From positions 1-59,163 of the forward strand of contig DATMHT010000404.1 of the NCBI GenBank assembly GCA_035554795.1: a stretch of 59,163 nucleotides of DNA. The letters run 5' to 3'. The notes under the pieces are model-generated. The model was given only the letters and a program-made list of their open reading frames with translations, ran no database searches and had not been told where the DNA came from. Made by a program: the position numbers and the translations under genes. Below are positions 1-59,163 of this stretch, piece after piece. This DNA is from Gemmatimonadaceae bacterium (GTDB taxonomy: Bacteria; Gemmatimonadota; Gemmatimonadetes; Gemmatimonadales; Gemmatimonadaceae). Every line of letters begins with the position of its first letter. Positions within the stretch are counted from its first letter, which is position 1.

Positions 1-61
1 TCGCGCCCACCGCCCACCGCGTCCCTCTTACCGCAATCCGCCGCCCGGCTACCTTCCGCCC

Positions 62-1186
62 ATGACGTCGCCCCAGACCGCTACCGACGCGCTCCACGTG
101 CGCGGCGCCGCCGTCGTCTACCGGCTCTACGACGTCGGCTACGAGATCGCGCTCGACCGCGCGCTCGACCTGCTCGCGTCGAGCGCGCCCGAGCGTGTGC
201 GGCCGGTGCGTGGCGAGGCGCAGGCGATCCAGATCCCGAATCCGCCGATCACCGTGATCCTTGGCGCCGAGCAGCTCGTCGTCGGCGGGCGGACGCGCGA
301 CGTCGAGCTCTCGGCGCGCATCTTCGACTTCGGCGTCGTCTCGATCCGCGTCCGCGTCCCCGCGCCCGGCGACCTGACGTGGGAGGCGTTCACCGCCTTC
401 GGCAACGCCATCGACGCCGACACCGATCTCGCCGCGCTCTTCGATCAGCACGCGCGGCTGCTGACCGAGCGGATCCGGCCGGCGATCGAGCGGCCGCAGC
501 GCGCGCCCGTCACCGAGGACTACATCGTCTACCGGATCACGCGGCTGCGCGGCCCGGACGATGCGCAGCTGCCGGCGGGGGTGCTGCGCGACGTGGACGT
601 CGTCCCGCTCCTGCTCAACGAGTCGCGCCCGCTCTCCGACGACGCGCGGCGCGAGCTGCTGCCGCACCGCTTCTCGTACTACGCCGACGACCTCGCGATC
701 CTGACCTGGGACAACGCGCTCGTCGTGGACCCGGTCGAGCACGACACGGACGTCCAGTTCATCCTCGAGTTCGCGAACGCGCAGCTGCTCGAGCTGCGCT
801 ACTACGACGCCGTCCTCGACGCCGAGCTGCCGGCGATGTACGACCGGATCGAGGCCGCGCGCACCGGGCTGCGGCTCACGCGTCGCTACGCCCAGCTCCT
901 CGCCGACCTGCAGCGTCTCGTCGCCGACTCGACCGAGCTCGTCGAGCGCGTCGAGAACTCGCTCAAGGTCACCGACGACGTCTACCTCGCGCGCATCTAC
1001 TCGGCGGCGCTCGACATCTTCCGCGGCCGCGCCTGGCGCGCCGGCATCGATCGGAAGCTCGGCATCATTCGCGAGACGTACGCGATGCTGAATGGCGAGG
1101 CGCAGGCCCGGCGCGGCGAGGTGCTCGAGGTCGCGATCGTTCTGCTCATCGTCGCCGAGCTGGTGCTCGGGCTGCTGCGCGCGTGA
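62..1186 (+). CDS. DUF155/RMD1-like protein with C-terminal membrane anchor
   Basis: 374-aa ORF with ATG at 62 and strong GC3 bias. Soluble domain followed by one C-terminal TM helix (VLEVAIVLLIVAELVLGLL). This architecture is typical of DUF155/Rmd1-YagE family proteins. Family call is from memory, not searched. Confidence 0.55.
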   Translation: MTSPQTATDALHVRGAAVVYRLYDVGYEIALDRALDLLASSAPERVRPVRGEAQAIQIPNPPITVILGAEQLVVGGRTRDVELSARIFDFGVVSIRVRVPAPGDLTWEAFTAFGNAIDADTDLAALFDQHARLLTERIRPAIERPQRAPVTEDYIVYRITRLRGPDDAQLPAGVLRDVDVVPLLLNESRPLSDDARRELLPHRFSYYADDLAILTWDNALVVDPVEHDTDVQFILEFANAQLLELRYYDAVLDAELPAMYDRIEAARTGLRLTRRYAQLLADLQRLVADSTELVERVENSLKVTDDVYLARIYSAALDIFRGRAWRAGIDRKLGIIRETYAMLNGEAQARRGEVLEVAIVLLIVAELVLGLLRA

Positions 1187-1195
1187 TGGAGTCGC

Positions 1196-1474
1196 CTACC
1201 AGTCCCCCCGCTTCTCCCCCCGCGCGTAGGCGGCGAGGGCGGTGAAGATCCACCCGCCGTTGCCGACGCCGACGCCCGCGTAGAACGCGGCGCGGCCGAG
1301 TGTCAGGTCGGTGGTGTGGGCGCTCCAGAGGATGAGGAAGATGCCGGCGCCCGCCCACGCGACGCACTGGATCGCCGTCCACGTCAGGTCGCGCCGCGTG
1401 ATGCGCCGCGCCTCCACCGCCTCCGCCGCCCGGCGGCGGCCCATCTCCTTCATCAGTTCGTCGCGGGTCTGCAT
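1196..1474 (-). CDS. small hypothetical membrane protein (2 predicted TM helices)
   Basis: Internal ATG (cat at 1472-1474) of the 1196..1561 ORF gives MQTRDELMKEM..., with two hydrophobic stretches (AIQCVAWAGAGIFLILW, GVGVGNGGWIFTALAAY). No recognisable family. Confidence 0.45.
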   Translation of the reverse strand: MQTRDELMKEMGRRRAAEAVEARRITRRDLTWTAIQCVAWAGAGIFLILWSAHTTDLTLGRAAFYAGVGVGNGGWIFTALAAYARGEKRGDW

Positions 1475-1576
1475 CGGCGCGGCTCCGAGTGGTGTCGTCG
1501 TCGTGGGCCACGAAGATATGGCGCACTCCGTGGCGGACACCAGCCACGCCGACGGCCTCACGTCGCTCGCGACCCG

Positions 1577-2428
1577 CTACCCCTTACCCGCTACCCGCTC
1601 CTCTACCCAGCGCACGATCTCGCTCGCCGGCTCTTCCCAGCCCGGCTCGATCAGGATGAGGTGGCCATGGTCGGCGAACTCGCGGTACGTCGCGCGCGCG
1701 CCGTACTTCTTCGCGATGCGCCGACCGACGCGTGCCGGCACCAGCCGGTCGTCCGTCGCCGTGCAGACGAGCAGCGGGCAGCGCACCCGCTCGGCGTCCA
1801 CCGCGAGCGCCCCGAGCGAGAGGTCGCGCCCGACGCGCCCGCTCTCGGGGACGAACCGCGCGTACAGCGCCGCGCGCTCCTCGAGCGGGATGCGGTTGAA
1901 GTTGAGCGCCTCGACGCCGGCGGCCGAGCCGACGATGGCGCGCCCGCGCAGGATCGGCCACAGATACTGCAGCTGGTAGCGGAGCAGCCTCGGGCTCGTC
2001 ACCGCGATCCCGCTCGGCGGCGCCGTGCACAGCAGCACCGCCGCGTCCACCACGCCACGCTCGGCCAGCTTCTGCGCGATCAGGCCACCCATCGAGTGGC
2101 CGACGATCACCGGCCGCTCGACGCCGTACGCGTCGGCCAGAGCGCGCGCCGCCTCCACGGCGTCGTCCACGTACGCCTGCAGCGGCAGGCGCCCGAAGTC
2201 CGCCACCGGTCGGCTGCCGTAGTGCCCGCGCAGGTTGACGGCCCAGCTCGCGTAGCCGCGCGCGGCGAAGAAGCGCTGGTAGCGCTCGAAGATCCAGGCG
2301 CCGGCCATCATCCCGTGCACGAAGAGCACGGGCGGCCGAGTCGGCGCCGCGCCCGGCAGGCCGGCAGCGGCGGCGTCGGCCGCCACAGAGACCGCGGTCA
2401 GACCGTCGAGGGTGACGAGTTGGGGCAT
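1577..2428 (-). CDS. alpha/beta-fold hydrolase
   Basis: Nucleophile elbow GHSMGG, oxyanion-region LFVHGMMAG and C-terminal His region (FADHGH). Start taken at MPQLVTLDG (ATG 2428); an upstream GTG/ATG at 2539/2536 is possible. Confidence 0.8.
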   Translation of the reverse strand: MPQLVTLDGLTAVSVAADAAAAGLPGAAPTRPPVLFVHGMMAGAWIFERYQRFFAARGYASWAVNLRGHYGSRPVADFGRLPLQAYVDDAVEAARALADAYGVERPVIVGHSMGGLIAQKLAERGVVDAAVLLCTAPPSGIAVTSPRLLRYQLQYLWPILRGRAIVGSAAGVEALNFNRIPLEERAALYARFVPESGRVGRDLSLGALAVDAERVRCPLLVCTATDDRLVPARVGRRIAKKYGARATYREFADHGHLILIEPGWEEPASEIVRWVEERVAGKG

Positions 2429-2581
2429 CGCGAGCCGCGGACGAGAGGAAGGGCAGGGCGCCGAGACGAGCGCACCATTCGCGCCGCGCCACGAACGGGC
2501 GGGTCGCTGCCGGGATAGACGACGCATCGGGTCCATCACGCTCGCACGACGCCCCGCCGCCGCGCGGCTACCTTTCCCCGC

Positions 2582-2932
2582 ATGTCGTCACCTCCCGCCG
2601 CCCCGGCGGTTCTTCCGCAGATGGAGCCGTACTCGCGCCACGTGCTCGTGTGCACCGGCGGCTACTGCTCCACCGACCGCCGCGGCCGGGCGCTGTACGC
2701 GCACCTCGCGTCGCTCCTGCAGCGCGAAGGACTCCTCTTCGGCCCGACGCGCGTCAAGCGCGGCGAGACGCCATGCCTCGGCGTCTGCGCCGGCGGCCCG
2801 ATCGTCGTCGTCTACCCCGACGGCATCTGGTACGCCGGCGTCACGCCCGCCCTCCTCGAGCGCATCGTCGTCGAGCATTTGAAGGGAGGAAAGGTGGTGG
2901 AGGAGGCGGTGTTTCACAGACTGAGGGCCTAG
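2582..2932 (+). CDS. thioredoxin-like [2Fe-2S] ferredoxin
   Basis: 116 aa. Cys ligand pattern VCTGGYC ... PCLGVCAGGP followed by VVVYPDGIWY, characteristic of thioredoxin-like 2Fe-2S ferredoxins. Confidence 0.75.
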   Translation: MSSPPAAPAVLPQMEPYSRHVLVCTGGYCSTDRRGRALYAHLASLLQREGLLFGPTRVKRGETPCLGVCAGGPIVVVYPDGIWYAGVTPALLERIVVEHLKGGKVVEEAVFHRLRA

Positions 2933-3020
2933 GGCCTGGGCCCTGTGTTCCCCGTCACTGCACCTCCCGATCCCCCCGCTCATCCTGACCGGTGACCCAT
3001 CCACCGGTACGCCACCAGCG

Positions 3021-3272
3021 ATGAAGGGAGATGGCATGCTGTACGAGCGTACGCGCACCGAGGGGAGCAGGGTCCGGATCCGTCGCGTGAGCGCCCGCGG
3101 CGCGATGCCGGTGATCGCGGTGCTGGAGTGCGCGACGACCGCGGCCCTGCCGCTCGCGCTGCTCGAGGTCGCCGCCGAGACCGAGCTCGACGCGCTGATC
3201 CTGCTCGAGCCCTACGCGCGCAGCGAGAGCGCGATCGCGAAGCTGGCGGAAGGGCTTGGGGGAGTCGCGTAA
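3021..3272 (+). CDS. hypothetical protein
   Basis: 83-aa ORF with very high GC3. Ends in TAA directly at the foot of a 32-bp perfect hairpin. No family recognised. Confidence 0.45.
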   Translation: MKGDGMLYERTRTEGSRVRIRRVSARGAMPVIAVLECATTAALPLALLEVAAETELDALILLEPYARSESAIAKLAEGLGGVA

Positions 3273-3345
3273 CGGGTAAGGGGTAACGGGTAAGGGGTAA
3301 CGGGTCTCGATCTCCCGTTACCCCTTACCCGTTACCCCTTACCCG
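3273..3345. terminator. perfect 32-bp inverted repeat (G-tract arm / C-tract arm) between convergent genes
   Basis: Left arm CGGGTAAGGGGTAACGGGTAAGGGGTAACGGG (3273-3304), loop TCTCGATCT, then the exact reverse complement (3314-3345). The right arm overlaps the last 7 nt of htpX. Each arm is itself 2x a 14-nt unit. Confidence 0.85.
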
Positions 3346-4184
3346 ACCACCATCGCCCGCAATCTCTCCACCCGCTCCTCCGTCGGCGGGTGTGTCGAGA
3401 AGAGCGACGTGATGCCGCGTCGGCCGTAGGCGGCGAGCGGGTCCACCTGCGCGAGTGGGGCGACCGCCGGCGAGACGTGCATCGGGATGCGGTGCGCCGC
3501 GGCGTCGAGCTTCTCGAGCGCCCCGGCGAGCGCGAGCGGCTGCCCCGAGATCTCGGCGCCGACCGCGTCCGCCTTGAACTCGCGCTGGCGGCTGATCGCG
3601 AACTGGATCAGCATCGCGGCGATCGGGGCCAACAGCGCGAGGGCGAGCGCGGCGATCGGGTTGCCGCCGTTGCCGTCGTCGTCGCGTCCGCCGCCGAACC
3701 AGAGGCCGAAGTGGGCGACGTTGCTGATCGCGCCGGCCATCGTCGCCGCCACCGTCTGCAGCAGCATGTCGTGGTTCTTCACGTGCGCGAGCTCGTGCGC
3801 GAGCACCCCCTCGAGCTCCTCGCGCGAGACGAGGCGCAGGATCCCCTCGGTCACGCACACCACCGCGTGCTCCGGGTTGCGACCGGTGGCGAAGGCGTTC
3901 GGCTGCTCGTGCGGCGCGATCGCGACCGTCGGCATCGGCAGCCCGGCCCGCTGGCGCAGCCGGTCCACGATCGCGTAGAGCTCCGGCGCCTGGCTCGCGT
4001 CCACGACCCGCGCGCCGTACATGCGCAGCACCATGGACGACGACGCGTAGTACATCACGAAGTTCATCACGCCCGCCATGACGAGCGCGATCGTCATGCC
4101 GCTCGAGCCGCCGATCATGCCGCCGAGCGCGACGAAGAGGGCCGTCAGGCCCGCCATCAGGACGAAGACTTTCACGTTGTTCAT
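3339..4184 (-). CDS. htpX: zinc metalloprotease HtpX (peptidase M48)
   Basis: 281 aa. N-terminal TM helices, HELAH zinc motif (LAHELAHVKNHD), PNAFATG motif and C-terminal STHPPTEERV. Textbook HtpX layout. Confidence 0.92.
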   Translation of the reverse strand: MNNVKVFVLMAGLTALFVALGGMIGGSSGMTIALVMAGVMNFVMYYASSSMVLRMYGARVVDASQAPELYAIVDRLRQRAGLPMPTVAIAPHEQPNAFATGRNPEHAVVCVTEGILRLVSREELEGVLAHELAHVKNHDMLLQTVAATMAGAISNVAHFGLWFGGGRDDDGNGGNPIAALALALLAPIAAMLIQFAISRQREFKADAVGAEISGQPLALAGALEKLDAAAHRIPMHVSPAVAPLAQVDPLAAYGRRGITSLFSTHPPTEERVERLRAMVVG

Positions 4185-4472
4185 GACCGATTCCTCCCGG
4201 GAATCGTGGGTCCGAACGCGCGAAAGGCGAGCCCTCCGCGCGGCCGCGTCGCGGCGAGGCCCATGCGCCTCGCCGACGTCGGCTGTGCGAAGGTCTCGCC
4301 TGGTCGGAACGGACCCGGCCGAACCGTGCGCCGCCCACCGGCAACTCCGGCGGCGCAGTCCTGACGATTCGGTCGCGCGACGCCCGGCTCATCGCTCGTG
4401 CGTCGCGTAGCTACTCCCCTTCTTGCCCGGGGAAATTTAATCGGCGCGCGCCGCGGGAGCGAGGGCCCGGCG

Positions 4473-4790
4473 TCAGTCGCCGAGCGCCGCCAGCCCGCCC
4501 TTGCGCATCTCCTCCTCGACCGCACGCAGGTGCCGGGCGTAGACGTGCGGCGCGGCGTAGCGGTAGAAGTTGGCGCGCGCCGCCGGCTCGGCGAGCAGGA
4601 ACTGCGCGAGGCGTCGATGCCCCTTGAGCGCGTTGCACGCCCCGCACGCGGTCACTACGTTTCCGGCGGAGTTGTCGCCCCCGCGCACCCGCGGCTGCAC
4701 GTGGTCCACGGTCAGCTCCTCGGCGGGAAAGGTCTGCCCGCAGTAGACGCACCGGTACCCGTCGCGCGCGAAGACCTCGTCACGCCGCAA
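4473..4790 (-). CDS. HNH endonuclease
   Basis: 105 aa. CVYCG ... DHVQP..RGG ... N ... CGACN matches the HNH CxxC...H...N...CxxC zinc-finger nuclease signature. The only available start is TTG at 4790. Confidence 0.8.
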
Positions 4791-5131
4791 TGATCGACCC
4801 CCTGGATCGCCGGCGCGCGATGATCGACGCCGCGAAGCGCTTCCTCATCGACCCCGCCGCGGAGCGACTCGGCGAGGGGCGCGACCCGCGCCTCGCGCCC
4901 GACGACTCGCCGCCGCGCCTCACGCTCCGAGCCCTCGAGAAAATCCGCATGTCCCGCTCCCGCGAACGGATCCTGGAAAACCTGGACGAGATGTACCGCG
5001 AGGCCTTCGAGCGCGCCAAGGCCACCGGCGACCAGGCCCAGATGACCACGCTCGACTTCGCCTACCGCCGCGAGCAGCTCTACTTCGAGATCCTCCTCGA
5101 CGTCCGCGACGCGGTGGAGCAGCGGCGATAA
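4790..5131 (+). CDS. hypothetical protein
   Basis: 113-aa ORF with high GC3, helical and charged. ATG at 4790, alternative ATG at 4820. No family recognised. Confidence 0.5.
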
Positions 5132-5266
5132 GCGGTAAGTGGGGCCGGTGAGCGGGAGGCGGTACGCGGGAAGCGCAAGCCGTGAATCGCGGCGGGGCCG
5201 GGATCCCGACACGGGCGCCGGCCCCTCGTAGGTTCTCGCTTACCGCTCACCGCCTCCCGCTTACCG
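5130..5266. repeat. imperfect long palindromic element between convergent genes
   Basis: CGGTGAGCGGGAGGCGGT (5146-5163) pairs 17/18 with ACCGCCTCCCGCTTACCG (5249-5266). Inner 8-bp hairpin GGGGCCGG (5194-5201) / CCGGCCCC (5218-5225). The arms are built from GGTAAG/GGTGAG/GGGAGG units. The right arm overlaps the terC 3' end. Confidence 0.7.
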
Positions 5267-6238
5267 GTCCATCTCCTTCGCCGGGAACAGCAGGCTCCCC
5301 CCGATGGATACCGCCAGCACCGCGGCGACGATGCCGAGCGACGCGACGATCGGCACTTCCACCCACCGCTCGCCGAGCATCTTCACGCCGATGAAGACGA
5401 GGATGACGGCGAGGCCGTAGCGCAGCAGGTAGAACTTCTGCACGACGTGCGCGAGCAGGAAGTAGAGCGAGCGCAGCCCGAGCACGGCGAAGATGTTCGA
5501 CGTGTAGACGAGAAACGGGTCGCGCGTGATCGAGAAGATCGCCGGGATCGAGTCGATGGCGAAGACGAGGTCCGTCACCTCGACCATCACGAGCACGAGC
5601 AGCAGTGGCGACGCCAGCCACCGCCCGTCCGGCCTGCCGCCCTCGCGCACGAAGAAGTGCTTCCCCTCGATCCGCGGCGCGAGCGGGATCACGCGGCGGA
5701 TGAAGCGGGCGACCGCGTTGTCGTCGCCATGGAAGCCGTCGTCGTCGCGGATCGCCATGCGCACGCCCGTGAACACGAGCAGCGCGCCGAAGAGGTAGAG
5801 CACCCAGTGGAAGCGGGTGATCAGCAGCGTGCCGAGGGCGATGAAGGTGCCGCGCATGATCAGCGCGCCGAGGATCCCCCAGAAGAGCACGCGGTGCTGG
5901 TACTTCGCCGGGATGTTGAAGTAGGCGAAGATCAGCACGATCACGAAGATGTTGTCGACGCTCAGCGCCTCCTCGATCACGTAGCCGGTGAGGAAGGTGA
6001 GCGCGGCCGGCGTGCCCGCGTACCAGTTCAGCCCGGCCGCGAAGGCGAGCGCCAGCGTCACCCACACCGCCGTCCACGTCCCCGCTTCCTTCGGCGTGAT
6101 GACGTGCGCCTTGCGGTTGAAGACGCCGAGGTCCAGCGCCAGCATCGCGAGGACGAAGACGTTGAAGCCGACCCAGAACCAGAGGTTGGGCGCGACGTGG
6201 GGCGTTTCGGCGGCGAGAGCGGCGGCGGTGAGGAGCAC
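5261..6238 (-). CDS. TerC/Alx-family integral membrane protein
   Basis: 325 aa and multi-TM. Conserved LSVDNIFV and AIDSIPAIF motifs of the TerC family. GTG start at 6238. Confidence 0.9.
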   Translation of the reverse strand: MLLTAAALAAETPHVAPNLWFWVGFNVFVLAMLALDLGVFNRKAHVITPKEAGTWTAVWVTLALAFAAGLNWYAGTPAALTFLTGYVIEEALSVDNIFVIVLIFAYFNIPAKYQHRVLFWGILGALIMRGTFIALGTLLITRFHWVLYLFGALLVFTGVRMAIRDDDGFHGDDNAVARFIRRVIPLAPRIEGKHFFVREGGRPDGRWLASPLLLVLVMVEVTDLVFAIDSIPAIFSITRDPFLVYTSNIFAVLGLRSLYFLLAHVVQKFYLLRYGLAVILVFIGVKMLGERWVEVPIVASLGIVAAVLAVSIGGSLLFPAKEMDR

Positions 6239-6334
6239 GGGCGGAAGTTAGCGCGCCCGGCGGCGCCACGTCAGCGAGGCTCGCCGCGCCGCGCCGGTCG
6301 CGCTGATCGCGCGCGGGCGCGCTACATTCCCGGC

Positions 6335-6808
6335 ATGTCCGACCCTTCGTTCCGCGATCCCTCGCGCGCCGACGCGGCGCGCGGCGACGCGACGAGTGGC
6401 GACACGCGCGCGCGCCTCGAGCGCGCCGTCGCGGGGCTCGTCTACTCGAGCGAGGGGGACGCGCCTTTCACGTACGTGGAGCTCGCGCCGCCGGGCGCGG
6501 TCGCCGAGCCGGTCTCGCCGGCGCTCGTCGCGCGTCTCGCGGGTGCGCCGGCCGGGTCGCGTCTCGAGGAGCGTACCCTCGACGCCTTCCTCGCCCGCCA
6601 CCGTGGGCGCGTGGACCCCGCCGACGCCGCGGCGCAGGCGCTCCGCCCCCGCTACGACGCGCTCGCCGCCGTGCTGCGCGAGACGCTCGCCGACCCGCGG
6701 GCGGTGCGGGTCGTGGTGCCGGGGCGGGCCGAGGTGCGCTGCTACGTGGTCGGGCGCGACGCCCGCGGCGCCATCGCCGGGCTGGCGACGACGGCGATCG
6801 AGACCTGA
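6335..6808 (+). CDS. nuiA: nuclease A inhibitor (NuiA)-like protein
   Basis: 157 aa, the 3' third of the 5447..6808 ORF, ATG at 6335. GLVYSSEGDAPFTYVEL and C-terminal CYVVGRDARGAIAGLATTAIET parallel Anabaena NuiA as I recall it (LLFMSESEYPFEVF ... VYVIGETPAGNLAGISTKVVET). It lies directly upstream of a NucA-type nuclease. Confidence 0.8.
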   Translation: MSDPSFRDPSRADAARGDATSGDTRARLERAVAGLVYSSEGDAPFTYVELAPPGAVAEPVSPALVARLAGAPAGSRLEERTLDAFLARHRGRVDPADAAAQALRPRYDALAAVLRETLADPRAVRVVVPGRAEVRCYVVGRDARGAIAGLATTAIET

Positions 6809-7065
6809 CGGAGCTGTCGCGGCCTAACGACGACTGTCGCGCGGAAGCGACGACCCGGCCCCGCCGCGGTCGCGCCGGCGGCGCGGACAATCTGTCCATT
6901 TTCGGCGCGTTCTCCCGGGGAGCGAGAGGGGCGTAGCACCGAGGGCTCTCGTCGCGTGGCCGCCGCACGCTCCTTGCCCCTCGCCCCCCCGCCGTGCCGT
7001 CGTCCGGCGTGACGCCGCCCTCCCGCGTCGCTGCCGACCCGCCGATACCCCCCAGAGTCGTCTCC

Positions 7066-10000
7066 ATGCGCCCCACTTCGACGCACACCCTGCGTAGCGC
7101 CCTGCTGGCGCTTGCGCTCGTTTCCTGTACGTCCGACCGCGCGCTCGGTCCCGATCGGGCCGGCCCGTCGCTCCGCGGCGACGGCCTGACGTCCGGCCCG
7201 TCGCTCGTCATCACCGAGTTCATGTCCGACCCGAGCGCGGTCCTCGACGGCTCGGGCGAGTGGTTCGAGCTCTACAACCCGACGGCGAGCGACATCGACC
7301 TGAGCGGCTATCGGATCGTCTCCGGCTCCGGGTCGCTCGGCACCGAGTCGGCGACGATCAACGCCGCCGCGGGCACCGTGATCGCCCCGGCCGGCGGCTA
7401 CGTCGTGATCGGCAACAACACGAATTTCGCGACGAACGGCGGCGTCACCGAGGCCTACTCGTACGGCGGCTCGATCGCCCTCGCCAACAACACGACCGAC
7501 TGGCTCGCGATCAAGGACCGCAACGGCGTCCTCCTCGACTCGATCGCCTACTCGGCCAGCACCGTGACCGTGGACGCGACGGGCAAGCTGCTCTCGCGGA
7601 CGATCACGTCGCCGTCCATCCAGCCGCCGGCCGGCGTCTCGCGCGCCGTGAAGGACCCGCTCGCCGACAACACGATCGTCGCCGACCCCACCAACTGGAC
7701 GAGCGGCGCGGCCCCCTACGGCGCCGGCGACCTCGGCTCGCCCGGCGCGGTGAACCCGGTCCCGGGTCCGGTGGCGACCGTCGTCCCGCGCATCTCGTAC
7801 GTCGTCCAGAACGCGCCCTTCACGATCACGGCGGTCGGCTACGACGCGAACGGGCTCCAGTCGAACACGACGTTCACCTGGACCAGCTCCAACCCCGAGA
7901 TCGCGACCATCACGTCGGCCGGCCGCGCGACCTTCGTCGCGCCCGGCGTCACGATGCTGACGGCGACGAGCGCGAACGGCGTCAGCGGCACGGCGCCGCT
8001 GTTCGCGGTGCTCCCCGGCGACGTCGCCAGCGTCAGCATCGAGTCGAACGACCCGCTGCGGATGCCGGTCGGCTTCACCAAGCCCGAGTTCCCGACGACG
8101 AAGACGACCACGGGCGCCACGGTCACGCCGACCCTCGTCTGGACGAGCTCCGATCCGTCGGTCGCGACGGTGGACCAGCTCGGCTACGTCACGGGCGTCG
8201 CGGCCGGCGACGTCACGATCAGGGCGACGGTGCAGGGCGGCTACGTCTACGGCATCAAGCAGTTCACCATCGAGCCGGCGACGGCGCCGACGAGCGCCGT
8301 CTACCGTAACCACCTCGAGTTCGGCAAGCCGATCTCGGCGACCGGCGACGGCGTGCTGCTCGCCAAGCCGCAGTACGTTCTCTCGTACAACGCGGCGCGT
8401 GGCGGCGCGAACTGGGTGAGCTGGGACATCAACGGCTCGCAGTTCGGCGCCGTGCCGCGCTGCGACTGCTTCTCCGCCGACCAGCAGCTCCCCGCCGACG
8501 TCTACCACGTCGTGGACTTCGACTACCGCAACGGCGGCTACGACCGCGGCCACATGGTGCAGTCGGAGTCGCGCACGACGACCGACCAGGAGAACGCCGC
8601 GACCTTCCTGCTGACGAACATCCTGCCGCAGGCCGCCGCGAACAATCAGGGGCCGTGGTCGCAGCTCGAGAACTACCTCAACGGCCTGGCGCGCAACGAG
8701 GGCAAGGAAGTCTACGTCGTCGCCGGCGGCATCTACGCCGACAACGCGCCGACGCTCAAGAACGAGGGGCGCGTCGCGATCCCGGACTACACGTGGAAGG
8801 TCGCGGTGGTCGTCCCGGCGGGCACGGGCCTCGCCAACATCCACTCGGCCGCCGACCTGCAGGTGATCGCGGTGAAGATGCCGAACCTCACCGAGGCCAA
8901 CGCCACCGCGAGCGCCCCGAACTTCGCCGGTACCAGGAGCGCGACGGGCAACATCCTCAACACGCCCTGGCAGACGTTCGCGACGACGGTGGACCAGATC
9001 GAGATCGCGACGGGCCTCGACCTGCTCTCCGCGCTTCCCGACAACATCGAGCGTCTCGTCGAGAGCACCGACAAGGCGCCGGTCGCGAACGCGGGCGGCC
9101 CGTACGCCGGAAGCGAGGGCTCGCCGATCACCTTCGACGCGGCCGCGTCGAGCGATCCGGACGCCGGTGACGTGCTCACCTACGCCTGGGACTTCGGCGA
9201 CGGCACCACCGGCACGGGCGCGAACCCGCAGCACGCCTACGCCGACAACGGCAGCTACACCGCGACCGTCACGGTCACCGACGGGACAGGCGTCTACGAT
9301 CAGGCGACGGCGACCGTGACCGTCGCCAACGTGGCGCCGGTGATCACGGGCGTCTCGTTCACGACGGATCCGGTGGCGGTCGGCACCCCGGTGACGATCA
9401 CGACGACGTTCACCGACGCCGGCACCGGCGATACGCACGCCGGCACCACCGTCACCTGGGACGACGGCCAGCTCTCCACGGCGACGGTGACGGAGTCGAG
9501 CGGTTCCGGCACCGCGACGGCGACGCGCACCTTCACGCAGGCCGGCGTGTACGTGGTGACCGTCACGGTGACGGACGACGACGGCGGCGCGGCGACGCAG
9601 ACGAGCCGGCAGTACGTCGTCGTCTACGACCCGACCGCGGGCTTCGTGACCGGCGGCGGCTGGATCGACTCGCCGGCGGGCGCCTACGCGTTCGACCCGA
9701 CGCTCGCGGGCAAGGCGACGTTCGGCTTCGTCGCCCGCTACCAGAAGGGCGCCACCGTGCCCAGCGGCAACACCGAGTTCCAGCTCCGCGAGGGCGGCTT
9801 CGAGTTCTCGAGCACCAGCTACCAGTGGCTCGTCGTCGCCGGCACGAGCAAGGCGCAGTTCAAGGGCACCGGCACGATCGCCGGCCGCCCCGGCAGCTAC
9901 GGCTTCCTGCTCACCGCCGTGGACGACGCGTCCGGCGACCGGTTCCGCATCAAGATCTGGGATACGGGCACGAGCACCGTCGTGTACGACAACCAGAGTG

Positions 10001-10068
10001 GCGCGGACGAGGACTCCGACGCCTCGACGCTGCTCGGCGGCGGCAGCATCACGGTGCACGCGCGGTAG
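7066..10068 (+). CDS. secreted multidomain DNA/RNA non-specific endonuclease lipoprotein (LTD + 2x Big_2 + Endonuclease_NS + 2x PKD + C-terminal domain)
   Basis: Lipobox LALVSC after the ATG at 7066. Lamin-tail-like segment (VITEFMSDP...GEWFELYN). Two Big_2-like repeats ([32 protein letters not shown]). Catalytic DRGHMVQSE...N motif of the Serratia/NucA family. Two PKD repeats ([11 protein letters not shown]...YTATVTVTD; TVTWDDG...[13 protein letters not shown]). Confidence 0.9.
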
Positions 10069-10105
10069 GGACGTCGGCGCTCGTAGCTCCTACCGCCTCA
10101 TGGAC

Positions 10106-10216
10106 GGCGGGTGGGGGGTGGCGGGTGGCGCGTGATCGGTGGACAACGACGGCGCGCGGAGCGATGCTCCTGCGCGCCGTCGTTCCATTTCCGCCACCCG
10201 CCACCCGCCATCCGCC
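10106..10216. repeat. nested palindromic element (G-tract outer arms plus 13-bp inner hairpin) between co-directional genes
   Basis: Outer arms GGCGGGTGGGGGGTGGCGGGTGGCG (10106-10130) vs CGCCACCCGCCACCCGCCATCCGCC (10192-10216), 23/25 complementary. Inner perfect stem AACGACGGCGCGC (10145-10157) / GCGCGCCGTCGTT (10172-10184). Confidence 0.8.
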
Positions 10217-11878
10217 GTGACGCGATTCGCACTCCTGCTCGCCGTCACAACGGCCTGCGCCACCGCTCCCCGCCGCGTGCCTAACGAATCCGCCGTCACC
10301 CTCGCCGTCGTCAATGCCCGCGTCTGGACGGGCGACCCGCGCCGTCCCTGGGCCGACGCCATCGCCGTGCGCGGCGACCGCATCGAGCTCGTGGGGTCGA
10401 GCGCGGCGGTCAAGAAGCTCGCCGGTCCGAACACGCGCGTGATGGACGCCGGCGGGCAGATGCTCGTCCCCGGCTTCATCGACGCGCACGTCCATTTCGT
10501 GGACGGTGGCTTCCGACTCGCCTCCGTGCAGCTCCGCGACGCCCGGACCCCGGCCGAGTTCACGGCACGCATCAAGGCGTTCGCGGCGACCGTGCCGAAG
10601 GGGACGTGGATCACCGGTGGCGACTGGGACCACACGGCCTGGGGCGGCACGCTCCCCGACCGGTCGTGGGTGGACTCGGTCACTCCCGACAATCCGGTCT
10701 GGGTGAACCGCCTCGACGGCCACATGGCGCTCGCCAACTCGGCGGCGCTGCGGGCCGCGGGCGTGGACCGCGCGACGCGCGACGTGGACGGCGGCACGAT
10801 CGTGCGCGACGCGGCCGGCGCGCCGGCGGGCGTCCTCAAGGACAACGCGATGGCGCTCGTGGATCGCGTCGTGCCGCCGCCGTCGGCCGAGATGAGCGAT
10901 CGCGCGCTCGACGCGGCGATGCGCTACGTGGCCGCGCGCGGCGTGACGACGGTCCACAACATGGGCACGTGGGACGACCTCGCCACGTTCGAGCGCGCGC
11001 ACCGCGCCGGCCGGCTCGTCACGCGCATCCACGCCGCCGTCCCGCTCGACACGTGGGAGCGGCTGCGCGACACCGTCGCCGCCCGCGGCCGCGGCGACGC
11101 CTGGCTCCGCATCGGCGGGCTCAAGGGCTTCGTGGACGGCTCGCTCGGCTCCCACACGGCGGCGATGCTCGCGCCGTTCACCGACGCGCCGGGCGACACC
11201 GGGCTGTTCGTCAACACGCCCGAGAATCTGTACCGGTGGACGAAGGGCGCCGACGCCGCCGGGCTCCAGGTGATCGTGCACGCGATCGGCGACCGCGCGA
11301 TCCGCACGCAGCTCGACGTGTTCGAGCGCGTCGAGCGCGAGAACGGCGCGCGCGACCGGCGGTTCCGCATCGAGCACGCGCAGCACATCGCGCCGGCCGA
11401 CGTGCCGCGCTTCGCCACGCTCCACGTCATCGCGAGCATGCAGCCCTACCACGCGATCGACGATGGGCGCTGGGCGGAGAAGGTGATCGGCCCCGAGCGC
11501 GCGCGGACGACGTACGCCTTCCGCTCGCTGCGCGACGCCGGCGCGACGCTCGCCTTCGGCAGCGACTGGTTCGTCGCGCCGCCGACGCCGCTCGAGGGGA
11601 TCTACGCCGCCGTCACCCGCCGCACGCTCGACGGCGCGCACCCGGACGGGTGGGTGCCGGAGCAGAAGATCGGCGTCGAGGACGCGCTGCGCGCCTACAC
11701 GAGCGGCGGTGCCTACGCCGGCTTCGCCGAGCGCGAGACGGGAACGCTCGAGCGCGGCAAGCTCGCCGACTTCGTGCTCGTCGATCGCGACATCACCCGC
11801 GTCCCGCCCGAGACCATCCGAGACGCGCGCGTCACGATGACCGTGGTCGGCGGGAAGGTCGTGTACGAGACGCACTGA
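10217..11878 (+). CDS. amidohydrolase-family metallohydrolase (Amidohydro_3 / YtcJ-like), probable lipoprotein
   Basis: PGFIDAHVHF HxH metal motif, VHAIGD and AFGSDW motifs. GTG at 10217 gives a lipoprotein-like N-terminus (VTRFALLLAVTTAC). The ATG at 10139 would place the palindromic element inside the CDS. Confidence 0.85.
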   Translation: MTRFALLLAVTTACATAPRRVPNESAVTLAVVNARVWTGDPRRPWADAIAVRGDRIELVGSSAAVKKLAGPNTRVMDAGGQMLVPGFIDAHVHFVDGGFRLASVQLRDARTPAEFTARIKAFAATVPKGTWITGGDWDHTAWGGTLPDRSWVDSVTPDNPVWVNRLDGHMALANSAALRAAGVDRATRDVDGGTIVRDAAGAPAGVLKDNAMALVDRVVPPPSAEMSDRALDAAMRYVAARGVTTVHNMGTWDDLATFERAHRAGRLVTRIHAAVPLDTWERLRDTVAARGRGDAWLRIGGLKGFVDGSLGSHTAAMLAPFTDAPGDTGLFVNTPENLYRWTKGADAAGLQVIVHAIGDRAIRTQLDVFERVERENGARDRRFRIEHAQHIAPADVPRFATLHVIASMQPYHAIDDGRWAEKVIGPERARTTYAFRSLRDAGATLAFGSDWFVAPPTPLEGIYAAVTRRTLDGAHPDGWVPEQKIGVEDALRAYTSGGAYAGFAERETGTLERGKLADFVLVDRDITRVPPETIRDARVTMTVVGGKVVYETH

Positions 11879-11893
11879 CCACCGAGGCGCATC

Positions 11894-12376
11894 ATGTCGG
11901 CATGCATCAGACGGTCTCTCGCCGCTCTGTTCGCCGCGACCGCGGCGCTCGCGGTGCCGGGGTGCTCTCCTCCGCGCTCCTCTTCCTCCGCCGGCGGCAG
12001 CAGCGGCAGTGCATCGGCGTCCGACAGCGCCGCGCGCGTCGAGGTGGACAGCGTGCGAATCGCACGGCTGGAGCGGGAGGCGCGCGCGCTGGCGAAAACG
12101 GACGGCTGCGCTCGCTCGGAGCAGTGCCGGACGGCGCCGGTCGGCCACCGCGCCTGCGGCGGCCCGCGCACCTACCTCGCGTACTGCGCGCGCACGACCG
12201 ACAGCACCGCGCTGTTCGCCAAGCTCGGCGAGCTCGCTCGCGCCGAAGAGGCGGCCCAGCGCCGGGAGGGCGTCGTGTCCACCTGCCTGATGCGGCTCCC
12301 GCCGACGGTGAGCCTCGGCGCCGGTCGGTGCGTCACGGTACCGGCGGACAGCGGCGGCACAGGCGGCGCGCCCTGA
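11894..12376 (+). CDS. hypothetical lipoprotein
   Basis: 160 aa. Signal peptide with lipobox (LAVPGC), Ser/Gly linker and several Cys. No family recognised. Confidence 0.55.
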   Translation: MSACIRRSLAALFAATAALAVPGCSPPRSSSSAGGSSGSASASDSAARVEVDSVRIARLEREARALAKTDGCARSEQCRTAPVGHRACGGPRTYLAYCARTTDSTALFAKLGELARAEEAAQRREGVVSTCLMRLPPTVSLGAGRCVTVPADSGGTGGAP

Positions 12377-13242
12377 CGTCCGGGCACCTGGGGGTGCGAG
12401 GCTGCATGCTGCCGGCCCGCACGTTCCGCGCGTGGTGCTGCGCGGTGAGCGGACCACCGCCGTGTCAGGCAAAGCAGCCCGTGATGTCAGGGCATGGGCT
12501 ATTGATTTAGCCACGTGACCGAACAATAGAATACGCAGCGCAAAGGCAGCCGGCCCTAACGTCGGTTGCGCCGCGCGTGCCGTGCAGCCGATGGCGTACT
12601 CTCGGCGCGCGGTTCCGCGGATCGACGAGCGAGCGGCGTACGCTGAGGACGCTCGGGCATCGTCGTTCGTGTCGCAGGAACGCAACAGAGGTGTGTCGGA
12701 TTGAGCAGCACGTCTCGTGCGGCATGCGGCTCCGAGCGGCGTAGCCCTCGCTTCGTAGGCTGGAGCCTGGGCCCGGAAACCGCTTCGTCCCGGCCTAACG
12801 CTTCTTACAAGAGACTCGTACCACGAGGCATCGCTAATGCATCGCCATTTCATTCGACCCGCGGACGCGGCACCGAGGCCGGCGCCGCCGCAGATCGATG
12901 GGCGATCGTACTTGCCTCGATTCCTGTATCGTCCGCAAGCAGGTCGGGTGCTCGACAATCTTGCGCGCCCACGTGGGGCGCACTACCGTGGGCGAAGGTG
13001 CGTTGCCGTTGGCCGTGCGGTACCGGCCACACCGCGCAACTCGCGCTTGCGCTTCGTCGAGTTCCGGTCAGCAGCGCCGAAAGCGGCGCCGGGTTGATGA
13101 CGAGGGCTGACCGAGAATGATGGACCGCGACAAACCTTCGCCCCAGTCTGCTTAGACGGATTCCCAAACTTCGGCTGTAGCTTCCTCCGCCGACGCGACG
13201 CAGCGCTGACGGTCGTCGTACCCGCTGTAACCGTGACTGTCC

Positions 13243-14871
13243 ATGCGTCCGGGACGATCCCCCGTCGTCGCCGAGTGTACGCCCCTCACGCGGGCGTACG
13301 CGCCGCCTAGCTACACCGCTCCGCCGCCACTGCGCGCGCCGGAGCCAGCGCCGGCCGTCGCCGGCGCCGCCGTGTTGCGCCACACGCCGGAGTCGGCGCT
13401 GGCCATCGCCGGCGCCGAAGAGTCGCGCCACGTACCGCGCGCGCGCCCGTACAACAGGCGCCTGTTCGTCGACTTGTGCCGGGCAGCCGACCCCGCCGTC
13501 GCGCTCCTCGTCTTCGGCGCCGTGTACGTCGTCGCCAACGCCGGCGAGATGCCGGGCGGCCTCGAGGGCTTCCTGCTGCTGCGGCTCTCGCTGGGCAACC
13601 TGTTGACGCTCGGCGCGTTCGCGTTCGCCTGGCAGCTCCTCTTCCTGCTGTTCGGCCTCTACGACGCCAGCGTGCCGCGCCGGCCGCTCGGCGAGTGGCA
13701 GAGCGTCGCCATGGCCGGCACCCTCGGCTCGCTGCTTGGCCTCGCGCCCGCGGCGTGGAGCCGGAGCGGCGCGTTCAGCGTCTGGGTGGTGCTCGTCGCC
13801 TGGCCGCTGACCGTGGCCGCGACGCTCGGCGTTCACGCCGCGCTCCGCCTCGTTGCGCGCCGCGGGGCGGCCCACCGCACGCAGCAGGTGATCATCGTCG
13901 GCAGCGGCCCGCTCGCGCTCCGGCTCTACCGAGAGGAGCTGAGCGATCCGGAGTCGCCGTACGACGTGCTCGGATTCGTGGATACGAACCCCGAGGTACA
14001 GTCGAGATTCGTGCGCGACCACCTGCTGGGCTCGCTCGAGGAGCTCGAGCAGCTGCTGATGCACACGGTCGTCGACGAGGTGCTGATCGCGCTGCCGGTC
14101 AAGTCCCACTACGACGAGATCCTGCGCGTGATCGAGGAGTGCGAGCGCGCGGGGGTCCAGTCGCGCTACAGCGCCGACGTCTTCCCGTCGCGCCTCGCGC
14201 AGCCGCGGGTGGAGACGCCCGAGAACGGCGGCCAGCCGGCCGTGGCCATGAAGGTCGTGAAGGACGATTACCGACTGGTCGTGAAGCGCGCGATCGACAT
14301 CGTGGCGTCGGTGGTCGCGCTCGTGATCCTCTCGCCCCTGTTCGCGCTGATCGCGATCGCCATCAAGGCCACGAATCCGGGGCCGGCGATCTTCGGTCAG
14401 GAGCGGTACGGGTGGAGGAAGCGCCAATTCACGATGTACAAGTTCCGCACGATGGTGACGAACGCCGAGGCGCTGCAGGGCGCGCTCGAGTCGCGCAACG
14501 AGGCGGCCGGGCCGGTCTTCAAGATCGCGAACGACCCGCGCGTCACCGCGTTCGGGCGCTTCCTGCGCAAGACGTCGCTCGACGAGCTGCCGCAGCTCTG
14601 GAACGTGCTCCGCGGCGACATGTCGCTCGTCGGCCCGCGCCCGCTTCCCCGGCGCGACGTGGACCGCTTCGACAGGGCGGCGCTGATGCGGCGCTTCAGC
14701 GTCGTGCCAGGGGTGACCTGCCTCTGGCAGATCAGCGGCCGCAGCGGGGTGTCCTTCGACCGCTGGATCGTGCTCGACCTCGAATACATCGACCGCTGGT
14801 CCCTCGCGCTCGACATGCAGATCCTCTGGAGGACCATCCCCGCGGTCGTCAAACGCCAAGGTGCCGTATGA
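13243..14871 (+). CDS. polyprenyl-phosphate glycosyl-1-phosphate transferase (priming 'bacterial sugar transferase', WbaP/WcaJ-like)
   Basis: 542 aa. N-terminal TM helices, Rossmann-like central region (VIIVGSGPLA). C-terminal Bac_transf motifs KRAIDIV...LSPLF, MYKFRTM, DPRVT..GRFLRKTSLDELPQLWNVLRGDMSLVGPRP. Confidence 0.9.
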   Translation: MRPGRSPVVAECTPLTRAYAPPSYTAPPPLRAPEPAPAVAGAAVLRHTPESALAIAGAEESRHVPRARPYNRRLFVDLCRAADPAVALLVFGAVYVVANAGEMPGGLEGFLLLRLSLGNLLTLGAFAFAWQLLFLLFGLYDASVPRRPLGEWQSVAMAGTLGSLLGLAPAAWSRSGAFSVWVVLVAWPLTVAATLGVHAALRLVARRGAAHRTQQVIIVGSGPLALRLYREELSDPESPYDVLGFVDTNPEVQSRFVRDHLLGSLEELEQLLMHTVVDEVLIALPVKSHYDEILRVIEECERAGVQSRYSADVFPSRLAQPRVETPENGGQPAVAMKVVKDDYRLVVKRAIDIVASVVALVILSPLFALIAIAIKATNPGPAIFGQERYGWRKRQFTMYKFRTMVTNAEALQGALESRNEAAGPVFKIANDPRVTAFGRFLRKTSLDELPQLWNVLRGDMSLVGPRPLPRRDVDRFDRAALMRRFSVVPGVTCLWQISGRSGVSFDRWIVLDLEYIDRWSLALDMQILWRTIPAVVKRQGAV

Positions 14872-15596
14872 CATCACCGATGCGTCCGTCGTCAGCGTGG
14901 CTCCGTGGGAGCGGCGTCGCCGCCTGCCACCGCCCGCGACTCGAAACCTCGCTCCTCTGCGCCGTGCTCGTCGCCGTCGCCGGCGTCACGCCGGTGTCGC
15001 GCGCCGCCGCGCAGTCGGACACGCTCGGCGTGCCGGCGATCGTCGTCCCCATGGACACGGTCAGGGGCCTGCGCCCCGGCGACGCGATCCGCGTCCGCGT
15101 GTGGCGCGAGCCCGACCTCACCGGCGACTTCGAGGTCGACGAGATGGGTGTGGCCGTCCTGCCGAAGATCGGACCGGTCAAGGTCGGCGGCATGTCGCCC
15201 GAGGCGCTGCGCGCGGTGCTCACGAAGACCTACGAGTCGTATCTGGTCCACACCGCCGTCGACGTCTCCCTGCTGCGCCGCGTGCAGGTGCTGGGCGCGG
15301 TGCGGAATCCCGGGCTCTACAAGACCGACGGCACGATGACGCTCGGGGACGCGCTGGCGCTCGCCGGCGGCGTCACGCCCCAGGGCAACGCGAAGGGCGT
15401 CCAGCTCACGCGCGAAGGCCGCGCGCTCAGTGGCAGCCTGTCGATGAACGATCGACTCGCGAACCTGCCGCTCAGGTCGGGCGACCAGATCTTCGTGCCG
15501 CAGCGGAACTGGGTCGCGCGGAACCCTGGCGTCCTCGTGTCGATGATCTCCTTGGCAGCGGGGATCACGACGAGAATCATGCTGAGTCACCGATAG
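14868..15596 (+). CDS. wza: polysaccharide export protein (OPX, Wza-like; Poly_export + SLBB)
   Basis: 242 aa. The ATG overlaps the upstream stop (ATGA). Signal peptide; GDAIRVRVW...DEMGVAVLPKIGPVKVGGMS and VQVLGAVRNPGLY...LGDALALAGG are typical Poly_export/SLBB segments. Confidence 0.85.
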   Translation: MTSPMRPSSAWLRGSGVAACHRPRLETSLLCAVLVAVAGVTPVSRAAAQSDTLGVPAIVVPMDTVRGLRPGDAIRVRVWREPDLTGDFEVDEMGVAVLPKIGPVKVGGMSPEALRAVLTKTYESYLVHTAVDVSLLRRVQVLGAVRNPGLYKTDGTMTLGDALALAGGVTPQGNAKGVQLTREGRALSGSLSMNDRLANLPLRSGDQIFVPQRNWVARNPGVLVSMISLAAGITTRIMLSHR

Positions 15597-15606
15597 GGAG
15601 CCCGAC

Positions 15607-18123
15607 ATGACTCGTCCCGGCCTGCCCGCGCCGCGGGAGAACAGAATGCTCGGCGCCGCCGTCGCCTCCCCGGTGGGAAGCTCCGACGACGGCACCTGGA
15701 TCGTGCGATACGGCGCCGGGTTGGTTCGCCGGCGCTGGCGCATGATCGCCGTCGTCGCGGTCGCGGTCGTGGCGGCGGCCACCGCCTACGTGCGGTCGCG
15801 GACGCCGCAGTACGAAGGCACGGCGACGGTGCGGGTGTACGAGAAGGACCGGCAGCTCCCGGTGGTCGACGTGGTGCCGTTCGACAACGACGTCACGACC
15901 GAGATGCAGATGCTGCAGAGTCGGACTCTCGCGGCGTACGTCGTGGACTCGCTCGGCCTGCGGCTGCAGCTCGTCGCGCCCGCCGACGCGCCGCGGAGTG
16001 GCGTGCTCTCGAGCGTCCGCGTCGCCGCGGACGCGCCGGTCGGCACGTACTCGCTGCGGCGACAGCCGAGCGGCGCGTACCTCCTGCAGGACCTCGCCGC
16101 CGGGGACACGCTCGCGACGGTCGGTCCGGGACAGCCCGTCGCCGTCCGCGGCGTGGCCCTCGCCGTCCAGCCGGCGCTCGACGCGGAGGAGAGCGTCGAC
16201 TTCGCGGTGACCGGCACCGACGAGGCGATCGCGGCGCTGAAGAGCGGCATCAGCGTCGCGCGGCCGCTGCCGACCGGTTCCGTCATCGCCGTCACGTACC
16301 GGTCGCCCGACCCGGCGCTCGCGCGCGACGTGCCGAACGTGCTCGTCGGCCGCTTCCTCCAGGATCGGCAGGACACGCGGCAGTCCTCGTCGCGCAGCAT
16401 GGCGGAGTTCCTCCGCGCCGAGATCGCGAAGATCTCGACGCGGCTCCGCGACGCGGAGGACTCGCTGCGCGTGTTTCGCGAGGCGCGCGGCGTCGTGAGC
16501 CTGCCGGACCAGGCGAGCAGCGACGTGCGCGAGCTGGCCGGGCTCGTCGAGCGGCGCAACACGGTCGCCACCGAGCGAACGGCGCTCGGCGCTCTCCTCG
16601 CGACCGCGGGTCCGACGTCCCGGGCCGACACCTCCCGGACGCCCAGTCCCTACCGTCACCTCGTCGCGTTCCCGACGCTCATCCAGAACCACGTCATCGG
16701 CCAGCTCCTCAGCTCCCTCACCGAGACCGAGGACCGGATCACGGAGCTGAGCACGCGACGCTCCGCCCAGGACCCCGACGTCAAGGTGCTCGTGGCGCGC
16801 GTCAAGTCGCTCGAGGAGCAGCTGCGCAACGTGTGCGACGCGTACCTCCAGGGTCTGACGAACGAGGCGGCGGCGCTCGACGGCACGATCGCGGACACGC
16901 GCCGCTCGATGGGCCGGCTCCCGGTCACCGAGATGCGGGTCCGCCAGCTCGAGCGCGATCAGCAGGGGCTGGAGCAGACGTACATGCAGCTGCAGACGAG
17001 ACTGAAGGACGCGGAGATCGCGGAAGTCTCGAGCGACCCGAGCGTACAACTCGTCGACGCCGCGGCGCTGCCGATCGCGCCGGTGAACACCCGGGCGCGT
17101 CTGCTGCTCGCCGGCTCGCTGGTCCTGGGCCTCCTCCTCGGGCTCGCCGCCGCGCTCGTCCGCGAGCTCGCCGACCCCGCCGTGCACACGCACGCCGACG
17201 TCGAGGCGGCCCTCGGCCGTCCGGTGCTGGCGATGATTCCGCGCATCGTGGAGGGCGGGGGGCGCCATCGCCTCTGGTCCTCGCGTGCGCAGCGTCTCCT
17301 CCCAGCCGTGTCGGGCGCGAACGGCGCCGACCGGGCGCCGCGGCTGGCCGCGCGCGCTCGGACCGCGCCGACGCCGACGCCGTTCACCCCACTCGCCGAC
17401 GCATACGACCGTCTCCACACGAACCTCGTGTGGTCGCAGCCCGAGGCGCCGACGCGGACGGTGCTCTTCACCAGCGCGCTGCCCGGCGACGGCAAGACGA
17501 CGAGTGCGACGAATTTCGCGATCACCCTGGTACAGCGCGGCCTGCGGGTCCTGCTCGTCGACGGCGACCTGCGGCGCGGCATGATCCACCGGGTCTTCAA
17601 GGCGCCGATCGGCCCGGGACTCTCGGAGCTCCTGGACGGATCGGTCGAGGTCGCGGAGGTCGTCCGCCGCGTGGAGATCGCCGGCGGCGGCTCGCTCGAC
17701 TACATCCCCGCCGGGCACATCATGGGCAACCCGACGCAGCTGCTGTCGTCCCCGCGCGCCGCTGCCCTCCTCGAGACGTTCGCCGGCCAGTACGACCGGG
17801 TCGTGATCGACTCGTCGCCGCTCAACGTCGTGTCGGAGGCGACGATTCTCGCCGGACTGGCCGATCGCGTCGTGTTCGTCGTCCGCGCGGGCGTCACGCC
17901 GTTCGACGCGCTCACCTACGCCGCCGAGCAGATGGCGCTGCTCAAGACACCGCTGGACGGGGTGGTGATGAACGCGGTCGACTTCGGTCGCGCCGCGAGC
18001 TACGACCCCGCGTACCGGTGGTATTCGCACGGCCAGCGGTACTACGCGGCGCAGGCGGAGGCGCGGCAGCGCCACCTCGCCGCGACCGAGCTCGACTCGC
18101 CAGCGGCGGCGGAGCGCGCATGA
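15607..18123 (+). CDS. wzc: polysaccharide co-polymerase with C-terminal BY-kinase (Wzc/GumC-like, PCP-2a type)
   Basis: 838 aa. Wzz-type N-terminus with TM helix, long coiled-coil periplasmic region, second TM helix. Walker A PGDGKTT, Walker A' LLVDGDLRRG, Walker B VVIDSSP. Tyr-rich tail (YDPAYRWYSHGQRYY). Confidence 0.9.
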   Translation: MTRPGLPAPRENRMLGAAVASPVGSSDDGTWIVRYGAGLVRRRWRMIAVVAVAVVAAATAYVRSRTPQYEGTATVRVYEKDRQLPVVDVVPFDNDVTTEMQMLQSRTLAAYVVDSLGLRLQLVAPADAPRSGVLSSVRVAADAPVGTYSLRRQPSGAYLLQDLAAGDTLATVGPGQPVAVRGVALAVQPALDAEESVDFAVTGTDEAIAALKSGISVARPLPTGSVIAVTYRSPDPALARDVPNVLVGRFLQDRQDTRQSSSRSMAEFLRAEIAKISTRLRDAEDSLRVFREARGVVSLPDQASSDVRELAGLVERRNTVATERTALGALLATAGPTSRADTSRTPSPYRHLVAFPTLIQNHVIGQLLSSLTETEDRITELSTRRSAQDPDVKVLVARVKSLEEQLRNVCDAYLQGLTNEAAALDGTIADTRRSMGRLPVTEMRVRQLERDQQGLEQTYMQLQTRLKDAEIAEVSSDPSVQLVDAAALPIAPVNTRARLLLAGSLVLGLLLGLAAALVRELADPAVHTHADVEAALGRPVLAMIPRIVEGGGRHRLWSSRAQRLLPAVSGANGADRAPRLAARARTAPTPTPFTPLADAYDRLHTNLVWSQPEAPTRTVLFTSALPGDGKTTSATNFAITLVQRGLRVLLVDGDLRRGMIHRVFKAPIGPGLSELLDGSVEVAEVVRRVEIAGGGSLDYIPAGHIMGNPTQLLSSPRAAALLETFAGQYDRVVIDSSPLNVVSEATILAGLADRVVFVVRAGVTPFDALTYAAEQMALLKTPLDGVVMNAVDFGRAASYDPAYRWYSHGQRYYAAQAEARQRHLAATELDSPAAAERA

Positions 18124-19043
18124 CGACGCTCGGGGGTGAGATGCTGACGCGCGCGGGCACCGCGGCGCCAGCCGGGTTCGAGGTGCCGTCGTCGCCGCTG
18201 TCGCCGCCGTCGGCGCGGGCGCTGCGCCGGACGAGGATCCAGGCGGCGCCGCGCTGGCCGACGCCGAACCTGCGCGAAGTGTGGGCCGCGCGCGGCCTGC
18301 TCCTCTTCCTGGTCTGGCGTGACGTGAAGGTGCGCTACGCGCAGACGGTGCTCGGGGCGTCCTGGGCGGTGCTCCAGCCGGTCGCGACGATGGTGGTCTT
18401 CACCGTGATCTTCGGCCGCTTCGCGCGCATTCCATCGGGCGGCGTCCCCTACGCCGTGTTCTCGCTCACCGCCCTGGTGGCCTGGAGCTACTTCGCCGGC
18501 GCGCTGTCGGGGGCGAGCAACAGTCTGCTGAGCAACCTCGGCCTCGTCACCAAGGTGTACTGCCCGCGGCTCGTCATCCCGCTCTCGGCGGTCTTCGCCG
18601 GGCTGCTGGATTTCGTGATCGCGTTCTCGATACTGCTCGTCGCGATCGCGGGGGCCGGCATCGTCCCGTCGCCCTGGGCGATTCTCGTCGTGCCGGTCTC
18701 GCTGCTGGCCGTGATGATGACCGCGGCGGGAGTCGGATGCTTCCTCGCGGCGATCAACATCCAGTACCGCGACGTGAAGCAGATCACCCCGTTTCTCGTG
18801 CAGCTCTGGATGTACGGCTCCCCCATCGTCTACCCGCTGTCGCTCGTGCCGGCGAAGTACCGCGCGCTCTACGCATTCAACCCGATGACCGGAGTCGTCG
18901 AAGGGCTGCGCGCGGCCATGCTGGGCACGGGGCCGATCCCCGCCGCGCTGATGGTCGCGTCCCTGGCGGTGAGCGCGGTGCTGCTCGCGTGCGGCACGCT
19001 GTACTTCCGTCACGTCGAGCGCGTCTTCGCCGACGTCGCCTGA
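18120..19043 (+). CDS. wzm: ABC-2 type polysaccharide exporter permease (Wzm-like)
   Basis: 307 aa with ATGA overlap to wzc. WRDVKVRYAQTVLGASWAVLQP motif and six hydrophobic helices typical of ABC-2/Wzm permeases. Confidence 0.85.
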   Translation: MTTLGGEMLTRAGTAAPAGFEVPSSPLSPPSARALRRTRIQAAPRWPTPNLREVWAARGLLLFLVWRDVKVRYAQTVLGASWAVLQPVATMVVFTVIFGRFARIPSGGVPYAVFSLTALVAWSYFAGALSGASNSLLSNLGLVTKVYCPRLVIPLSAVFAGLLDFVIAFSILLVAIAGAGIVPSPWAILVVPVSLLAVMMTAAGVGCFLAAINIQYRDVKQITPFLVQLWMYGSPIVYPLSLVPAKYRALYAFNPMTGVVEGLRAAMLGTGPIPAALMVASLAVSAVLLACGTLYFRHVERVFADVA

Positions 19044-19054
19044 GGATCGCGAGC

Positions 19055-20374
19055 ATGACGACGGTGATGATCGAGGCGGCTGGCCTCGGCAAGCGGTATC
19101 GCATCGGCGCGTTCCGCGGCCGACCGGGCAGCGAGAACCTTCGCGACGCCCTCGTGAGCGCGGCGCTGGCGCCGGCGCGGAACCTCCGCCGCCTGCGGGG
19201 CCTCGCCGATCCGGCGCGGCGCAGCGCCGACCCGTTGGTGTGGGCGCTCCGCGACGTGTCGTTCGAGGTCCGGGAGGGCGAGGTCCTCGGCATCATCGGG
19301 CGCAACGGCGCGGGCAAGAGCACGCTGCTCAAGATCCTGACGCGCGTCACGCAGCCGAGCGAAGGGCACGCGGACGTCTGGGGCCGCGTCGGCTCGCTGC
19401 TCGAGGTCGGGACGGGGTTTCACCCCGAGCTCACCGGGCGCGACAACGTGTACCTGAACGGCGCGGTGCTCGGGATGGACCGCGCCTACATCCGCCGCCG
19501 CTTCGACGAGATCGTGGAGTTCGCCGGCATCGGCGCGTACCTCGACACACCCGTCAAGCGCTACTCGAGCGGCATGTACGTCCGCCTCGCCTTCGCCGTC
19601 GCGGCCCATCTCGAGCCGGAGATCATGATCGTCGACGAGGTGCTCGCGGTCGGCGACGCGGAGTTCCAGCGCAAGTGCCTGGCGAAGATGGAAGACATCG
19701 CCCACGGCGGGCGCACGGTGCTCTTCGTCAGCCACAACCTGCCCTCGGTCCAGCGGCTCTGCCCGCGCGCGATCATGCTGCAGGCCGGCCGGATCGTCGC
19801 CGACGGGCCGACCGCGGAGGTCGTCGACAGTTACCTGACGGGCGGTGCTGGGCACGAAGCGTATCCGGGGCACTGGATAGACCTCACGCAGGCGGCCCGG
19901 ACCGGCTCCGGCGTCGCGCGCTTCACGGCGGCTCGCTTCAGCAGCGGGAGCGCCCGGCATCAGCTGCAGCCGTTCACGCATGGCCGCCTGGAATTCACGC
20001 TGACGGCGGCGTCGGATGCGCCGCGCGACGTCAACCTTTCGGTCAGCATCTGGAACCAGAGCGGGACGAAGCTGATCAACGCCGACACGACCACCCTGGA
20101 GCGCATGGTCGCGTTGCGGCACGGGACGAACAGCTGCCGCTTCACCATCGAGCGCCTCTACCTCAAGCCCGGCGTGTACGTGGTCGGGTTCTGGCTCGGC
20201 GACCGCGTCGGAGAGACGCTGGACCGGATCGAGTCGGCGTTCCGCATCGAGGTCGTGGACGCCCACCCGGAGCGGCCCGGCGTCCGCCTCGACTCGCGCT
20301 ACGACGGCCCGGTGGCGTGTCCATTCGAGGTCGTGGAGGTCCCGGAGCGGGAGGTAGAGTCGTGCGCGAGCTGA
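19055..20374 (+). CDS. wzt: ABC polysaccharide exporter ATPase with C-terminal extension (Wzt-like)
   Basis: 439 aa. Walker A GRNGAGKST, signature YSSGM, Walker B IMIVDE. About 190 extra C-terminal residues resemble the Wzt C-terminal glycan-binding domain in size and position. Confidence 0.85.
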   Translation: MTTVMIEAAGLGKRYRIGAFRGRPGSENLRDALVSAALAPARNLRRLRGLADPARRSADPLVWALRDVSFEVREGEVLGIIGRNGAGKSTLLKILTRVTQPSEGHADVWGRVGSLLEVGTGFHPELTGRDNVYLNGAVLGMDRAYIRRRFDEIVEFAGIGAYLDTPVKRYSSGMYVRLAFAVAAHLEPEIMIVDEVLAVGDAEFQRKCLAKMEDIAHGGRTVLFVSHNLPSVQRLCPRAIMLQAGRIVADGPTAEVVDSYLTGGAGHEAYPGHWIDLTQAARTGSGVARFTAARFSSGSARHQLQPFTHGRLEFTLTAASDAPRDVNLSVSIWNQSGTKLINADTTTLERMVALRHGTNSCRFTIERLYLKPGVYVVGFWLGDRVGETLDRIESAFRIEVVDAHPERPGVRLDSRYDGPVACPFEVVEVPEREVESCAS

Positions 20375-21819
20375 GCGTGATCATCCCGACCTACAACGGC
20401 GCCGCGCGCCTCCGCCGGTGCCTGGAAAGCTTCGGCAGGCAGACGCTGCCGGCCGAACGCTTCGAGGTCGTCGTGGTGCTCGACGGCTCGACCGACGAGA
20501 CCGCGCGCATGCTGGCGGACAGCGACACGCCCTTCGCGCTGGCGGTGATCGAGCAGCGGAACCAGGGGGCGGCGGCCGCGCGCAATGCGGGAGCCGCCGC
20601 CGCCCGCGGCAGGTACTGTGTGTTCGTGGACGACGACATCGTGGCCTCGCCGGAGCTGCTCGCCGAGCATCTCCGAGTGCAGCGCGACCGGCGCGGCGTG
20701 GCGGGGCTGGGCGCCATCCCGACCGTGGTCGCGGCCGACGCCGGGTGGCTGCCGCGTCGCGTTGCGGAAGATTTCAACGCGCACTACGCGAGGCTGGCCA
20801 GCGGCGCGCGCGCCCCGTCCTGGCGCGTTTGCTACGGCGGCAACCTGTCCGTGCCGCGCGCCGCATTCCGCGCGGTCGGTGGGTTCGCGTGCGACATGCG
20901 TCGCGGGCACGACGTGGAGCTCGGCTACCGGCTCGCGGAGTACGGGCTCGAGTTCGCGTACATCGCCGGGGCGGCGGGCACGCAGGAGCTGAGTAAGCGC
21001 GGCCGTGCCCTGTATTCCGACTTCGAGCACTACGGAGTCGCGGCCGTCGAGATCTTTCGCCGGCATCCACAGACGCTGCCGGAGGTGATTCCCGACTTCG
21101 GCGCGCCGGGCGCTGGCCCGGTGTGGCTGCGGCGTCTTCTGCTGGCGACGGAGATTCCACCACACGTTATCGGGACGGTCGTCGGCGCGCTCGCAGACGA
21201 GGAACGCTGGAGCCGGGCCTGGTACCGCCTCGTGCACCACTACTGCTACTGGCGCGGCGTGCGGCGAGCTCTGGCCGATCCCGGGAGCTGGTGGCAGCTG
21301 ACCCACGGCACCCCGGTCCTCGTCTATCGGGCGCTCGGGGCGGCAGGTCAGCCGGTGGAGCGCGATCGGGTTCCGCTCGCCCACTTCGCACGCCAGCTCG
21401 CCTGGCTGAAGCGGGCCGGGTACCGCGTACTCGGCCTGGAGCAGTATCGGCAGTTCCGGCGCGAACACCGCCTCCCCCCTCGTCGGTCCGTGGTCATCGT
21501 GCTCGGTGACGGCTGTGCCGACAGCTGCTCGCTGGCGGATGCCGTGCTGCGCCGACACGGCTATTCTGCGGCGGCTCTCCTGGCCGGTGGCGACGTCAGC
21601 GGAGAAGACGCGACGGTGGTGATCCCTCCGTCGCGGAGCGGAGTGAATAACCACCGGACGCCGCCGCAGGCTCTGCAGCCCACGGAGATCCACGGTACGG
21701 ATTCCCTCGTGCGGTTCGCATGGAAGGTGGCGCGTGCGAGCGGGAGTCTGCCACAGCCCGGGGCGAGGAGCTCGTTCCTGCACCTGGTCCGGCGGCGCAG
21801 CCTGCAGGTAGCGCGATGA
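20362..21819 (+). CDS. family-2 glycosyltransferase fused to a truncated, degenerate NodB-like segment
   Basis: GTG at 20362, a 13-nt overlap with wzt. SVIIPTYNG...VVVLDGSTDET...FVDDD GT-A motifs. C-terminal ~120 aa align to the N-terminal half of the NodB deacetylase at 27397 (VPLAHFARQLAWLKRAGYRVLGLE / SVVIVLGDGCADS vs VTPRAFAAQMRWLALAGYTPVGLD / PVVITFDDGFASC), with FDDG changed to LGDG. Confidence 0.75.
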   Translation: MRELSVIIPTYNGAARLRRCLESFGRQTLPAERFEVVVVLDGSTDETARMLADSDTPFALAVIEQRNQGAAAARNAGAAAARGRYCVFVDDDIVASPELLAEHLRVQRDRRGVAGLGAIPTVVAADAGWLPRRVAEDFNAHYARLASGARAPSWRVCYGGNLSVPRAAFRAVGGFACDMRRGHDVELGYRLAEYGLEFAYIAGAAGTQELSKRGRALYSDFEHYGVAAVEIFRRHPQTLPEVIPDFGAPGAGPVWLRRLLLATEIPPHVIGTVVGALADEERWSRAWYRLVHHYCYWRGVRRALADPGSWWQLTHGTPVLVYRALGAAGQPVERDRVPLAHFARQLAWLKRAGYRVLGLEQYRQFRREHRLPPRRSVVIVLGDGCADSCSLADAVLRRHGYSAAALLAGGDVSGEDATVVIPPSRSGVNNHRTPPQALQPTEIHGTDSLVRFAWKVARASGSLPQPGARSSFLHLVRRRSLQVAR

Positions 21820-23213
21820 GCACCCTCGAGCTGCCTGACACCGGGCGCCTCCGGCGGGAGAACGAAAGCACGGAGACAGGGCTGCGCGGCCAGCGGCCGA
21901 CGGTGGCCCTGATGCCCTGGGGTATCCTCGACGACTTCATCGAGCCCCTCGGCATCTCGCTCGAAGCGTTCTGCCGCGAGTTCACGGGCAGCTACGCATT
22001 CGGCTATGCCGACGCGCTGCAGCAGGCGGGCGTTCGCGTCGTGCTGATCTACGTCTCCCGTCGGATCACCTCGCCCATCCGCTGCAGACACGGCGCTACC
22101 GGAGCGACCCTCTGCATTCTACCGGCGCCCCGGATCTATCGCGCATTGCGTCGGCGTGTCCGCGCGCCGCGCGCGCGCACCGTGCGCGGCATGTTCGGCG
22201 CACTGACGGGGTTCCGGCGCCTCCTCTTTCCGGCGCTGGCGGTGCTGCGGGAGACGATCCTCTACCTCGAGACGCCGGTCCGGAGCCTCGCCGCGGAGCT
22301 CCGTCGCGAGAGGTGCACCGCCCTCCTTTGCCAGGAGTACGAGTACCCCCGCTTCGACGTGTGCGCCGCGCTGGGCCGCCTGCTTCGTCTGCCGGTCTTC
22401 GCCACCTTCCAGGGAGGCGATTACCAACGAAGCCGGATCGAGGCGTACCTTCGGCCGATTACGGTCCGTGGTTGCGCGGGGCTGATCATCGCCAGTCGAG
22501 CAGAAGCGACCAGGGTGCGGGCTCGCTACGGCGTGTCCCCGGCGAGGATCGCCGCGGTCGCGAACCCGATCGACCCGACGGTGTGGCGCCCCTTCGACCG
22601 CGGCGCCGCGCGCGACAGGCTGAGTATTCCCGCCGCGGCGCGCGTGGTCGCCTGGCACGGCCGCGTGTCGATGTGGAAGAAGGGTCTCGACGTCCTGCTC
22701 GACGCCTGGAGGCTGCTCCGCACCGAGGTCGCCGGGGACCTCCGCCTGATCCTGGTGGGAACTGGCGTGGACGCGGACCGCCTGCGCCGGATGCTCGGGG
22801 ATCCCGCCGGCCAGGGCATCATTTGGATCGACGACTTTCTCCAGGATCGTGACGCCGTTCGGCAGTACCTCGCCGCCGCCGACGTGTACGCCTTTCCCTC
22901 GCGCCACGAGGGATTCCCGGTCGCACCCATCGAGGCCATGGCCTGCGGGCTCCCGATCGCCGCCGCGGATGCGCGCGGGGTCGCCGACATCCTCGCCGAC
23001 GGCGAAGCGTCGGGCGGGGTGATGGTGCCGCGCGAGGATCCTCGCGCACTCGCCCGCGCCCTCCGCCGCTTCGTGGAGGACGAGCAGTGGTGTCGGCGGA
23101 TGGGAGACCGGGCTCGTCACAACGTGCTCACCCGCTTTTCCACCGAGGCGGTCGGCGGTCAGCTGCGCGCGGTACTCTGTCCATCCGATCGGGAGACTGC
23201 CCGTGCCGTCTGA
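21816..23213 (+). CDS. family-4 (GT-B, Glycos_transf_1) glycosyltransferase
   Basis: ATG at 21816 (ATGA overlap). C-terminal E-x7-E region SRHEGFPVAPIEAMACGLP. Confidence 0.8.
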   Translation: MSTLELPDTGRLRRENESTETGLRGQRPTVALMPWGILDDFIEPLGISLEAFCREFTGSYAFGYADALQQAGVRVVLIYVSRRITSPIRCRHGATGATLCILPAPRIYRALRRRVRAPRARTVRGMFGALTGFRRLLFPALAVLRETILYLETPVRSLAAELRRERCTALLCQEYEYPRFDVCAALGRLLRLPVFATFQGGDYQRSRIEAYLRPITVRGCAGLIIASRAEATRVRARYGVSPARIAAVANPIDPTVWRPFDRGAARDRLSIPAAARVVAWHGRVSMWKKGLDVLLDAWRLLRTEVAGDLRLILVGTGVDADRLRRMLGDPAGQGIIWIDDFLQDRDAVRQYLAAADVYAFPSRHEGFPVAPIEAMACGLPIAAADARGVADILADGEASGGVMVPREDPRALARALRRFVEDEQWCRRMGDRARHNVLTRFSTEAVGGQLRAVLCPSDRETARAV

Positions 23214-23241
23214 AGCCGTGCCCGGAACGGCAGGAAGCGGC

Positions 23242-24225
23242 ATGACGGGACGGCCACTCGTCTCGGTAGTCGTGCCGTTTTTCGACAGCGCCGCGTTTCT
23301 CGAGGAGTGCATCGAGAGCGTCCTCGGGCAGACGTACACGCGCTGGGAGCTGCTGTTGGTCGACGATGGGGCGACCGACGGGAGCACCGCGATCGCGCAG
23401 CGCTACGCCGCGCGCAACCCGGGGCGGGTGACATATCTGACGCACCCCGAGCGGGCGAACCGCGGCGTGAGCGGCTCGCGCAATCTCGGACTGCGTCGGG
23501 CTCAGGGCGAATTCATCGCCTTCCTCGACGCGGACGACGTGTGGGTGCCGGAGAAGTTGGAGGAGCAGGTCACCTGTCTCGAGCAGCACCCCGACGCGGT
23601 CATGGTCTACGGCAGCATGCGGTACTGGTACTCCTGGACCGGCGCACCGGAAGACGCGGCGCGTGACCACGTGCCCGACCAGGGCGGCTCGCCCGGCACG
23701 GTGTCGCCGCCGCCACAGCTGCTGGTCGGCATACTCGAGGGATCCGCGCGGGCGCCGCTGCCGTCGGACGCGCTGCTGCGCCTCTCCACCGTGCGCGAAG
23801 TCGGAGGCTTCGAGGAGGAGCGCAAGTTCTCGGTCTACGAAGACCGGGTGTTCTTCGTCAAGATAGCGTTGAGTGGCGGGGTATTTCTCGCCCCTCGATG
23901 CTGGGTCAAGTACCGCCAGCACGAGAACTCGAGCAGCTCCGTCGTCGACCGGACGGCGAAGCGAGCGGAGGCTCGGCGGGCGTACCTCGTCTGGCTCGAC
24001 CACTACCTCTCGGAGCAGGGCTATCGGGGGACCCGACTGTGGTCGCTCGCGCATTCGCGCTCGCGGCCGCCTCGGCACCCGCTCACGTCGTGGGCGCTCC
24101 ACCAGCTGCAGCGCGGCCGGCGCGCCGCGCTGGCCTGCAAGCGCCGAGTGCAGACGGGAGTATTCCGGCACAAGGCGTCACTCGCGGGCGCCGCGGACGG
24201 CTCCTCGCAGCGAGGCGCATCATGA
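23242..24225 (+). CDS. family-2 glycosyltransferase
   Basis: VSVVVPFFDSAAFLEECIESVLGQTY, LLLVDDGATDGS and AFLDADD motifs. ATG 23242 is preceded by AGGAAG. GTG 23203 is an alternative start overlapping the upstream gene. Confidence 0.8.
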   Translation: MTGRPLVSVVVPFFDSAAFLEECIESVLGQTYTRWELLLVDDGATDGSTAIAQRYAARNPGRVTYLTHPERANRGVSGSRNLGLRRAQGEFIAFLDADDVWVPEKLEEQVTCLEQHPDAVMVYGSMRYWYSWTGAPEDAARDHVPDQGGSPGTVSPPPQLLVGILEGSARAPLPSDALLRLSTVREVGGFEEERKFSVYEDRVFFVKIALSGGVFLAPRCWVKYRQHENSSSSVVDRTAKRAEARRAYLVWLDHYLSEQGYRGTRLWSLAHSRSRPPRHPLTSWALHQLQRGRRAALACKRRVQTGVFRHKASLAGAADGSSQRGAS

Positions 24226-25013
24226 CGCTGCGCAGCAGGGCGAAACACGTCGCCGAGAGCGTCCTCCCGCTCGGCGCGTACGCGTGGCTCCGCAGCCGAG
24301 TGGGGGACGGAGAGTACTCCCCTCCCGCGCGGCGCGTGCGGTTCGGCGACCTTCGCCGCCTCACGCCGATCAGCCGCCGGTGGGGGAAGGACCGGGGCGG
24401 CACGCCGATCGATCGCTACTACATGGAGCGCTTCCTCGGGGCGCACGCCGCCGACATCCGTGGCCGCGTCCTCGAAGTCGGCGACGACAGCTACACGCGC
24501 CGTTTCGGCGGCGAGGCCGTCGACCGGCGTGACGTGCTGCACGTCGTCCCGGGTAACCCGGCGGCAACGATCGTCGCCGATCTCGCGCAGGGCGACGCCA
24601 TCCCGACGGCTGCCTTCGACTGCGTCATCCTCACGCAGGTTCTTCAGTTCCTGATCGATCCGCAGGCGGCCGTCCGCACCGTGCGTCGCATCCTCAAGCC
24701 CGGTGGCGTGGTGCTGGCCACGGTCGCCGGCATCAGCCAGATCAGCCGCTGGGACATGAAGCGTTGGGGCGAGTACTGGCGGTTCACGACGTGTTCTGCC
24801 GAGCGGCTCTTCGCCGTCGCGTTTCCGCCGGACCACCTGTCCGTCGAGGCACACGGCAACGTGCTCTCGGCGATCGCCTTCCTGCACGGCCTGGCGGCGG
24901 AGGAGCTCCGCCCGTCGGAGCTGGACTACCGCGACGCCGATTACGAGATGCTCATCACCGTGCGGGCGCGAAAGCCCGAGAGCGCGGAGGGTGAGCGGGG
25001 CGGCGCGCCATGA
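24222..25013 (+). CDS. class I SAM-dependent methyltransferase
   Basis: 263 aa with ATGA overlap. RVLEVGDDSY (motif I-like), FDCVILTQVLQF and ILKPGGVVL are typical of the Methyltransf_11-type fold. Confidence 0.7.
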   Translation: MTLRSRAKHVAESVLPLGAYAWLRSRVGDGEYSPPARRVRFGDLRRLTPISRRWGKDRGGTPIDRYYMERFLGAHAADIRGRVLEVGDDSYTRRFGGEAVDRRDVLHVVPGNPAATIVADLAQGDAIPTAAFDCVILTQVLQFLIDPQAAVRTVRRILKPGGVVLATVAGISQISRWDMKRWGEYWRFTTCSAERLFAVAFPPDHLSVEAHGNVLSAIAFLHGLAAEELRPSELDYRDADYEMLITVRARKPESAEGERGGAP

Positions 25014-25033
25014 CTCGCCGAGCCGATATCCCG
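25002..25033 (+). repeat. direct repeat copy 1 (methyltransferase stop / remnant deacetylase start junction)
   Basis: GGCGCGCCATGACTCGCCGAGCCGATATCCCG is 30/32 identical to 27401-27432. The embedded ATG (25010) opens only a 36-codon ORF (MTRRADIPKR...). Confidence 0.85.
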
Positions 25034-25241
25034 AAGCGTTGCTCGATGAGCGCGTGCAACTCGAAGCCGCGACACGAGAGACGACGTGGACGACGTGGAC
25101 GACTTCGAGGACTTACATAGTCGACGACGGTTCCACTCGGCGCCCGCTGTGGGGCGCCGGTGCTGCATGGAGCGGGACCGGGTGAATCCGTCCGCATCCG
25201 CAGGCATGGCTGTACCGCAGGCCAAATTCGTGGAGTTCAAG

Positions 25242-27323
25242 ATGTCTGTGCAACCGCCGCGGCCTCGCCGGACCTCGCCGCCTGGATTCATGGCCGTCGC
25301 GGCGATTGCCCTGCTCGTCGCCGCCTGCGACCCCCAGCGTCTCACCGGTCCGGGTGACGGCCCCAGGCCGCCGAGAGTTCAAGCCGCGCTGGCGGCGGGA
25401 TCACCGACGTCCATCGACGTCTTCATCCACGCCCACCAGGACGACTGGCAGTTGTTCATGGGCGACAGGGTGTACCACGCGCTCCAGAACGGCGATCGAA
25501 TCGTGTTCGTGTACGCCACCGCTGGCGACGCGGGCCGCGAGCAGCTCTACTGGGAGACGCGGGAGGCGGCGGTGCAGGCATCCGTCGACTCGATCGCCGG
25601 CCCCGGCGCCTGGTCCTGCGCCACCCAGACGATCTCCACGCATCCGATCCGGCGCTGCACGAAGGCGAACACCGTCAGCTACTACATGCGCATGCCGGGC
25701 GGCAACGGCTCGGACGGGCTGGGCTACGGAAAGGGCAGCCTGGAGCGGCTACGCGACAGTGCGCAGGCCACGACCGCGATCGACGGGTCGACGACGTACC
25801 AGACGTGGAGCGACTTCTACACCACCGTCGGCCGGATCGTCGAGTTCGAATCCAGTGACCCGCTGCTCGCATCCGTCAAAGTCCATGCGCCGGACTACAG
25901 CCGTACGCTCAACCCGAATGACCACCCGGATCACTGGGTGACCGCGGACGCCGTCCAGGCCGCGGCCGCGCCGCGCGGCTGGAGCATGTCGTGGTACGTG
26001 GATTACGAGACGCGCAACAAGTCCATCAACCTGAGCACCGCCGACCACGACATCAAGCAGAAGGAGTTCTACGCGTACGACGACGTGATGTACGCGGCCG
26101 GATACGAGACGCTGAAGAGCGACTCGTGGTACCAGGCGTGGCTCTGGCGCACCTACCTGCGGGTCGTCCAGCCCGGCGCGCCGAGCGCCCCGTCGAGCCT
26201 GAGCGCGACGGCCGCGTCCACGTCGCAGATCGACCTCGTGTGGCGGGACAACTCGGGTAACGAGAGCGGCTTCAAGATCGAGCGCGCCCCGGACGTCAAC
26301 GGCGCCCCCGGCACCTACGCGCAGATCGCGGTCGTGGGAACGAACGTGACCGGCTACAGCGACACCGGCCTGGACGCCGGCACCAGGTACTGGTACCGCG
26401 TCCGCGCGTACAACGGTGCGGGCAACTCCGGGTATTCGAACGCGGCATCTGCCACCACCACCGTCCTGGCGGGGCCGCCTGCCGCGCCGTCGAACCTCGC
26501 GGCCACGGCGCTCTCCTCGGCCGAGATCGGCCTGACCTGGACGGACAACGCCGCGAACGAGACGGAGTACCGGGTGCATCGGAGCACCACGGCGGGCTTC
26601 ACTCCGGACGCGACCAATCAGATCGCGACGCTGGCCGCCGGCAGCACCTCGTACGACGACAGCGGCGTGACCCCGTCGACCACCTACTACTACCGCGTGG
26701 TCGCCGCGAACTCCGCCGGCACCGCGGCGAGCAACGAAGCGAGTGCGACCACTCCGGCCGCCCTGCAGCTACCCTCCGCACCGACGAATCTCGTCGCGAC
26801 GGCTGCGTCCACGTCGCAGATCGACCTCGCATGGAATGACAACGCGAGCAACGAGAGCGGCTTCAGGATCGAGCGCGCCCCGGACGTCGGCGGCGTCCCC
26901 GGCACGTACGCGGAGGTCGCGGTCGTCGGAGCGAACGTGACCGGTTACAGCGACGCGGGCCTCGCCGCCGGCACGCGCTACTGGTACCGCGTCCGCGCGT
27001 ACAACACGGACGGCAACTCGGCGTACTCGAATGCCGTCGCGGCCCGCACGAACGACGTGCCGCCCAGCAACCTGACGGTGGTCCGGTCCAGCAGCGGCGC
27101 GAAGGCCAAGGGATCGAACAAGGCCCAGCTGAGCTGGACGAAGGGCACGGCGCCCAGCGTGGACCTCTGGCGCAACGGCAGCAGGATCGCCGCGGGCACC
27201 GGCAACTCCGGCTCCTACAGCGACAACCTCGGCAACAAGGTGGGCACCTTCAGCTATCAGGTGTGCCTTGCCGGGAAGACCGGCACCGCCAACTGCAGCA
27301 ACGCCGCCCAGGTGACGTTCTAG
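25242..27323 (+). CDS. secreted PIG-L/LmbE-family deacetylase-like lipoprotein with three fibronectin type III repeats
   Basis: Lipobox LLVAAC after the ATG at 25242. IHAHQDDW and NDHPDHW motifs of the LmbE/PIG-L fold. Three FN3-like repeats (LVWRDNSGNESGFKIER...RYWYRVRAYN, and two more). Confidence 0.8.
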   Translation: MSVQPPRPRRTSPPGFMAVAAIALLVAACDPQRLTGPGDGPRPPRVQAALAAGSPTSIDVFIHAHQDDWQLFMGDRVYHALQNGDRIVFVYATAGDAGREQLYWETREAAVQASVDSIAGPGAWSCATQTISTHPIRRCTKANTVSYYMRMPGGNGSDGLGYGKGSLERLRDSAQATTAIDGSTTYQTWSDFYTTVGRIVEFESSDPLLASVKVHAPDYSRTLNPNDHPDHWVTADAVQAAAAPRGWSMSWYVDYETRNKSINLSTADHDIKQKEFYAYDDVMYAAGYETLKSDSWYQAWLWRTYLRVVQPGAPSAPSSLSATAASTSQIDLVWRDNSGNESGFKIERAPDVNGAPGTYAQIAVVGTNVTGYSDTGLDAGTRYWYRVRAYNGAGNSGYSNAASATTTVLAGPPAAPSNLAATALSSAEIGLTWTDNAANETEYRVHRSTTAGFTPDATNQIATLAAGSTSYDDSGVTPSTTYYYRVVAANSAGTAASNEASATTPAALQLPSAPTNLVATAASTSQIDLAWNDNASNESGFRIERAPDVGGVPGTYAEVAVVGANVTGYSDAGLAAGTRYWYRVRAYNTDGNSAYSNAVAARTNDVPPSNLTVVRSSSGAKAKGSNKAQLSWTKGTAPSVDLWRNGSRIAAGTGNSGSYSDNLGNKVGTFSYQVCLAGKTGTANCSNAAQVTF

Positions 27324-27396
27324 TGAGAGCCATGCTCCGGTTCTCGTCGCCCCGCCGTCCGGCGGCGCAGTCGAAGCACACCGCAAGGGGTGAAGG

Positions 27397-28248
27397 ATGC
27401 GGCGCGTCATGACTCGCCGAGCCGATGTCCCGGCTGCGCCGCCGCGGGCGGCGGAGCGTGCGCTCGCCGGCCGCACGGTGCCGATCCTGATGTACCATCA
27501 GGTGAGCCCGTGGCCGGCGAAGGGATTCGAGAAGTACACGGTCACGCCACGCGCCTTCGCCGCGCAGATGCGCTGGCTCGCGCTGGCGGGGTACACGCCG
27601 GTCGGCCTCGACGCCCTGCTCGCGCACCGCGCTACCGGCGCGCCGCTGCCGCGGCGGCCGGTCGTCATCACGTTCGACGACGGCTTTGCGAGCTGCGTCG
27701 AGCACGCCGTGCCGGTCCTGCAATCCCGCGGCTTCACCGCCACGTTCTACCTGGTCGCGGGGCTGATGGGGCAGCCGAGCCGGTGGCTGTTGCGCGAGCG
27801 CGGCGTCGAGTTCCCGCTCATGGACCGGAGCGCCGCCCGCGAGCTGCAGGCAGCCGGGTTCACCTGCGGCGCGCACTCGGTGACGCACCCGCGCCTGGCG
27901 CAGCTCCCGGCGGCGGAGTGCCGCGACGAGCTACGGCGCTCGCGCGACCTGCTCGAGGAGCAGCTCGGGAGCGAGGTGGCGCACCTGGCCTACCCGTTCG
28001 GCTCCTACGACGCGCGCGTGCGCGATCTGGCGGCGGAAACCGGATATCGCTCGGCGTGCACGGTCGAGATCAGCCTCTCGGCCCCCGACGACGATCCGCT
28101 GGCGCTGCACCGCGTGCCTGTCGTCGGCTACGAGTCGCTCGCCGACTTCGCCTGCCGCCTGCGCACGGCGCGCGCGGCGTCGGAGATACTGCGGCGCGCG
28201 TGGCGGCGCGTGCGCCGGCGCCTCGTCGGCGGGAGGGCGTCGGCATGA
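27397..28248 (+). CDS. polysaccharide deacetylase (NodB homology domain, CE4)
   Basis: ITFDDG (motif 1), GAHSVTHP (motif 2) and LAYPFGSY (motif 3). Start ATG 27397 (GGGGTGAAGG upstream) or ATG 27409 (MTRRAD). Confidence 0.88.
   Translation: MRRVMTRRADVPAAPPRAAERALAGRTVPILMYHQVSPWPAKGFEKYTVTPRAFAAQMRWLALAGYTPVGLDALLAHRATGAPLPRRPVVITFDDGFASCVEHAVPVLQSRGFTATFYLVAGLMGQPSRWLLRERGVEFPLMDRSAARELQAAGFTCGAHSVTHPRLAQLPAAECRDELRRSRDLLEEQLGSEVAHLAYPFGSYDARVRDLAAETGYRSACTVEISLSAPDDDPLALHRVPVVGYESLADFACRLRTARAASEILRRAWRRVRRRLVGGRASA
27401..27432 (+). repeat. direct repeat copy 2 (start of NodB deacetylase)
   Basis: GGCGCGTCATGACTCGCCGAGCCGATGTCCCG. See copy 1 at 25002-25033, 2399 bp upstream. Confidence 0.85.
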
Positions 28249-29261
28249 GCGCCGCACCGCGCATCTCCGTCGTGATCCCCACCTACGAGCGCGGCGCGTC
28301 CGTCCGCCGCACCCTCGACGCGCTCGCGCGCCAGACGCTGCCCGCCGCCGAGTTCGAGGTCGTCGTGTCCGTCGACGGCTCGACCGATGGTACGAGCGAG
28401 ATGGTCGCCGCGTACGCGGCGCCGTACGCGCTGCGCGCCGTCGAGTCACGGACGAACCGCGGGCGCGCCGCGGCCTGCAACGCCGGCGTGCGCGAGAGCC
28501 GCGGCGCGATCGTGGTCCTGCTGGACGACGACATGGAGCCGCGTCCCGCGTTCCTCGAGGCGCACCTGGCGGCGCACGCGGGCGGCGCGCGGCGCGGCGT
28601 GCTGGGCGCGGTACCGATCGACGTGGACGCGAGCGCGTCGCCGACGGTCCGGTTCGTCGGGACGAAGTTCAACCGCCACCTCGAGTCGCTCGCCCGCAGC
28701 GGAGAGATCGGCGTCCGCGCCTTCTACAGCGGGAACTTCTCCATCCCCCGCGACCTGCTGCTCGAGGTGGGTGGGTACGACGAGTCGTTCCACGTCTACG
28801 GCAACGAGGACGTCGACCTCGCCGCGCGCCTGCTCGCGGCCGGCGTCGCGCTCGCGTACAGCGCGGAGGCGGTGGCGGGCCAGCACTACGAGAAGGACGT
28901 GGCGGGCCTCGCGCGCGACCACGTCGCGAAGGGGATGACCGCCGTGCTGTGCGCGCGCAAGCACCCGGAGATGATCGCGCGCCTGCGCATCGGCACGTTC
29001 CGCCAGGGCTCGCGCAAGTGGCGCCTCGCCCGGGCGGCGCTGCTCGCGGTGAGCGACTCGTCGGGGCGCGTGCCGGGCGCGGCGATCGCGCTCCTGCGGT
29101 GGGCCGAGCGCCACCGGCCGGCGGAGCTGCTGCGCTACTACCCGCTCGCGCTCGACTACTTCTTCTGGTGCGGCGTCCGGCGGGCGCTGCGGGAGGGCGG
29201 CGGGGAGCAGCCCGTCGTCGCCGCGATCTTCGGGCGCCCGACCGGGGGACGGTTCGCATGA
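28245..29261 (+). CDS. family-2 glycosyltransferase (paralogue of the 20362 GT2 domain)
   Basis: ATGA overlap. SVVIPTYERG...VVVSVDGSTDGT...LLDDD. The C-terminal FFWCGVRRAL matches YCYWRGVRRAL in the 20362 product. Confidence 0.85.
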   Translation: MSAAPRISVVIPTYERGASVRRTLDALARQTLPAAEFEVVVSVDGSTDGTSEMVAAYAAPYALRAVESRTNRGRAAACNAGVRESRGAIVVLLDDDMEPRPAFLEAHLAAHAGGARRGVLGAVPIDVDASASPTVRFVGTKFNRHLESLARSGEIGVRAFYSGNFSIPRDLLLEVGGYDESFHVYGNEDVDLAARLLAAGVALAYSAEAVAGQHYEKDVAGLARDHVAKGMTAVLCARKHPEMIARLRIGTFRQGSRKWRLARAALLAVSDSSGRVPGAAIALLRWAERHRPAELLRYYPLALDYFFWCGVRRALREGGGEQPVVAAIFGRPTGGRFA

Positions 29262-32116
29262 GGCGCACCGTCGTGCACTACACCGACTCGACGGTGTTCG
29301 GCGGGGCGGAGCAGATGCTCTTCACGCTGCTGGCCGCGCTCGACCGGCGGCGGTGGCGCCCGGTTCTGATCCACCACGACGCGCGGGGCGCCACGCCGAT
29401 CGGCGAGCGCGCTCGGGCGCTCGACGTGGAGGTGCGCTGCCTGCCGCGGCCGCGGCGCACCCTGCTCGTGCGCGAGCTGCACACCTTCGCGCGCGCGATC
29501 CGCGCAGAGCGCGCGTCGGTCTTCCACGCCCACCTCGGCTGGCCGCTGCGCTGCTCGCGGGCCCTGCTCGGCGCGCGCCTCGCGCGCGTGCCGGCGGTCG
29601 TGGCCACGCAGCAGCTGTTCAGCGGGGCGTGGGTCCGCCGGTACGAGTCCGCCGGACGGCACCGCCTCGTGTCGACGGCCGTCGACCGCTACATCGCGGT
29701 CTCGCGCGCGATCGCCGACGAGATGCAGCCGTTCTGCGTGCGCCGCGACCGGCAAGTCACGGTCGTCTACAACGCCGTCGACCCGTCGCGGATCACGACG
29801 CCCGCGAGCGCGAGGGCGCACGAGGCGTGCGGCGGCCGCCCCACGATCCTGACCCTCGCGCGCCTGGAGGAGCAGAAGGGGCTCGAGCACCTGGTCGCCG
29901 CGGCGGCGCTGGTGCCCGAGGCGACGTTCGTGGTGGCCGGCGAGGGACGCGAGCGCGCGTCCCTCGAGGCGCGCGCGCGGGAGGCAGGCGTCGCGGACCG
30001 CGTGCGGTTCGTCGGCCACCGGTCCGACGTGCCGGAGCTGCTCGCCGCCTGCGACCTGTTCGTGCTGCCCTCGTTGGTCGAGGGGAGCCCGATCTCGGTG
30101 ATGGAGGCGATGGCCGCGGGACGGCCCGTCGTCGCCACCGACATCGGCGGCACCAACGAAGTTGTCCTCGACGGCGCCACCGGCCTCCTCGTCCCGCCGG
30201 CCGATCCGGAGGCGTTGGCCATGGCGATCCGCGCGGTGCTCGGCGACGCCGAGCTGCGCGACCGACTCGGCGCGGCGGGTCGCGAGCGCGCGCGGCGCGA
30301 GTTCTCCGCCGAGGCGATGGCCGCGCAGGTGTCGACCGTGTACGAGGAGCTTCTGGAGGTGGTCGGTGACGCCGCATCGCGTGAGCGCCCCGCCGCGACC
30401 GCCGCGCACGCAGCGCCCCGCGAAGCGCAGAGCGAGCTCTCGGCTCCGGTGTCGGTGCGCGGGGGCGGATGCGCGAGCCTGCCCGAGGAGCGCCGCAACG
30501 CGCGGCTGCGGCGCGCCGACTGGCGCTTCCTGCTCCCACAGCCGCGCGTGGAGCGCGCGGTCTGCTTCGCCCACGGCGCGCTCGCCGACGCGGCGCGCAC
30601 CTTCGCCGACCGGGTCTGGCAGGCGGCCGGCGCGAGCCCGAGCGATCTCCCGGCCGACGGCACCTGCGAGCTCGCCGTCGCCGCCGATCCCGACGACCGC
30701 GTCCTGCGCGCCGCCGCGCGGGCGCTCGAGGACGGAGGCGCGTGCTACACCGAGTGGCGCGGCTCCCGCTGGCAGTCGCCGGCGCGCGTGCGCGCGCGGC
30801 TCCATGCGGCCGGCTTCGAGCGCGCCGCGTGCTACGCGGTCCGCCCCGGCCCCGACGAGGCGCAACCGCTCGTGTGGGCTTCGCTCGACACGCGCGCCGC
30901 CGCGACCGACTTCCTGGCGCGGCTGCCGCAGGCGCGCACACGACGGAGCCGCCTGCGCCGGCGGTTGCGGCACGCGCTCTGGCTCGTCGCCCCCGCGCTG
31001 CGCACCGCGCCGTTCATCTGCGCCGTGGCGCGGAAGCGGGGCGCCGTCGGCCGCGGCGAGAGCCCGCGCCGCGCCGGCACCCAGCGCCGCGACGAGGGGC
31101 GGCCGGACTCGCTGCGCGAGACGATCCGCAGCGAATGGAGCGCCTGGGGGCTCGGGGACACGCCCCCACGACTGGGCTGGACGCTGCTCACCGGCGGGCG
31201 GCGGAGTATCAACAAGGTGGTGGCGCTCGCGTTCTCCGACCGCGACACCGTCCCACGCGTCGCGCTGAAGATCGCGCGCGTCCCGGAGTCGCACGCCTCG
31301 CTGCGCAACGAGGCGTGCGCGCTCGAGGCGCTCCGACGCGTGCGCCCGGACGGTCTCGCCGGCGTGCCGCGCCTGCTGCTCTGCCGCGCCGACGCGGACA
31401 CGGTCGTCGTGGCCGAGACAGCGCTGCGCGGCCGGCCGCTCGCGACGCTGCTGCGCGACCAGCCCGACGCGCTCGCCGCGCGCGCGACCGACTGGCTGCT
31501 GCAATTGGTCGTGGAGGGCGACGCGCGGCGGGCGGCCGACCGCCGGCGGCGCATCGTCGACCCGGTCGTCGCGGAGTTCGAGGCATCGTTCGGGTCCGTC
31601 GTCGACCGCGCCATGCTGCGCGACGCGGTCGCCTCGCTCGCCACGCTCGGCGAGCTGGACGCGCTGCCCGTGACGCACGAGCAGCGCGACTTCGCGCCCT
31701 GGAACCTGCTCGTCGGCGACGACGGCGGGCTCGTGGTGCTCGACTGGGAGTCGTCGGAGCCGCTCGGGCTGCCGCTGCTCGACCTGGTGTACTTCCTCGC
31801 GCACTTCGCCTTCGACCTCGCACGCGCCTATGACCTCCGCTCGCGGCGGGAGGCCCATCGGGCCGTGCTCGATCCGGCGACGCGGATGGGCGCGCTCGCG
31901 CACGCGTGCGTCGGCTGGTACGGACAGCGCGTCGCGCTTCCGGCGGAGGCGGTGCGGCCACTCCGGCTGCTGACCTGGATGCTGCACTCGCGCTCGGAGT
32001 ACCGCCAGCTCTGCGCGGAGACGGCGCGGGGCGGTGTGCCCGACGCGGAGGCGCTGCGCCGCAGCCTCTTTCTCGCCCTCTGGGAGGACGAGATGCGGCA
32101 CGGGCGAGAGAGCTGA
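29258..32116 (+). CDS. fusion protein: GT4 glycosyltransferase + central uncharacterised (methyltransferase-fold-like?) region + C-terminal APH/choline-kinase-like phosphotransferase domain
   Basis: 952 aa in a single frame with no in-frame stop; ATGA overlap with the upstream gene. GT4 E-x7-E (VEGSPISVMEAMAAGRP). The C-terminus has kinase catalytic-loop-like HEQRDFAPWNLLV and metal-binding VVLDWES motifs. Confidence 0.75.
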   Translation: MRRTVVHYTDSTVFGGAEQMLFTLLAALDRRRWRPVLIHHDARGATPIGERARALDVEVRCLPRPRRTLLVRELHTFARAIRAERASVFHAHLGWPLRCSRALLGARLARVPAVVATQQLFSGAWVRRYESAGRHRLVSTAVDRYIAVSRAIADEMQPFCVRRDRQVTVVYNAVDPSRITTPASARAHEACGGRPTILTLARLEEQKGLEHLVAAAALVPEATFVVAGEGRERASLEARAREAGVADRVRFVGHRSDVPELLAACDLFVLPSLVEGSPISVMEAMAAGRPVVATDIGGTNEVVLDGATGLLVPPADPEALAMAIRAVLGDAELRDRLGAAGRERARREFSAEAMAAQVSTVYEELLEVVGDAASRERPAATAAHAAPREAQSELSAPVSVRGGGCASLPEERRNARLRRADWRFLLPQPRVERAVCFAHGALADAARTFADRVWQAAGASPSDLPADGTCELAVAADPDDRVLRAAARALEDGGACYTEWRGSRWQSPARVRARLHAAGFERAACYAVRPGPDEAQPLVWASLDTRAAATDFLARLPQARTRRSRLRRRLRHALWLVAPALRTAPFICAVARKRGAVGRGESPRRAGTQRRDEGRPDSLRETIRSEWSAWGLGDTPPRLGWTLLTGGRRSINKVVALAFSDRDTVPRVALKIARVPESHASLRNEACALEALRRVRPDGLAGVPRLLLCRADADTVVVAETALRGRPLATLLRDQPDALAARATDWLLQLVVEGDARRAADRRRRIVDPVVAEFEASFGSVVDRAMLRDAVASLATLGELDALPVTHEQRDFAPWNLLVGDDGGLVVLDWESSEPLGLPLLDLVYFLAHFAFDLARAYDLRSRREAHRAVLDPATRMGALAHACVGWYGQRVALPAEAVRPLRLLTWMLHSRSEYRQLCAETARGGVPDAEALRRSLFLALWEDEMRHGRES

Positions 32117-32122
32117 CGGGAG

Positions 32123-33313
32123 ATGCACATGCGCCCCACGGTCATCGTCATCACGGATCGGACGCTCTTTCCGCAGCGCGCGGGGAACGTCGCGCGCATC
32201 GTCTCGCTCATCCGCGGACTGCGCGCGACGGGTCATCGCGTGGTGCTCGTCGCGCGGCGTATCGAGGGGCGATTCTCACCCCTGCTGCCGTCCGTGAATC
32301 GCACGCTCCGAACGCACCTCCTCGTGGACCGCTACCTGCCCGTCCGCGCGGCGCGGTTCGTGTCCGGCCCACTCGAATACGACTGCTCGCCGTACCTGCC
32401 GGAGGTCTCGCGCGCGGTGCGGACGTACGACCCCGTCTGCGTGATCGCCGAGTACGCCTGGATGGCGCCCTGCCTCGACGCGGTGACGAACGGCGCGCTG
32501 ACGGCGGTGGACACGCACGACCTGATGCACGTCCGCGCCGGCATGTACGGGGTGGTCCACGGCGGCGCCTGGCTCGACTGCACGCGCGACGAGGAGGCGC
32601 GGGCGCTCGGCCACGCGGACGTGGTCATCGCGATCCAGCGGCACGAGCAGCGCGAGTTCCAGTCGATGCTGCCCGGGCGCCGCGTCATCTGCGTGCCCCA
32701 CCTCTGCGAGCCCGTCGCCGCGCCGGCCGCGGCGAGCGCGCCGGGAGACGTCGTCGTCTTCGTTGGGAGCACGAACGCCGGCAATCGCGACGGCCTCGAG
32801 GCGTTCGTTCGCGACGCGTGGCCGGCGGTCCGCCGCGCGCGTCCCGGCGCGGAGTTCCACGTCTACGGCGACACCGCGCGCCGCCTGCGCGACGCGGGGG
32901 TCGACGGCGTGGACGGCGTGCGCTGCGTGGGATACACGCGACGGCTCGCCGACGCGTACGCCAGCGCCGCGGTCGTGATCAACCCCGTCCGCCTCGGCAC
33001 GGGCCTCAAGATCAAGACGGTGGAGGCGCTGGCGTTCCGGAAGGCGGTCGTGACCACGTCGTGCGGCGCGGCCGGGATCGAGGAGGGCACCGGGTCCGCG
33101 TTCGTGCTGGAAGACCAGATGCCGGAGTTCGGCGAGGCCGTCGCGCGGCTGCTCGCGGACGCCGACGCGCGCGCGGCCCTCGGGCGCGAGGCGGCGGCGT
33201 TCGTGAGCGCGCGCTTCGCCCCGCCCGCTGCGCTCCGCGAGCTGCTGGACGCCGTGGCGTCGTGCGCGGCGGCCCGCCGCGCGGCGCCCGCCGCCGAACG
33301 GAGGGCGTCGTGA
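32123..33313 (+). CDS. GT-B fold glycosyltransferase (GT4/Glyco_trans_1_2-like)
   Basis: 396 aa. VVFVGSTNAGNRDGL ... VINPVRLGTGLKIKTVEALAFRKAVVTT is typical of group-1-like glycosyltransferases. Confidence 0.65.
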   Translation: MHMRPTVIVITDRTLFPQRAGNVARIVSLIRGLRATGHRVVLVARRIEGRFSPLLPSVNRTLRTHLLVDRYLPVRAARFVSGPLEYDCSPYLPEVSRAVRTYDPVCVIAEYAWMAPCLDAVTNGALTAVDTHDLMHVRAGMYGVVHGGAWLDCTRDEEARALGHADVVIAIQRHEQREFQSMLPGRRVICVPHLCEPVAAPAAASAPGDVVVFVGSTNAGNRDGLEAFVRDAWPAVRRARPGAEFHVYGDTARRLRDAGVDGVDGVRCVGYTRRLADAYASAAVVINPVRLGTGLKIKTVEALAFRKAVVTTSCGAAGIEEGTGSAFVLEDQMPEFGEAVARLLADADARAALGREAAAFVSARFAPPAALRELLDAVASCAAARRAAPAAERRAS

Positions 33314-34404
33314 TGCGCGTCCTGGCGCACCCGGCGTTCGCGAACCGCGAGCGCAACCCGTACAACGCGCTGCTGTACGAGCACCTCGCCGACGCCGGCG
33401 TCGATGTGCGCGAGTTCACGCGCGACGCGCTCCTGCGCGGGCGCTACGACGTCTGGCACATGCACTGGCCCGAGGGCTCGATCAACCACCGCGGCGTCGC
33501 GCACGCGGTGCGCAAGTCGCTGGCGCTGCTCGCGCTGGTCTGGCTCGCCCGCCGGCGCGGAACGCGGATCGTGTGGACGGTCCACAATCTGTCCTCGCAC
33601 GACCGCCGCTTCCCGCGCATCGAGGGGTGGTTCTGGCGCGGCTTCGTGCGGCAGCTGGACGGCGTGATCCACCTCAGTCGCGCCGGCCAGCGCGAGGCGT
33701 TGCGCCGCTACCCGGCGCTGCGGCGGGCCGCGCACTTCGTGATCCCGCACGGTCATTACCGCGCCGCCTATCCCAACGACGTCACGCGCGCCGAAGCGCG
33801 CGAGCGCCTCGGCATCGCGCCGGACGCGCGCGTCGTGGCGTTCGTCGGCCAGGTGCGCGCGTACAAGAACGTGCCCGAGCTCGTCGTGGCCGCGCGTGCG
33901 CTGCCCGACGCCGACGTGGTGGCGCTCGTCTGTGGCAAGCCGGCGTCGGCGGCGCTGGGCGACGAGCTCCGCGCGCTCGCCGGCGACGACGCGCGCGTCC
34001 GCCTGTACCTCGCGCCGATCGCCGCGACGGAGATGCAGCTCTTCGTGAACGCCGCCGACCTCGTGGTGCTGCCGTACCGCGACGTGCTGAACTCGGGCGC
34101 CGCGCTGCTCGCGCTCTCCTTCGACCGCCCGGTGCTGGTGCCGAACGCCGGCGCGCTCGCCGAGCTGCAGCAGCTCGTCGGCCCGGGCTGGGTCCGCACG
34201 TACGACGGCCCGGTCACGGCGCAGGAGCTCGACCACGCGCTGGCGTGGAGTCGCGATCAGCGCGCGGCCGCCGGCGGCCGCGCGCCGCTCGACGCGCTCG
34301 ACTGGGAGGTGCTCGCGCGCGAGACGGCCAGTGCGTACGCGCGGGTCGTCGCCCGGCGCGACCGCCGCGCCGCGGTCGAGCGCCTCGCCCCCGAGGTACC
34401 GTGA
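33313..34404 (+). CDS. GT-B fold glycosyltransferase (group 1-like)
   Basis: 363 aa. The ATG shares 1 nt with the upstream stop (TGATG). HMHWPE / VWTVHNL N-terminal motifs and VVLPYRDVLNSGAALLALSFDRPVLV C-terminal region. Confidence 0.6.
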   Translation: MRVLAHPAFANRERNPYNALLYEHLADAGVDVREFTRDALLRGRYDVWHMHWPEGSINHRGVAHAVRKSLALLALVWLARRRGTRIVWTVHNLSSHDRRFPRIEGWFWRGFVRQLDGVIHLSRAGQREALRRYPALRRAAHFVIPHGHYRAAYPNDVTRAEARERLGIAPDARVVAFVGQVRAYKNVPELVVAARALPDADVVALVCGKPASAALGDELRALAGDDARVRLYLAPIAATEMQLFVNAADLVVLPYRDVLNSGAALLALSFDRPVLVPNAGALAELQQLVGPGWVRTYDGPVTAQELDHALAWSRDQRAAAGGRAPLDALDWEVLARETASAYARVVARRDRRAAVERLAPEVP

Positions 34405-35471
34405 TGACGACGAGGACGACGACGATGCCGACGGCGGCCGAACGCGGGGGCGACGGGACTCCGATCGCCACGGAGCTGGTGTCGGTCGTGACGCCGTGCC
34501 GCGACGCGGCGCCCTGGGTCGCCGAGACGATCCGCTCGGTGCTCGCCCAGCGTCACCCGGCGGTGGAGCACATCGTCGTGGACGACGCGTCGCGCGACGG
34601 GAGCTGGGAGGCGATCGCGGCATTCGGCGACCGCGTGCGCGCCGTGCGGCTCGACCGCAACGTCGGCGGCGGCGCGGCGCGCAACCACGGCGCGTCGCTC
34701 GCCCGCGGGACGTACGTGATGTTCCTCGACGCGGACGACGTGCTCGCGCCCGACGCGCTCGCGTCGCTGGTGGCCGCGCTGCGCGCGGGCGGCGGCGACC
34801 TGGCCGCGTGCCGCTGGTCGCGCCTGAGAGCGGACCGGCGGGGGCGATGGAGCGCGGTGTCGCCCCACGTCCCGCAGCCGCGCGCGGGCGGCGCGAACCT
34901 GCTGCGCGCCTGGCTCGAGGGCGCGTGGATCCCGCCGTGCGCGCTCCTCTGGCGCCGCGCGTCGTACGATCGCACGGGTGGCTGGGACGAGCGGCTCGCG
35001 GCGAACCAGGACGGCGACCTCGTGCTCCGCGCGCTGCTGCTCGGGCAGCGCCTCGTCGTCGCCGAGGGTGGGCACGCCTTCTACCGCGCCCACGACGGGC
35101 CGTCGGTCGGCACCGACCACGCCGACGTCCGGAAGCTCGCGTCGCGCCTCGCGGTGCTCGAGAAGGTCGAGGGACTCCTCGCGGCCAGCGGCGGGCTCGA
35201 CGAGTCGCGCCGCTCGCTCGGCGTCGCCTACCAGCGGCTGGCCCTCTTCGCCTTCCCGACCGACCGCGCCTTCGCGCGCCGCTGCCTGGAGCACGGAGAG
35301 CGGCTCGCCGGCCGGCGCGCCGTCGTCTCGCGCACCCGCGCGGGACGACTCGCGTGTCGCGTCCTGGGGCTCGAGCGCAAGGAGCGACTGGCGGCATGGT
35401 TCGCCGCTCGCGGTCTCGCCACGCGCGTGCGCCGTCGCGCCTCGCGCACGCCGTCACCTCTGCCCGAGTGA
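34404..35471 (+). CDS. family-2 glycosyltransferase
   Basis: 355 aa with TGATG junction. VSVVTPCRDAAPWVAETIRSVLAQ, IVVDDASRDGS and FLDADD motifs. Confidence 0.8.
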   Translation: MTTRTTTMPTAAERGGDGTPIATELVSVVTPCRDAAPWVAETIRSVLAQRHPAVEHIVVDDASRDGSWEAIAAFGDRVRAVRLDRNVGGGAARNHGASLARGTYVMFLDADDVLAPDALASLVAALRAGGGDLAACRWSRLRADRRGRWSAVSPHVPQPRAGGANLLRAWLEGAWIPPCALLWRRASYDRTGGWDERLAANQDGDLVLRALLLGQRLVVAEGGHAFYRAHDGPSVGTDHADVRKLASRLAVLEKVEGLLAASGGLDESRRSLGVAYQRLALFAFPTDRAFARRCLEHGERLAGRRAVVSRTRAGRLACRVLGLERKERLAAWFAARGLATRVRRRASRTPSPLPE

Positions 35472-35473
35472 CC

Positions 35474-37057
35474 ATGCGGCGACTGCGTCATCATCTCGCT
35501 CCCTCCGGCGGCGGTCTCCTGCCGCTCCGCCCTCACGCGTCCGACGGTCGTCCCGATGCCGCCGGTGACTCGGCCGCGGGCGTCGCGGGCGTGATGAACG
35601 ACGTGTCGCCGCGCATCGCCGGTGCCCGCGCCGAAGGCAAGACCGACGACGGCGTGCCGCGGATCGGCGTGCTGCCGCCACCGCCGCCGTCCGTCTCGGC
35701 GGCGGCGCCCTCGCCCGCGGCGGGGCGGCACGTGCGCGCCGCGCTGCTGCTCGTCGAGCCGGCCTTCTGCGCGCTCGCGCTGTTCGTGATGTCCGGCGGG
35801 TTGAGCCGCGCGTTCGACGGCGCGGCGGCCGACGGCGGCGGCGACGCCGCTGGCGACCCGATCACGCGCACGCTGCTGCTCGCCATCTACCTGACGGCGG
35901 CGCTCGTCTCGGTCACGCACCTGCGCAGCGTCCTGCGCGCCGCGCGGCGCGCGTGGCTGGCGTGGGCGCTCGTCGCGATGGCGGCCGCGTCGGTGCTGTG
36001 GTCCGCCGCGCCACGGGTGACGCTGCAGCGCAGCGTCGCGCTCGGCGCCGCGACGCTGTTCGGCGTCTACGTCGCCGCACGCTTCGACCGGCGAACGCAG
36101 CTGCGCGTCTTCGGCTGGGCGCTCGGGATCGCCGCGGCGCTCAGTCTGGCGACGGCGCTGCTGGTCCCTGACGCCGGCGTCACCGCCGGATACCACGAGG
36201 GCGCCTGGCGCGGCATCTACGGCAACAAGAACATGCTCGGCCGCCTCTGCGCGCTCGGCACGACGATCCACCTGCTCCGGGCCCAGGCCGCGCATCGGCG
36301 GCCGTGGGGCGCGTGGGCGGGCGCGGCGCTCTGCGGCGTGCTCACGCTCCTCTCGCGATCGGCGACGGCCGTCGTCGTCCTCGCGACGCTGGTGCTGCTC
36401 CTGCCACTCTACCGGACGCTCCGCTGGCGGCCGTCGCTGCGGCTCGTGCTGCTCACGTTCGCCGTGCTCGCGGCTGGAGCGCTCGCCGTCCTCTTCGCGA
36501 CGGAGTCCGACTCGATGCTGTCGCTCGTCGGGCGCGACGCGACGCTGAGCGGCCGCACGAAGCTCTGGAAGGTCGTGCTGTGGTTCATCGAGCAGCGACC
36601 GCGGCTGGGCTACGGCTACGGCGCGTTCTGGTCGAGCGGCAGCGCGACGGCCGCCGCGGTCGTGAACGCGATCCGGTGGAACGCGCCGCACGCCCACGAC
36701 AACTTCCTCGATGTCGCGCTCGACCTCGGGCTCGCGGGGCTCGCCCTGTTCGTGTTCGGGATTCTGGCCGCCGCGCGCCGCGCGGTCGCCGCGTACCGGG
36801 CCAGCGCGGACCCGGCCGAGCTCTGGCCGCTGCTCCTGCTGACCTTCCTGGTGTTGTTCAGCATCACCGACACCATCGTGCTGCGCCAGAACCACCTGGT
36901 CTGGGTGCTGTACGTCGCCACGATCGCGCTGCCGACGCCCACGGCGGCCGGGCTCCCGCTCCGGCCGCGCGCCGGCCGCCACGCCGTCTCGATCGGCGTG
37001 CGCGTGCGCCACGCGCGGCACGCCCTCATACCCGACCGCGCTCCGTCCCGCTCATGA
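35474..37057 (+). CDS. O-antigen polymerase/ligase-family membrane protein (Wzy_C domain; Wzy- or WaaL-like)
   Basis: At least 10 hydrophobic helices. Periplasmic-loop motif RWNAPHAHDNFLDVALDLGLAG is typical of the O-antigen ligase/polymerase family. The start is uncertain: ATG 35474 or a downstream Met (MNDVSP). Confidence 0.75.
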   Translation: MRRLRHHLAPSGGGLLPLRPHASDGRPDAAGDSAAGVAGVMNDVSPRIAGARAEGKTDDGVPRIGVLPPPPPSVSAAAPSPAAGRHVRAALLLVEPAFCALALFVMSGGLSRAFDGAAADGGGDAAGDPITRTLLLAIYLTAALVSVTHLRSVLRAARRAWLAWALVAMAAASVLWSAAPRVTLQRSVALGAATLFGVYVAARFDRRTQLRVFGWALGIAAALSLATALLVPDAGVTAGYHEGAWRGIYGNKNMLGRLCALGTTIHLLRAQAAHRRPWGAWAGAALCGVLTLLSRSATAVVVLATLVLLLPLYRTLRWRPSLRLVLLTFAVLAAGALAVLFATESDSMLSLVGRDATLSGRTKLWKVVLWFIEQRPRLGYGYGAFWSSGSATAAAVVNAIRWNAPHAHDNFLDVALDLGLAGLALFVFGILAAARRAVAAYRASADPAELWPLLLLTFLVLFSITDTIVLRQNHLVWVLYVATIALPTPTAAGLPLRPRAGRHAVSIGVRVRHARHALIPDRAPSRS

Positions 37058-38343
37058 CCATCGAGACCGCGCACGAGAAGCTCGCCTTCGCCGCGCCGTT
37101 CGCGGCCGCCGAATCGCGCGAGGCGACCGCGGGCCGCCTCGGCTATCTCTCCGGCTCGCCGCGTGTCTCCACGCGGGCCGACGCCGAGACGACCGGCGCG
37201 CGCGCCCACATCCTCGGCACCATCGGCGGTTTCGAGGCGCACGGGTGGCGGGTGGAGCGCTACGTCGTTGGCGACATGGTGCCGCGCGCGTGGACGCGCA
37301 AGGGCTCGCAGCAGGCGATCAGCAAGAGCCTTCCGCGACGCCTCGCCGCCGACGCCGCGCGGATCGTGCTCGCGCGTCGCAACGCGCGGCGCGCGCACCG
37401 CGCGCTCGCCGGCCGCGTCGATCTCGTCTACGAGCGCTTCGGCGCGTTCCAGGCGCTCGGGGCCGCGTTCCGGCGCGACGGCGTGCCGTGGATCCTCGAG
37501 ACCAACGGGCCGCTCTTCCACGAGGCGAAGGTCGAGCGCCGGAGCCTCGCGCTGTCGGGCCTGGCGAAGCGGATGGAGCGCGCAGCCTACCGCGACTGCG
37601 ACCTGCTGGTGTGCGTCAGCGACGATCTGCGCGAGATCATCGTGGACGCGTGCGGCGTGTCGCGCGACAAGGTCGTGGTGATCCCGAACGGCGTCGACAC
37701 CGCGTTCCACGACCCCGCGTCGTACGCGCCGCGGCGCCTCTTCCCGGGCTTCACCGTGGGCTTCGTCGGCAACCTGTACGCGTGGGCGGCGGTCGACCTC
37801 CTGCTCGACGCGGTCGCCGATCTCCGGCGCGAGGGCGTGGCCGTCCACGTGACGGTGGTGGGCGACGGGCTGACGCGCGAGCGGCTGGAGGCGCAGGTGC
37901 GCGCGCTGGAGCTGGGCGACCGCATCGCGTTCGTCGGCCGCGTGGAGCGCGCGGAGGTGCCGCCCTACGTGGCGGGCTTCGACGTCGGCTACTCGGGCCA
38001 GGTCTCGTCGCAGCTCGGCCGCATGTACCACTCGCCCCTCAAGATCTACGAGTACCTGGCGATGGCGACGCCGGTCGTCGCCTCGGCGTTCGCCGACGCC
38101 CGTCGCGCGACCGGCGACGGCGCCACCGGCTGGCTGTTCGCGCCCGGCGACCGCGCGGGGCTCGTTGCCGCGCTGCGCCGCGCGCACGAGGCGCACGCCG
38201 CCGGCGACGTCCTGCCGCGGATGGGACGCCTGGCGCGCGAGACGGTCGTCGCTCACCACGGCTGGCCCGCGCGCGTCGAGATGCTGATCGAGCGCGCCCG
38301 GCGGCTCCTGCCCGGGCGGCTGCCGCCCGGCGGCGCGGGGTGA
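37054..38343 (+). CDS. family-4 glycosyltransferase
   Basis: 429 aa with ATGA overlap. VVIPNGVD and the PLKIYEYLAMATPVV (E-x7-E-like) region. Confidence 0.75.
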   Translation: MTIETAHEKLAFAAPFAAAESREATAGRLGYLSGSPRVSTRADAETTGARAHILGTIGGFEAHGWRVERYVVGDMVPRAWTRKGSQQAISKSLPRRLAADAARIVLARRNARRAHRALAGRVDLVYERFGAFQALGAAFRRDGVPWILETNGPLFHEAKVERRSLALSGLAKRMERAAYRDCDLLVCVSDDLREIIVDACGVSRDKVVVIPNGVDTAFHDPASYAPRRLFPGFTVGFVGNLYAWAAVDLLLDAVADLRREGVAVHVTVVGDGLTRERLEAQVRALELGDRIAFVGRVERAEVPPYVAGFDVGYSGQVSSQLGRMYHSPLKIYEYLAMATPVVASAFADARRATGDGATGWLFAPGDRAGLVAALRRAHEAHAAGDVLPRMGRLARETVVAHHGWPARVEMLIERARRLLPGRLPPGGAG

Positions 38344-38348
38344 TCTCG

Positions 38349-39686
38349 ATGCCTGCCTATCGCGGCCTCGAGCGCGGCGTCGCGCGCGCACTGGAGTCGC
38401 TGCCGTGGGTGCGGAGCTCCGTCCGCGCCGCTTACCGCCGCGCCAACTACGTGTACTTCCACGAGCGCGGATTCCGGTGCGAGCTGCACCCCGCGGCGCG
38501 CATCGAGTCGGCCACCGAGTGGTGCGGCGGCAGCCTGCGCGCCGAGCGCGGCGTCTTCTTCGGCTACTTCGACAAGTCGCCGTGGTCGCCCGACATGCGA
38601 CGCGCGATCGTACACCGCGTCGCGGCCGACGGGCGGCGCGCAGAAATCCTCGTGCTCGACCGCGAGGCGCGGCGCTGCTCGGTCGTCGGCGACTCCAGCG
38701 CGTGGACCCACCAGCAGGGGAGCATGGCGCAGTGGCTCCCGTGCGACGGCGGCCGGAGCCTTCTCTTCAACGACTGTGTGGGCGGCGTGCTGATGACGCG
38801 CATCGTCACGATTGCCAACGGCGCGCACGACGCCGACGCGACCGAGGAGCGGCGCGTGCTCTACCCGGTGCAGGCCGTGCACCCGCGCGCGCCCGTGGCG
38901 CTCTCGCTCAACTACCGCCGCCTCGCGTCCGTGGGATCGGAGTACGGCTACGCGGCGGACGCGAGCAACTTCGCTCCCGACCAGTCGCCCGAGCGCGACG
39001 GGCTGTGGCGCGTGGACCTGACGAGCGGCGAGGGCGCGCTCGTCGTCCGCCTCGCCGACCTCGTGGCGAACGCGCCGCGGCCGGCGATGGCGGGAAGTCG
39101 GCACCAGGTCAACCACGCGCTCTACTCACCGTCGGGGCGTCGCTACCTGTTCCTGCACCGGTGGACCGGGCCGCGCGGCCGCTTCTCGCGCCTGTACGTC
39201 GCGAACGACGACGGCGGCGGCGACGGCGGCGAGCCGCGCCTCCTGCTCGACGACCGCATGGTGTCGCACTACGCCTGGCTCGACGAGACGCGCGTCCTCG
39301 CCTGGGCGCGCACGCGCGAGGCCGGCGACGGCTACCACGTGATCGACGTCGCGACCGGCGCGCGCCAGCGCCTCGGCGCGGGCGTGCTCGACGTCTACGG
39401 CGACGGGCACCCGTCGCTCTCGCCCGACGGCCGCTGGCTCGTGACCGACAGCTACCCGGACCGCGGGCGGCAGCGGCACCTGCTGCTCTACGACCTCGCC
39501 GCCGGCACGCGCGTGGACGTCGGCCGCTTTCACGCGCCCTGGCGCTTCGACGGCGCCGAGCGGTGCGACCTGCACCCGCGCTGGAGCCCCGACGGCCGCG
39601 CGATCTGCATCGACTCCGCGCACTCGGGGCACCGCATGACGTACTTCGTGGACGTGCACGCCCTCGTGGGCGCGCCGCCGGCCTGA
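38349..39686 (+). CDS. hypothetical TolB-like beta-propeller protein embedded in the polysaccharide locus
   Basis: 445 aa. Repeated xSPDGRxL strand motifs (YSPSGRRYLF, LSPDGRWLVTDS, WSPDGRAICIDS) are typical of PD40/WD40-like propellers. I see no signal peptide. Confidence 0.6.
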   Translation: MPAYRGLERGVARALESLPWVRSSVRAAYRRANYVYFHERGFRCELHPAARIESATEWCGGSLRAERGVFFGYFDKSPWSPDMRRAIVHRVAADGRRAEILVLDREARRCSVVGDSSAWTHQQGSMAQWLPCDGGRSLLFNDCVGGVLMTRIVTIANGAHDADATEERRVLYPVQAVHPRAPVALSLNYRRLASVGSEYGYAADASNFAPDQSPERDGLWRVDLTSGEGALVVRLADLVANAPRPAMAGSRHQVNHALYSPSGRRYLFLHRWTGPRGRFSRLYVANDDGGGDGGEPRLLLDDRMVSHYAWLDETRVLAWARTREAGDGYHVIDVATGARQRLGAGVLDVYGDGHPSLSPDGRWLVTDSYPDRGRQRHLLLYDLAAGTRVDVGRFHAPWRFDGAERCDLHPRWSPDGRAICIDSAHSGHRMTYFVDVHALVGAPPA

Positions 39687-39704
39687 GAAGGGAAGGAGGT
39701 CACC

Positions 39705-40484
39705 GTGAACACCGGCTCGCACCGTCTCCTCGACACGCACGTGGACGCGCTGACCGTCGACGACCTGCACGCACGCATCGCCGAGAGCGTGCAGGCCGGC
39801 ACGCGCCGCGTCTTCGCGTCGCACAACCTGCACAGCCTCTACCTGCTCCGCGAGGACTCCCGGCTGCGCTGCTTCTACGAGCGCGTCGACTACGTGCGCG
39901 TCGATGGCATGTCCATCGTGCTTCTCGGCCGCATGCTCGGCGTGCCGCTCCGGCGCGACCACCGCGTCACGTACGTGGACTGGCTGCCGCTGTTCATGGC
40001 CGAAGCGGCGCGCGTGGGGTGGCGCGTGTTCTACCTGGGCTCGCGGCCCGGCGTGGCCGAGCGCGCCGCCGAGGTTCTGCGCGCGCGCCACCCCGGGCTC
40101 GCGATCGCGACCGCGCACGGGTACTTCGACACCGCCCCGGGCAGCGCGGACAACGAACGCGTGATCGCCGCGATCAACGACTTCCGGCCGCACGTGCTGC
40201 TCGTCGGCATGGGGATGCCGCGGCAGCAGCACTGGGTGCTGGAGAACGAGTCGCGGCTCGCGGTGAACGCGATCTCCACCTCCGGCGCGGCGCTCGACTA
40301 CGTCGTGGGCGAGATCCCGACACCGCCGCGCTGGGCGGGACGGGTCGGGCTCGAATGGCTGTTCCGGCTCGCGGCCGAGCCGCGGCGGCTGGCGGGCCGC
40401 TATCTCGTCGAGCCGTGGTACGTGATGCCGCTTCTCGCGCGGCACCTCGTGCGGCGCGCGCGCACGGCCGCGGCGGGCAGCTGA
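39705..40484 (+). CDS. WecB/TagA/CpsF-family glycosyltransferase (GT26)
   Basis: 259 aa. GTG start preceded by GGAAGGAGG. VDGMSIV, FYLGSRPGV and LVGMGMPRQQHW motifs of the GT26 family. Confidence 0.85.
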   Translation: MNTGSHRLLDTHVDALTVDDLHARIAESVQAGTRRVFASHNLHSLYLLREDSRLRCFYERVDYVRVDGMSIVLLGRMLGVPLRRDHRVTYVDWLPLFMAEAARVGWRVFYLGSRPGVAERAAEVLRARHPGLAIATAHGYFDTAPGSADNERVIAAINDFRPHVLLVGMGMPRQQHWVLENESRLAVNAISTSGAALDYVVGEIPTPPRWAGRVGLEWLFRLAAEPRRLAGRYLVEPWYVMPLLARHLVRRARTAAAGS

Positions 40485-40491
40485 GCGACGC

Positions 40492-41805
40492 ATGAGCGCG
40501 ACGTTCGAGTCACCGACGCGAGAGGCCGCGGGCGACACGCTCCCGGTGTCCGCACGCGCGCGGCGCACCCCGTCGCTGGCGCAACGGGTCGTCCGGGCCG
40601 CGCGCGACTCGCGACCCGCGTACGCGCTCTCGAAGCTCGGTCAGTACCGCCGCGCGCTCTTGCCGTCACTCTATCCCTACACGCGCGACGTGCTGCTCCC
40701 CCGACTGAGGACGCCGTCGCCGCCGCCCGCGGACGCGGACGTGTACCTCTTCGTGCGCGAGAGCATCGGGCGTTACCTCTATCTCCTGTTGCGCTTCCTC
40801 ACGGCCCGCGGCGCGACCGTCGCGGTGCTCGGGCGGATGCCCCTCGCGGACTACCTGCACCCGTACGGCCGCATGAGCCTGGGGATGGAGCGCGTCACCT
40901 TCGCCCGCGCTCTCCCGGCGCGCACCGAGGACAAGGTGCTCGTGGCCGACCGCCCGCCGCCGGAGGTCGCGGCGCACCGGTGGCGTCGGGTCGTGAACCT
41001 CGACTTCGACGTGTCCGCGCCGGCGGCGCGTCACACGAACTGTCTCGTCATGCCGTATCCGATGCACCCGCTGCAGTACGCCGCGCGGCATCACGAACGG
41101 CTCGCCGCCCTCCGCGGGCACCCGCGGAGCATGAAGGTGCTGTTCGCCGGCAACTTCCGCGCGTCCACGCACGCGAGCTTCAGGAACGCCTATCTCACCG
41201 AGCGGTTCCATGCGCTCCTCCGCCCGCAAATCGTCGCGGCCGTGCTCGCGCAACCGGCGGACGACGTGCTGCTCGTGAGCGACGCGGCGGGGCTGGCGGA
41301 GCTGCTGGCAGCCGAAGGAGGCGACGCCGCCGCCGACCGTTGCGTGGTCGTGGACGGCGCGCGCGTGCACGTGCCGCCCGCGCACTGGCTCGGCTTCGTC
41401 GCGCGCAGCGAGTTCTTTCTCTGCGCGCCCGGCGTCTCCATGCCGCTCTGCCACAACGCGATCGAGGCGATGGCCGTGGGAACGATCCCGATCCTGAACT
41501 ACCGCGAGTGGTTCCGGCCATGGCTGGAGGACGGCCGCACGTGCGTGGCCTTCGCCGACGAGGAGGAGCTCGTGGAGCGGCTGCGCGAGGTCAGAGCGCT
41601 GCCGCCGGCGCGCATCGCGGCGATGCGGCGGTGGGTCGCGGAGTACTACGACGCGTACCTGGCGCCCGAGCCGTTCGCCGAGGCCGTGGTGAACGGCACC
41701 GCCGCCGAGGCGACGCTGTTCGTGAACGCCGAGCAGTTCCACCGGCTGGCACGCGTGGACCGGGACTCCGTCATCCTCGCCGGCCACTCCCCGGCGGACG
41801 CGTGA
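40492..41805 (+). CDS. putative glycosyltransferase (exostosin/GT47-like C-terminal region); function uncertain
   Basis: 437 aa with strong GC3. KVLFAGNFRAS ... FFLCAPGVSMPLCHNAIEAMAVGTIPIL resembles the exostosin-type C-terminal region. Family call is weak. Confidence 0.45.
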   Translation: MSATFESPTREAAGDTLPVSARARRTPSLAQRVVRAARDSRPAYALSKLGQYRRALLPSLYPYTRDVLLPRLRTPSPPPADADVYLFVRESIGRYLYLLLRFLTARGATVAVLGRMPLADYLHPYGRMSLGMERVTFARALPARTEDKVLVADRPPPEVAAHRWRRVVNLDFDVSAPAARHTNCLVMPYPMHPLQYAARHHERLAALRGHPRSMKVLFAGNFRASTHASFRNAYLTERFHALLRPQIVAAVLAQPADDVLLVSDAAGLAELLAAEGGDAAADRCVVVDGARVHVPPAHWLGFVARSEFFLCAPGVSMPLCHNAIEAMAVGTIPILNYREWFRPWLEDGRTCVAFADEEELVERLREVRALPPARIAAMRRWVAEYYDAYLAPEPFAEAVVNGTAAEATLFVNAEQFHRLARVDRDSVILAGHSPADA

Positions 41806-41882
41806 TCGCGCCGCCGTCCGACGCATTCCACGCCTGCTCGACCCCGCCGACGACGATCACCCGAACGCCGAGGCGCCTCACG

Positions 41883-42758
41883 ATGCCGCCACTCAGTCAC
41901 CTCGCCGTGCGCGCGCTCCGCAGGACGCACCTGCTCGGCTACGCGAACTTTCGCACGCGAATGCCGATCGGCGACCGCACGTTCGTCATCCCGATCCGCG
42001 GCTCGGCCGGGTACGACAACATCCGACAGTCGGAGCCGTGGCTCCTGCAGGCCCTCGTCGCCATGCACGACTGGCGTCCCGGCGCCTTCCTCGACGTCGG
42101 CGTGAACGTCGGCCAGACGCTGCTCAAGTACGCCGCCGCCGGCGGACGCGGGCCCTACTACGGCTTCGACCCGAACACCGCCGCCGTCGCCTACGTGAAG
42201 GAGCTGGCGCGGCTGAACGCGCTCGACTGGGCGCAGGTGATCCCGGTGGCGCTGTCCGACCACACGGGATGCGTGCGGCTGCACCTGTCGTCGCCGGTGG
42301 ACGCGGCGGCGAGCATCGTGGATGGGTTCCGTCCGGACTCCTTCTACGAGCGGACGGAGCCGGCGGTCGCGTTCCGCGGCGACGAGATCGTGGCGGCGCT
42401 GCAGCCCGGCCCCGTCTCCATCGTGAAAGTGGACGTCGAGGGCGGGGAGCTCGAGGTGCTGACCGGATTGGAGGGAACGATCGCGGCCCACCGGCCCGTC
42501 ATCTTCTGCGAGGTGCTGCCGGTCTACGAGACGGACAGCAACTCCGGGAGGCGCCGGCGCGAGCGCACCGACGCGCTCGTCGCGCTGCTCGACCGCCACG
42601 ACTACCGCATCGTGCGTCTGCTGCGCGACGGCCCGCCGACGGCGCTGACGGGAATCGAGACGCACGGCGACCGCACCCTGTGCGAGTACATGTTCCATCC
42701 CGCGGAGACGGCGGCGATCGTGGCGTCGCGCATGAGCGCGCACGCCCTCTCGCGCTAG
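41883..42758 (+). CDS. FkbM-family methyltransferase
   Basis: 291 aa. FLDVGVNVGQT (SAM motif) and IVKVDVEGGELEVLTG are hallmarks of the FkbM family. Confidence 0.8.
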   Translation: MPPLSHLAVRALRRTHLLGYANFRTRMPIGDRTFVIPIRGSAGYDNIRQSEPWLLQALVAMHDWRPGAFLDVGVNVGQTLLKYAAAGGRGPYYGFDPNTAAVAYVKELARLNALDWAQVIPVALSDHTGCVRLHLSSPVDAAASIVDGFRPDSFYERTEPAVAFRGDEIVAALQPGPVSIVKVDVEGGELEVLTGLEGTIAAHRPVIFCEVLPVYETDSNSGRRRRERTDALVALLDRHDYRIVRLLRDGPPTALTGIETHGDRTLCEYMFHPAETAAIVASRMSAHALSR

Positions 42759-42795
42759 CGGCTCGCAATCCGCGGCTGCGATGGCGAGCGCATTA

Positions 42796-42836
42796 AACGA
42801 GAGGGGACCCGGGCCAGGCCCGGGTCCCCTCTCGTT
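42796..42836. terminator. 20-bp perfect hairpin between convergent operon end and lyase-like gene
   Basis: AACGAGAGGGGACCCGGGCC a GGCCCGGGTCCCCTCTCGTT. It lies between the stop at 42758 (+) and the stop at 42861 (-). There is no clear U-tract. Confidence 0.7.
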
Positions 42837-42860
42837 CAGCTGAGTCGCTGCGGCGCTCGC

Positions 42861-44444
42861 TTACTGGCAGCTGCGGTTGCTCAGCTTCCCGCTCACCATC
42901 GTGTTGTCGCAGCCCACCACGATGCCCGTCGGGGCAGAGCCCACGTAGACGCCGTAGCCCGAGGCGCCGGACAGGTCGATGGAGTTGTTGTGGAAGACGT
43001 TCCCGTTGCCCCAGCCGCTCGTGATCGCCTCGACCTTGTAGCCGTTCTGCGCGGCCACCTTGCCGGTGTTGTCGGTGATGATCGCGTTGTTGCCGTAGGC
43101 GTTGACCCACGCCGACGCGTTGCCGCTGCTGTAGCCGGTACCGTCGAACGAGTTGCCCTGTACGACCGTGCCGGTGGTGCCGTCCTTCATGTCCACGGCC
43201 TCGACGGTGATGTTCGGACCGAACTGCGACGAGCGGACCGTGTTCGAGTCGCTGCGATCGGGCACGCCGTTCACCCACTGCGAGCTCGTCGTACCGATGT
43301 AGACGCCCTCGCCGTAGCCCGGCGACGAGCGGCCCGTGTTGTAGACGTGCACGCCGTCGATCAGGTTGTGCTTGCTCGTCTCCTTGAGGACGATGCCCTC
43401 CTGACCCAGGTCGTGGACCGTGAGGTGGCGAGCGGTCACGTTGGAGGAGCCGCCCTTGATGCGGATGCCGACGATGCCGTTGGTGACCGTGAAGCCGTCG
43501 AGCGTCACGTTATGGGCGCCGGAGACGATGAGCACCGTCGCGCTGGTCACGCCGCTCGTTCCGCTCAGCACGGCGTTCGACGAGCCGCAGACCACGATCG
43601 GCGCGCTGCTGCTGCCCGACTTGCCGAGCGTGAACGACCCGCCGTAGGTGCCGTCGGCGAGCTTGATAAGGTCGCCGGCCTGCGCGTTGCTGAGCGCCGA
43701 GGCGAGCGCGCTCGCCGAGCTCACCGACACGAGCCGCGAGTAGCTGTACGCCGAGCAGCCGCTGCTCGAGGAAGACGACGTGGACGTCGTCGAGGTCGAC
43801 GTGCTGCTCACCGTGACGAGCGCCGTCCCGCTCTGGCCGCCGCTGCTGGCGGTGATGGTCGCGGTGCCGCCGGCGACGGCGCTGACGACGCCGGACGCGC
43901 TCACCGTCGCGACGGCGGAGTTCGAGGTCGTCCAGCTGAACGACGCGCCGCTGATCGTGTTGCCCGACCCGTCCTTGGCCTGCGCGCTGAGCTGCGAGGT
44001 CTGACCGGCGAGCAGCGACACGCTGCTCGGCGACACGCTCACGGAGGCGACGGTCGCGCTGCTGGTCGTGCCGCCCGGGACGTAGACGTCCGCGGTGTCG
44101 CTCGCCGACTTGTACGACGCGACGATGCGGGCGTGGCCGGCGGCGCGGGCGCGGACGACGCCGCTCGAGCTGACGACGGCGATGGCCGTGTCGGCGCTGT
44201 GCCAGCTGGCCGTGGCGCTATTGCCGGGCGCGCCCGTGACGGTCGCCTTCAGCGTGTCGAGGATGCCGACGGCCAGGGTGTCGTGCTTCGGCGAAACCGT
44301 CACGTCGAGCGTCGTGCTCGACCGCGAGGAGCGGGGCGAGACGGCGTCCGTTGGATTGGTGATGGTATCGCCGGAGCAACCGGCGGAGGCGAGAATACCG
44401 GACGCGGCAATAACCGCGAACATGACCATGCGCGGAAAATGCAT
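42861..44444 (-). CDS. secreted lipoprotein: 2x Big_2 + Ser/Thr linker + right-handed parallel beta-helix (polysaccharide lyase/hydrolase-like)
   Basis: Start ATG 44444 (MHFPRMVMFAVIAASGILASAGC lipobox), preceded by AGAGGAG. Big_2-like repeats (WHSADTAIAVVSSSG, WTTSNSAVATVSASG). Poly-S/T linker. Beta-helix coils (NVTLDGFTVTNG, NVTARHLTVHD, HNLIDGVHVYN). Confidence 0.8.
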   Translation of the reverse strand: MHFPRMVMFAVIAASGILASAGCSGDTITNPTDAVSPRSSRSSTTLDVTVSPKHDTLAVGILDTLKATVTGAPGNSATASWHSADTAIAVVSSSGVVRARAAGHARIVASYKSASDTADVYVPGGTTSSATVASVSVSPSSVSLLAGQTSQLSAQAKDGSGNTISGASFSWTTSNSAVATVSASGVVSAVAGGTATITASSGGQSGTALVTVSSTSTSTTSTSSSSSSGCSAYSYSRLVSVSSASALASALSNAQAGDLIKLADGTYGGSFTLGKSGSSSAPIVVCGSSNAVLSGTSGVTSATVLIVSGAHNVTLDGFTVTNGIVGIRIKGGSSNVTARHLTVHDLGQEGIVLKETSKHNLIDGVHVYNTGRSSPGYGEGVYIGTTSSQWVNGVPDRSDSNTVRSSQFGPNITVEAVDMKDGTTGTVVQGNSFDGTGYSSGNASAWVNAYGNNAIITDNTGKVAAQNGYKVEAITSGWGNGNVFHNNSIDLSGASGYGVYVGSAPTGIVVGCDNTMVSGKLSNRSCQ

Positions 44445-44460
44445 GCGACACTCCTCTGGT

Positions 44461-44592
44461 CCGTTCGGCGGCCCGACTGGCATGGCCGCCTCGCACCAGT
44501 GGAGGACGGCTGTAGCCTCGTAGCTTTGCGTCCCCGGCTTTCGCCGGGTTTGCCTTTGTCGCTGGCCCCCGAGGGGGTGTCGCGATCCTGCC
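44461..44592 (-). promoter_or_regulatory. c-di-GMP-I (GEMM-I) riboswitch, copy 1
   Basis: The minus-strand RNA reads ...GCGACAAAGGCAAACCCGGCGAAAGCCGGGGACGCAAAGCUACGAGGCUAC...GCCAGUCGGGCCGCCGAACGG. This has the GGCAAACC-stem-GAAA-stem-GGGACGCAAAGC core and the 3' segment of GEMM-I. It ends ~17 nt before the ATG at 44444. Boundaries are approximate. Confidence 0.85.
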
Positions 44593-44948
44593 GATCAATT
44601 TGGCCCAATCGACCTTGTCGGCTTCCGAGGGGGTGCATCCCCCACTCAGTCAACGAACGGCTCGAGCCGCTCGTCACGCCGGAGGTCCACGAAGAACGTA
44701 GACAAAATGTCTGGGTCGAACAAGTGCTAATACAACATTTGTTGTTTCTAACGTTAGGCGACGGACCGAATTGTTCTGCAGCTGTCGAGATCGTGCGCCC
44801 GTACTGCCGAGCCCATGGGCGGCCTAACGCTGTGAACTCGTCTCGGCCGCGGCGGCGGAAGGTGGTGCAGGCGCGCGGCCGAAACGGGGCGGGCGCCCGC
44901 CGCGGCAGCGATGCCTAACGGCACCCTGGTCCCGGCCTAACGCCTAAC

Positions 44949-45008
44949 GGGCAGCCTGCCGGGCGGCCTGCCGGGCAGCCTGACGGGCGGCCTGCCGGGC
45001 AGCCAGAC
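44949..45008. repeat. 12-bp tandem repeat x5 (GGGC[A/G]GCCTGCC)
   Basis: GGGCAGCCTGCC GGGCGGCCTGCC GGGCAGCCTGAC GGGCGGCCTGCC GGGCAGCCAGAC. Non-coding, immediately 3' of the epimerase stop (45024, minus strand). Confidence 0.9.
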
Positions 45009-45023
45009 GCTGTCCGATGTCGC

Positions 45024-46031
45024 CTAACGCTGCCGGATGGCGCCGGACGACGCTTCCTCGTGGGTGTCGAGCCAGCGCGCGAAGCGCTCGAGGCCCACCG
45101 CGAGCGGCGTCGAGGGGGAGTAGCCCAGAAGGCGCCCGGCCTTGGAGACGTCGGCCCAGGTCTGCGGCACGTCGCCCGGTTGCGGCGGGAGCGGCTCGAT
45201 GCGCCCCTCGACGTGCAGCGCCGACTCGAGCGCGTCGAGCAGCTCGCGGAGGCTGACCGGGCTGGCGTTGCCGAGGTTGATCACCTCGTAGTCGCTCGCC
45301 CGGTAGTCGACGCTCGCGACGACGCCGCTCACGACGTCGTCGATGTAGGTGTAGTCGCGGCGGGTCGCCGCCGGGTCCCCGTAGACGGGGATCGGCTCTC
45401 CGCGTCGCATCAGCGTCGCGAAGCGGTGGATGGCGAGGTCCGGCCGCTGGCGCGGCCCATACACTGTGAAGAACCGCAGGGCGATGAAGCGGAGCCCGGA
45501 CAGGTGGCTGTAGCTGTGCCCCAGGAGCTCCCCGCTCACCTTCGTCGCGGCGTACGGGCTGATCGGCCTCAGTCCGACGTCGGACTCGCGCCAGGGGACG
45601 TCGGGGTCGACGCCGTACACCGAGCTGGAAGAGGCGAACACGAACTGCGGAATGCGCCGGACGCGCGCCCACTCCAGGAGCACCTGCGTGCCTCTGACGT
45701 TGACGTCCACGTACTCGACCGGGCGGGCGATCGACGGGCGGACTCCGGCGAGCGCGGCGAGGTGCACCACGGCATCGATGTCGTCGGGGAGCGCCGCGAG
45801 CGCGGCGGCGTCGCGCACGTCCCCCTCGATCAGGCGGAACCCCGGGTGTCCTGCGGCCGAGGCGAGGTTCTGCCGCTTGACGCCGGCGTCGTAGAATGGG
45901 TCGAAGTTGTCGATCGCGGTGACGGCCCGTCCCTGCCCGAGCAGCGCGTCGACGACGTGGCTGCCGATGAATCCCGCGCCACCGGTGACGAGAACGTGGC
46001 GCGGCGCGCTGGTGCTCGACGCCTTCGGCAT
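45024..46031 (-). CDS. NAD-dependent sugar-nucleotide epimerase (SDR family; UDP-glucuronate/UDP-glucose 4-epimerase-like)
   Basis: 335 aa. ATG 46031 preceded by GAGGAGGAG. VTGGAGFIGSH Rossmann motif and YAATK catalytic YxxxK. The longer 518-aa ORF upstream is a GC artefact. Confidence 0.88.
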   Translation of the reverse strand: MPKASSTSAPRHVLVTGGAGFIGSHVVDALLGQGRAVTAIDNFDPFYDAGVKRQNLASAAGHPGFRLIEGDVRDAAALAALPDDIDAVVHLAALAGVRPSIARPVEYVDVNVRGTQVLLEWARVRRIPQFVFASSSSVYGVDPDVPWRESDVGLRPISPYAATKVSGELLGHSYSHLSGLRFIALRFFTVYGPRQRPDLAIHRFATLMRRGEPIPVYGDPAATRRDYTYIDDVVSGVVASVDYRASDYEVINLGNASPVSLRELLDALESALHVEGRIEPLPPQPGDVPQTWADVSKAGRLLGYSPSTPLAVGLERFARWLDTHEEASSGAIRQR

Positions 46032-46093
46032 TCGCTCCTCCTCTCTCCGCGGTCCCGCCGATCGTCGAGCTGCCGCGCCTCGCTGCGCGCCGC

Positions 46094-47245
46094 CTAGGGC
46101 GCGGCGCTGGCGTCGGCCCACTGCTCGACCGAGCGCAGGAGCGACGGCACCTGGGCGCGCGACGTGGCGCCGAGCTTGTCGAGCACCTTCTGCGTGTGAT
46201 GACGCGCGGTGTGCGGACTGACCCCGAGTGTGTGCGCGATGTCGGCGTTCGACTTCCCGTGCAGGAGCAGATGCGTGACGTCCACCTCGCGATCGGTGAG
46301 ACCGTAGGTCCGCCGCAGCGCTTCGACCGGCAGCGCCGTCACCGCGGTGGATGCGTCGGCGGGCGAGTCCACGCGCATCAGGCGCTCGAGCGAGACGGCG
46401 ATCGCCGCCGCGCCACCCGGCCCGTCCGGCGCGATCTCGCAGCAGCGGACGCGATAGCGCCCCGTGTCGCTGCGCAGCTCGATCGGCTGCGCGACGAAGT
46501 CGCGCAGGGCGGCGGGACAGTCGCCGCCGCCGCTCAGCGCCGCTGCCTCGCGCATCCGGAATCCCATCGCCGCGCGCCACAGCTCGTTGCGGATGCGGGT
46601 GCGCTGCGGCTCGGCCGCGAGCAGCCGCGCGAGCGCGGCGTTCTCATACAGCACGCTCCCGTCGCGGGCGAAGAGCAGGGTGCCGGCGCTGAGCGCGTCG
46701 AGCAGGCGGGTGAGCGCACGGTGGCTCGGCGCCGCGAACATCCGCTCGCGCGCGCCGGCGACGAACGCCGGCATGACGAGCCGCAGCGTCTCGAGGTGGC
46801 CCCGCGTCTCCGCCGCCGAGCGCGGCCCGTGGTAGTGGCAGGCGAGGCTCGCGTTGACGCCCGGAAGGTCGAGCGCGGCGGTCATGCCGACCGCCTCGTA
46901 GCGCGCGCCGTCCACCGCGACCTCGGAGATCTCGCCGTGACCGGCGCGGCGGCACCAGACGCGTGTGCGCGGCGGCGGCAGGTCGTCGGCGCCCGAGGTC
47001 GGAGACGCCTTCGGCGACTGCACGATGCGGTGCAGCAGCTCGTGGGAGATGCCGTCGCCGAAGGCGCGGACCGCGCGGCCGCACTGGAGGACGAGCACCG
47101 CGTTGGCGGCGTCGGCGAGCCGGGTGAGCGCCGCGGTCGCCGCGCGTCCCCATCGCTCGTCGTCGTCGTGTGCCGCGGCCGAGAGCAGAGCGTCGAGTGC
47201 CGTGGTGAAGCGCTCGCGGCCGTCGGGGGAAAGCGTGAGATCCAT
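46094..47245 (-). CDS. LuxR/GerE-family transcriptional regulator with uncharacterised N-terminal domain (paralogue 1)
   Basis: 383 aa (ATG 47245). C-terminal HTH LTDREVDVTHLLLHGKSNADIAHTLGVSPHTARHHTQKVLDKLG. It shares YEAVGMTA, LLFA..G..LY and GRY.(V/L)RCCEI motifs with the next gene. Confidence 0.8.
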   Translation of the reverse strand: MDLTLSPDGRERFTTALDALLSAAAHDDDERWGRAATAALTRLADAANAVLVLQCGRAVRAFGDGISHELLHRIVQSPKASPTSGADDLPPPRTRVWCRRAGHGEISEVAVDGARYEAVGMTAALDLPGVNASLACHYHGPRSAAETRGHLETLRLVMPAFVAGARERMFAAPSHRALTRLLDALSAGTLLFARDGSVLYENAALARLLAAEPQRTRIRNELWRAAMGFRMREAAALSGGGDCPAALRDFVAQPIELRSDTGRYRVRCCEIAPDGPGGAAAIAVSLERLMRVDSPADASTAVTALPVEALRRTYGLTDREVDVTHLLLHGKSNADIAHTLGVSPHTARHHTQKVLDKLGATSRAQVPSLLRSVEQWADASAAP

Positions 47246-47397
47246 CGTGCGGATCTCCGGGAGCGGGTGGTCCGGCGCGCGTTCCGGCGCCGGTACGTCA
47301 CGCACTGCTGCACGCCGACGACCGGCGACGGTCACCGAGCGGCCCAGCCGATTATAGCGAACTCCGGAGGGGCCGCAAGCCAGGCAGCGGCGGCCCG

Positions 47398-48549
47398 CTA
47401 GGCGTCGCCGGCCCGAGGCGGCGCCAGGTGCGCGTGCAGGACGGCCGGGACCTCGGCGCGCGAGCGCACGCCGAGCTTCTCGAGCACGTGCTCCGTGTGC
47501 CGGCGGGCCGTGAACTCGCTGATGCCGAGCTGGCGCGCCACCTCGGCGTTCGGCTTGCCGGCGAGCAGGAGCCTCGCCACGTCGAGCTCGCGCGTGGTCA
47601 GGCCGTAGCGGGTGCGCAGGGTCGAGGCCGCGCCCTCGAGAGGGTCCGCGGTGCTCCCGATCGTCGCGACCAACTCGATCGTCGTCGCGACGAGCGCCGG
47701 CGGCCCCGGCTCCTCGGGCGGGATCTCGCAGCAGCGCAGCACGTACCGGCCGTGCGTGGTCTCGACGGTGCACGAGTCGGTGGCGAGCGTTCGCTGGTCG
47801 GCGTCGCTCTGCCGCGTCGCCGGACGATCCGCCAGGAAGGTGCGGACGAGCTGCGCCATCTCCTCACGAACGAGGTCCCGGGCGGGGTCTCCGCCGAGGA
47901 GGCGCGTGAGGGCCGTCGTCGCGTAGAGCGGCTCGCCGTTGCCGGCGAAGAGCAGGGCGCTCGCGCCCGATGCCTCGAGCAGGCGCGCGGCGAGTCGCCG
48001 CGTTCCTGCGGCGCTGGTGCGCACGCGCGCCGCGGAGGCGAAGGCTGGAAGGAGGCTTCGCAGGAGCTCGAGGCGGCGTTGCGTCTGAATCGCGTCACGG
48101 TGCGGCGACAGCCGACATACCGCCGTCGCGAACACACCCGGAAGCCCGAGCTCCGCGGTCATCCCGACCGCCTCGTAGGCGGCGCCGTCCGCCGCGACGC
48201 CGGCGACCGCCTCCAGGGCGCGGTGGGGCACGTGCTGGGTCGTCGTCGCGGGGCGACACCAGGCGTAGGCGCGGTAGGGCGAGTGGCCGATGTCGTCGGG
48301 GATCGCCGGCGCGTTGGGCGCGCGCAGCGCGCCGCGGACCATGCCGGCCGAGACGCCGGCCGCGAGGGGCCCGATCGTCTCGCCTCCCTGGAGCACGAGG
48401 GTGACGTCGTCCGCGCCGGTGAGGGACGCCAGGGCGCGAACGACCCCGCGCTCCCACACCTCGAGCGGGGCGCTCAGTGACAGCGCGAACAACGCGGCGA
48501 GAACGTCTCCAATGCTGGAGAGGACGTTAGGCGCGAGCGTGTCGTCCAT
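47398..48549 (-). CDS. LuxR/GerE-family transcriptional regulator (paralogue 2, same 383-aa length)
   Basis: ATG 48549 (MDDTLAP). C-terminal HTH LTTRELDVARLLLAGKPNAEVARQLGISEFTARRHTEHVLEKLG. Confidence 0.8.
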   Translation of the reverse strand: MDDTLAPNVLSSIGDVLAALFALSLSAPLEVWERGVVRALASLTGADDVTLVLQGGETIGPLAAGVSAGMVRGALRAPNAPAIPDDIGHSPYRAYAWCRPATTTQHVPHRALEAVAGVAADGAAYEAVGMTAELGLPGVFATAVCRLSPHRDAIQTQRRLELLRSLLPAFASAARVRTSAAGTRRLAARLLEASGASALLFAGNGEPLYATTALTRLLGGDPARDLVREEMAQLVRTFLADRPATRQSDADQRTLATDSCTVETTHGRYVLRCCEIPPEEPGPPALVATTIELVATIGSTADPLEGAASTLRTRYGLTTRELDVARLLLAGKPNAEVARQLGISEFTARRHTEHVLEKLGVRSRAEVPAVLHAHLAPPRAGDA

Positions 48550-48739
48550 GCGTGGCTCCGTCGGAGCGCGGTGCCTGGCTACGGGCGTCGGTACCGGGGC
48601 GCGGCGATCGCCTAACGGTGGATTCCGGCCGCTCGCGCCTGACGCGGGCACGATTCGCACCGGAACTCGTGAGGCAGATCACCAAAAAAATAGGCGAAAT
48701 GACCAATGGCTCGAATTAAGGGACTCCCATATCGTGACG

Positions 48740-48845
48740 CGCGTCACAAACCCTTCTCCGAGAAGAGCACCCCGGCTGCGAGGCCGGTCCGCAGAGCCAC
48801 AGGTCTCCGATGCTGGAGACAGCTGGGCCGCCGAAGAGAGTTGAA
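48740..48845 (+). promoter_or_regulatory. structured 5' leader with partial resemblance to the two GEMM-I elements (candidate divergent riboswitch)
   Basis: CACAAACC-hairpin-...CGCAGAGCCACAGG...CAGCUGGGCCGCCGAAG compares with copy 1/2 GGCAAACC-hairpin-GGGACGCAAAGC(U/C)ACGAGG...(A/G)GUCGGG(CC/UU)GCCGAAC. The GNRA loop and the GGGAC are not conserved. Confidence 0.3.
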
Positions 48846-48902
48846 CCGGCGCGTACAACCCTGGTGGCGCCGGCGCCTTCAGCAGTGCGGAGGGATGTCT
48901 CT

Positions 48903-50831
48903 ATGAGGAAACGGTATGTGGTAGCCGCGACCGTGGCAGCGGTCGCGGTCGCGACGGCGTGTTCCGACTCGCCGACCGAGCTGGCGAAGCAGCGGACGCG
49001 GGCGCCGTCGGCCCCCTCGGCCAACAACGTGGCCGGCGCGGCGTTCACCTCCGTGAACGAGACCGTGGACGGCACCGGTCACTGCGCCAACGGGAACCCG
49101 AACAACAACTGCAACATCTACGACGGCAAGCAGTACGTCTGGCTCGACGGCGGGCCTGCCGCGGCGTTCCTCGGCGGCGACGGCGACTACTTCTTCGCCG
49201 TGCTCTCGCCGTCGGGCCAGGCCAACCCGAACGATGCCGCCACCGTTCCGGACGGCGGCAGCGGCTCGCCGACGAACCTGTCGGACGACTTCGACGCCTA
49301 CACGAATCGCACGTTCAGCGTGTCGGGCAACTCGGTCTCCTACAGCGGGACCCACGACTTCGACAGCGGCAAGATCCGGCTGATGCCGTACTCGAACACG
49401 CTCAATCCGGGCGGCGTCTACATCCTGGCCGTCTGCTCGCTCGCCGACGGCTACCCGGTCGCGTCGAGCAAGTGCAAGTACGACGCGTTCAAGGTCAACG
49501 TCGAGGGCGGTGGGACCGAGGCCGCGGCTCCGACGATCCTCAAGGACGCGAACGGCGCGTACGACAACACGTACGCGTGGACGATCCAGAAGGCCGTGGA
49601 CAAGACGCTCGTCAAGCAGGTCGGGGGGAGCGCGACGTTCAACTACACCGTCACCGTGACGCACGACGGCGGCACGGTCAGCAACGTCGCGGTCAGCGGA
49701 ACGATCCAGGTCTTCAACCCCAACGCCAGCGCCATCACCGGCGCCGACGTCACCGATCAGCTCAGCGACGGCACGACCTGCACCGTCACCGGCGGCGCGA
49801 ACGTGACGCTGGCGTCGGGCGCCAACAACTTCGCCTACTCGTGCAGCCTGAGCGCCCTCCCGTCCGGGTCGCTCGACAACACGGCGACGGTGACGTGGCC
49901 CGCGCAGACGCTCACCGAGGGCGCACTCGCCGCCGGGTCGGACAACTTCATGGTCGCGGGCATCACGTTCACCGCGAACGTGATCGACGAGACGATCTCC
50001 GTCACCGACACCTATGCCGGTACCCTGGGAACCGTGTCGGTCGGCGACGCCAACCCGAGTACGTTCACGTACTCGCGGACGATCGCGATTCCGGCATCGA
50101 GCTGCGTGAGCTACGGCAACACGGCGACCTTCACGACGAACGACACCGGCGCCACCGGCTCGGCCAGCCAGACGGTCACGGTCTGCGGTCCCGCCCGGAC
50201 CGGCGCGCTGACGATCGGCTTCTGGAAAGGCCCGAACGGCAACAGCCTGATTCAGAACTACTGCATGGGCAGCCCGTCGCTGGCGACGTACCTCTCCAGC
50301 CTCGGCTCGGGCTCCGGTCCGTTCGCGAACGCCGCCGGCAAGACGTGCAGCCAGCTCGTCACCTACGTCAACGGCATCATCAATGGCGCCTCGGCGACCA
50401 ACATGAACACGATGCTCAAGGCGCAGATGCTGGCCACCGCGCTCGACGTCTACTTCAGCTCGGCCGGTTACAGCACGACCGCGTACGGGTCGGGCAAGAA
50501 CCAGGTCAAGCCGCCGTCGAGCTTCCTGCCGAATGGCGGGATCGGGACGTTCACCATGGATCTCACGGCGATCTGCCCGATGGTGGACAACACGACGACC
50601 GGCACCGCGACGTGCCAGGGCGGCACGCCGTCCACCAACGGCTTCGCGTCGGGCGCGCTGCCGTCGGCGGCGATGACCATCAACAGCATCCTGAACTTCG
50701 CCGCGACCACGCCGTCGCCGTTCAACGGCTCGACGTCGAACAGCATCTGGTACGCGGGCGACCGCACGAAGGAAGAGATCCTGAAGAACGTGTTCGATCA
50801 GATCAACAACCAGGACGCCTTCGCGCCGTAA
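48903..50831 (+). CDS. secreted lipoprotein of unknown function (Ig-like/DUF11-like repeats, Cys-rich)
   Basis: ATG 48903. Lipobox AVATAC. Beta-rich, Thr/Ser/Asn-rich repeats (ATFNYTVTVTHDGGTVSNVAVSGTIQVFNP...). No catalytic motif recognised. Confidence 0.7.
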   Translation: MRKRYVVAATVAAVAVATACSDSPTELAKQRTRAPSAPSANNVAGAAFTSVNETVDGTGHCANGNPNNNCNIYDGKQYVWLDGGPAAAFLGGDGDYFFAVLSPSGQANPNDAATVPDGGSGSPTNLSDDFDAYTNRTFSVSGNSVSYSGTHDFDSGKIRLMPYSNTLNPGGVYILAVCSLADGYPVASSKCKYDAFKVNVEGGGTEAAAPTILKDANGAYDNTYAWTIQKAVDKTLVKQVGGSATFNYTVTVTHDGGTVSNVAVSGTIQVFNPNASAITGADVTDQLSDGTTCTVTGGANVTLASGANNFAYSCSLSALPSGSLDNTATVTWPAQTLTEGALAAGSDNFMVAGITFTANVIDETISVTDTYAGTLGTVSVGDANPSTFTYSRTIAIPASSCVSYGNTATFTTNDTGATGSASQTVTVCGPARTGALTIGFWKGPNGNSLIQNYCMGSPSLATYLSSLGSGSGPFANAAGKTCSQLVTYVNGIINGASATNMNTMLKAQMLATALDVYFSSAGYSTTAYGSGKNQVKPPSSFLPNGGIGTFTMDLTAICPMVDNTTTGTATCQGGTPSTNGFASGALPSAAMTINSILNFAATTPSPFNGSTSNSIWYAGDRTKEEILKNVFDQINNQDAFAP

Positions 50832-50877
50832 CGGCTTCGAGGCCGCCGTTCGATAGCGGCCGCGAACGAGGCAAGAG

Positions 50878-50907
50878 CTGCGGGGTCCCGTTCGCGGGGC
50901 CCCGCAG
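50878..50907 (+). terminator. 13-bp stem / UUCG tetraloop hairpin after the 48903 gene
   Basis: CTGCGGGGTCCCG TTCG CGGGGCCCCGCAG (one G-U pair), 47 nt after the stop at 50831. Confidence 0.65.
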
Positions 50908-50941
50908 TGCTTCCCGGGCCGGACGTTGCTCGAAAGGAAAG

Positions 50942-50977
50942 CGAGTGGGGTGGGGAACGCGTTCCCCACCCCGCTCG
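50942..50977 (-). terminator. G-tract/C-tract palindrome after the protease gene
   Basis: CGAGTGGGGTGGGGAACG / CGTTCCCCACCCCGCTCG is 17/18 complementary with no spacer. It lies 30 nt beyond the protease stop (51007, minus strand). Confidence 0.65.
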
Positions 50978-51006
50978 TCACTTCGCATAACCTGGCTCGG
51001 TCCGCG

Positions 51007-52608
51007 TCAGAGCCTCTTCACGGTAACCGTCGCGGTCCGCGTGTTCTGCTGACCGGCCGTGTCGGTGACCGTCAGCGTCACCGTGTAGCTGCCGGCCGCC
51101 TTGTAAGTGTACAGGAGCTTGGTGAGCGAGCTGCCCGTCGCCGCGGAGGTGCCGTCGCCGAAGTCCCAGGTGTACGACGCGATGCCGGCGTCGTCGGTGG
51201 AACCCGACGCGTCGAACTTGCACTTGCCGCGCGCGCAGCTCCACGTGAAGCTCGCCACCGGCGGCTGGTCCACCGTCGCCGGCGGAGGCGGCGATGTCAC
51301 CACTGTCGTCGTGTCCGGCGGCGGCGTGGTGGTGTCGGGGGCGGGCTGCATCGTGCCCGACGTGATGCTCGAGTACAGGAGCAGGTTCGCGGTGCCCGAC
51401 GGTACGGACGACAGCACGTTCGGCGTCGCGCCGCCGACGATCGCCGACGTCACCTGCGCCGGCGTCGCGCCCGGGTTGGCCGAGAGATACAGCGCGGCCA
51501 CGCCGGCGACGTGCGGCGACGCCATGGAGGTGCCGCCCATGACCGTGGAGCTCGTGTCGTCCACGTAGGAGGCGGAGCGGATCGCCGAACCGGGGGCGAA
51601 GAGGTCCACGCACGGGCCGAAGTTCGAGTACCCGGACATGCCGTCGCCATTCCACGACGCGCCGACCGTGAGCGCCTCGGGCGTGCTCGCGGGTGAGTAG
51701 TTGCAGGCGTCGGTCGAGCTGTTCCCGGCGGCGACGGCGTACACGACGCCCGCCTTGATCGAGCTCTGGACGGCCGAGTTGAGGGTCGAGGAGACGCTGC
51801 CCGTCAAGGACATGTTGGCGACGGCGGGGAGCGTGCGATGCTGCGTGACCCAGTCGATGCCGGCGATGATGCCGCTGTACGAGCCGTAGCCCGTGCAGTC
51901 GAGCACCCGGACCGAGTAGAGCGTGGCGCCCTTCGCCACGCCGTAGCTCTTCCCGCCGACGATGCCGGCGACGTGCGTGCCGTGGCCGCTGCAGTCGCTC
52001 GTGCCGTTGCCGTCGTTGATCGCCGAGTAGGCGCCGAGCGCGCGCCCGCCGAACTCCGCGTGCGTCGCGCGGATCCCCGAATCGAGGATGTAGACGCTCA
52101 CGCGGGCGCCCGTGGTGGCGTAGCCGTAGCTCTTGTCCAGCGGCAGCGTGCGCTGGTCGAGGCGATCGAGCCCCCAGTCGGGCGAGCTCTGCACGTCGCT
52201 CGCGCGCACGCGCTGGTCGGCCTCGACGCCCGCGACCATCGGGTTCCGCGCCAGCGCGTCCACCGCCGCGGCGGGGAAGTGCGCGGCGAAGCCCTTGATC
52301 GCGCTCGTGTAGGTGTAGCGCAGCGTGCCGCCCAGGGTGGTCGCCAACTCGCGTGCCCGCGCCGGCACGTCGCGTACCGAATCGCGGAAGACGACGATAT
52401 ACTCGTCGGGGATGACGTCGCTGGAGGAGCCCGCCGCGACCGCCGAACGGCGAAGCGTCGGCGCGGCCGCGGGGGCCGGTGGCGCGCTGGCGTCCTGACA
52501 GGCGGCGAGCGTGGCGAGGGTGCAGAGGGCGAGCGCGGTGCGCACACGCGCGCGGCGGTCGGGACGCGCGCCAACGAGCGCGGTCCCGCGACGGGTCGTC
52601 GCGGACAT
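51007..52608 (-). CDS. secreted subtilisin-like serine protease (S8, proteinase K-like) with I9 propeptide and C-terminal PKD domain
   Basis: Lipobox LATLAAC. Catalytic triad VYILDSGI (Asp), GHGTHVAG (His), GGTSMASPHVAG (Ser). C-terminal PKD (YTWDFGDGTSA...YTVTLTVTD). Confidence 0.92.
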   Translation of the reverse strand: MSATTRRGTALVGARPDRRARVRTALALCTLATLAACQDASAPPAPAAAPTLRRSAVAAGSSSDVIPDEYIVVFRDSVRDVPARARELATTLGGTLRYTYTSAIKGFAAHFPAAAVDALARNPMVAGVEADQRVRASDVQSSPDWGLDRLDQRTLPLDKSYGYATTGARVSVYILDSGIRATHAEFGGRALGAYSAINDGNGTSDCSGHGTHVAGIVGGKSYGVAKGATLYSVRVLDCTGYGSYSGIIAGIDWVTQHRTLPAVANMSLTGSVSSTLNSAVQSSIKAGVVYAVAAGNSSTDACNYSPASTPEALTVGASWNGDGMSGYSNFGPCVDLFAPGSAIRSASYVDDTSSTVMGGTSMASPHVAGVAALYLSANPGATPAQVTSAIVGGATPNVLSSVPSGTANLLLYSSITSGTMQPAPDTTTPPPDTTTVVTSPPPPATVDQPPVASFTWSCARGKCKFDASGSTDDAGIASYTWDFGDGTSAATGSSLTKLLYTYKAAGSYTVTLTVTDTAGQQNTRTATVTVKRL

Positions 52609-52620
52609 GGGGCATCTCCG

Positions 52621-52775
52621 TCGGTTCGTTCGGCAACCCGACCGGCGTGGCCGTCGCGCGGCATCGTCGCCGTGCGATCGTGCGGTAGCCTCGTGGCTTT
52701 GCGTCCCCGCCTTTCGACGGGTTTGCCCTTGTCGCGACCCCGTGCCCGCGTGGGCGGTGGAGGTGCGATCCTGCC
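52621..52775 (-). promoter_or_regulatory. c-di-GMP-I (GEMM-I) riboswitch, copy 2
   Basis: The minus-strand RNA reads ...GCGACAAGGGCAAACCCGUCGAAAGGCGGGGACGCAAAGCCACGAGGCUAC...GCCGGUCGGGUUGCCGAACGAACC, followed by GGAG and the AUG at 52608. The tetraloop stem differs from copy 1 by a G-C to U-G change. Boundaries are approximate. Confidence 0.85.
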
Positions 52776-52809
52776 GAGGGATCGTCTGCCCTGCACTTTC
52801 CTGACGGAC

Positions 52810-52843
52810 GACGGCGCCGCACCGTCACCGGCGCGGCGCCGTC
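52810..52843 (-). terminator. hairpin downstream of the E1 dehydrogenase gene
   Basis: GACGGCGCCGC (52810-52820) / GCGGCGCCGTC (52833-52843), an 11-bp perfect stem about 40 nt past the stop at 52884. Confidence 0.55.
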
Positions 52844-52883
52844 GCCGCAAACAAGCGTCCCGATTCGACGTCCCGCGACGTCG

Positions 52884-55007
<2,124 letters not shown>

Positions 55008-55267
55008 CGGTCTCCAGTGAGAGGAAGGACGTCTCCGGGAGAATCTAGCGGCGCCGTTCGCGCGCTGGCCATAGCCCGAACGGCGTCAGCCGGAGGAAGG
55101 GCAGTTCTGCCCATGCGCTGCCCTGGGGCCACCACATGATTGTCACTGGCCCTCTCCCCAAAGCGATGTCGTTGCGGCCATGCGACCCAGCCCGACCGGG
55201 CTCGGGCAGGTCCCACGGGGAGCCAGCCGGCGCGATGCCGGTGTTGCAGTAGCAGGTGGAGGTCCAT

Positions 55268-55840
55268 ATGAAGCGCTCCCTCCTTCTCCCCCTCGCCGCG
55301 CTCGCGCTCGCCGCGTGCGCCGACGCTCCGACCACGCCGTCCGCCACCCCTCCCAACCTCAACGTCACGCAGGGCGCGCAGTACAAATCGGTGAGCAGGG
55401 CCATCAGCATCGCCGTGAGCACCCTGGGGTACCTGTTCGTGACGTTCGACGAGTCGGGTGTCGGCAACGCGACGGGCACGACCATCGAACGCGTCTACTA
55501 CCACGTGGACGCGCTGTACGCGTGCAAGAACAACGGCGGCAACTGGCCGACGGATCCGAAGAAGCAGGGCGTATCGTTCAGCGGCGCCTTCCAGTCAGAG
55601 TTCGCGAACAAGGGCGGCCGCACCAGTGGCACCCTCGAGGTGCCCGCCCCATCGGGAACGCTCTCGTGCCCAGGGGGGCAGAGCAAGACGCTCGTCGCGA
55701 TCCAGTGGATCACTGGTGGGGATCCCTCCGTGCGGTTCCGGCTCGTGGACGAGACCAACAGCGTGACCTACCTCCTCGCCAACATCGGGCCGGTGGTCCT
55801 CGACAGCTCGTACGACCTCTCGACGTCTCTGCCGCAGTAG
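55268..55840 (+). CDS. hypothetical lipoprotein
   Basis: ATG 55268 preceded by GGAGG. Signal peptide with lipobox (LALAAC). 190 aa, no family recognised. Confidence 0.6.
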   Translation: MKRSLLLPLAALALAACADAPTTPSATPPNLNVTQGAQYKSVSRAISIAVSTLGYLFVTFDESGVGNATGTTIERVYYHVDALYACKNNGGNWPTDPKKQGVSFSGAFQSEFANKGGRTSGTLEVPAPSGTLSCPGGQSKTLVAIQWITGGDPSVRFRLVDETNSVTYLLANIGPVVLDSSYDLSTSLPQ

Positions 55841-55887
55841 CCCGAGACTCGGGGCGGCGCGCTCGCGACGCCCGCCGCGTCGGCTAA

Positions 55888-55929
55888 CGCGATCGGGGCG
55901 AATGGCGCAGGCCATTCGCCCCGATCGCG
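55888..55929. terminator. 19-bp perfect hairpin between convergent genes
   Basis: CGCGATCGGGGCGAATGGC gcag GCCATTCGCCCCGATCGCG. Confidence 0.75.
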
Positions 55930-55984
55930 TCGGACAATGCGGAATCCCGCACGCCGAGCGGTCACGGTAGGGAGCGGGGGTCGG

Positions 55985-56878
55985 TCAGACCGTGCGCATC
56001 GGCCCGGACGGCCGCCGCGTTCCGAGCACCTTGCCGCCCACCTCGGCGCGCGAGTGGACGTTCAGCTTGAGCAGGACGCTCTCGGTGTGATGGCGCGCCG
56101 TGTGGGGACTGATCTCGAGCGTCTTCGCGATCTCGCCGTTGGAGTGTCCCTGCGCCAGCAGGAGCGCGACACCCGCCTCGCAGGCGGTGAGGTTGAATCG
56201 GTTGGCGAGCGCGAGCGGTGAGGGCAGCGACAGGGTGAGTCGCTCGAGCGTGACGATCACCGCGTGCTCGGCGCCGGGGAGCGCGTCCCCCAGCGGCGTC
56301 GCGTGCATCCGGTAGCGCGCGGTGGCGGTGCGCGTCTCGCGAGTCGCGGGACCGCATCCGGTCGCGGCGCCACCCGTGCCGCCACCATCGTCGTGGGCGC
56401 CGTCGCGGTGGGAGTCGCTGCCGTGGGCGCCGTTGCCGTGGTCTCGCGTGCCGGCCGGCGCGTGCCGCGGCAGCGAGAGGGCGAAGTAGCGCATCTCGCG
56501 GAGCAGCGCGCCGCGGTCGTCGTCCTCCAGCAGCGTGCGCTCGAGCGACGGGTTGCGGTAGAACATGCTCCCGGCGTCGTCGACGAGCAGCACTCCTTCG
56601 GTGAGGAAGTCGAGGACGCGCAGGAGCGCGCGGCCGGGCCGCTCGAGCTCCAGTGCCGGTAGGCGCACGGCGTCGGAGTGTGGCGTCAGCTCGATCGCGC
56701 GATCGGTGAAGCGACGGTCGGCGTGCTGGACGTGGTGGTGGAGCGACGCGAGCGAGTCGGTGAGCGACGGGCGGAGCACGGATTGCCTCCACTGAGCAGC
56801 GCCGCCGGGCGCCGTCGGCGTGGCCATGCGGGACGTCCATGACGCGACCGCTGCCACGATCGTGATCACGCGGCCCAT
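55985..56878 (-). CDS. LuxR/GerE-family transcriptional regulator (shorter third paralogue)
   Basis: C-terminal HTH LTACEAGVALLLAQGHSNGEIAKTLEISPHTARHHTESVLLKLN. The central VLLVDDAGSMFYRNPSLERTLL resembles LLFARDGSVLYENAALARLL of paralogue 1. Start ATG 56878 or 56827. Confidence 0.75.
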   Translation of the reverse strand: MGRVITIVAAVASWTSRMATPTAPGGAAQWRQSVLRPSLTDSLASLHHHVQHADRRFTDRAIELTPHSDAVRLPALELERPGRALLRVLDFLTEGVLLVDDAGSMFYRNPSLERTLLEDDDRGALLREMRYFALSLPRHAPAGTRDHGNGAHGSDSHRDGAHDDGGGTGGAATGCGPATRETRTATARYRMHATPLGDALPGAEHAVIVTLERLTLSLPSPLALANRFNLTACEAGVALLLAQGHSNGEIAKTLEISPHTARHHTESVLLKLNVHSRAEVGGKVLGTRRPSGPMRTV

Positions 56879-57109
56879 GGCCGCGGTCTGGCCGCGCGCA
56901 GGCGTCGTCGCCACGCCGGGGGCCAGTGCGGGTTGGATATAGTGCGCCAGATCACAATGGACAAGAGGGGGTCTCCCTATGGCGAGGGCCGAACCGGCGA
57001 GCTCTCGGAGACTTTCTAGGCAATTTTGCCCATCCGGGTCGGCGGACGACTGGCTATCTAGGCGCTGCCGTCCTCGCTTGCTCGCCGTCTTCGATCCCCG
57101 GGGTGCCAG

Positions 57110-57436
57110 ATGCCGGCGAACCCGGACCTCGCCAGCAAGAGCACGTTCGCCCGCGCCGTCGATGCGCTCTGTCTCTCGCGCGACGAGATCGCCCGCGCGC
57201 TGGGGCTGACGCCCGTGCTCCTCGACGCGTACACGGCGGGCACCGAGCCCGTCCCCTCCATCACGCAGCTCGAGCTCGTGGACGTGCTCAAGTCGCACGA
57301 GGCGATGCTCGGCGCGGCCGCGGGATCGCTGTACGAGGAGGCGATGCATCGCCTCGAGAGCAGCGGTCTTTCCCACCCGGTCTCCGGTCGCGAGCCGCCG
57401 CCGCCGCCGCATCCATCGTCGCGCCCGCGCGCCTAA
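57110..57436 (+). CDS. small hypothetical protein with possible HTH
   Basis: 108 aa with high GC3. LSRDEIARALGLTPVLLDAYTAG looks like a helix-turn-helix. Divergent from the third LuxR gene. Confidence 0.5.
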   Translation: MPANPDLASKSTFARAVDALCLSRDEIARALGLTPVLLDAYTAGTEPVPSITQLELVDVLKSHEAMLGAAAGSLYEEAMHRLESSGLSHPVSGREPPPPPHPSSRPRA

Positions 57437-57646
57437 CCGCTGGCGTGGCGGCAACCGCGCGCTGGCGCGCGCGGTGAGCGGGTGTGGCGGGTGCGGGCTC
57501 CTCGTCCGCTCGCCGGCGGCCGCTCCTTGACACGTGCCCATGTCCGCCAGATGTTCGCGCGGCGAGTCGCCCACTGGAGAGGGCCGGCTCCGGCACGAAC
57601 GCGCGACGCGGCGCGAACCTCGTCCGATCATCATCAGGAGCAGCGC

Positions 57647-58957
57647 ATGCCCACCCGCTCATCGCGCGCGCCGGCGCGCGTCGTCGCGGCGTTCGTCGCC
57701 CTCGTCGCCGCACTCACCATCATCCCGCAGCACGCCGCCGACGCCCAGAGCTTCGGCGACCGCCTGAAGAAGCGCGCCGAGGAGGCGGCGAAGCGCGCCG
57801 CCGAAGCACGCGCGGACCAGAAGGCCACCGAGGCGACGAACGCCGCGATGGACAAGGCCGAGAACGTGGTCAAGTGCGCGGCGAGCGACAAGAAGTGCAT
57901 CGACGACGCGAAGAAGGCCGGCAAGCGGGTGGAGACGGCGCCTGACGCGAGCGCCTCCGCTGGCGGCGGCGCTGGCGGGAGCGGGGCGGAGTCCGCGGCG
58001 GCGGGGAAGGTCGGCGAGGGCGCGTGGGTCAACTACGACTTCGTGCCCGGCAGCCGCCCGCTGTTCGTGGACGACTTCGCCGCCGACAACGTCGGCGACT
58101 TCCCGCGCCGCCTCGAGCTGGTGGACGGCAACATGGAGGTCGCGGAGCTCAAGAGCGGCGGGCGCATGCTCCGCGTGACGAGCTGGCCGGGGAAGTTCGC
58201 GATCCAGCTCCCCGAGACGCTCCCCGAGCGGTTCACGATCGAGTTCGACGCGACGCCGGGCTACAACGGCAACTACACCATCTTCCGGTTCGCCGACAAC
58301 GCGACCGACGACGTCCGCTTCCGCCGCTACGGCGACAAGGGGCAGGGAGGCGTCTTCGGGCGCAACCATCAGTCGCTCGGCTCGACGTCGGGCCGCGTGG
58401 ACGACGGCCAGACGTACCGCGGGCGGATCATGGCCGATGGGAAGTACGTGAAGGTGTACATGAACGACACCCGCATCGCGAACATCCCGAACGCGGACCT
58501 CGGCCGGTCGAACAAGATCCTCGTCGAGATCCCGGGCAAGGAGGACGCGCCGGCGTTCATCGGCAACGTGAGCGTGATGGCGGGCGGGAAGAAGCTCTAC
58601 GACGCGATCGCCGAGAAGGGACGCGTGGCGACGCAGGGCATCTACTTCGACATCGGCTCCGATCGCCTGCGTCCGGAATCGTCGCCGACGCTGAAGGAGA
58701 TCGCCGCCATGCTCAACGACCACCCCGATCTCAAGCTCACGATCGAGGGGCACACCGACAACGCCGGGGCGGCGGCGGCGAACCTGACGCTCTCGCAGAA
58801 GCGCGCCGACGCGGTGAAGGCGGCACTCGTCTCCACTTATGGCGTGGACGGTGGCCGGCTCGTCGCCCGGGGCCTCGGCCAGACGAAGCCGGCGGCGCCG
58901 AACACGACGCCCGAGGGTCGGCAGCAGAACCGCCGCGTCGAGCTCGTGAGGATGTAG
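57647..58957 (+). CDS. OmpA-family (peptidoglycan-associated) protein with N-terminal jelly-roll/lectin-like domain
   Basis: ATG 57647 preceded by AGGAG. Signal peptide. C-terminal OmpA_C motif TIEGHTDNAGAAAANLTLSQKRADAV...NRRVELV. Confidence 0.88.
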   Translation: MPTRSSRAPARVVAAFVALVAALTIIPQHAADAQSFGDRLKKRAEEAAKRAAEARADQKATEATNAAMDKAENVVKCAASDKKCIDDAKKAGKRVETAPDASASAGGGAGGSGAESAAAGKVGEGAWVNYDFVPGSRPLFVDDFAADNVGDFPRRLELVDGNMEVAELKSGGRMLRVTSWPGKFAIQLPETLPERFTIEFDATPGYNGNYTIFRFADNATDDVRFRRYGDKGQGGVFGRNHQSLGSTSGRVDDGQTYRGRIMADGKYVKVYMNDTRIANIPNADLGRSNKILVEIPGKEDAPAFIGNVSVMAGGKKLYDAIAEKGRVATQGIYFDIGSDRLRPESSPTLKEIAAMLNDHPDLKLTIEGHTDNAGAAAANLTLSQKRADAVKAALVSTYGVDGGRLVARGLGQTKPAAPNTTPEGRQQNRRVELVRM

Positions 58958-58976
58958 CGCCGAGCAGAGCGGCGGC

Positions 58977-59037
58977 GGGAATGGGGAGCGGGAGCGGGCT
59001 TGCCGTTTGCAATCGCTACTCCCGACTCCCCCTTCCC
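58977..59037. repeat. G-tract/C-tract imperfect palindrome after the OmpA-like gene
   Basis: GGGAATGGGGAGCGGGAGCGGG (58977-58998) vs CTCCCGACTCCCCCTTCCC (59019-59037). Complementary apart from one bulge and one mismatch. Confidence 0.65.
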
Positions 59038-59052
59038 ACCGTCCCCACTCCG

Positions 59053-59163
59053 ATGCCAGCCGAGACATCTCCCTGCGTTTTCTGCGACATCATCCACGGC
59101 GCCGCCGAAGTCTCCGTGTGCTACGAGGACGCGACGGCGATCGCGTTCATGGACATCCAGCCG
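59053..59163 (+). CDS. HIT-family (histidine triad) protein, 5' partial (runs off the window)
   Basis: ATG 59053. MPAETSPCVFCDIIHGAAEVSVCYEDATAIAFMDIQP has the typical HIT N-terminus (C-x-F-C-x-I ... AF.D). Only 37 codons are visible. Confidence 0.6.
   Translation, partial: MPAETSPCVFCDIIHGAAEVSVCYEDATAIAFMDIQP

What the first reader, a model, noticed from the sequence alone, without database searches (positions are those of the whole stretch)
52621..52775. Second GEMM-I c-di-GMP riboswitch, in front of a secreted S8 protease; supports copy 1 by covariation
**What the sequence shows.** The minus-strand leader of the 51007..52608 subtilase reads GCGACAAGGGCAAACCCGUCGAAAGGCGGGGACGCAAAGCCACGAGGCUAC...GCCGGUCGGGUUGCCGAACGAACC, followed by GGAG and AUG.

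**Comparison with copy 1.**
- The single-stranded core positions are identical.
- The tetraloop stem changes from CCCGGC/GCCGGG to CCCGUC/GGCGGG, turning a G-C pair into a U-G pair.
- The 3' segment changes from GGGCCGCC to GGGUUGCC.
- This pattern (cores conserved, stems free to vary while staying paired) is what a structured RNA shows, not a protein-coding or purely repetitive sequence.
- Both copies also share GGCAGGAUCGC about 30-40 nt upstream of the aptamer. This may be the 5' end of the transcript, a promoter element or an extra helix.

**Why it matters.** A riboswitch-controlled extracellular protease links c-di-GMP directly to proteolytic matrix or surface remodelling.
Basis: partly seen in the sequence, partly recalled or inferred. 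Interest (0 to 1): 0.8.

Follow-up and report, generated by a model that had tools for sequence, protein, structure and literature searches.

The report
c-di-GMP riboswitch before a protease gene
This is a genuine but ordinary cyclic-di-GMP-sensing RNA switch in the leader of an exported subtilisin-type protease gene of a Gemmatimonadota bacterium; the less ordinary part is a conserved 21-base block upstream of it, whose role is unknown.

Summary
Window 52628-52736 (minus strand) is a class I c-di-GMP (GEMM-I) aptamer. It scores 60.2 bits on RF03167 and, with its P1 ends trimmed, 61.2 bits on the canonical RF01051 (cut-off 35). It carries the canonical ligand-contact bases G20, A47 and C92, so the "GGC variant" label is a scoring artefact.

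A GGAG and the ATG of a 533-aa lipoprotein follow 9 and 20 nt after the aptamer. That protein has an I9 propeptide, an S8 domain with a D-H-S triad, and a PKD domain. No terminator is present, so control is most likely translational.

The same riboswitch precedes S8 orthologues in at least ten other Gemmatimonadota contigs. In 112 related leaders, 87.5% of pair cells are standard pairs, against 21-40% when partners are slid.

Direction is unresolved. Family-wide anti-SD/SD co-variation favours c-di-GMP turning translation off (about 50%). A helix specific to this copy, which would mask the AUG, would instead fit an ON switch.

The shared GGCAGGATCGC belongs to a 21-nt block that is about 360-fold enriched upstream of these aptamers. 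Its function is unknown.

A third riboswitch nearby carries the A20 signature of c-AMP-GMP sensors.

Verdict: a new member of a known kind.

The parts
52628..52736 (-). c-di-GMP-I (GEMM-I) aptamer: P1, P2 with a GAAA tetraloop, and P3 with a long distal insertion
   Evidence: RF03167 60.2 bits, E = 9.6e-12. RF01051 61.2 bits against a cut-off of 35 on 52629-52730. Pair counts on 112 homologues.
52727..52727 (-). G20, the ligand-contact position (Vc2 numbering). It is G, the c-di-GMP type.
   Evidence: Aligned to the G of the AAaGGC consensus. G at this position favours c-di-GMP and A favours c-AMP-GMP (PMC9481103).
52700..52700 (-). A47 position. It is A (canonical), not the G of the RF03167 consensus.
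   Evidence: The sequence reads GACGCAAAGCC. The RF03167 consensus reads GACGCGAAgCc and shows a blank match at this column; the RF01051 consensus reads GACGCAAAgCc.
52633..52633 (-). C92 position: the first C of GCCGAA, unpaired in the model
   Evidence: Aligned to UgCCgaa. This column is C in at least 90% of the 112 leaders.
52650..52683 (-). Distal P3 hairpin (insertion). It makes this the longest aptamer of the set, 107 nt by my measure against 83-100 nt for most others.
   Evidence: The constrained and free folds both give a 14-bp irregular hairpin. Length distribution. The first two pairs covary (helix 5).
52735..52739 (-). 5' strand of the P1 extension (GGUCG), continuous with the P1 core C52734 G52733
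   Evidence: A register with a 2-nt AA bulge gives 58-72% pairing for the first three extension pairs, against 8-60% in other registers. Six of the 7 pairs of helix 1 (P1 core plus extension) change on both sides.
52623..52628 (-). 3' strand of the P1 extension (CGAACC). It ends 3 nt before the SD.
   Evidence: Copy 1 has GGCC-A-GCG / CG-AA-CGG-A-CC, a U-A to C-G exchange relative to this copy (read).
52759..52766 (-). GCACCUCC, the candidate anti-SD. It can pair with GGAGAUGC (52619-52612).
   Evidence: RNAduplex gives -11.7 kcal/mol. With the aptamer enforced, the SD is 0.07 unpaired, against 0.60 in the free ensemble.
52744..52755 (-). Small leader hairpin GCCC-ACGC-GGGC (P0). It is enclosed by a possible CUCC/GGGG outer stem (52762-52759 with 52741-52738).
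   Evidence: Folds. Of 74 related leaders, 69 have a local hairpin of -5 kcal/mol or better at this place.
52765..52776 (-). CGGCAGGATCGC, part of the conserved leader block A.AACTGAYCGGCAnGATCGC. Its function is unknown.
   Evidence: An exact copy also lies before copy 1. GGCA.GATCGC occurs 23 times within 75 nt upstream of aptamers and 13 times in the rest of 0.92 Mb. Position-wise conservation.
52616..52619 (-). Shine-Dalgarno GGAG
   Evidence: Sequence. It lies 7 nt before the ATG.
52606..52608 (-). Start codon ATG
   Evidence: ORF list. The N-terminus carries a lipobox, LATLAAC.
52591..52614 (-). 3' strand of a copy-specific alternative helix (UGCCCCAUGUCCGCGACGACCCGU). It would pair with 52724-52743, that is, the 5' flank, the P1 5' strand and the aptamer core.
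   Evidence: The minimum-free-energy fold contains this helix. The duplex is -38.3 kcal/mol with z = -3.1, the only one of 74 leaders with z below -2.
51007..52608 (-). Regulated gene: a 533-aa lipoprotein-type exported subtilase (I9 propeptide, S8 domain, PKD)
   Evidence: Pfam, catalytic motifs, orthologues annotated as subtilisin or aqualysin.
52807..52846 (-). GC-rich hairpin after the stop codon of the upstream E1 dehydrogenase gene (no U tract). It leaves only about 30 nt before the conserved block.
   Evidence: Sequence. Not called as an intrinsic terminator.
44463..44563 (-). Copy 1: the sister riboswitch before a Big_2 lipoprotein gene (42861-44444)
   Evidence: RF03167 69.6 bits; Pfam Big_2.
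48756..48835 (+). Third GEMM-I aptamer, with A at position 20, before the lipoprotein gene 48903-50831
   Evidence: RF01051 46.8 bits; comparison with the syntenic leader of L132.

Best explanation
Window 52628-52736 (minus strand) is a canonical class I c-di-GMP riboswitch aptamer in the 5' leader of an exported S8 protease mRNA of a Gemmatimonadota bacterium.

Shown here:
- The family assignment.
- The canonical binding-site bases G20, A47 and C92.
- The helices, with covariation.
- Conservation of the riboswitch-protease pairing in related genomes.
- The absence of a terminator, with the SD and AUG lying 9 and 20 nt after the aptamer.

Inferred:
- The switch acts on translation initiation.
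- Ligand binding locks P1 and its lineage-specific extension (GGUCGCG with CG-AA-CGA-A-CC). This brings the 5' flank next to the ribosome-binding site.
- The pyrimidine tract GCACCUCC, otherwise held in a small leader hairpin, then pairs with GGAGAUGC. High c-di-GMP therefore lowers protease synthesis (an OFF switch).

I put the identity and the translational level at about 0.85-0.9. I put the OFF direction at only about 0.5.
For: Identity:
- RF03167 60.2 bits, E = 9.6e-12.
- RF01051 61.2 bits against a cut-off of 35, with the core matching the canonical consensus.

Structure, on 112 related leaders:
- 87.5% of pair cells are standard pairs, against 21-40% when the 3' partners are slid.
- 14 pairs change on both sides.
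- The covariation score is 0.236, against 0.123 in shuffles (0 of 500 shuffles reach it).

Conservation:
- The riboswitch precedes S8 orthologues or paralogues in L009, L085, L088, L115 and L117.
- It also precedes them in L119, L120, L126, L127, L128 and L129 and before both S8 genes of L131.
- L132 keeps the full synteny: E1 dehydrogenase, riboswitch, S8.

Translational level:
- No terminator-like site was found.
- In most of the 120 leaders the SD and start codon follow within roughly 10-30 nt.

OFF direction:
- With the aptamer imposed, the SD is less accessible in 17 leaders and more accessible in 2 of 74. The mean unpaired fraction is 0.23, against 0.33 in the free ensemble.
- For this copy the figures are 0.07 and 0.60.
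- The 5' flanks fit their own SD window better than those of other leaders: -12.95 against -11.20 kcal/mol, permutation p about 5e-5.
- In the S8 orthologues the anti-SD and SD change together: CCCCCUCC/GGAGGGGG, CCCUCCUU/AAGGAGGG, CUUCCCGA/UCGGGAGG, CCUCCCG/CGGGAGG.

Precedents: Vc2 is a translational OFF switch (bioRxiv 10.1101/617340). The C. difficile zmpI protease is repressed through a class I riboswitch (PMC6366702).
Against: - No ligand binding or expression data exist.
- In this copy the anti-SD pairing is weak. GCACCUCC with GGAGAUGC is 7 bp with a mismatch. The whole 5' flank against the 3' flank gives z = 0.06 against shuffles.
- In several orthologues the closing helix that masks the SD is predicted with or without the aptamer constraint. 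Thermodynamics alone therefore gives no switch, and a kinetic argument is needed.
- The anti-SD bases lie in the 5' arm of the leader hairpin in 37 leaders and in the 3' arm in 24. That is only a weak fit to the three-element model.
- This copy also has a strong alternative helix that would mask the AUG when the aptamer is not formed. That points the other way.
- The transcription start is unknown. If it lies downstream of 52759, the proposed anti-SD is not in the RNA.
Confidence: 0.82

Rival explanations
1. Same aptamer, opposite logic: an ON switch. Without ligand, 52743-52724 (the 5' flank, the P1 5' strand and the GGGCA core) pairs with 52614-52591 (the SD-AUG spacer, the AUG and codons 2-6). 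This destroys the aptamer and masks the start codon. c-di-GMP binding holds the 5' strand in the aptamer and frees the start codon.
For: - The unconstrained minimum-free-energy fold contains this helix.
- The free fold is -117.5 kcal/mol, against -103.0 with the aptamer enforced, a gap of the order of a tight ligand's binding energy.
- The duplex is -38.3 kcal/mol with z = -3.1, the only one of 74 leaders below z = -2.
- Class I ON switches exist: Vc1 and Bc2.
Against: - The helix is specific to this copy, and no orthologue shares it.
- The only closer relative, L119, has an identical leader and so gives no covariation.
- One hit at z = -3 among 74 tests is only mildly unexpected.
- With the aptamer formed, the SD is predicted to be paired anyway (0.07 unpaired).
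- The family-wide trend goes the other way.
Confidence: 0.3
2. It is a member of the c-di-GMP-I-GGC variant class (RF03167), with an altered binding pocket and possibly a different ligand.
For: RF03167 is the best-scoring family in clan competition, at 60.2 bits against its cut-off of 59.
Against: - The one core position at which the two printed consensus sequences differ is the base after GACGC. It is G in RF03167 and A in RF01051. It is A in this copy and in copy 1.
- The canonical model scores 61.2 bits, 26 bits above its cut-off.
- Orthologous leaders flip between the two models: L127 and L120 are best on RF01051, while L128, L129 and L126 are best on RF03167.
Confidence: 0.03
3. The aptamer acts at another level. 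It could modulate Rho-dependent termination or mRNA decay, or protect an upstream RNA 3' end as reported for Vc2, rather than control ribosome access.
For: - No clean two-state SD switch emerges from the thermodynamic models.
- Vc2 also controls the stability of upstream RNAs.
Against: - The SD and AUG sit 9 and 20 nt from the aptamer.
- The 5' flank co-varies with the SD window.
- Nothing in the sequence specifically points to Rho or to an RNase site.
Confidence: 0.1

Closest known systems
c-di-GMP-I (GEMM-I) riboswitch, Rfam RF01051; type example V. cholerae Vc2 before tfoY
   Same: - A three-helix junction with a GAAA tetraloop in P2.
- G20, A47 and C92 in the core, and a score of 61.2 bits.
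- A position in the 5' UTR of a gene for an exported protein.
- Probable control of translation, as proposed for Vc2.
   Different: - P1 is extended by 5 further pairs around bulged A's.
- P3 carries a 34-nt distal hairpin.
- The receptor-like internal loop reads CUAC/CCAC rather than the CUAAG/UAUG of the consensus.
- A conserved 21-nt block and a small hairpin precede the aptamer in Gemmatimonadales leaders.
- The proposed anti-SD lies upstream of the aptamer, whereas in Vc2 it is described as downstream.
c-di-GMP-I-GGC variant, Rfam RF03167
   Same: It is the best hit in clan competition (60.2 bits). The stem sequences and the explicit P1 of that model fit this lineage well.
   Different: The base after GACGC is A here and G in the model consensus. 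From memory, the family name lists the bases at the three ligand contacts (G20, G47, C92). The source paper (PMC5358364) was not available to check this.
C. difficile class I riboswitch before zmpI (the PPEP-1 metalloprotease)
   Same: A class I c-di-GMP riboswitch directly controls a secreted protease; c-di-GMP represses it (PMC6366702).
   Different: - That one is a zinc metalloprotease in a Firmicute, controlled by transcription termination.
- This one is a serine S8 protease in a 72% G+C Gemmatimonadota genome, with no terminator and probable translational control.
c-AMP-GMP (GEMM-Ib) riboswitches of Geobacter and relatives
   Same: The same scaffold. The neighbouring third aptamer (48756-48835) has the A20 signature.
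   Different: The copy under study has G20, so nothing suggests c-AMP-GMP specificity for it.

Membership tests
c-di-GMP-I riboswitch (RF01051) | Covariance-model score at or above the curated gathering score | tested here: met
   61.2 bits against 35 on 52629-52730. A lower-scoring clan hit was also suppressed in the full-window gathering scan.
c-di-GMP-I riboswitch (RF01051) | P1/P2/P3 three-way junction supported by covariation | tested here: met
   112 leaders: 87.5% paired against 21-40% when slid. P2 pairs read CG/UA/AU/GC and UG/GC/CG/UA. P3 pairs read CG/UA/UG and AU/GC/UA. Caveat: many columns were fixed by the search pattern used.
c-di-GMP-I riboswitch (RF01051) | Ligand-contact bases G20, A47 and C92 | tested here: met
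   G52727, A52700 and C52633, aligned to the consensus.
c-di-GMP-I riboswitch (RF01051) | GNRA tetraloop in P2 docking into a receptor in P3 | tested here: inconclusive
   The GAAA loop is present (52715-52712). P3 has an asymmetric internal loop, CUAC/CCAC, at the receptor's place, conserved in the lineage. It is not the consensus 11-nt receptor, and docking cannot be tested with these tools.
c-di-GMP-I riboswitch (RF01051) | Lies in a 5' leader on the strand of the downstream gene | tested here: met
   The aptamer ends 20 nt before the ATG of 51007-52608 on the minus strand.
c-di-GMP-I riboswitch (RF01051) | Binds c-di-GMP selectively | not testable with these tools
   Needs in-line probing or ITC.
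c-di-GMP-I-GGC variant (RF03167) | G instead of A at the position after GACGC (position 47) | tested here: not met
   The sequence has A; the alignment shows a mismatch to the consensus G.
c-di-GMP-I-GGC variant (RF03167) | Score at or above the gathering score | tested here: met
   60.2 against 59, only 1.2 bits above the cut-off.
c-AMP-GMP riboswitch (GEMM-Ib) | A at position 20 | tested here: not met
   G52727. The criterion is as stated in PMC9481103.
Translational riboswitch acting by SD sequestration | No terminator; SD and AUG within reach of the aptamer | tested here: met
   0 terminator-like sites. The SD lies 9 nt and the AUG 20 nt after the aptamer.
Translational riboswitch acting by SD sequestration | Conserved, mutually exclusive pairing that links P1 formation to SD access | tested here: inconclusive
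   The 5' flank and SD co-vary across the family (p about 5e-5; examples). The pairing is weak in this copy. The direction is not settled.
Peptidase S8 (subtilase), exported | S8 domain with a D-H-S triad, a propeptide and a signal peptide | tested here: met
   PF00082 E = 3.7e-38, PF05922, PKD. DSG176, HGT209, GTSMA359 and the lipobox LATLAAC.

The most novel reading that the evidence does not exclude
The shared GGCAGGAUCGC is the core of a 21-nt block (A.AACTGAYCGGCAnGATCGC). In Gemmatimonadales this block sits about 30 nt upstream of class I c-di-GMP aptamers and, in functional-looking form, nowhere else.

It could be a so-far undescribed module of these riboswitches. Two forms are possible:
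- A dedicated promoter or regulator site that puts a whole set of riboswitch-controlled surface-protein genes under a second, shared control. GerE/LuxR regulators lie next to several of these genes.
- A 5' RNA element that, together with the small leader hairpin and the extended P1, forms a lineage-specific expression platform placed upstream of the aptamer.
Probability: 0.35. Interest if true: 0.5.

Novelty: new member of a known kind. Interest (0 to 1): 0.3.

Why it matters
It adds a well-supported c-di-GMP riboswitch to a poorly studied phylum, Gemmatimonadota.

There, this RNA is found mainly before genes for exported lipoproteins. These include Big_2 surface proteins and S8 proteases, sometimes with several copies per locus. 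c-di-GMP therefore probably remodels the cell surface directly at the RNA level.

A riboswitch-controlled protease is not new in itself: zmpI in C. difficile is a precedent.

Three things would be worth a specialist's time:
- The conserved upstream block that travels with these riboswitches.
- The upstream-placed anti-SD design.
- The neighbouring aptamer with an A20 pocket, whose syntenic counterpart has a U92 pocket. This hints at ongoing changes of ligand specificity within one gene cluster.

Tried and rejected
- **GGC-variant reading.** Rejected: A rather than G at position 47, and the canonical model scores as well or better.
- **Intrinsic terminator or sigma-70 promoter near the leader.** None found.
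- **The conserved block as a known promoter type.** By eye, it does not fit sigma-70 (-35/-10 spacing), sigma-54 (GG-to-GC spacing is 9, not 12), ECF-type or sigma-28 spacing. No conserved element lies further upstream. This is not resolved.
- **The block as a CsrA-type GGA site.** Rejected, because the middle base varies (GGCAGGAT, GGCACGAT, GGCATGAT).
- **The block pairing with P1 or with early codons.** Only 4 bp (UCGC/GCGA) in most leaders. Isolated matches to codons occur in L117, L085 and L115. There is no general complement, so this was not adopted.
- **The third copy of the 12-mer, on the plus strand at 52932.** It lies inside the E1 dehydrogenase gene, reads as Ala-Ile-Leu-Pro codons on the coding strand, and looks like the other coding-region chance hits. 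Treated as coincidence.
- **Thermodynamic ON/OFF prediction.** Constrained against free folding gives a trend towards OFF but no clean switch.
- **Three-element model (leader hairpin, anti-SD, SD).** Only weakly supported: 37 against 24.
- **Covariation test of the copy-specific AUG-masking helix.** Impossible: the only closer relative, L119, has an identical leader.
- **Papers not held.** Weinberg et al. 2017 (PMC5358364) and Kellenberger et al. 2015 (PMC4418906).
- **Literature search for c-di-GMP riboswitches in Gemmatimonadota.** Nothing specific found.

Full report
**Observation**

A scan of the whole window against Rfam gives three class I c-di-GMP aptamers:
- 44463-44563(-), copy 1: RF03167, 69.6 bits.
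- 52628-52736(-), this finding: RF03167, 60.2 bits, E = 9.6e-12.
- 48756-48835(+), a third copy: RF01051, 46.8 bits.

- P2 differs by a two-sided G-C to U-G change.
- The 3' strand of P3 differs by one-sided changes that keep or improve pairing.
- The only slip concerns the single-stranded cores, which differ at one variable position (ACAAAG in copy 1, ACAAGG here).
- The shared upstream word is exact and 12 nt long, CGGCAGGATCGC, at 44593-44582 and 52776-52765.

**Which family**

RF03167 (the "GGC" variant) wins the clan competition by a hair: 60.2 bits against its cut-off of 59. Three results argue against that label:
- The printed consensus sequences of the two models differ in the core at the base after GACGC, which is G in RF03167 and A in RF01051. 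Both minus-strand copies have A there.
- When the P1 ends are trimmed so that the canonical model is reported, this copy scores 61.2 bits on RF01051 (cut-off 35, E = 2.6e-12), with every core base matching.
- Orthologous leaders of the same gene flip between the two models. L127 (65.2 bits) and L120 (56.2 bits) are best on RF01051, whereas L128, L129 and L126 are best on RF03167.

I therefore file it as a canonical c-di-GMP-I aptamer with G20 (52727), A47 (52700) and C92 (52633). That the name "GGC" denotes these three positions is from my memory. The source paper was not available.

**The gene**

ORF 51007-52608(-) encodes 533 aa with Inhibitor_I9, Peptidase_S8 (E = 3.7e-38) and PKD domains. 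It carries DSG176, HGT209 and GTSMA359 motifs and a lipoprotein-type signal with the lipobox LATLAAC. Thousands of homologues exist, many annotated as subtilisin or aqualysin.

**Relatives and organism**

A degenerate core pattern found at least 118 loci, nearly all Gemmatimonadales or Longimicrobiaceae metagenome-assembled genomes. The 72% G+C window is therefore most likely from Gemmatimonadota.

The genes behind these aptamers mostly start with lipoprotein signal peptides. The largest group comprises Big_2 proteins like the gene behind copy 1.

S8 orthologues or paralogues sit behind the same riboswitch in many contigs:
- L009, L085, L088, L115 and L117.
- L119 (99% identical protein, identical leader), L120, L126, L127, L128 and L129/L130.
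- L131, which has two tandem S8 genes, each with its own riboswitch.
- L132, which keeps the whole synteny of the window: E1 dehydrogenase, riboswitch, S8, then a convergent gene of about 630 aa with its own riboswitch.

The association is not universal. Three orthologues at 68-69% identity have AT-rich leaders without it.

**Structure**

I aligned 112 distinct leaders. The named structure comprises P1 with its extension, P2, the proximal part of P3 and the first two distal P3 pairs. Results:
- 87.5% of cells are standard pairs, against 21-40% when partners are slid by 1-3 columns.
- 14 pairs change on both sides.
- The covariation score is 0.236, against 0.123 in shuffles (0 of 500 shuffles reach it).

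Caveat: the retrieval pattern fixed 30 bases. Only the free positions and the whole 3' strand carry information.

P1 is longer in this lineage than in the Rfam models. After the two core pairs and a bulged AA, further pairs covary (CG/UA/UG and others). Here the helix is GGUCGCG with CG-AA-CGA-A-CC.

This copy has the longest aptamer of the set. The reason is a 34-nt distal P3 hairpin at 52650-52683.

**Expression platform**

- No terminator-like or sigma-70-like site lies in 52300-53000.
- The SD starts 9 nt and the AUG 20 nt after the aptamer.
- Most related leaders have the same compact layout.

Control of translation initiation is therefore the natural reading.

**Direction: evidence for OFF**

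- When the aptamer is imposed, the SD becomes less accessible in 17 of 74 leaders and more accessible in 2. The mean unpaired fraction is 0.23, against 0.33.
- In the S8 orthologues, P1 continues outward into a closing helix. There a pyrimidine tract of the 5' flank pairs with the SD, and the two sides change together: CCCCCUCC/GGAGGGGG, CCCUCCUU/AAGGAGGG, CUUCCCGA/UCGGGAGG, CCUCCCG/CGGGAGG.
- Across 74 leaders the 5' flank fits its own SD window better than those of other leaders (-12.95 against -11.20 kcal/mol, permutation p about 5e-5).

This suggests an OFF design. Ligand-stabilised P1 would bring an upstream anti-SD onto the SD. Without ligand, that tract would stay in a small local hairpin, which is present in 69 of 74 leaders.

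**Direction: evidence against a firm call**

- In this copy the pairing is weak: GCACCUCC with GGAGAUGC. The whole-flank z-score is 0.06. The SD unpaired fraction is 0.07 with the aptamer enforced and 0.60 in the free ensemble.
- In several orthologues the SD is predicted to be masked in both states, so a kinetic argument is needed.
- The arm test is only 37 against 24.
- This copy alone has a strong alternative helix, 52743-52724 with 52614-52591. Its duplex is -38.3 kcal/mol with z = -3.1, the only one of 74 leaders below -2. It would break the aptamer and mask the AUG, which is the logic of an ON switch.
- Its only closer relative has an identical leader, so covariation cannot judge this helix.

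I put OFF at about 0.5, ON at about 0.3 and another level of control at about 0.1.

**The shared upstream word**

The word is the core of a 21-nt block, A.AACTGAYCGGCAnGATCGC. The GATCGC lies 28-36 nt before the aptamer's GGCAAACC in most of the 41 leaders anchored on it, and nothing further upstream is conserved.

GGCA.GATCGC occurs 23 times within 75 nt upstream of aptamers. It occurs 13 times in the remaining 0.92 Mb on both strands, roughly a 360-fold enrichment. Those other 13 occurrences look like chance hits in coding sequence. They include the reverse-strand copy inside the E1 dehydrogenase gene at 52932.

It is therefore specific to these leaders. It is present in Gemmatimonadales-type leaders and absent from Longimicrobiaceae-type leaders.

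- It does not fit the spacing of the promoter types I compared by eye, and it is too invariant to reveal pairing.
- In both window copies, its 3' end enters the predicted closing helix. That would require it to be at least partly transcribed.
- Only about 30 nt separate it from the hairpin that follows the upstream gene.

**Comparison with known systems**

- Family membership in c-di-GMP-I is met on every feature testable here.
- Membership in the GGC variant and in the c-AMP-GMP variant fails on their defining bases.
- A class I riboswitch before a secreted protease is already known for zmpI in C. difficile, where c-di-GMP represses the protease (PMC6366702).
- Translational class I switches are known for Vc1 (ON) and Vc2 (OFF) (bioRxiv 10.1101/617340).
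- No paper on c-di-GMP riboswitches in Gemmatimonadota turned up.

**Side observation**

The third aptamer of the window has A at position 20 and G at position 48. A at position 20 is the change associated with c-AMP-GMP selectivity (PMC9481103).

- Its syntenic counterpart in L132 has G20 but U at the C92 position.
- L086 carries a second A20/G48 aptamer in tandem with a G20 one.

This cluster may therefore hold aptamers with different pockets. I did not pursue it further.

**Verdict**

A real, canonical c-di-GMP-I riboswitch before an exported S8 protease gene, and a new member of a known kind. Interest is modest. It is raised a little by the conserved leader block and by the variant pocket next door.

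Noticed in passing
window 48756-48835 (+), leader of 48903-50831: A third GEMM-I aptamer has A at the G20 position (48766) and G at position 48 (CGCAGAGCC). This is the A20 signature linked to c-AMP-GMP selectivity. The syntenic leader L132 8136-8217(-) has G20 but U at the C92 position.
   Followed up: partly
L086 about 845-950 and 1036-1142 (+): Two aptamers lie in tandem before a Big_2 lipoprotein gene. The first has A20 and G48, like the window's third copy. The second has the canonical G20.
   Followed up: no
window 44582-44593 and 52765-52776 (-); 41 related leaders: The 21-nt block A.AACTGAYCGGCAnGATCGC lies about 30 nt upstream of the aptamers. It is about 360-fold enriched there, is absent from Longimicrobiaceae-type leaders, and matches no promoter type that I compared by eye.
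   Followed up: partly
window 46094-47773 (-), 47398-48660 (-), 55985-57634 (-); L128 1-523, L129/L130 11-1120: Large GerE/LuxR-type regulator genes lie next to riboswitch-controlled genes, both in the window and in two orthologous loci. They may be candidate partners for the conserved leader block.
   Followed up: no
window 3270-3348: A near-perfect long inverted repeat is built from GGGTAAGGGGTAAC units around TCTCGATCT. It gives sub-threshold hits to miRNA hairpin models on both strands.
   Followed up: no
L131 169-269 and 2066-2164 (+): Two tandem S8 protease paralogues each have their own class I riboswitch. One is best on RF03167 and the other on RF01051.
   Followed up: no
L121, L123, L125 about 1090-1500: S8 orthologues at 68-69% identity have AT-rich leaders without any riboswitch, so the association has been lost or was never gained in some lineages.
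   Followed up: no
window 52763-52770 and 52672-52679 (-): The 8-mer GATCGCAC occurs twice in this leader: once in the conserved block and once inside the distal P3 insertion. This could be chance or the trace of a duplication.
   Followed up: no
window 52932-52943 (+): A reverse-complement copy of the 12-mer lies inside the E1 dehydrogenase gene, 156 nt upstream of the leader copy. It reads as Ala-Ile-Leu-Pro codons and is probably chance. If the upstream gene's transcript reads through into the leader, the two could pair.
   Followed up: partly
L018, L023, L034, L048, L054, L074, L106 compared with L115: These leaders share nearly the same 3' flank and signal peptide (MLSxPRGFGF..LVPGC) as the S8 gene of L115. 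However, tblastn finds no S8 domain downstream of them, so the leader and signal peptide may have been reused in front of different genes.
   Followed up: no
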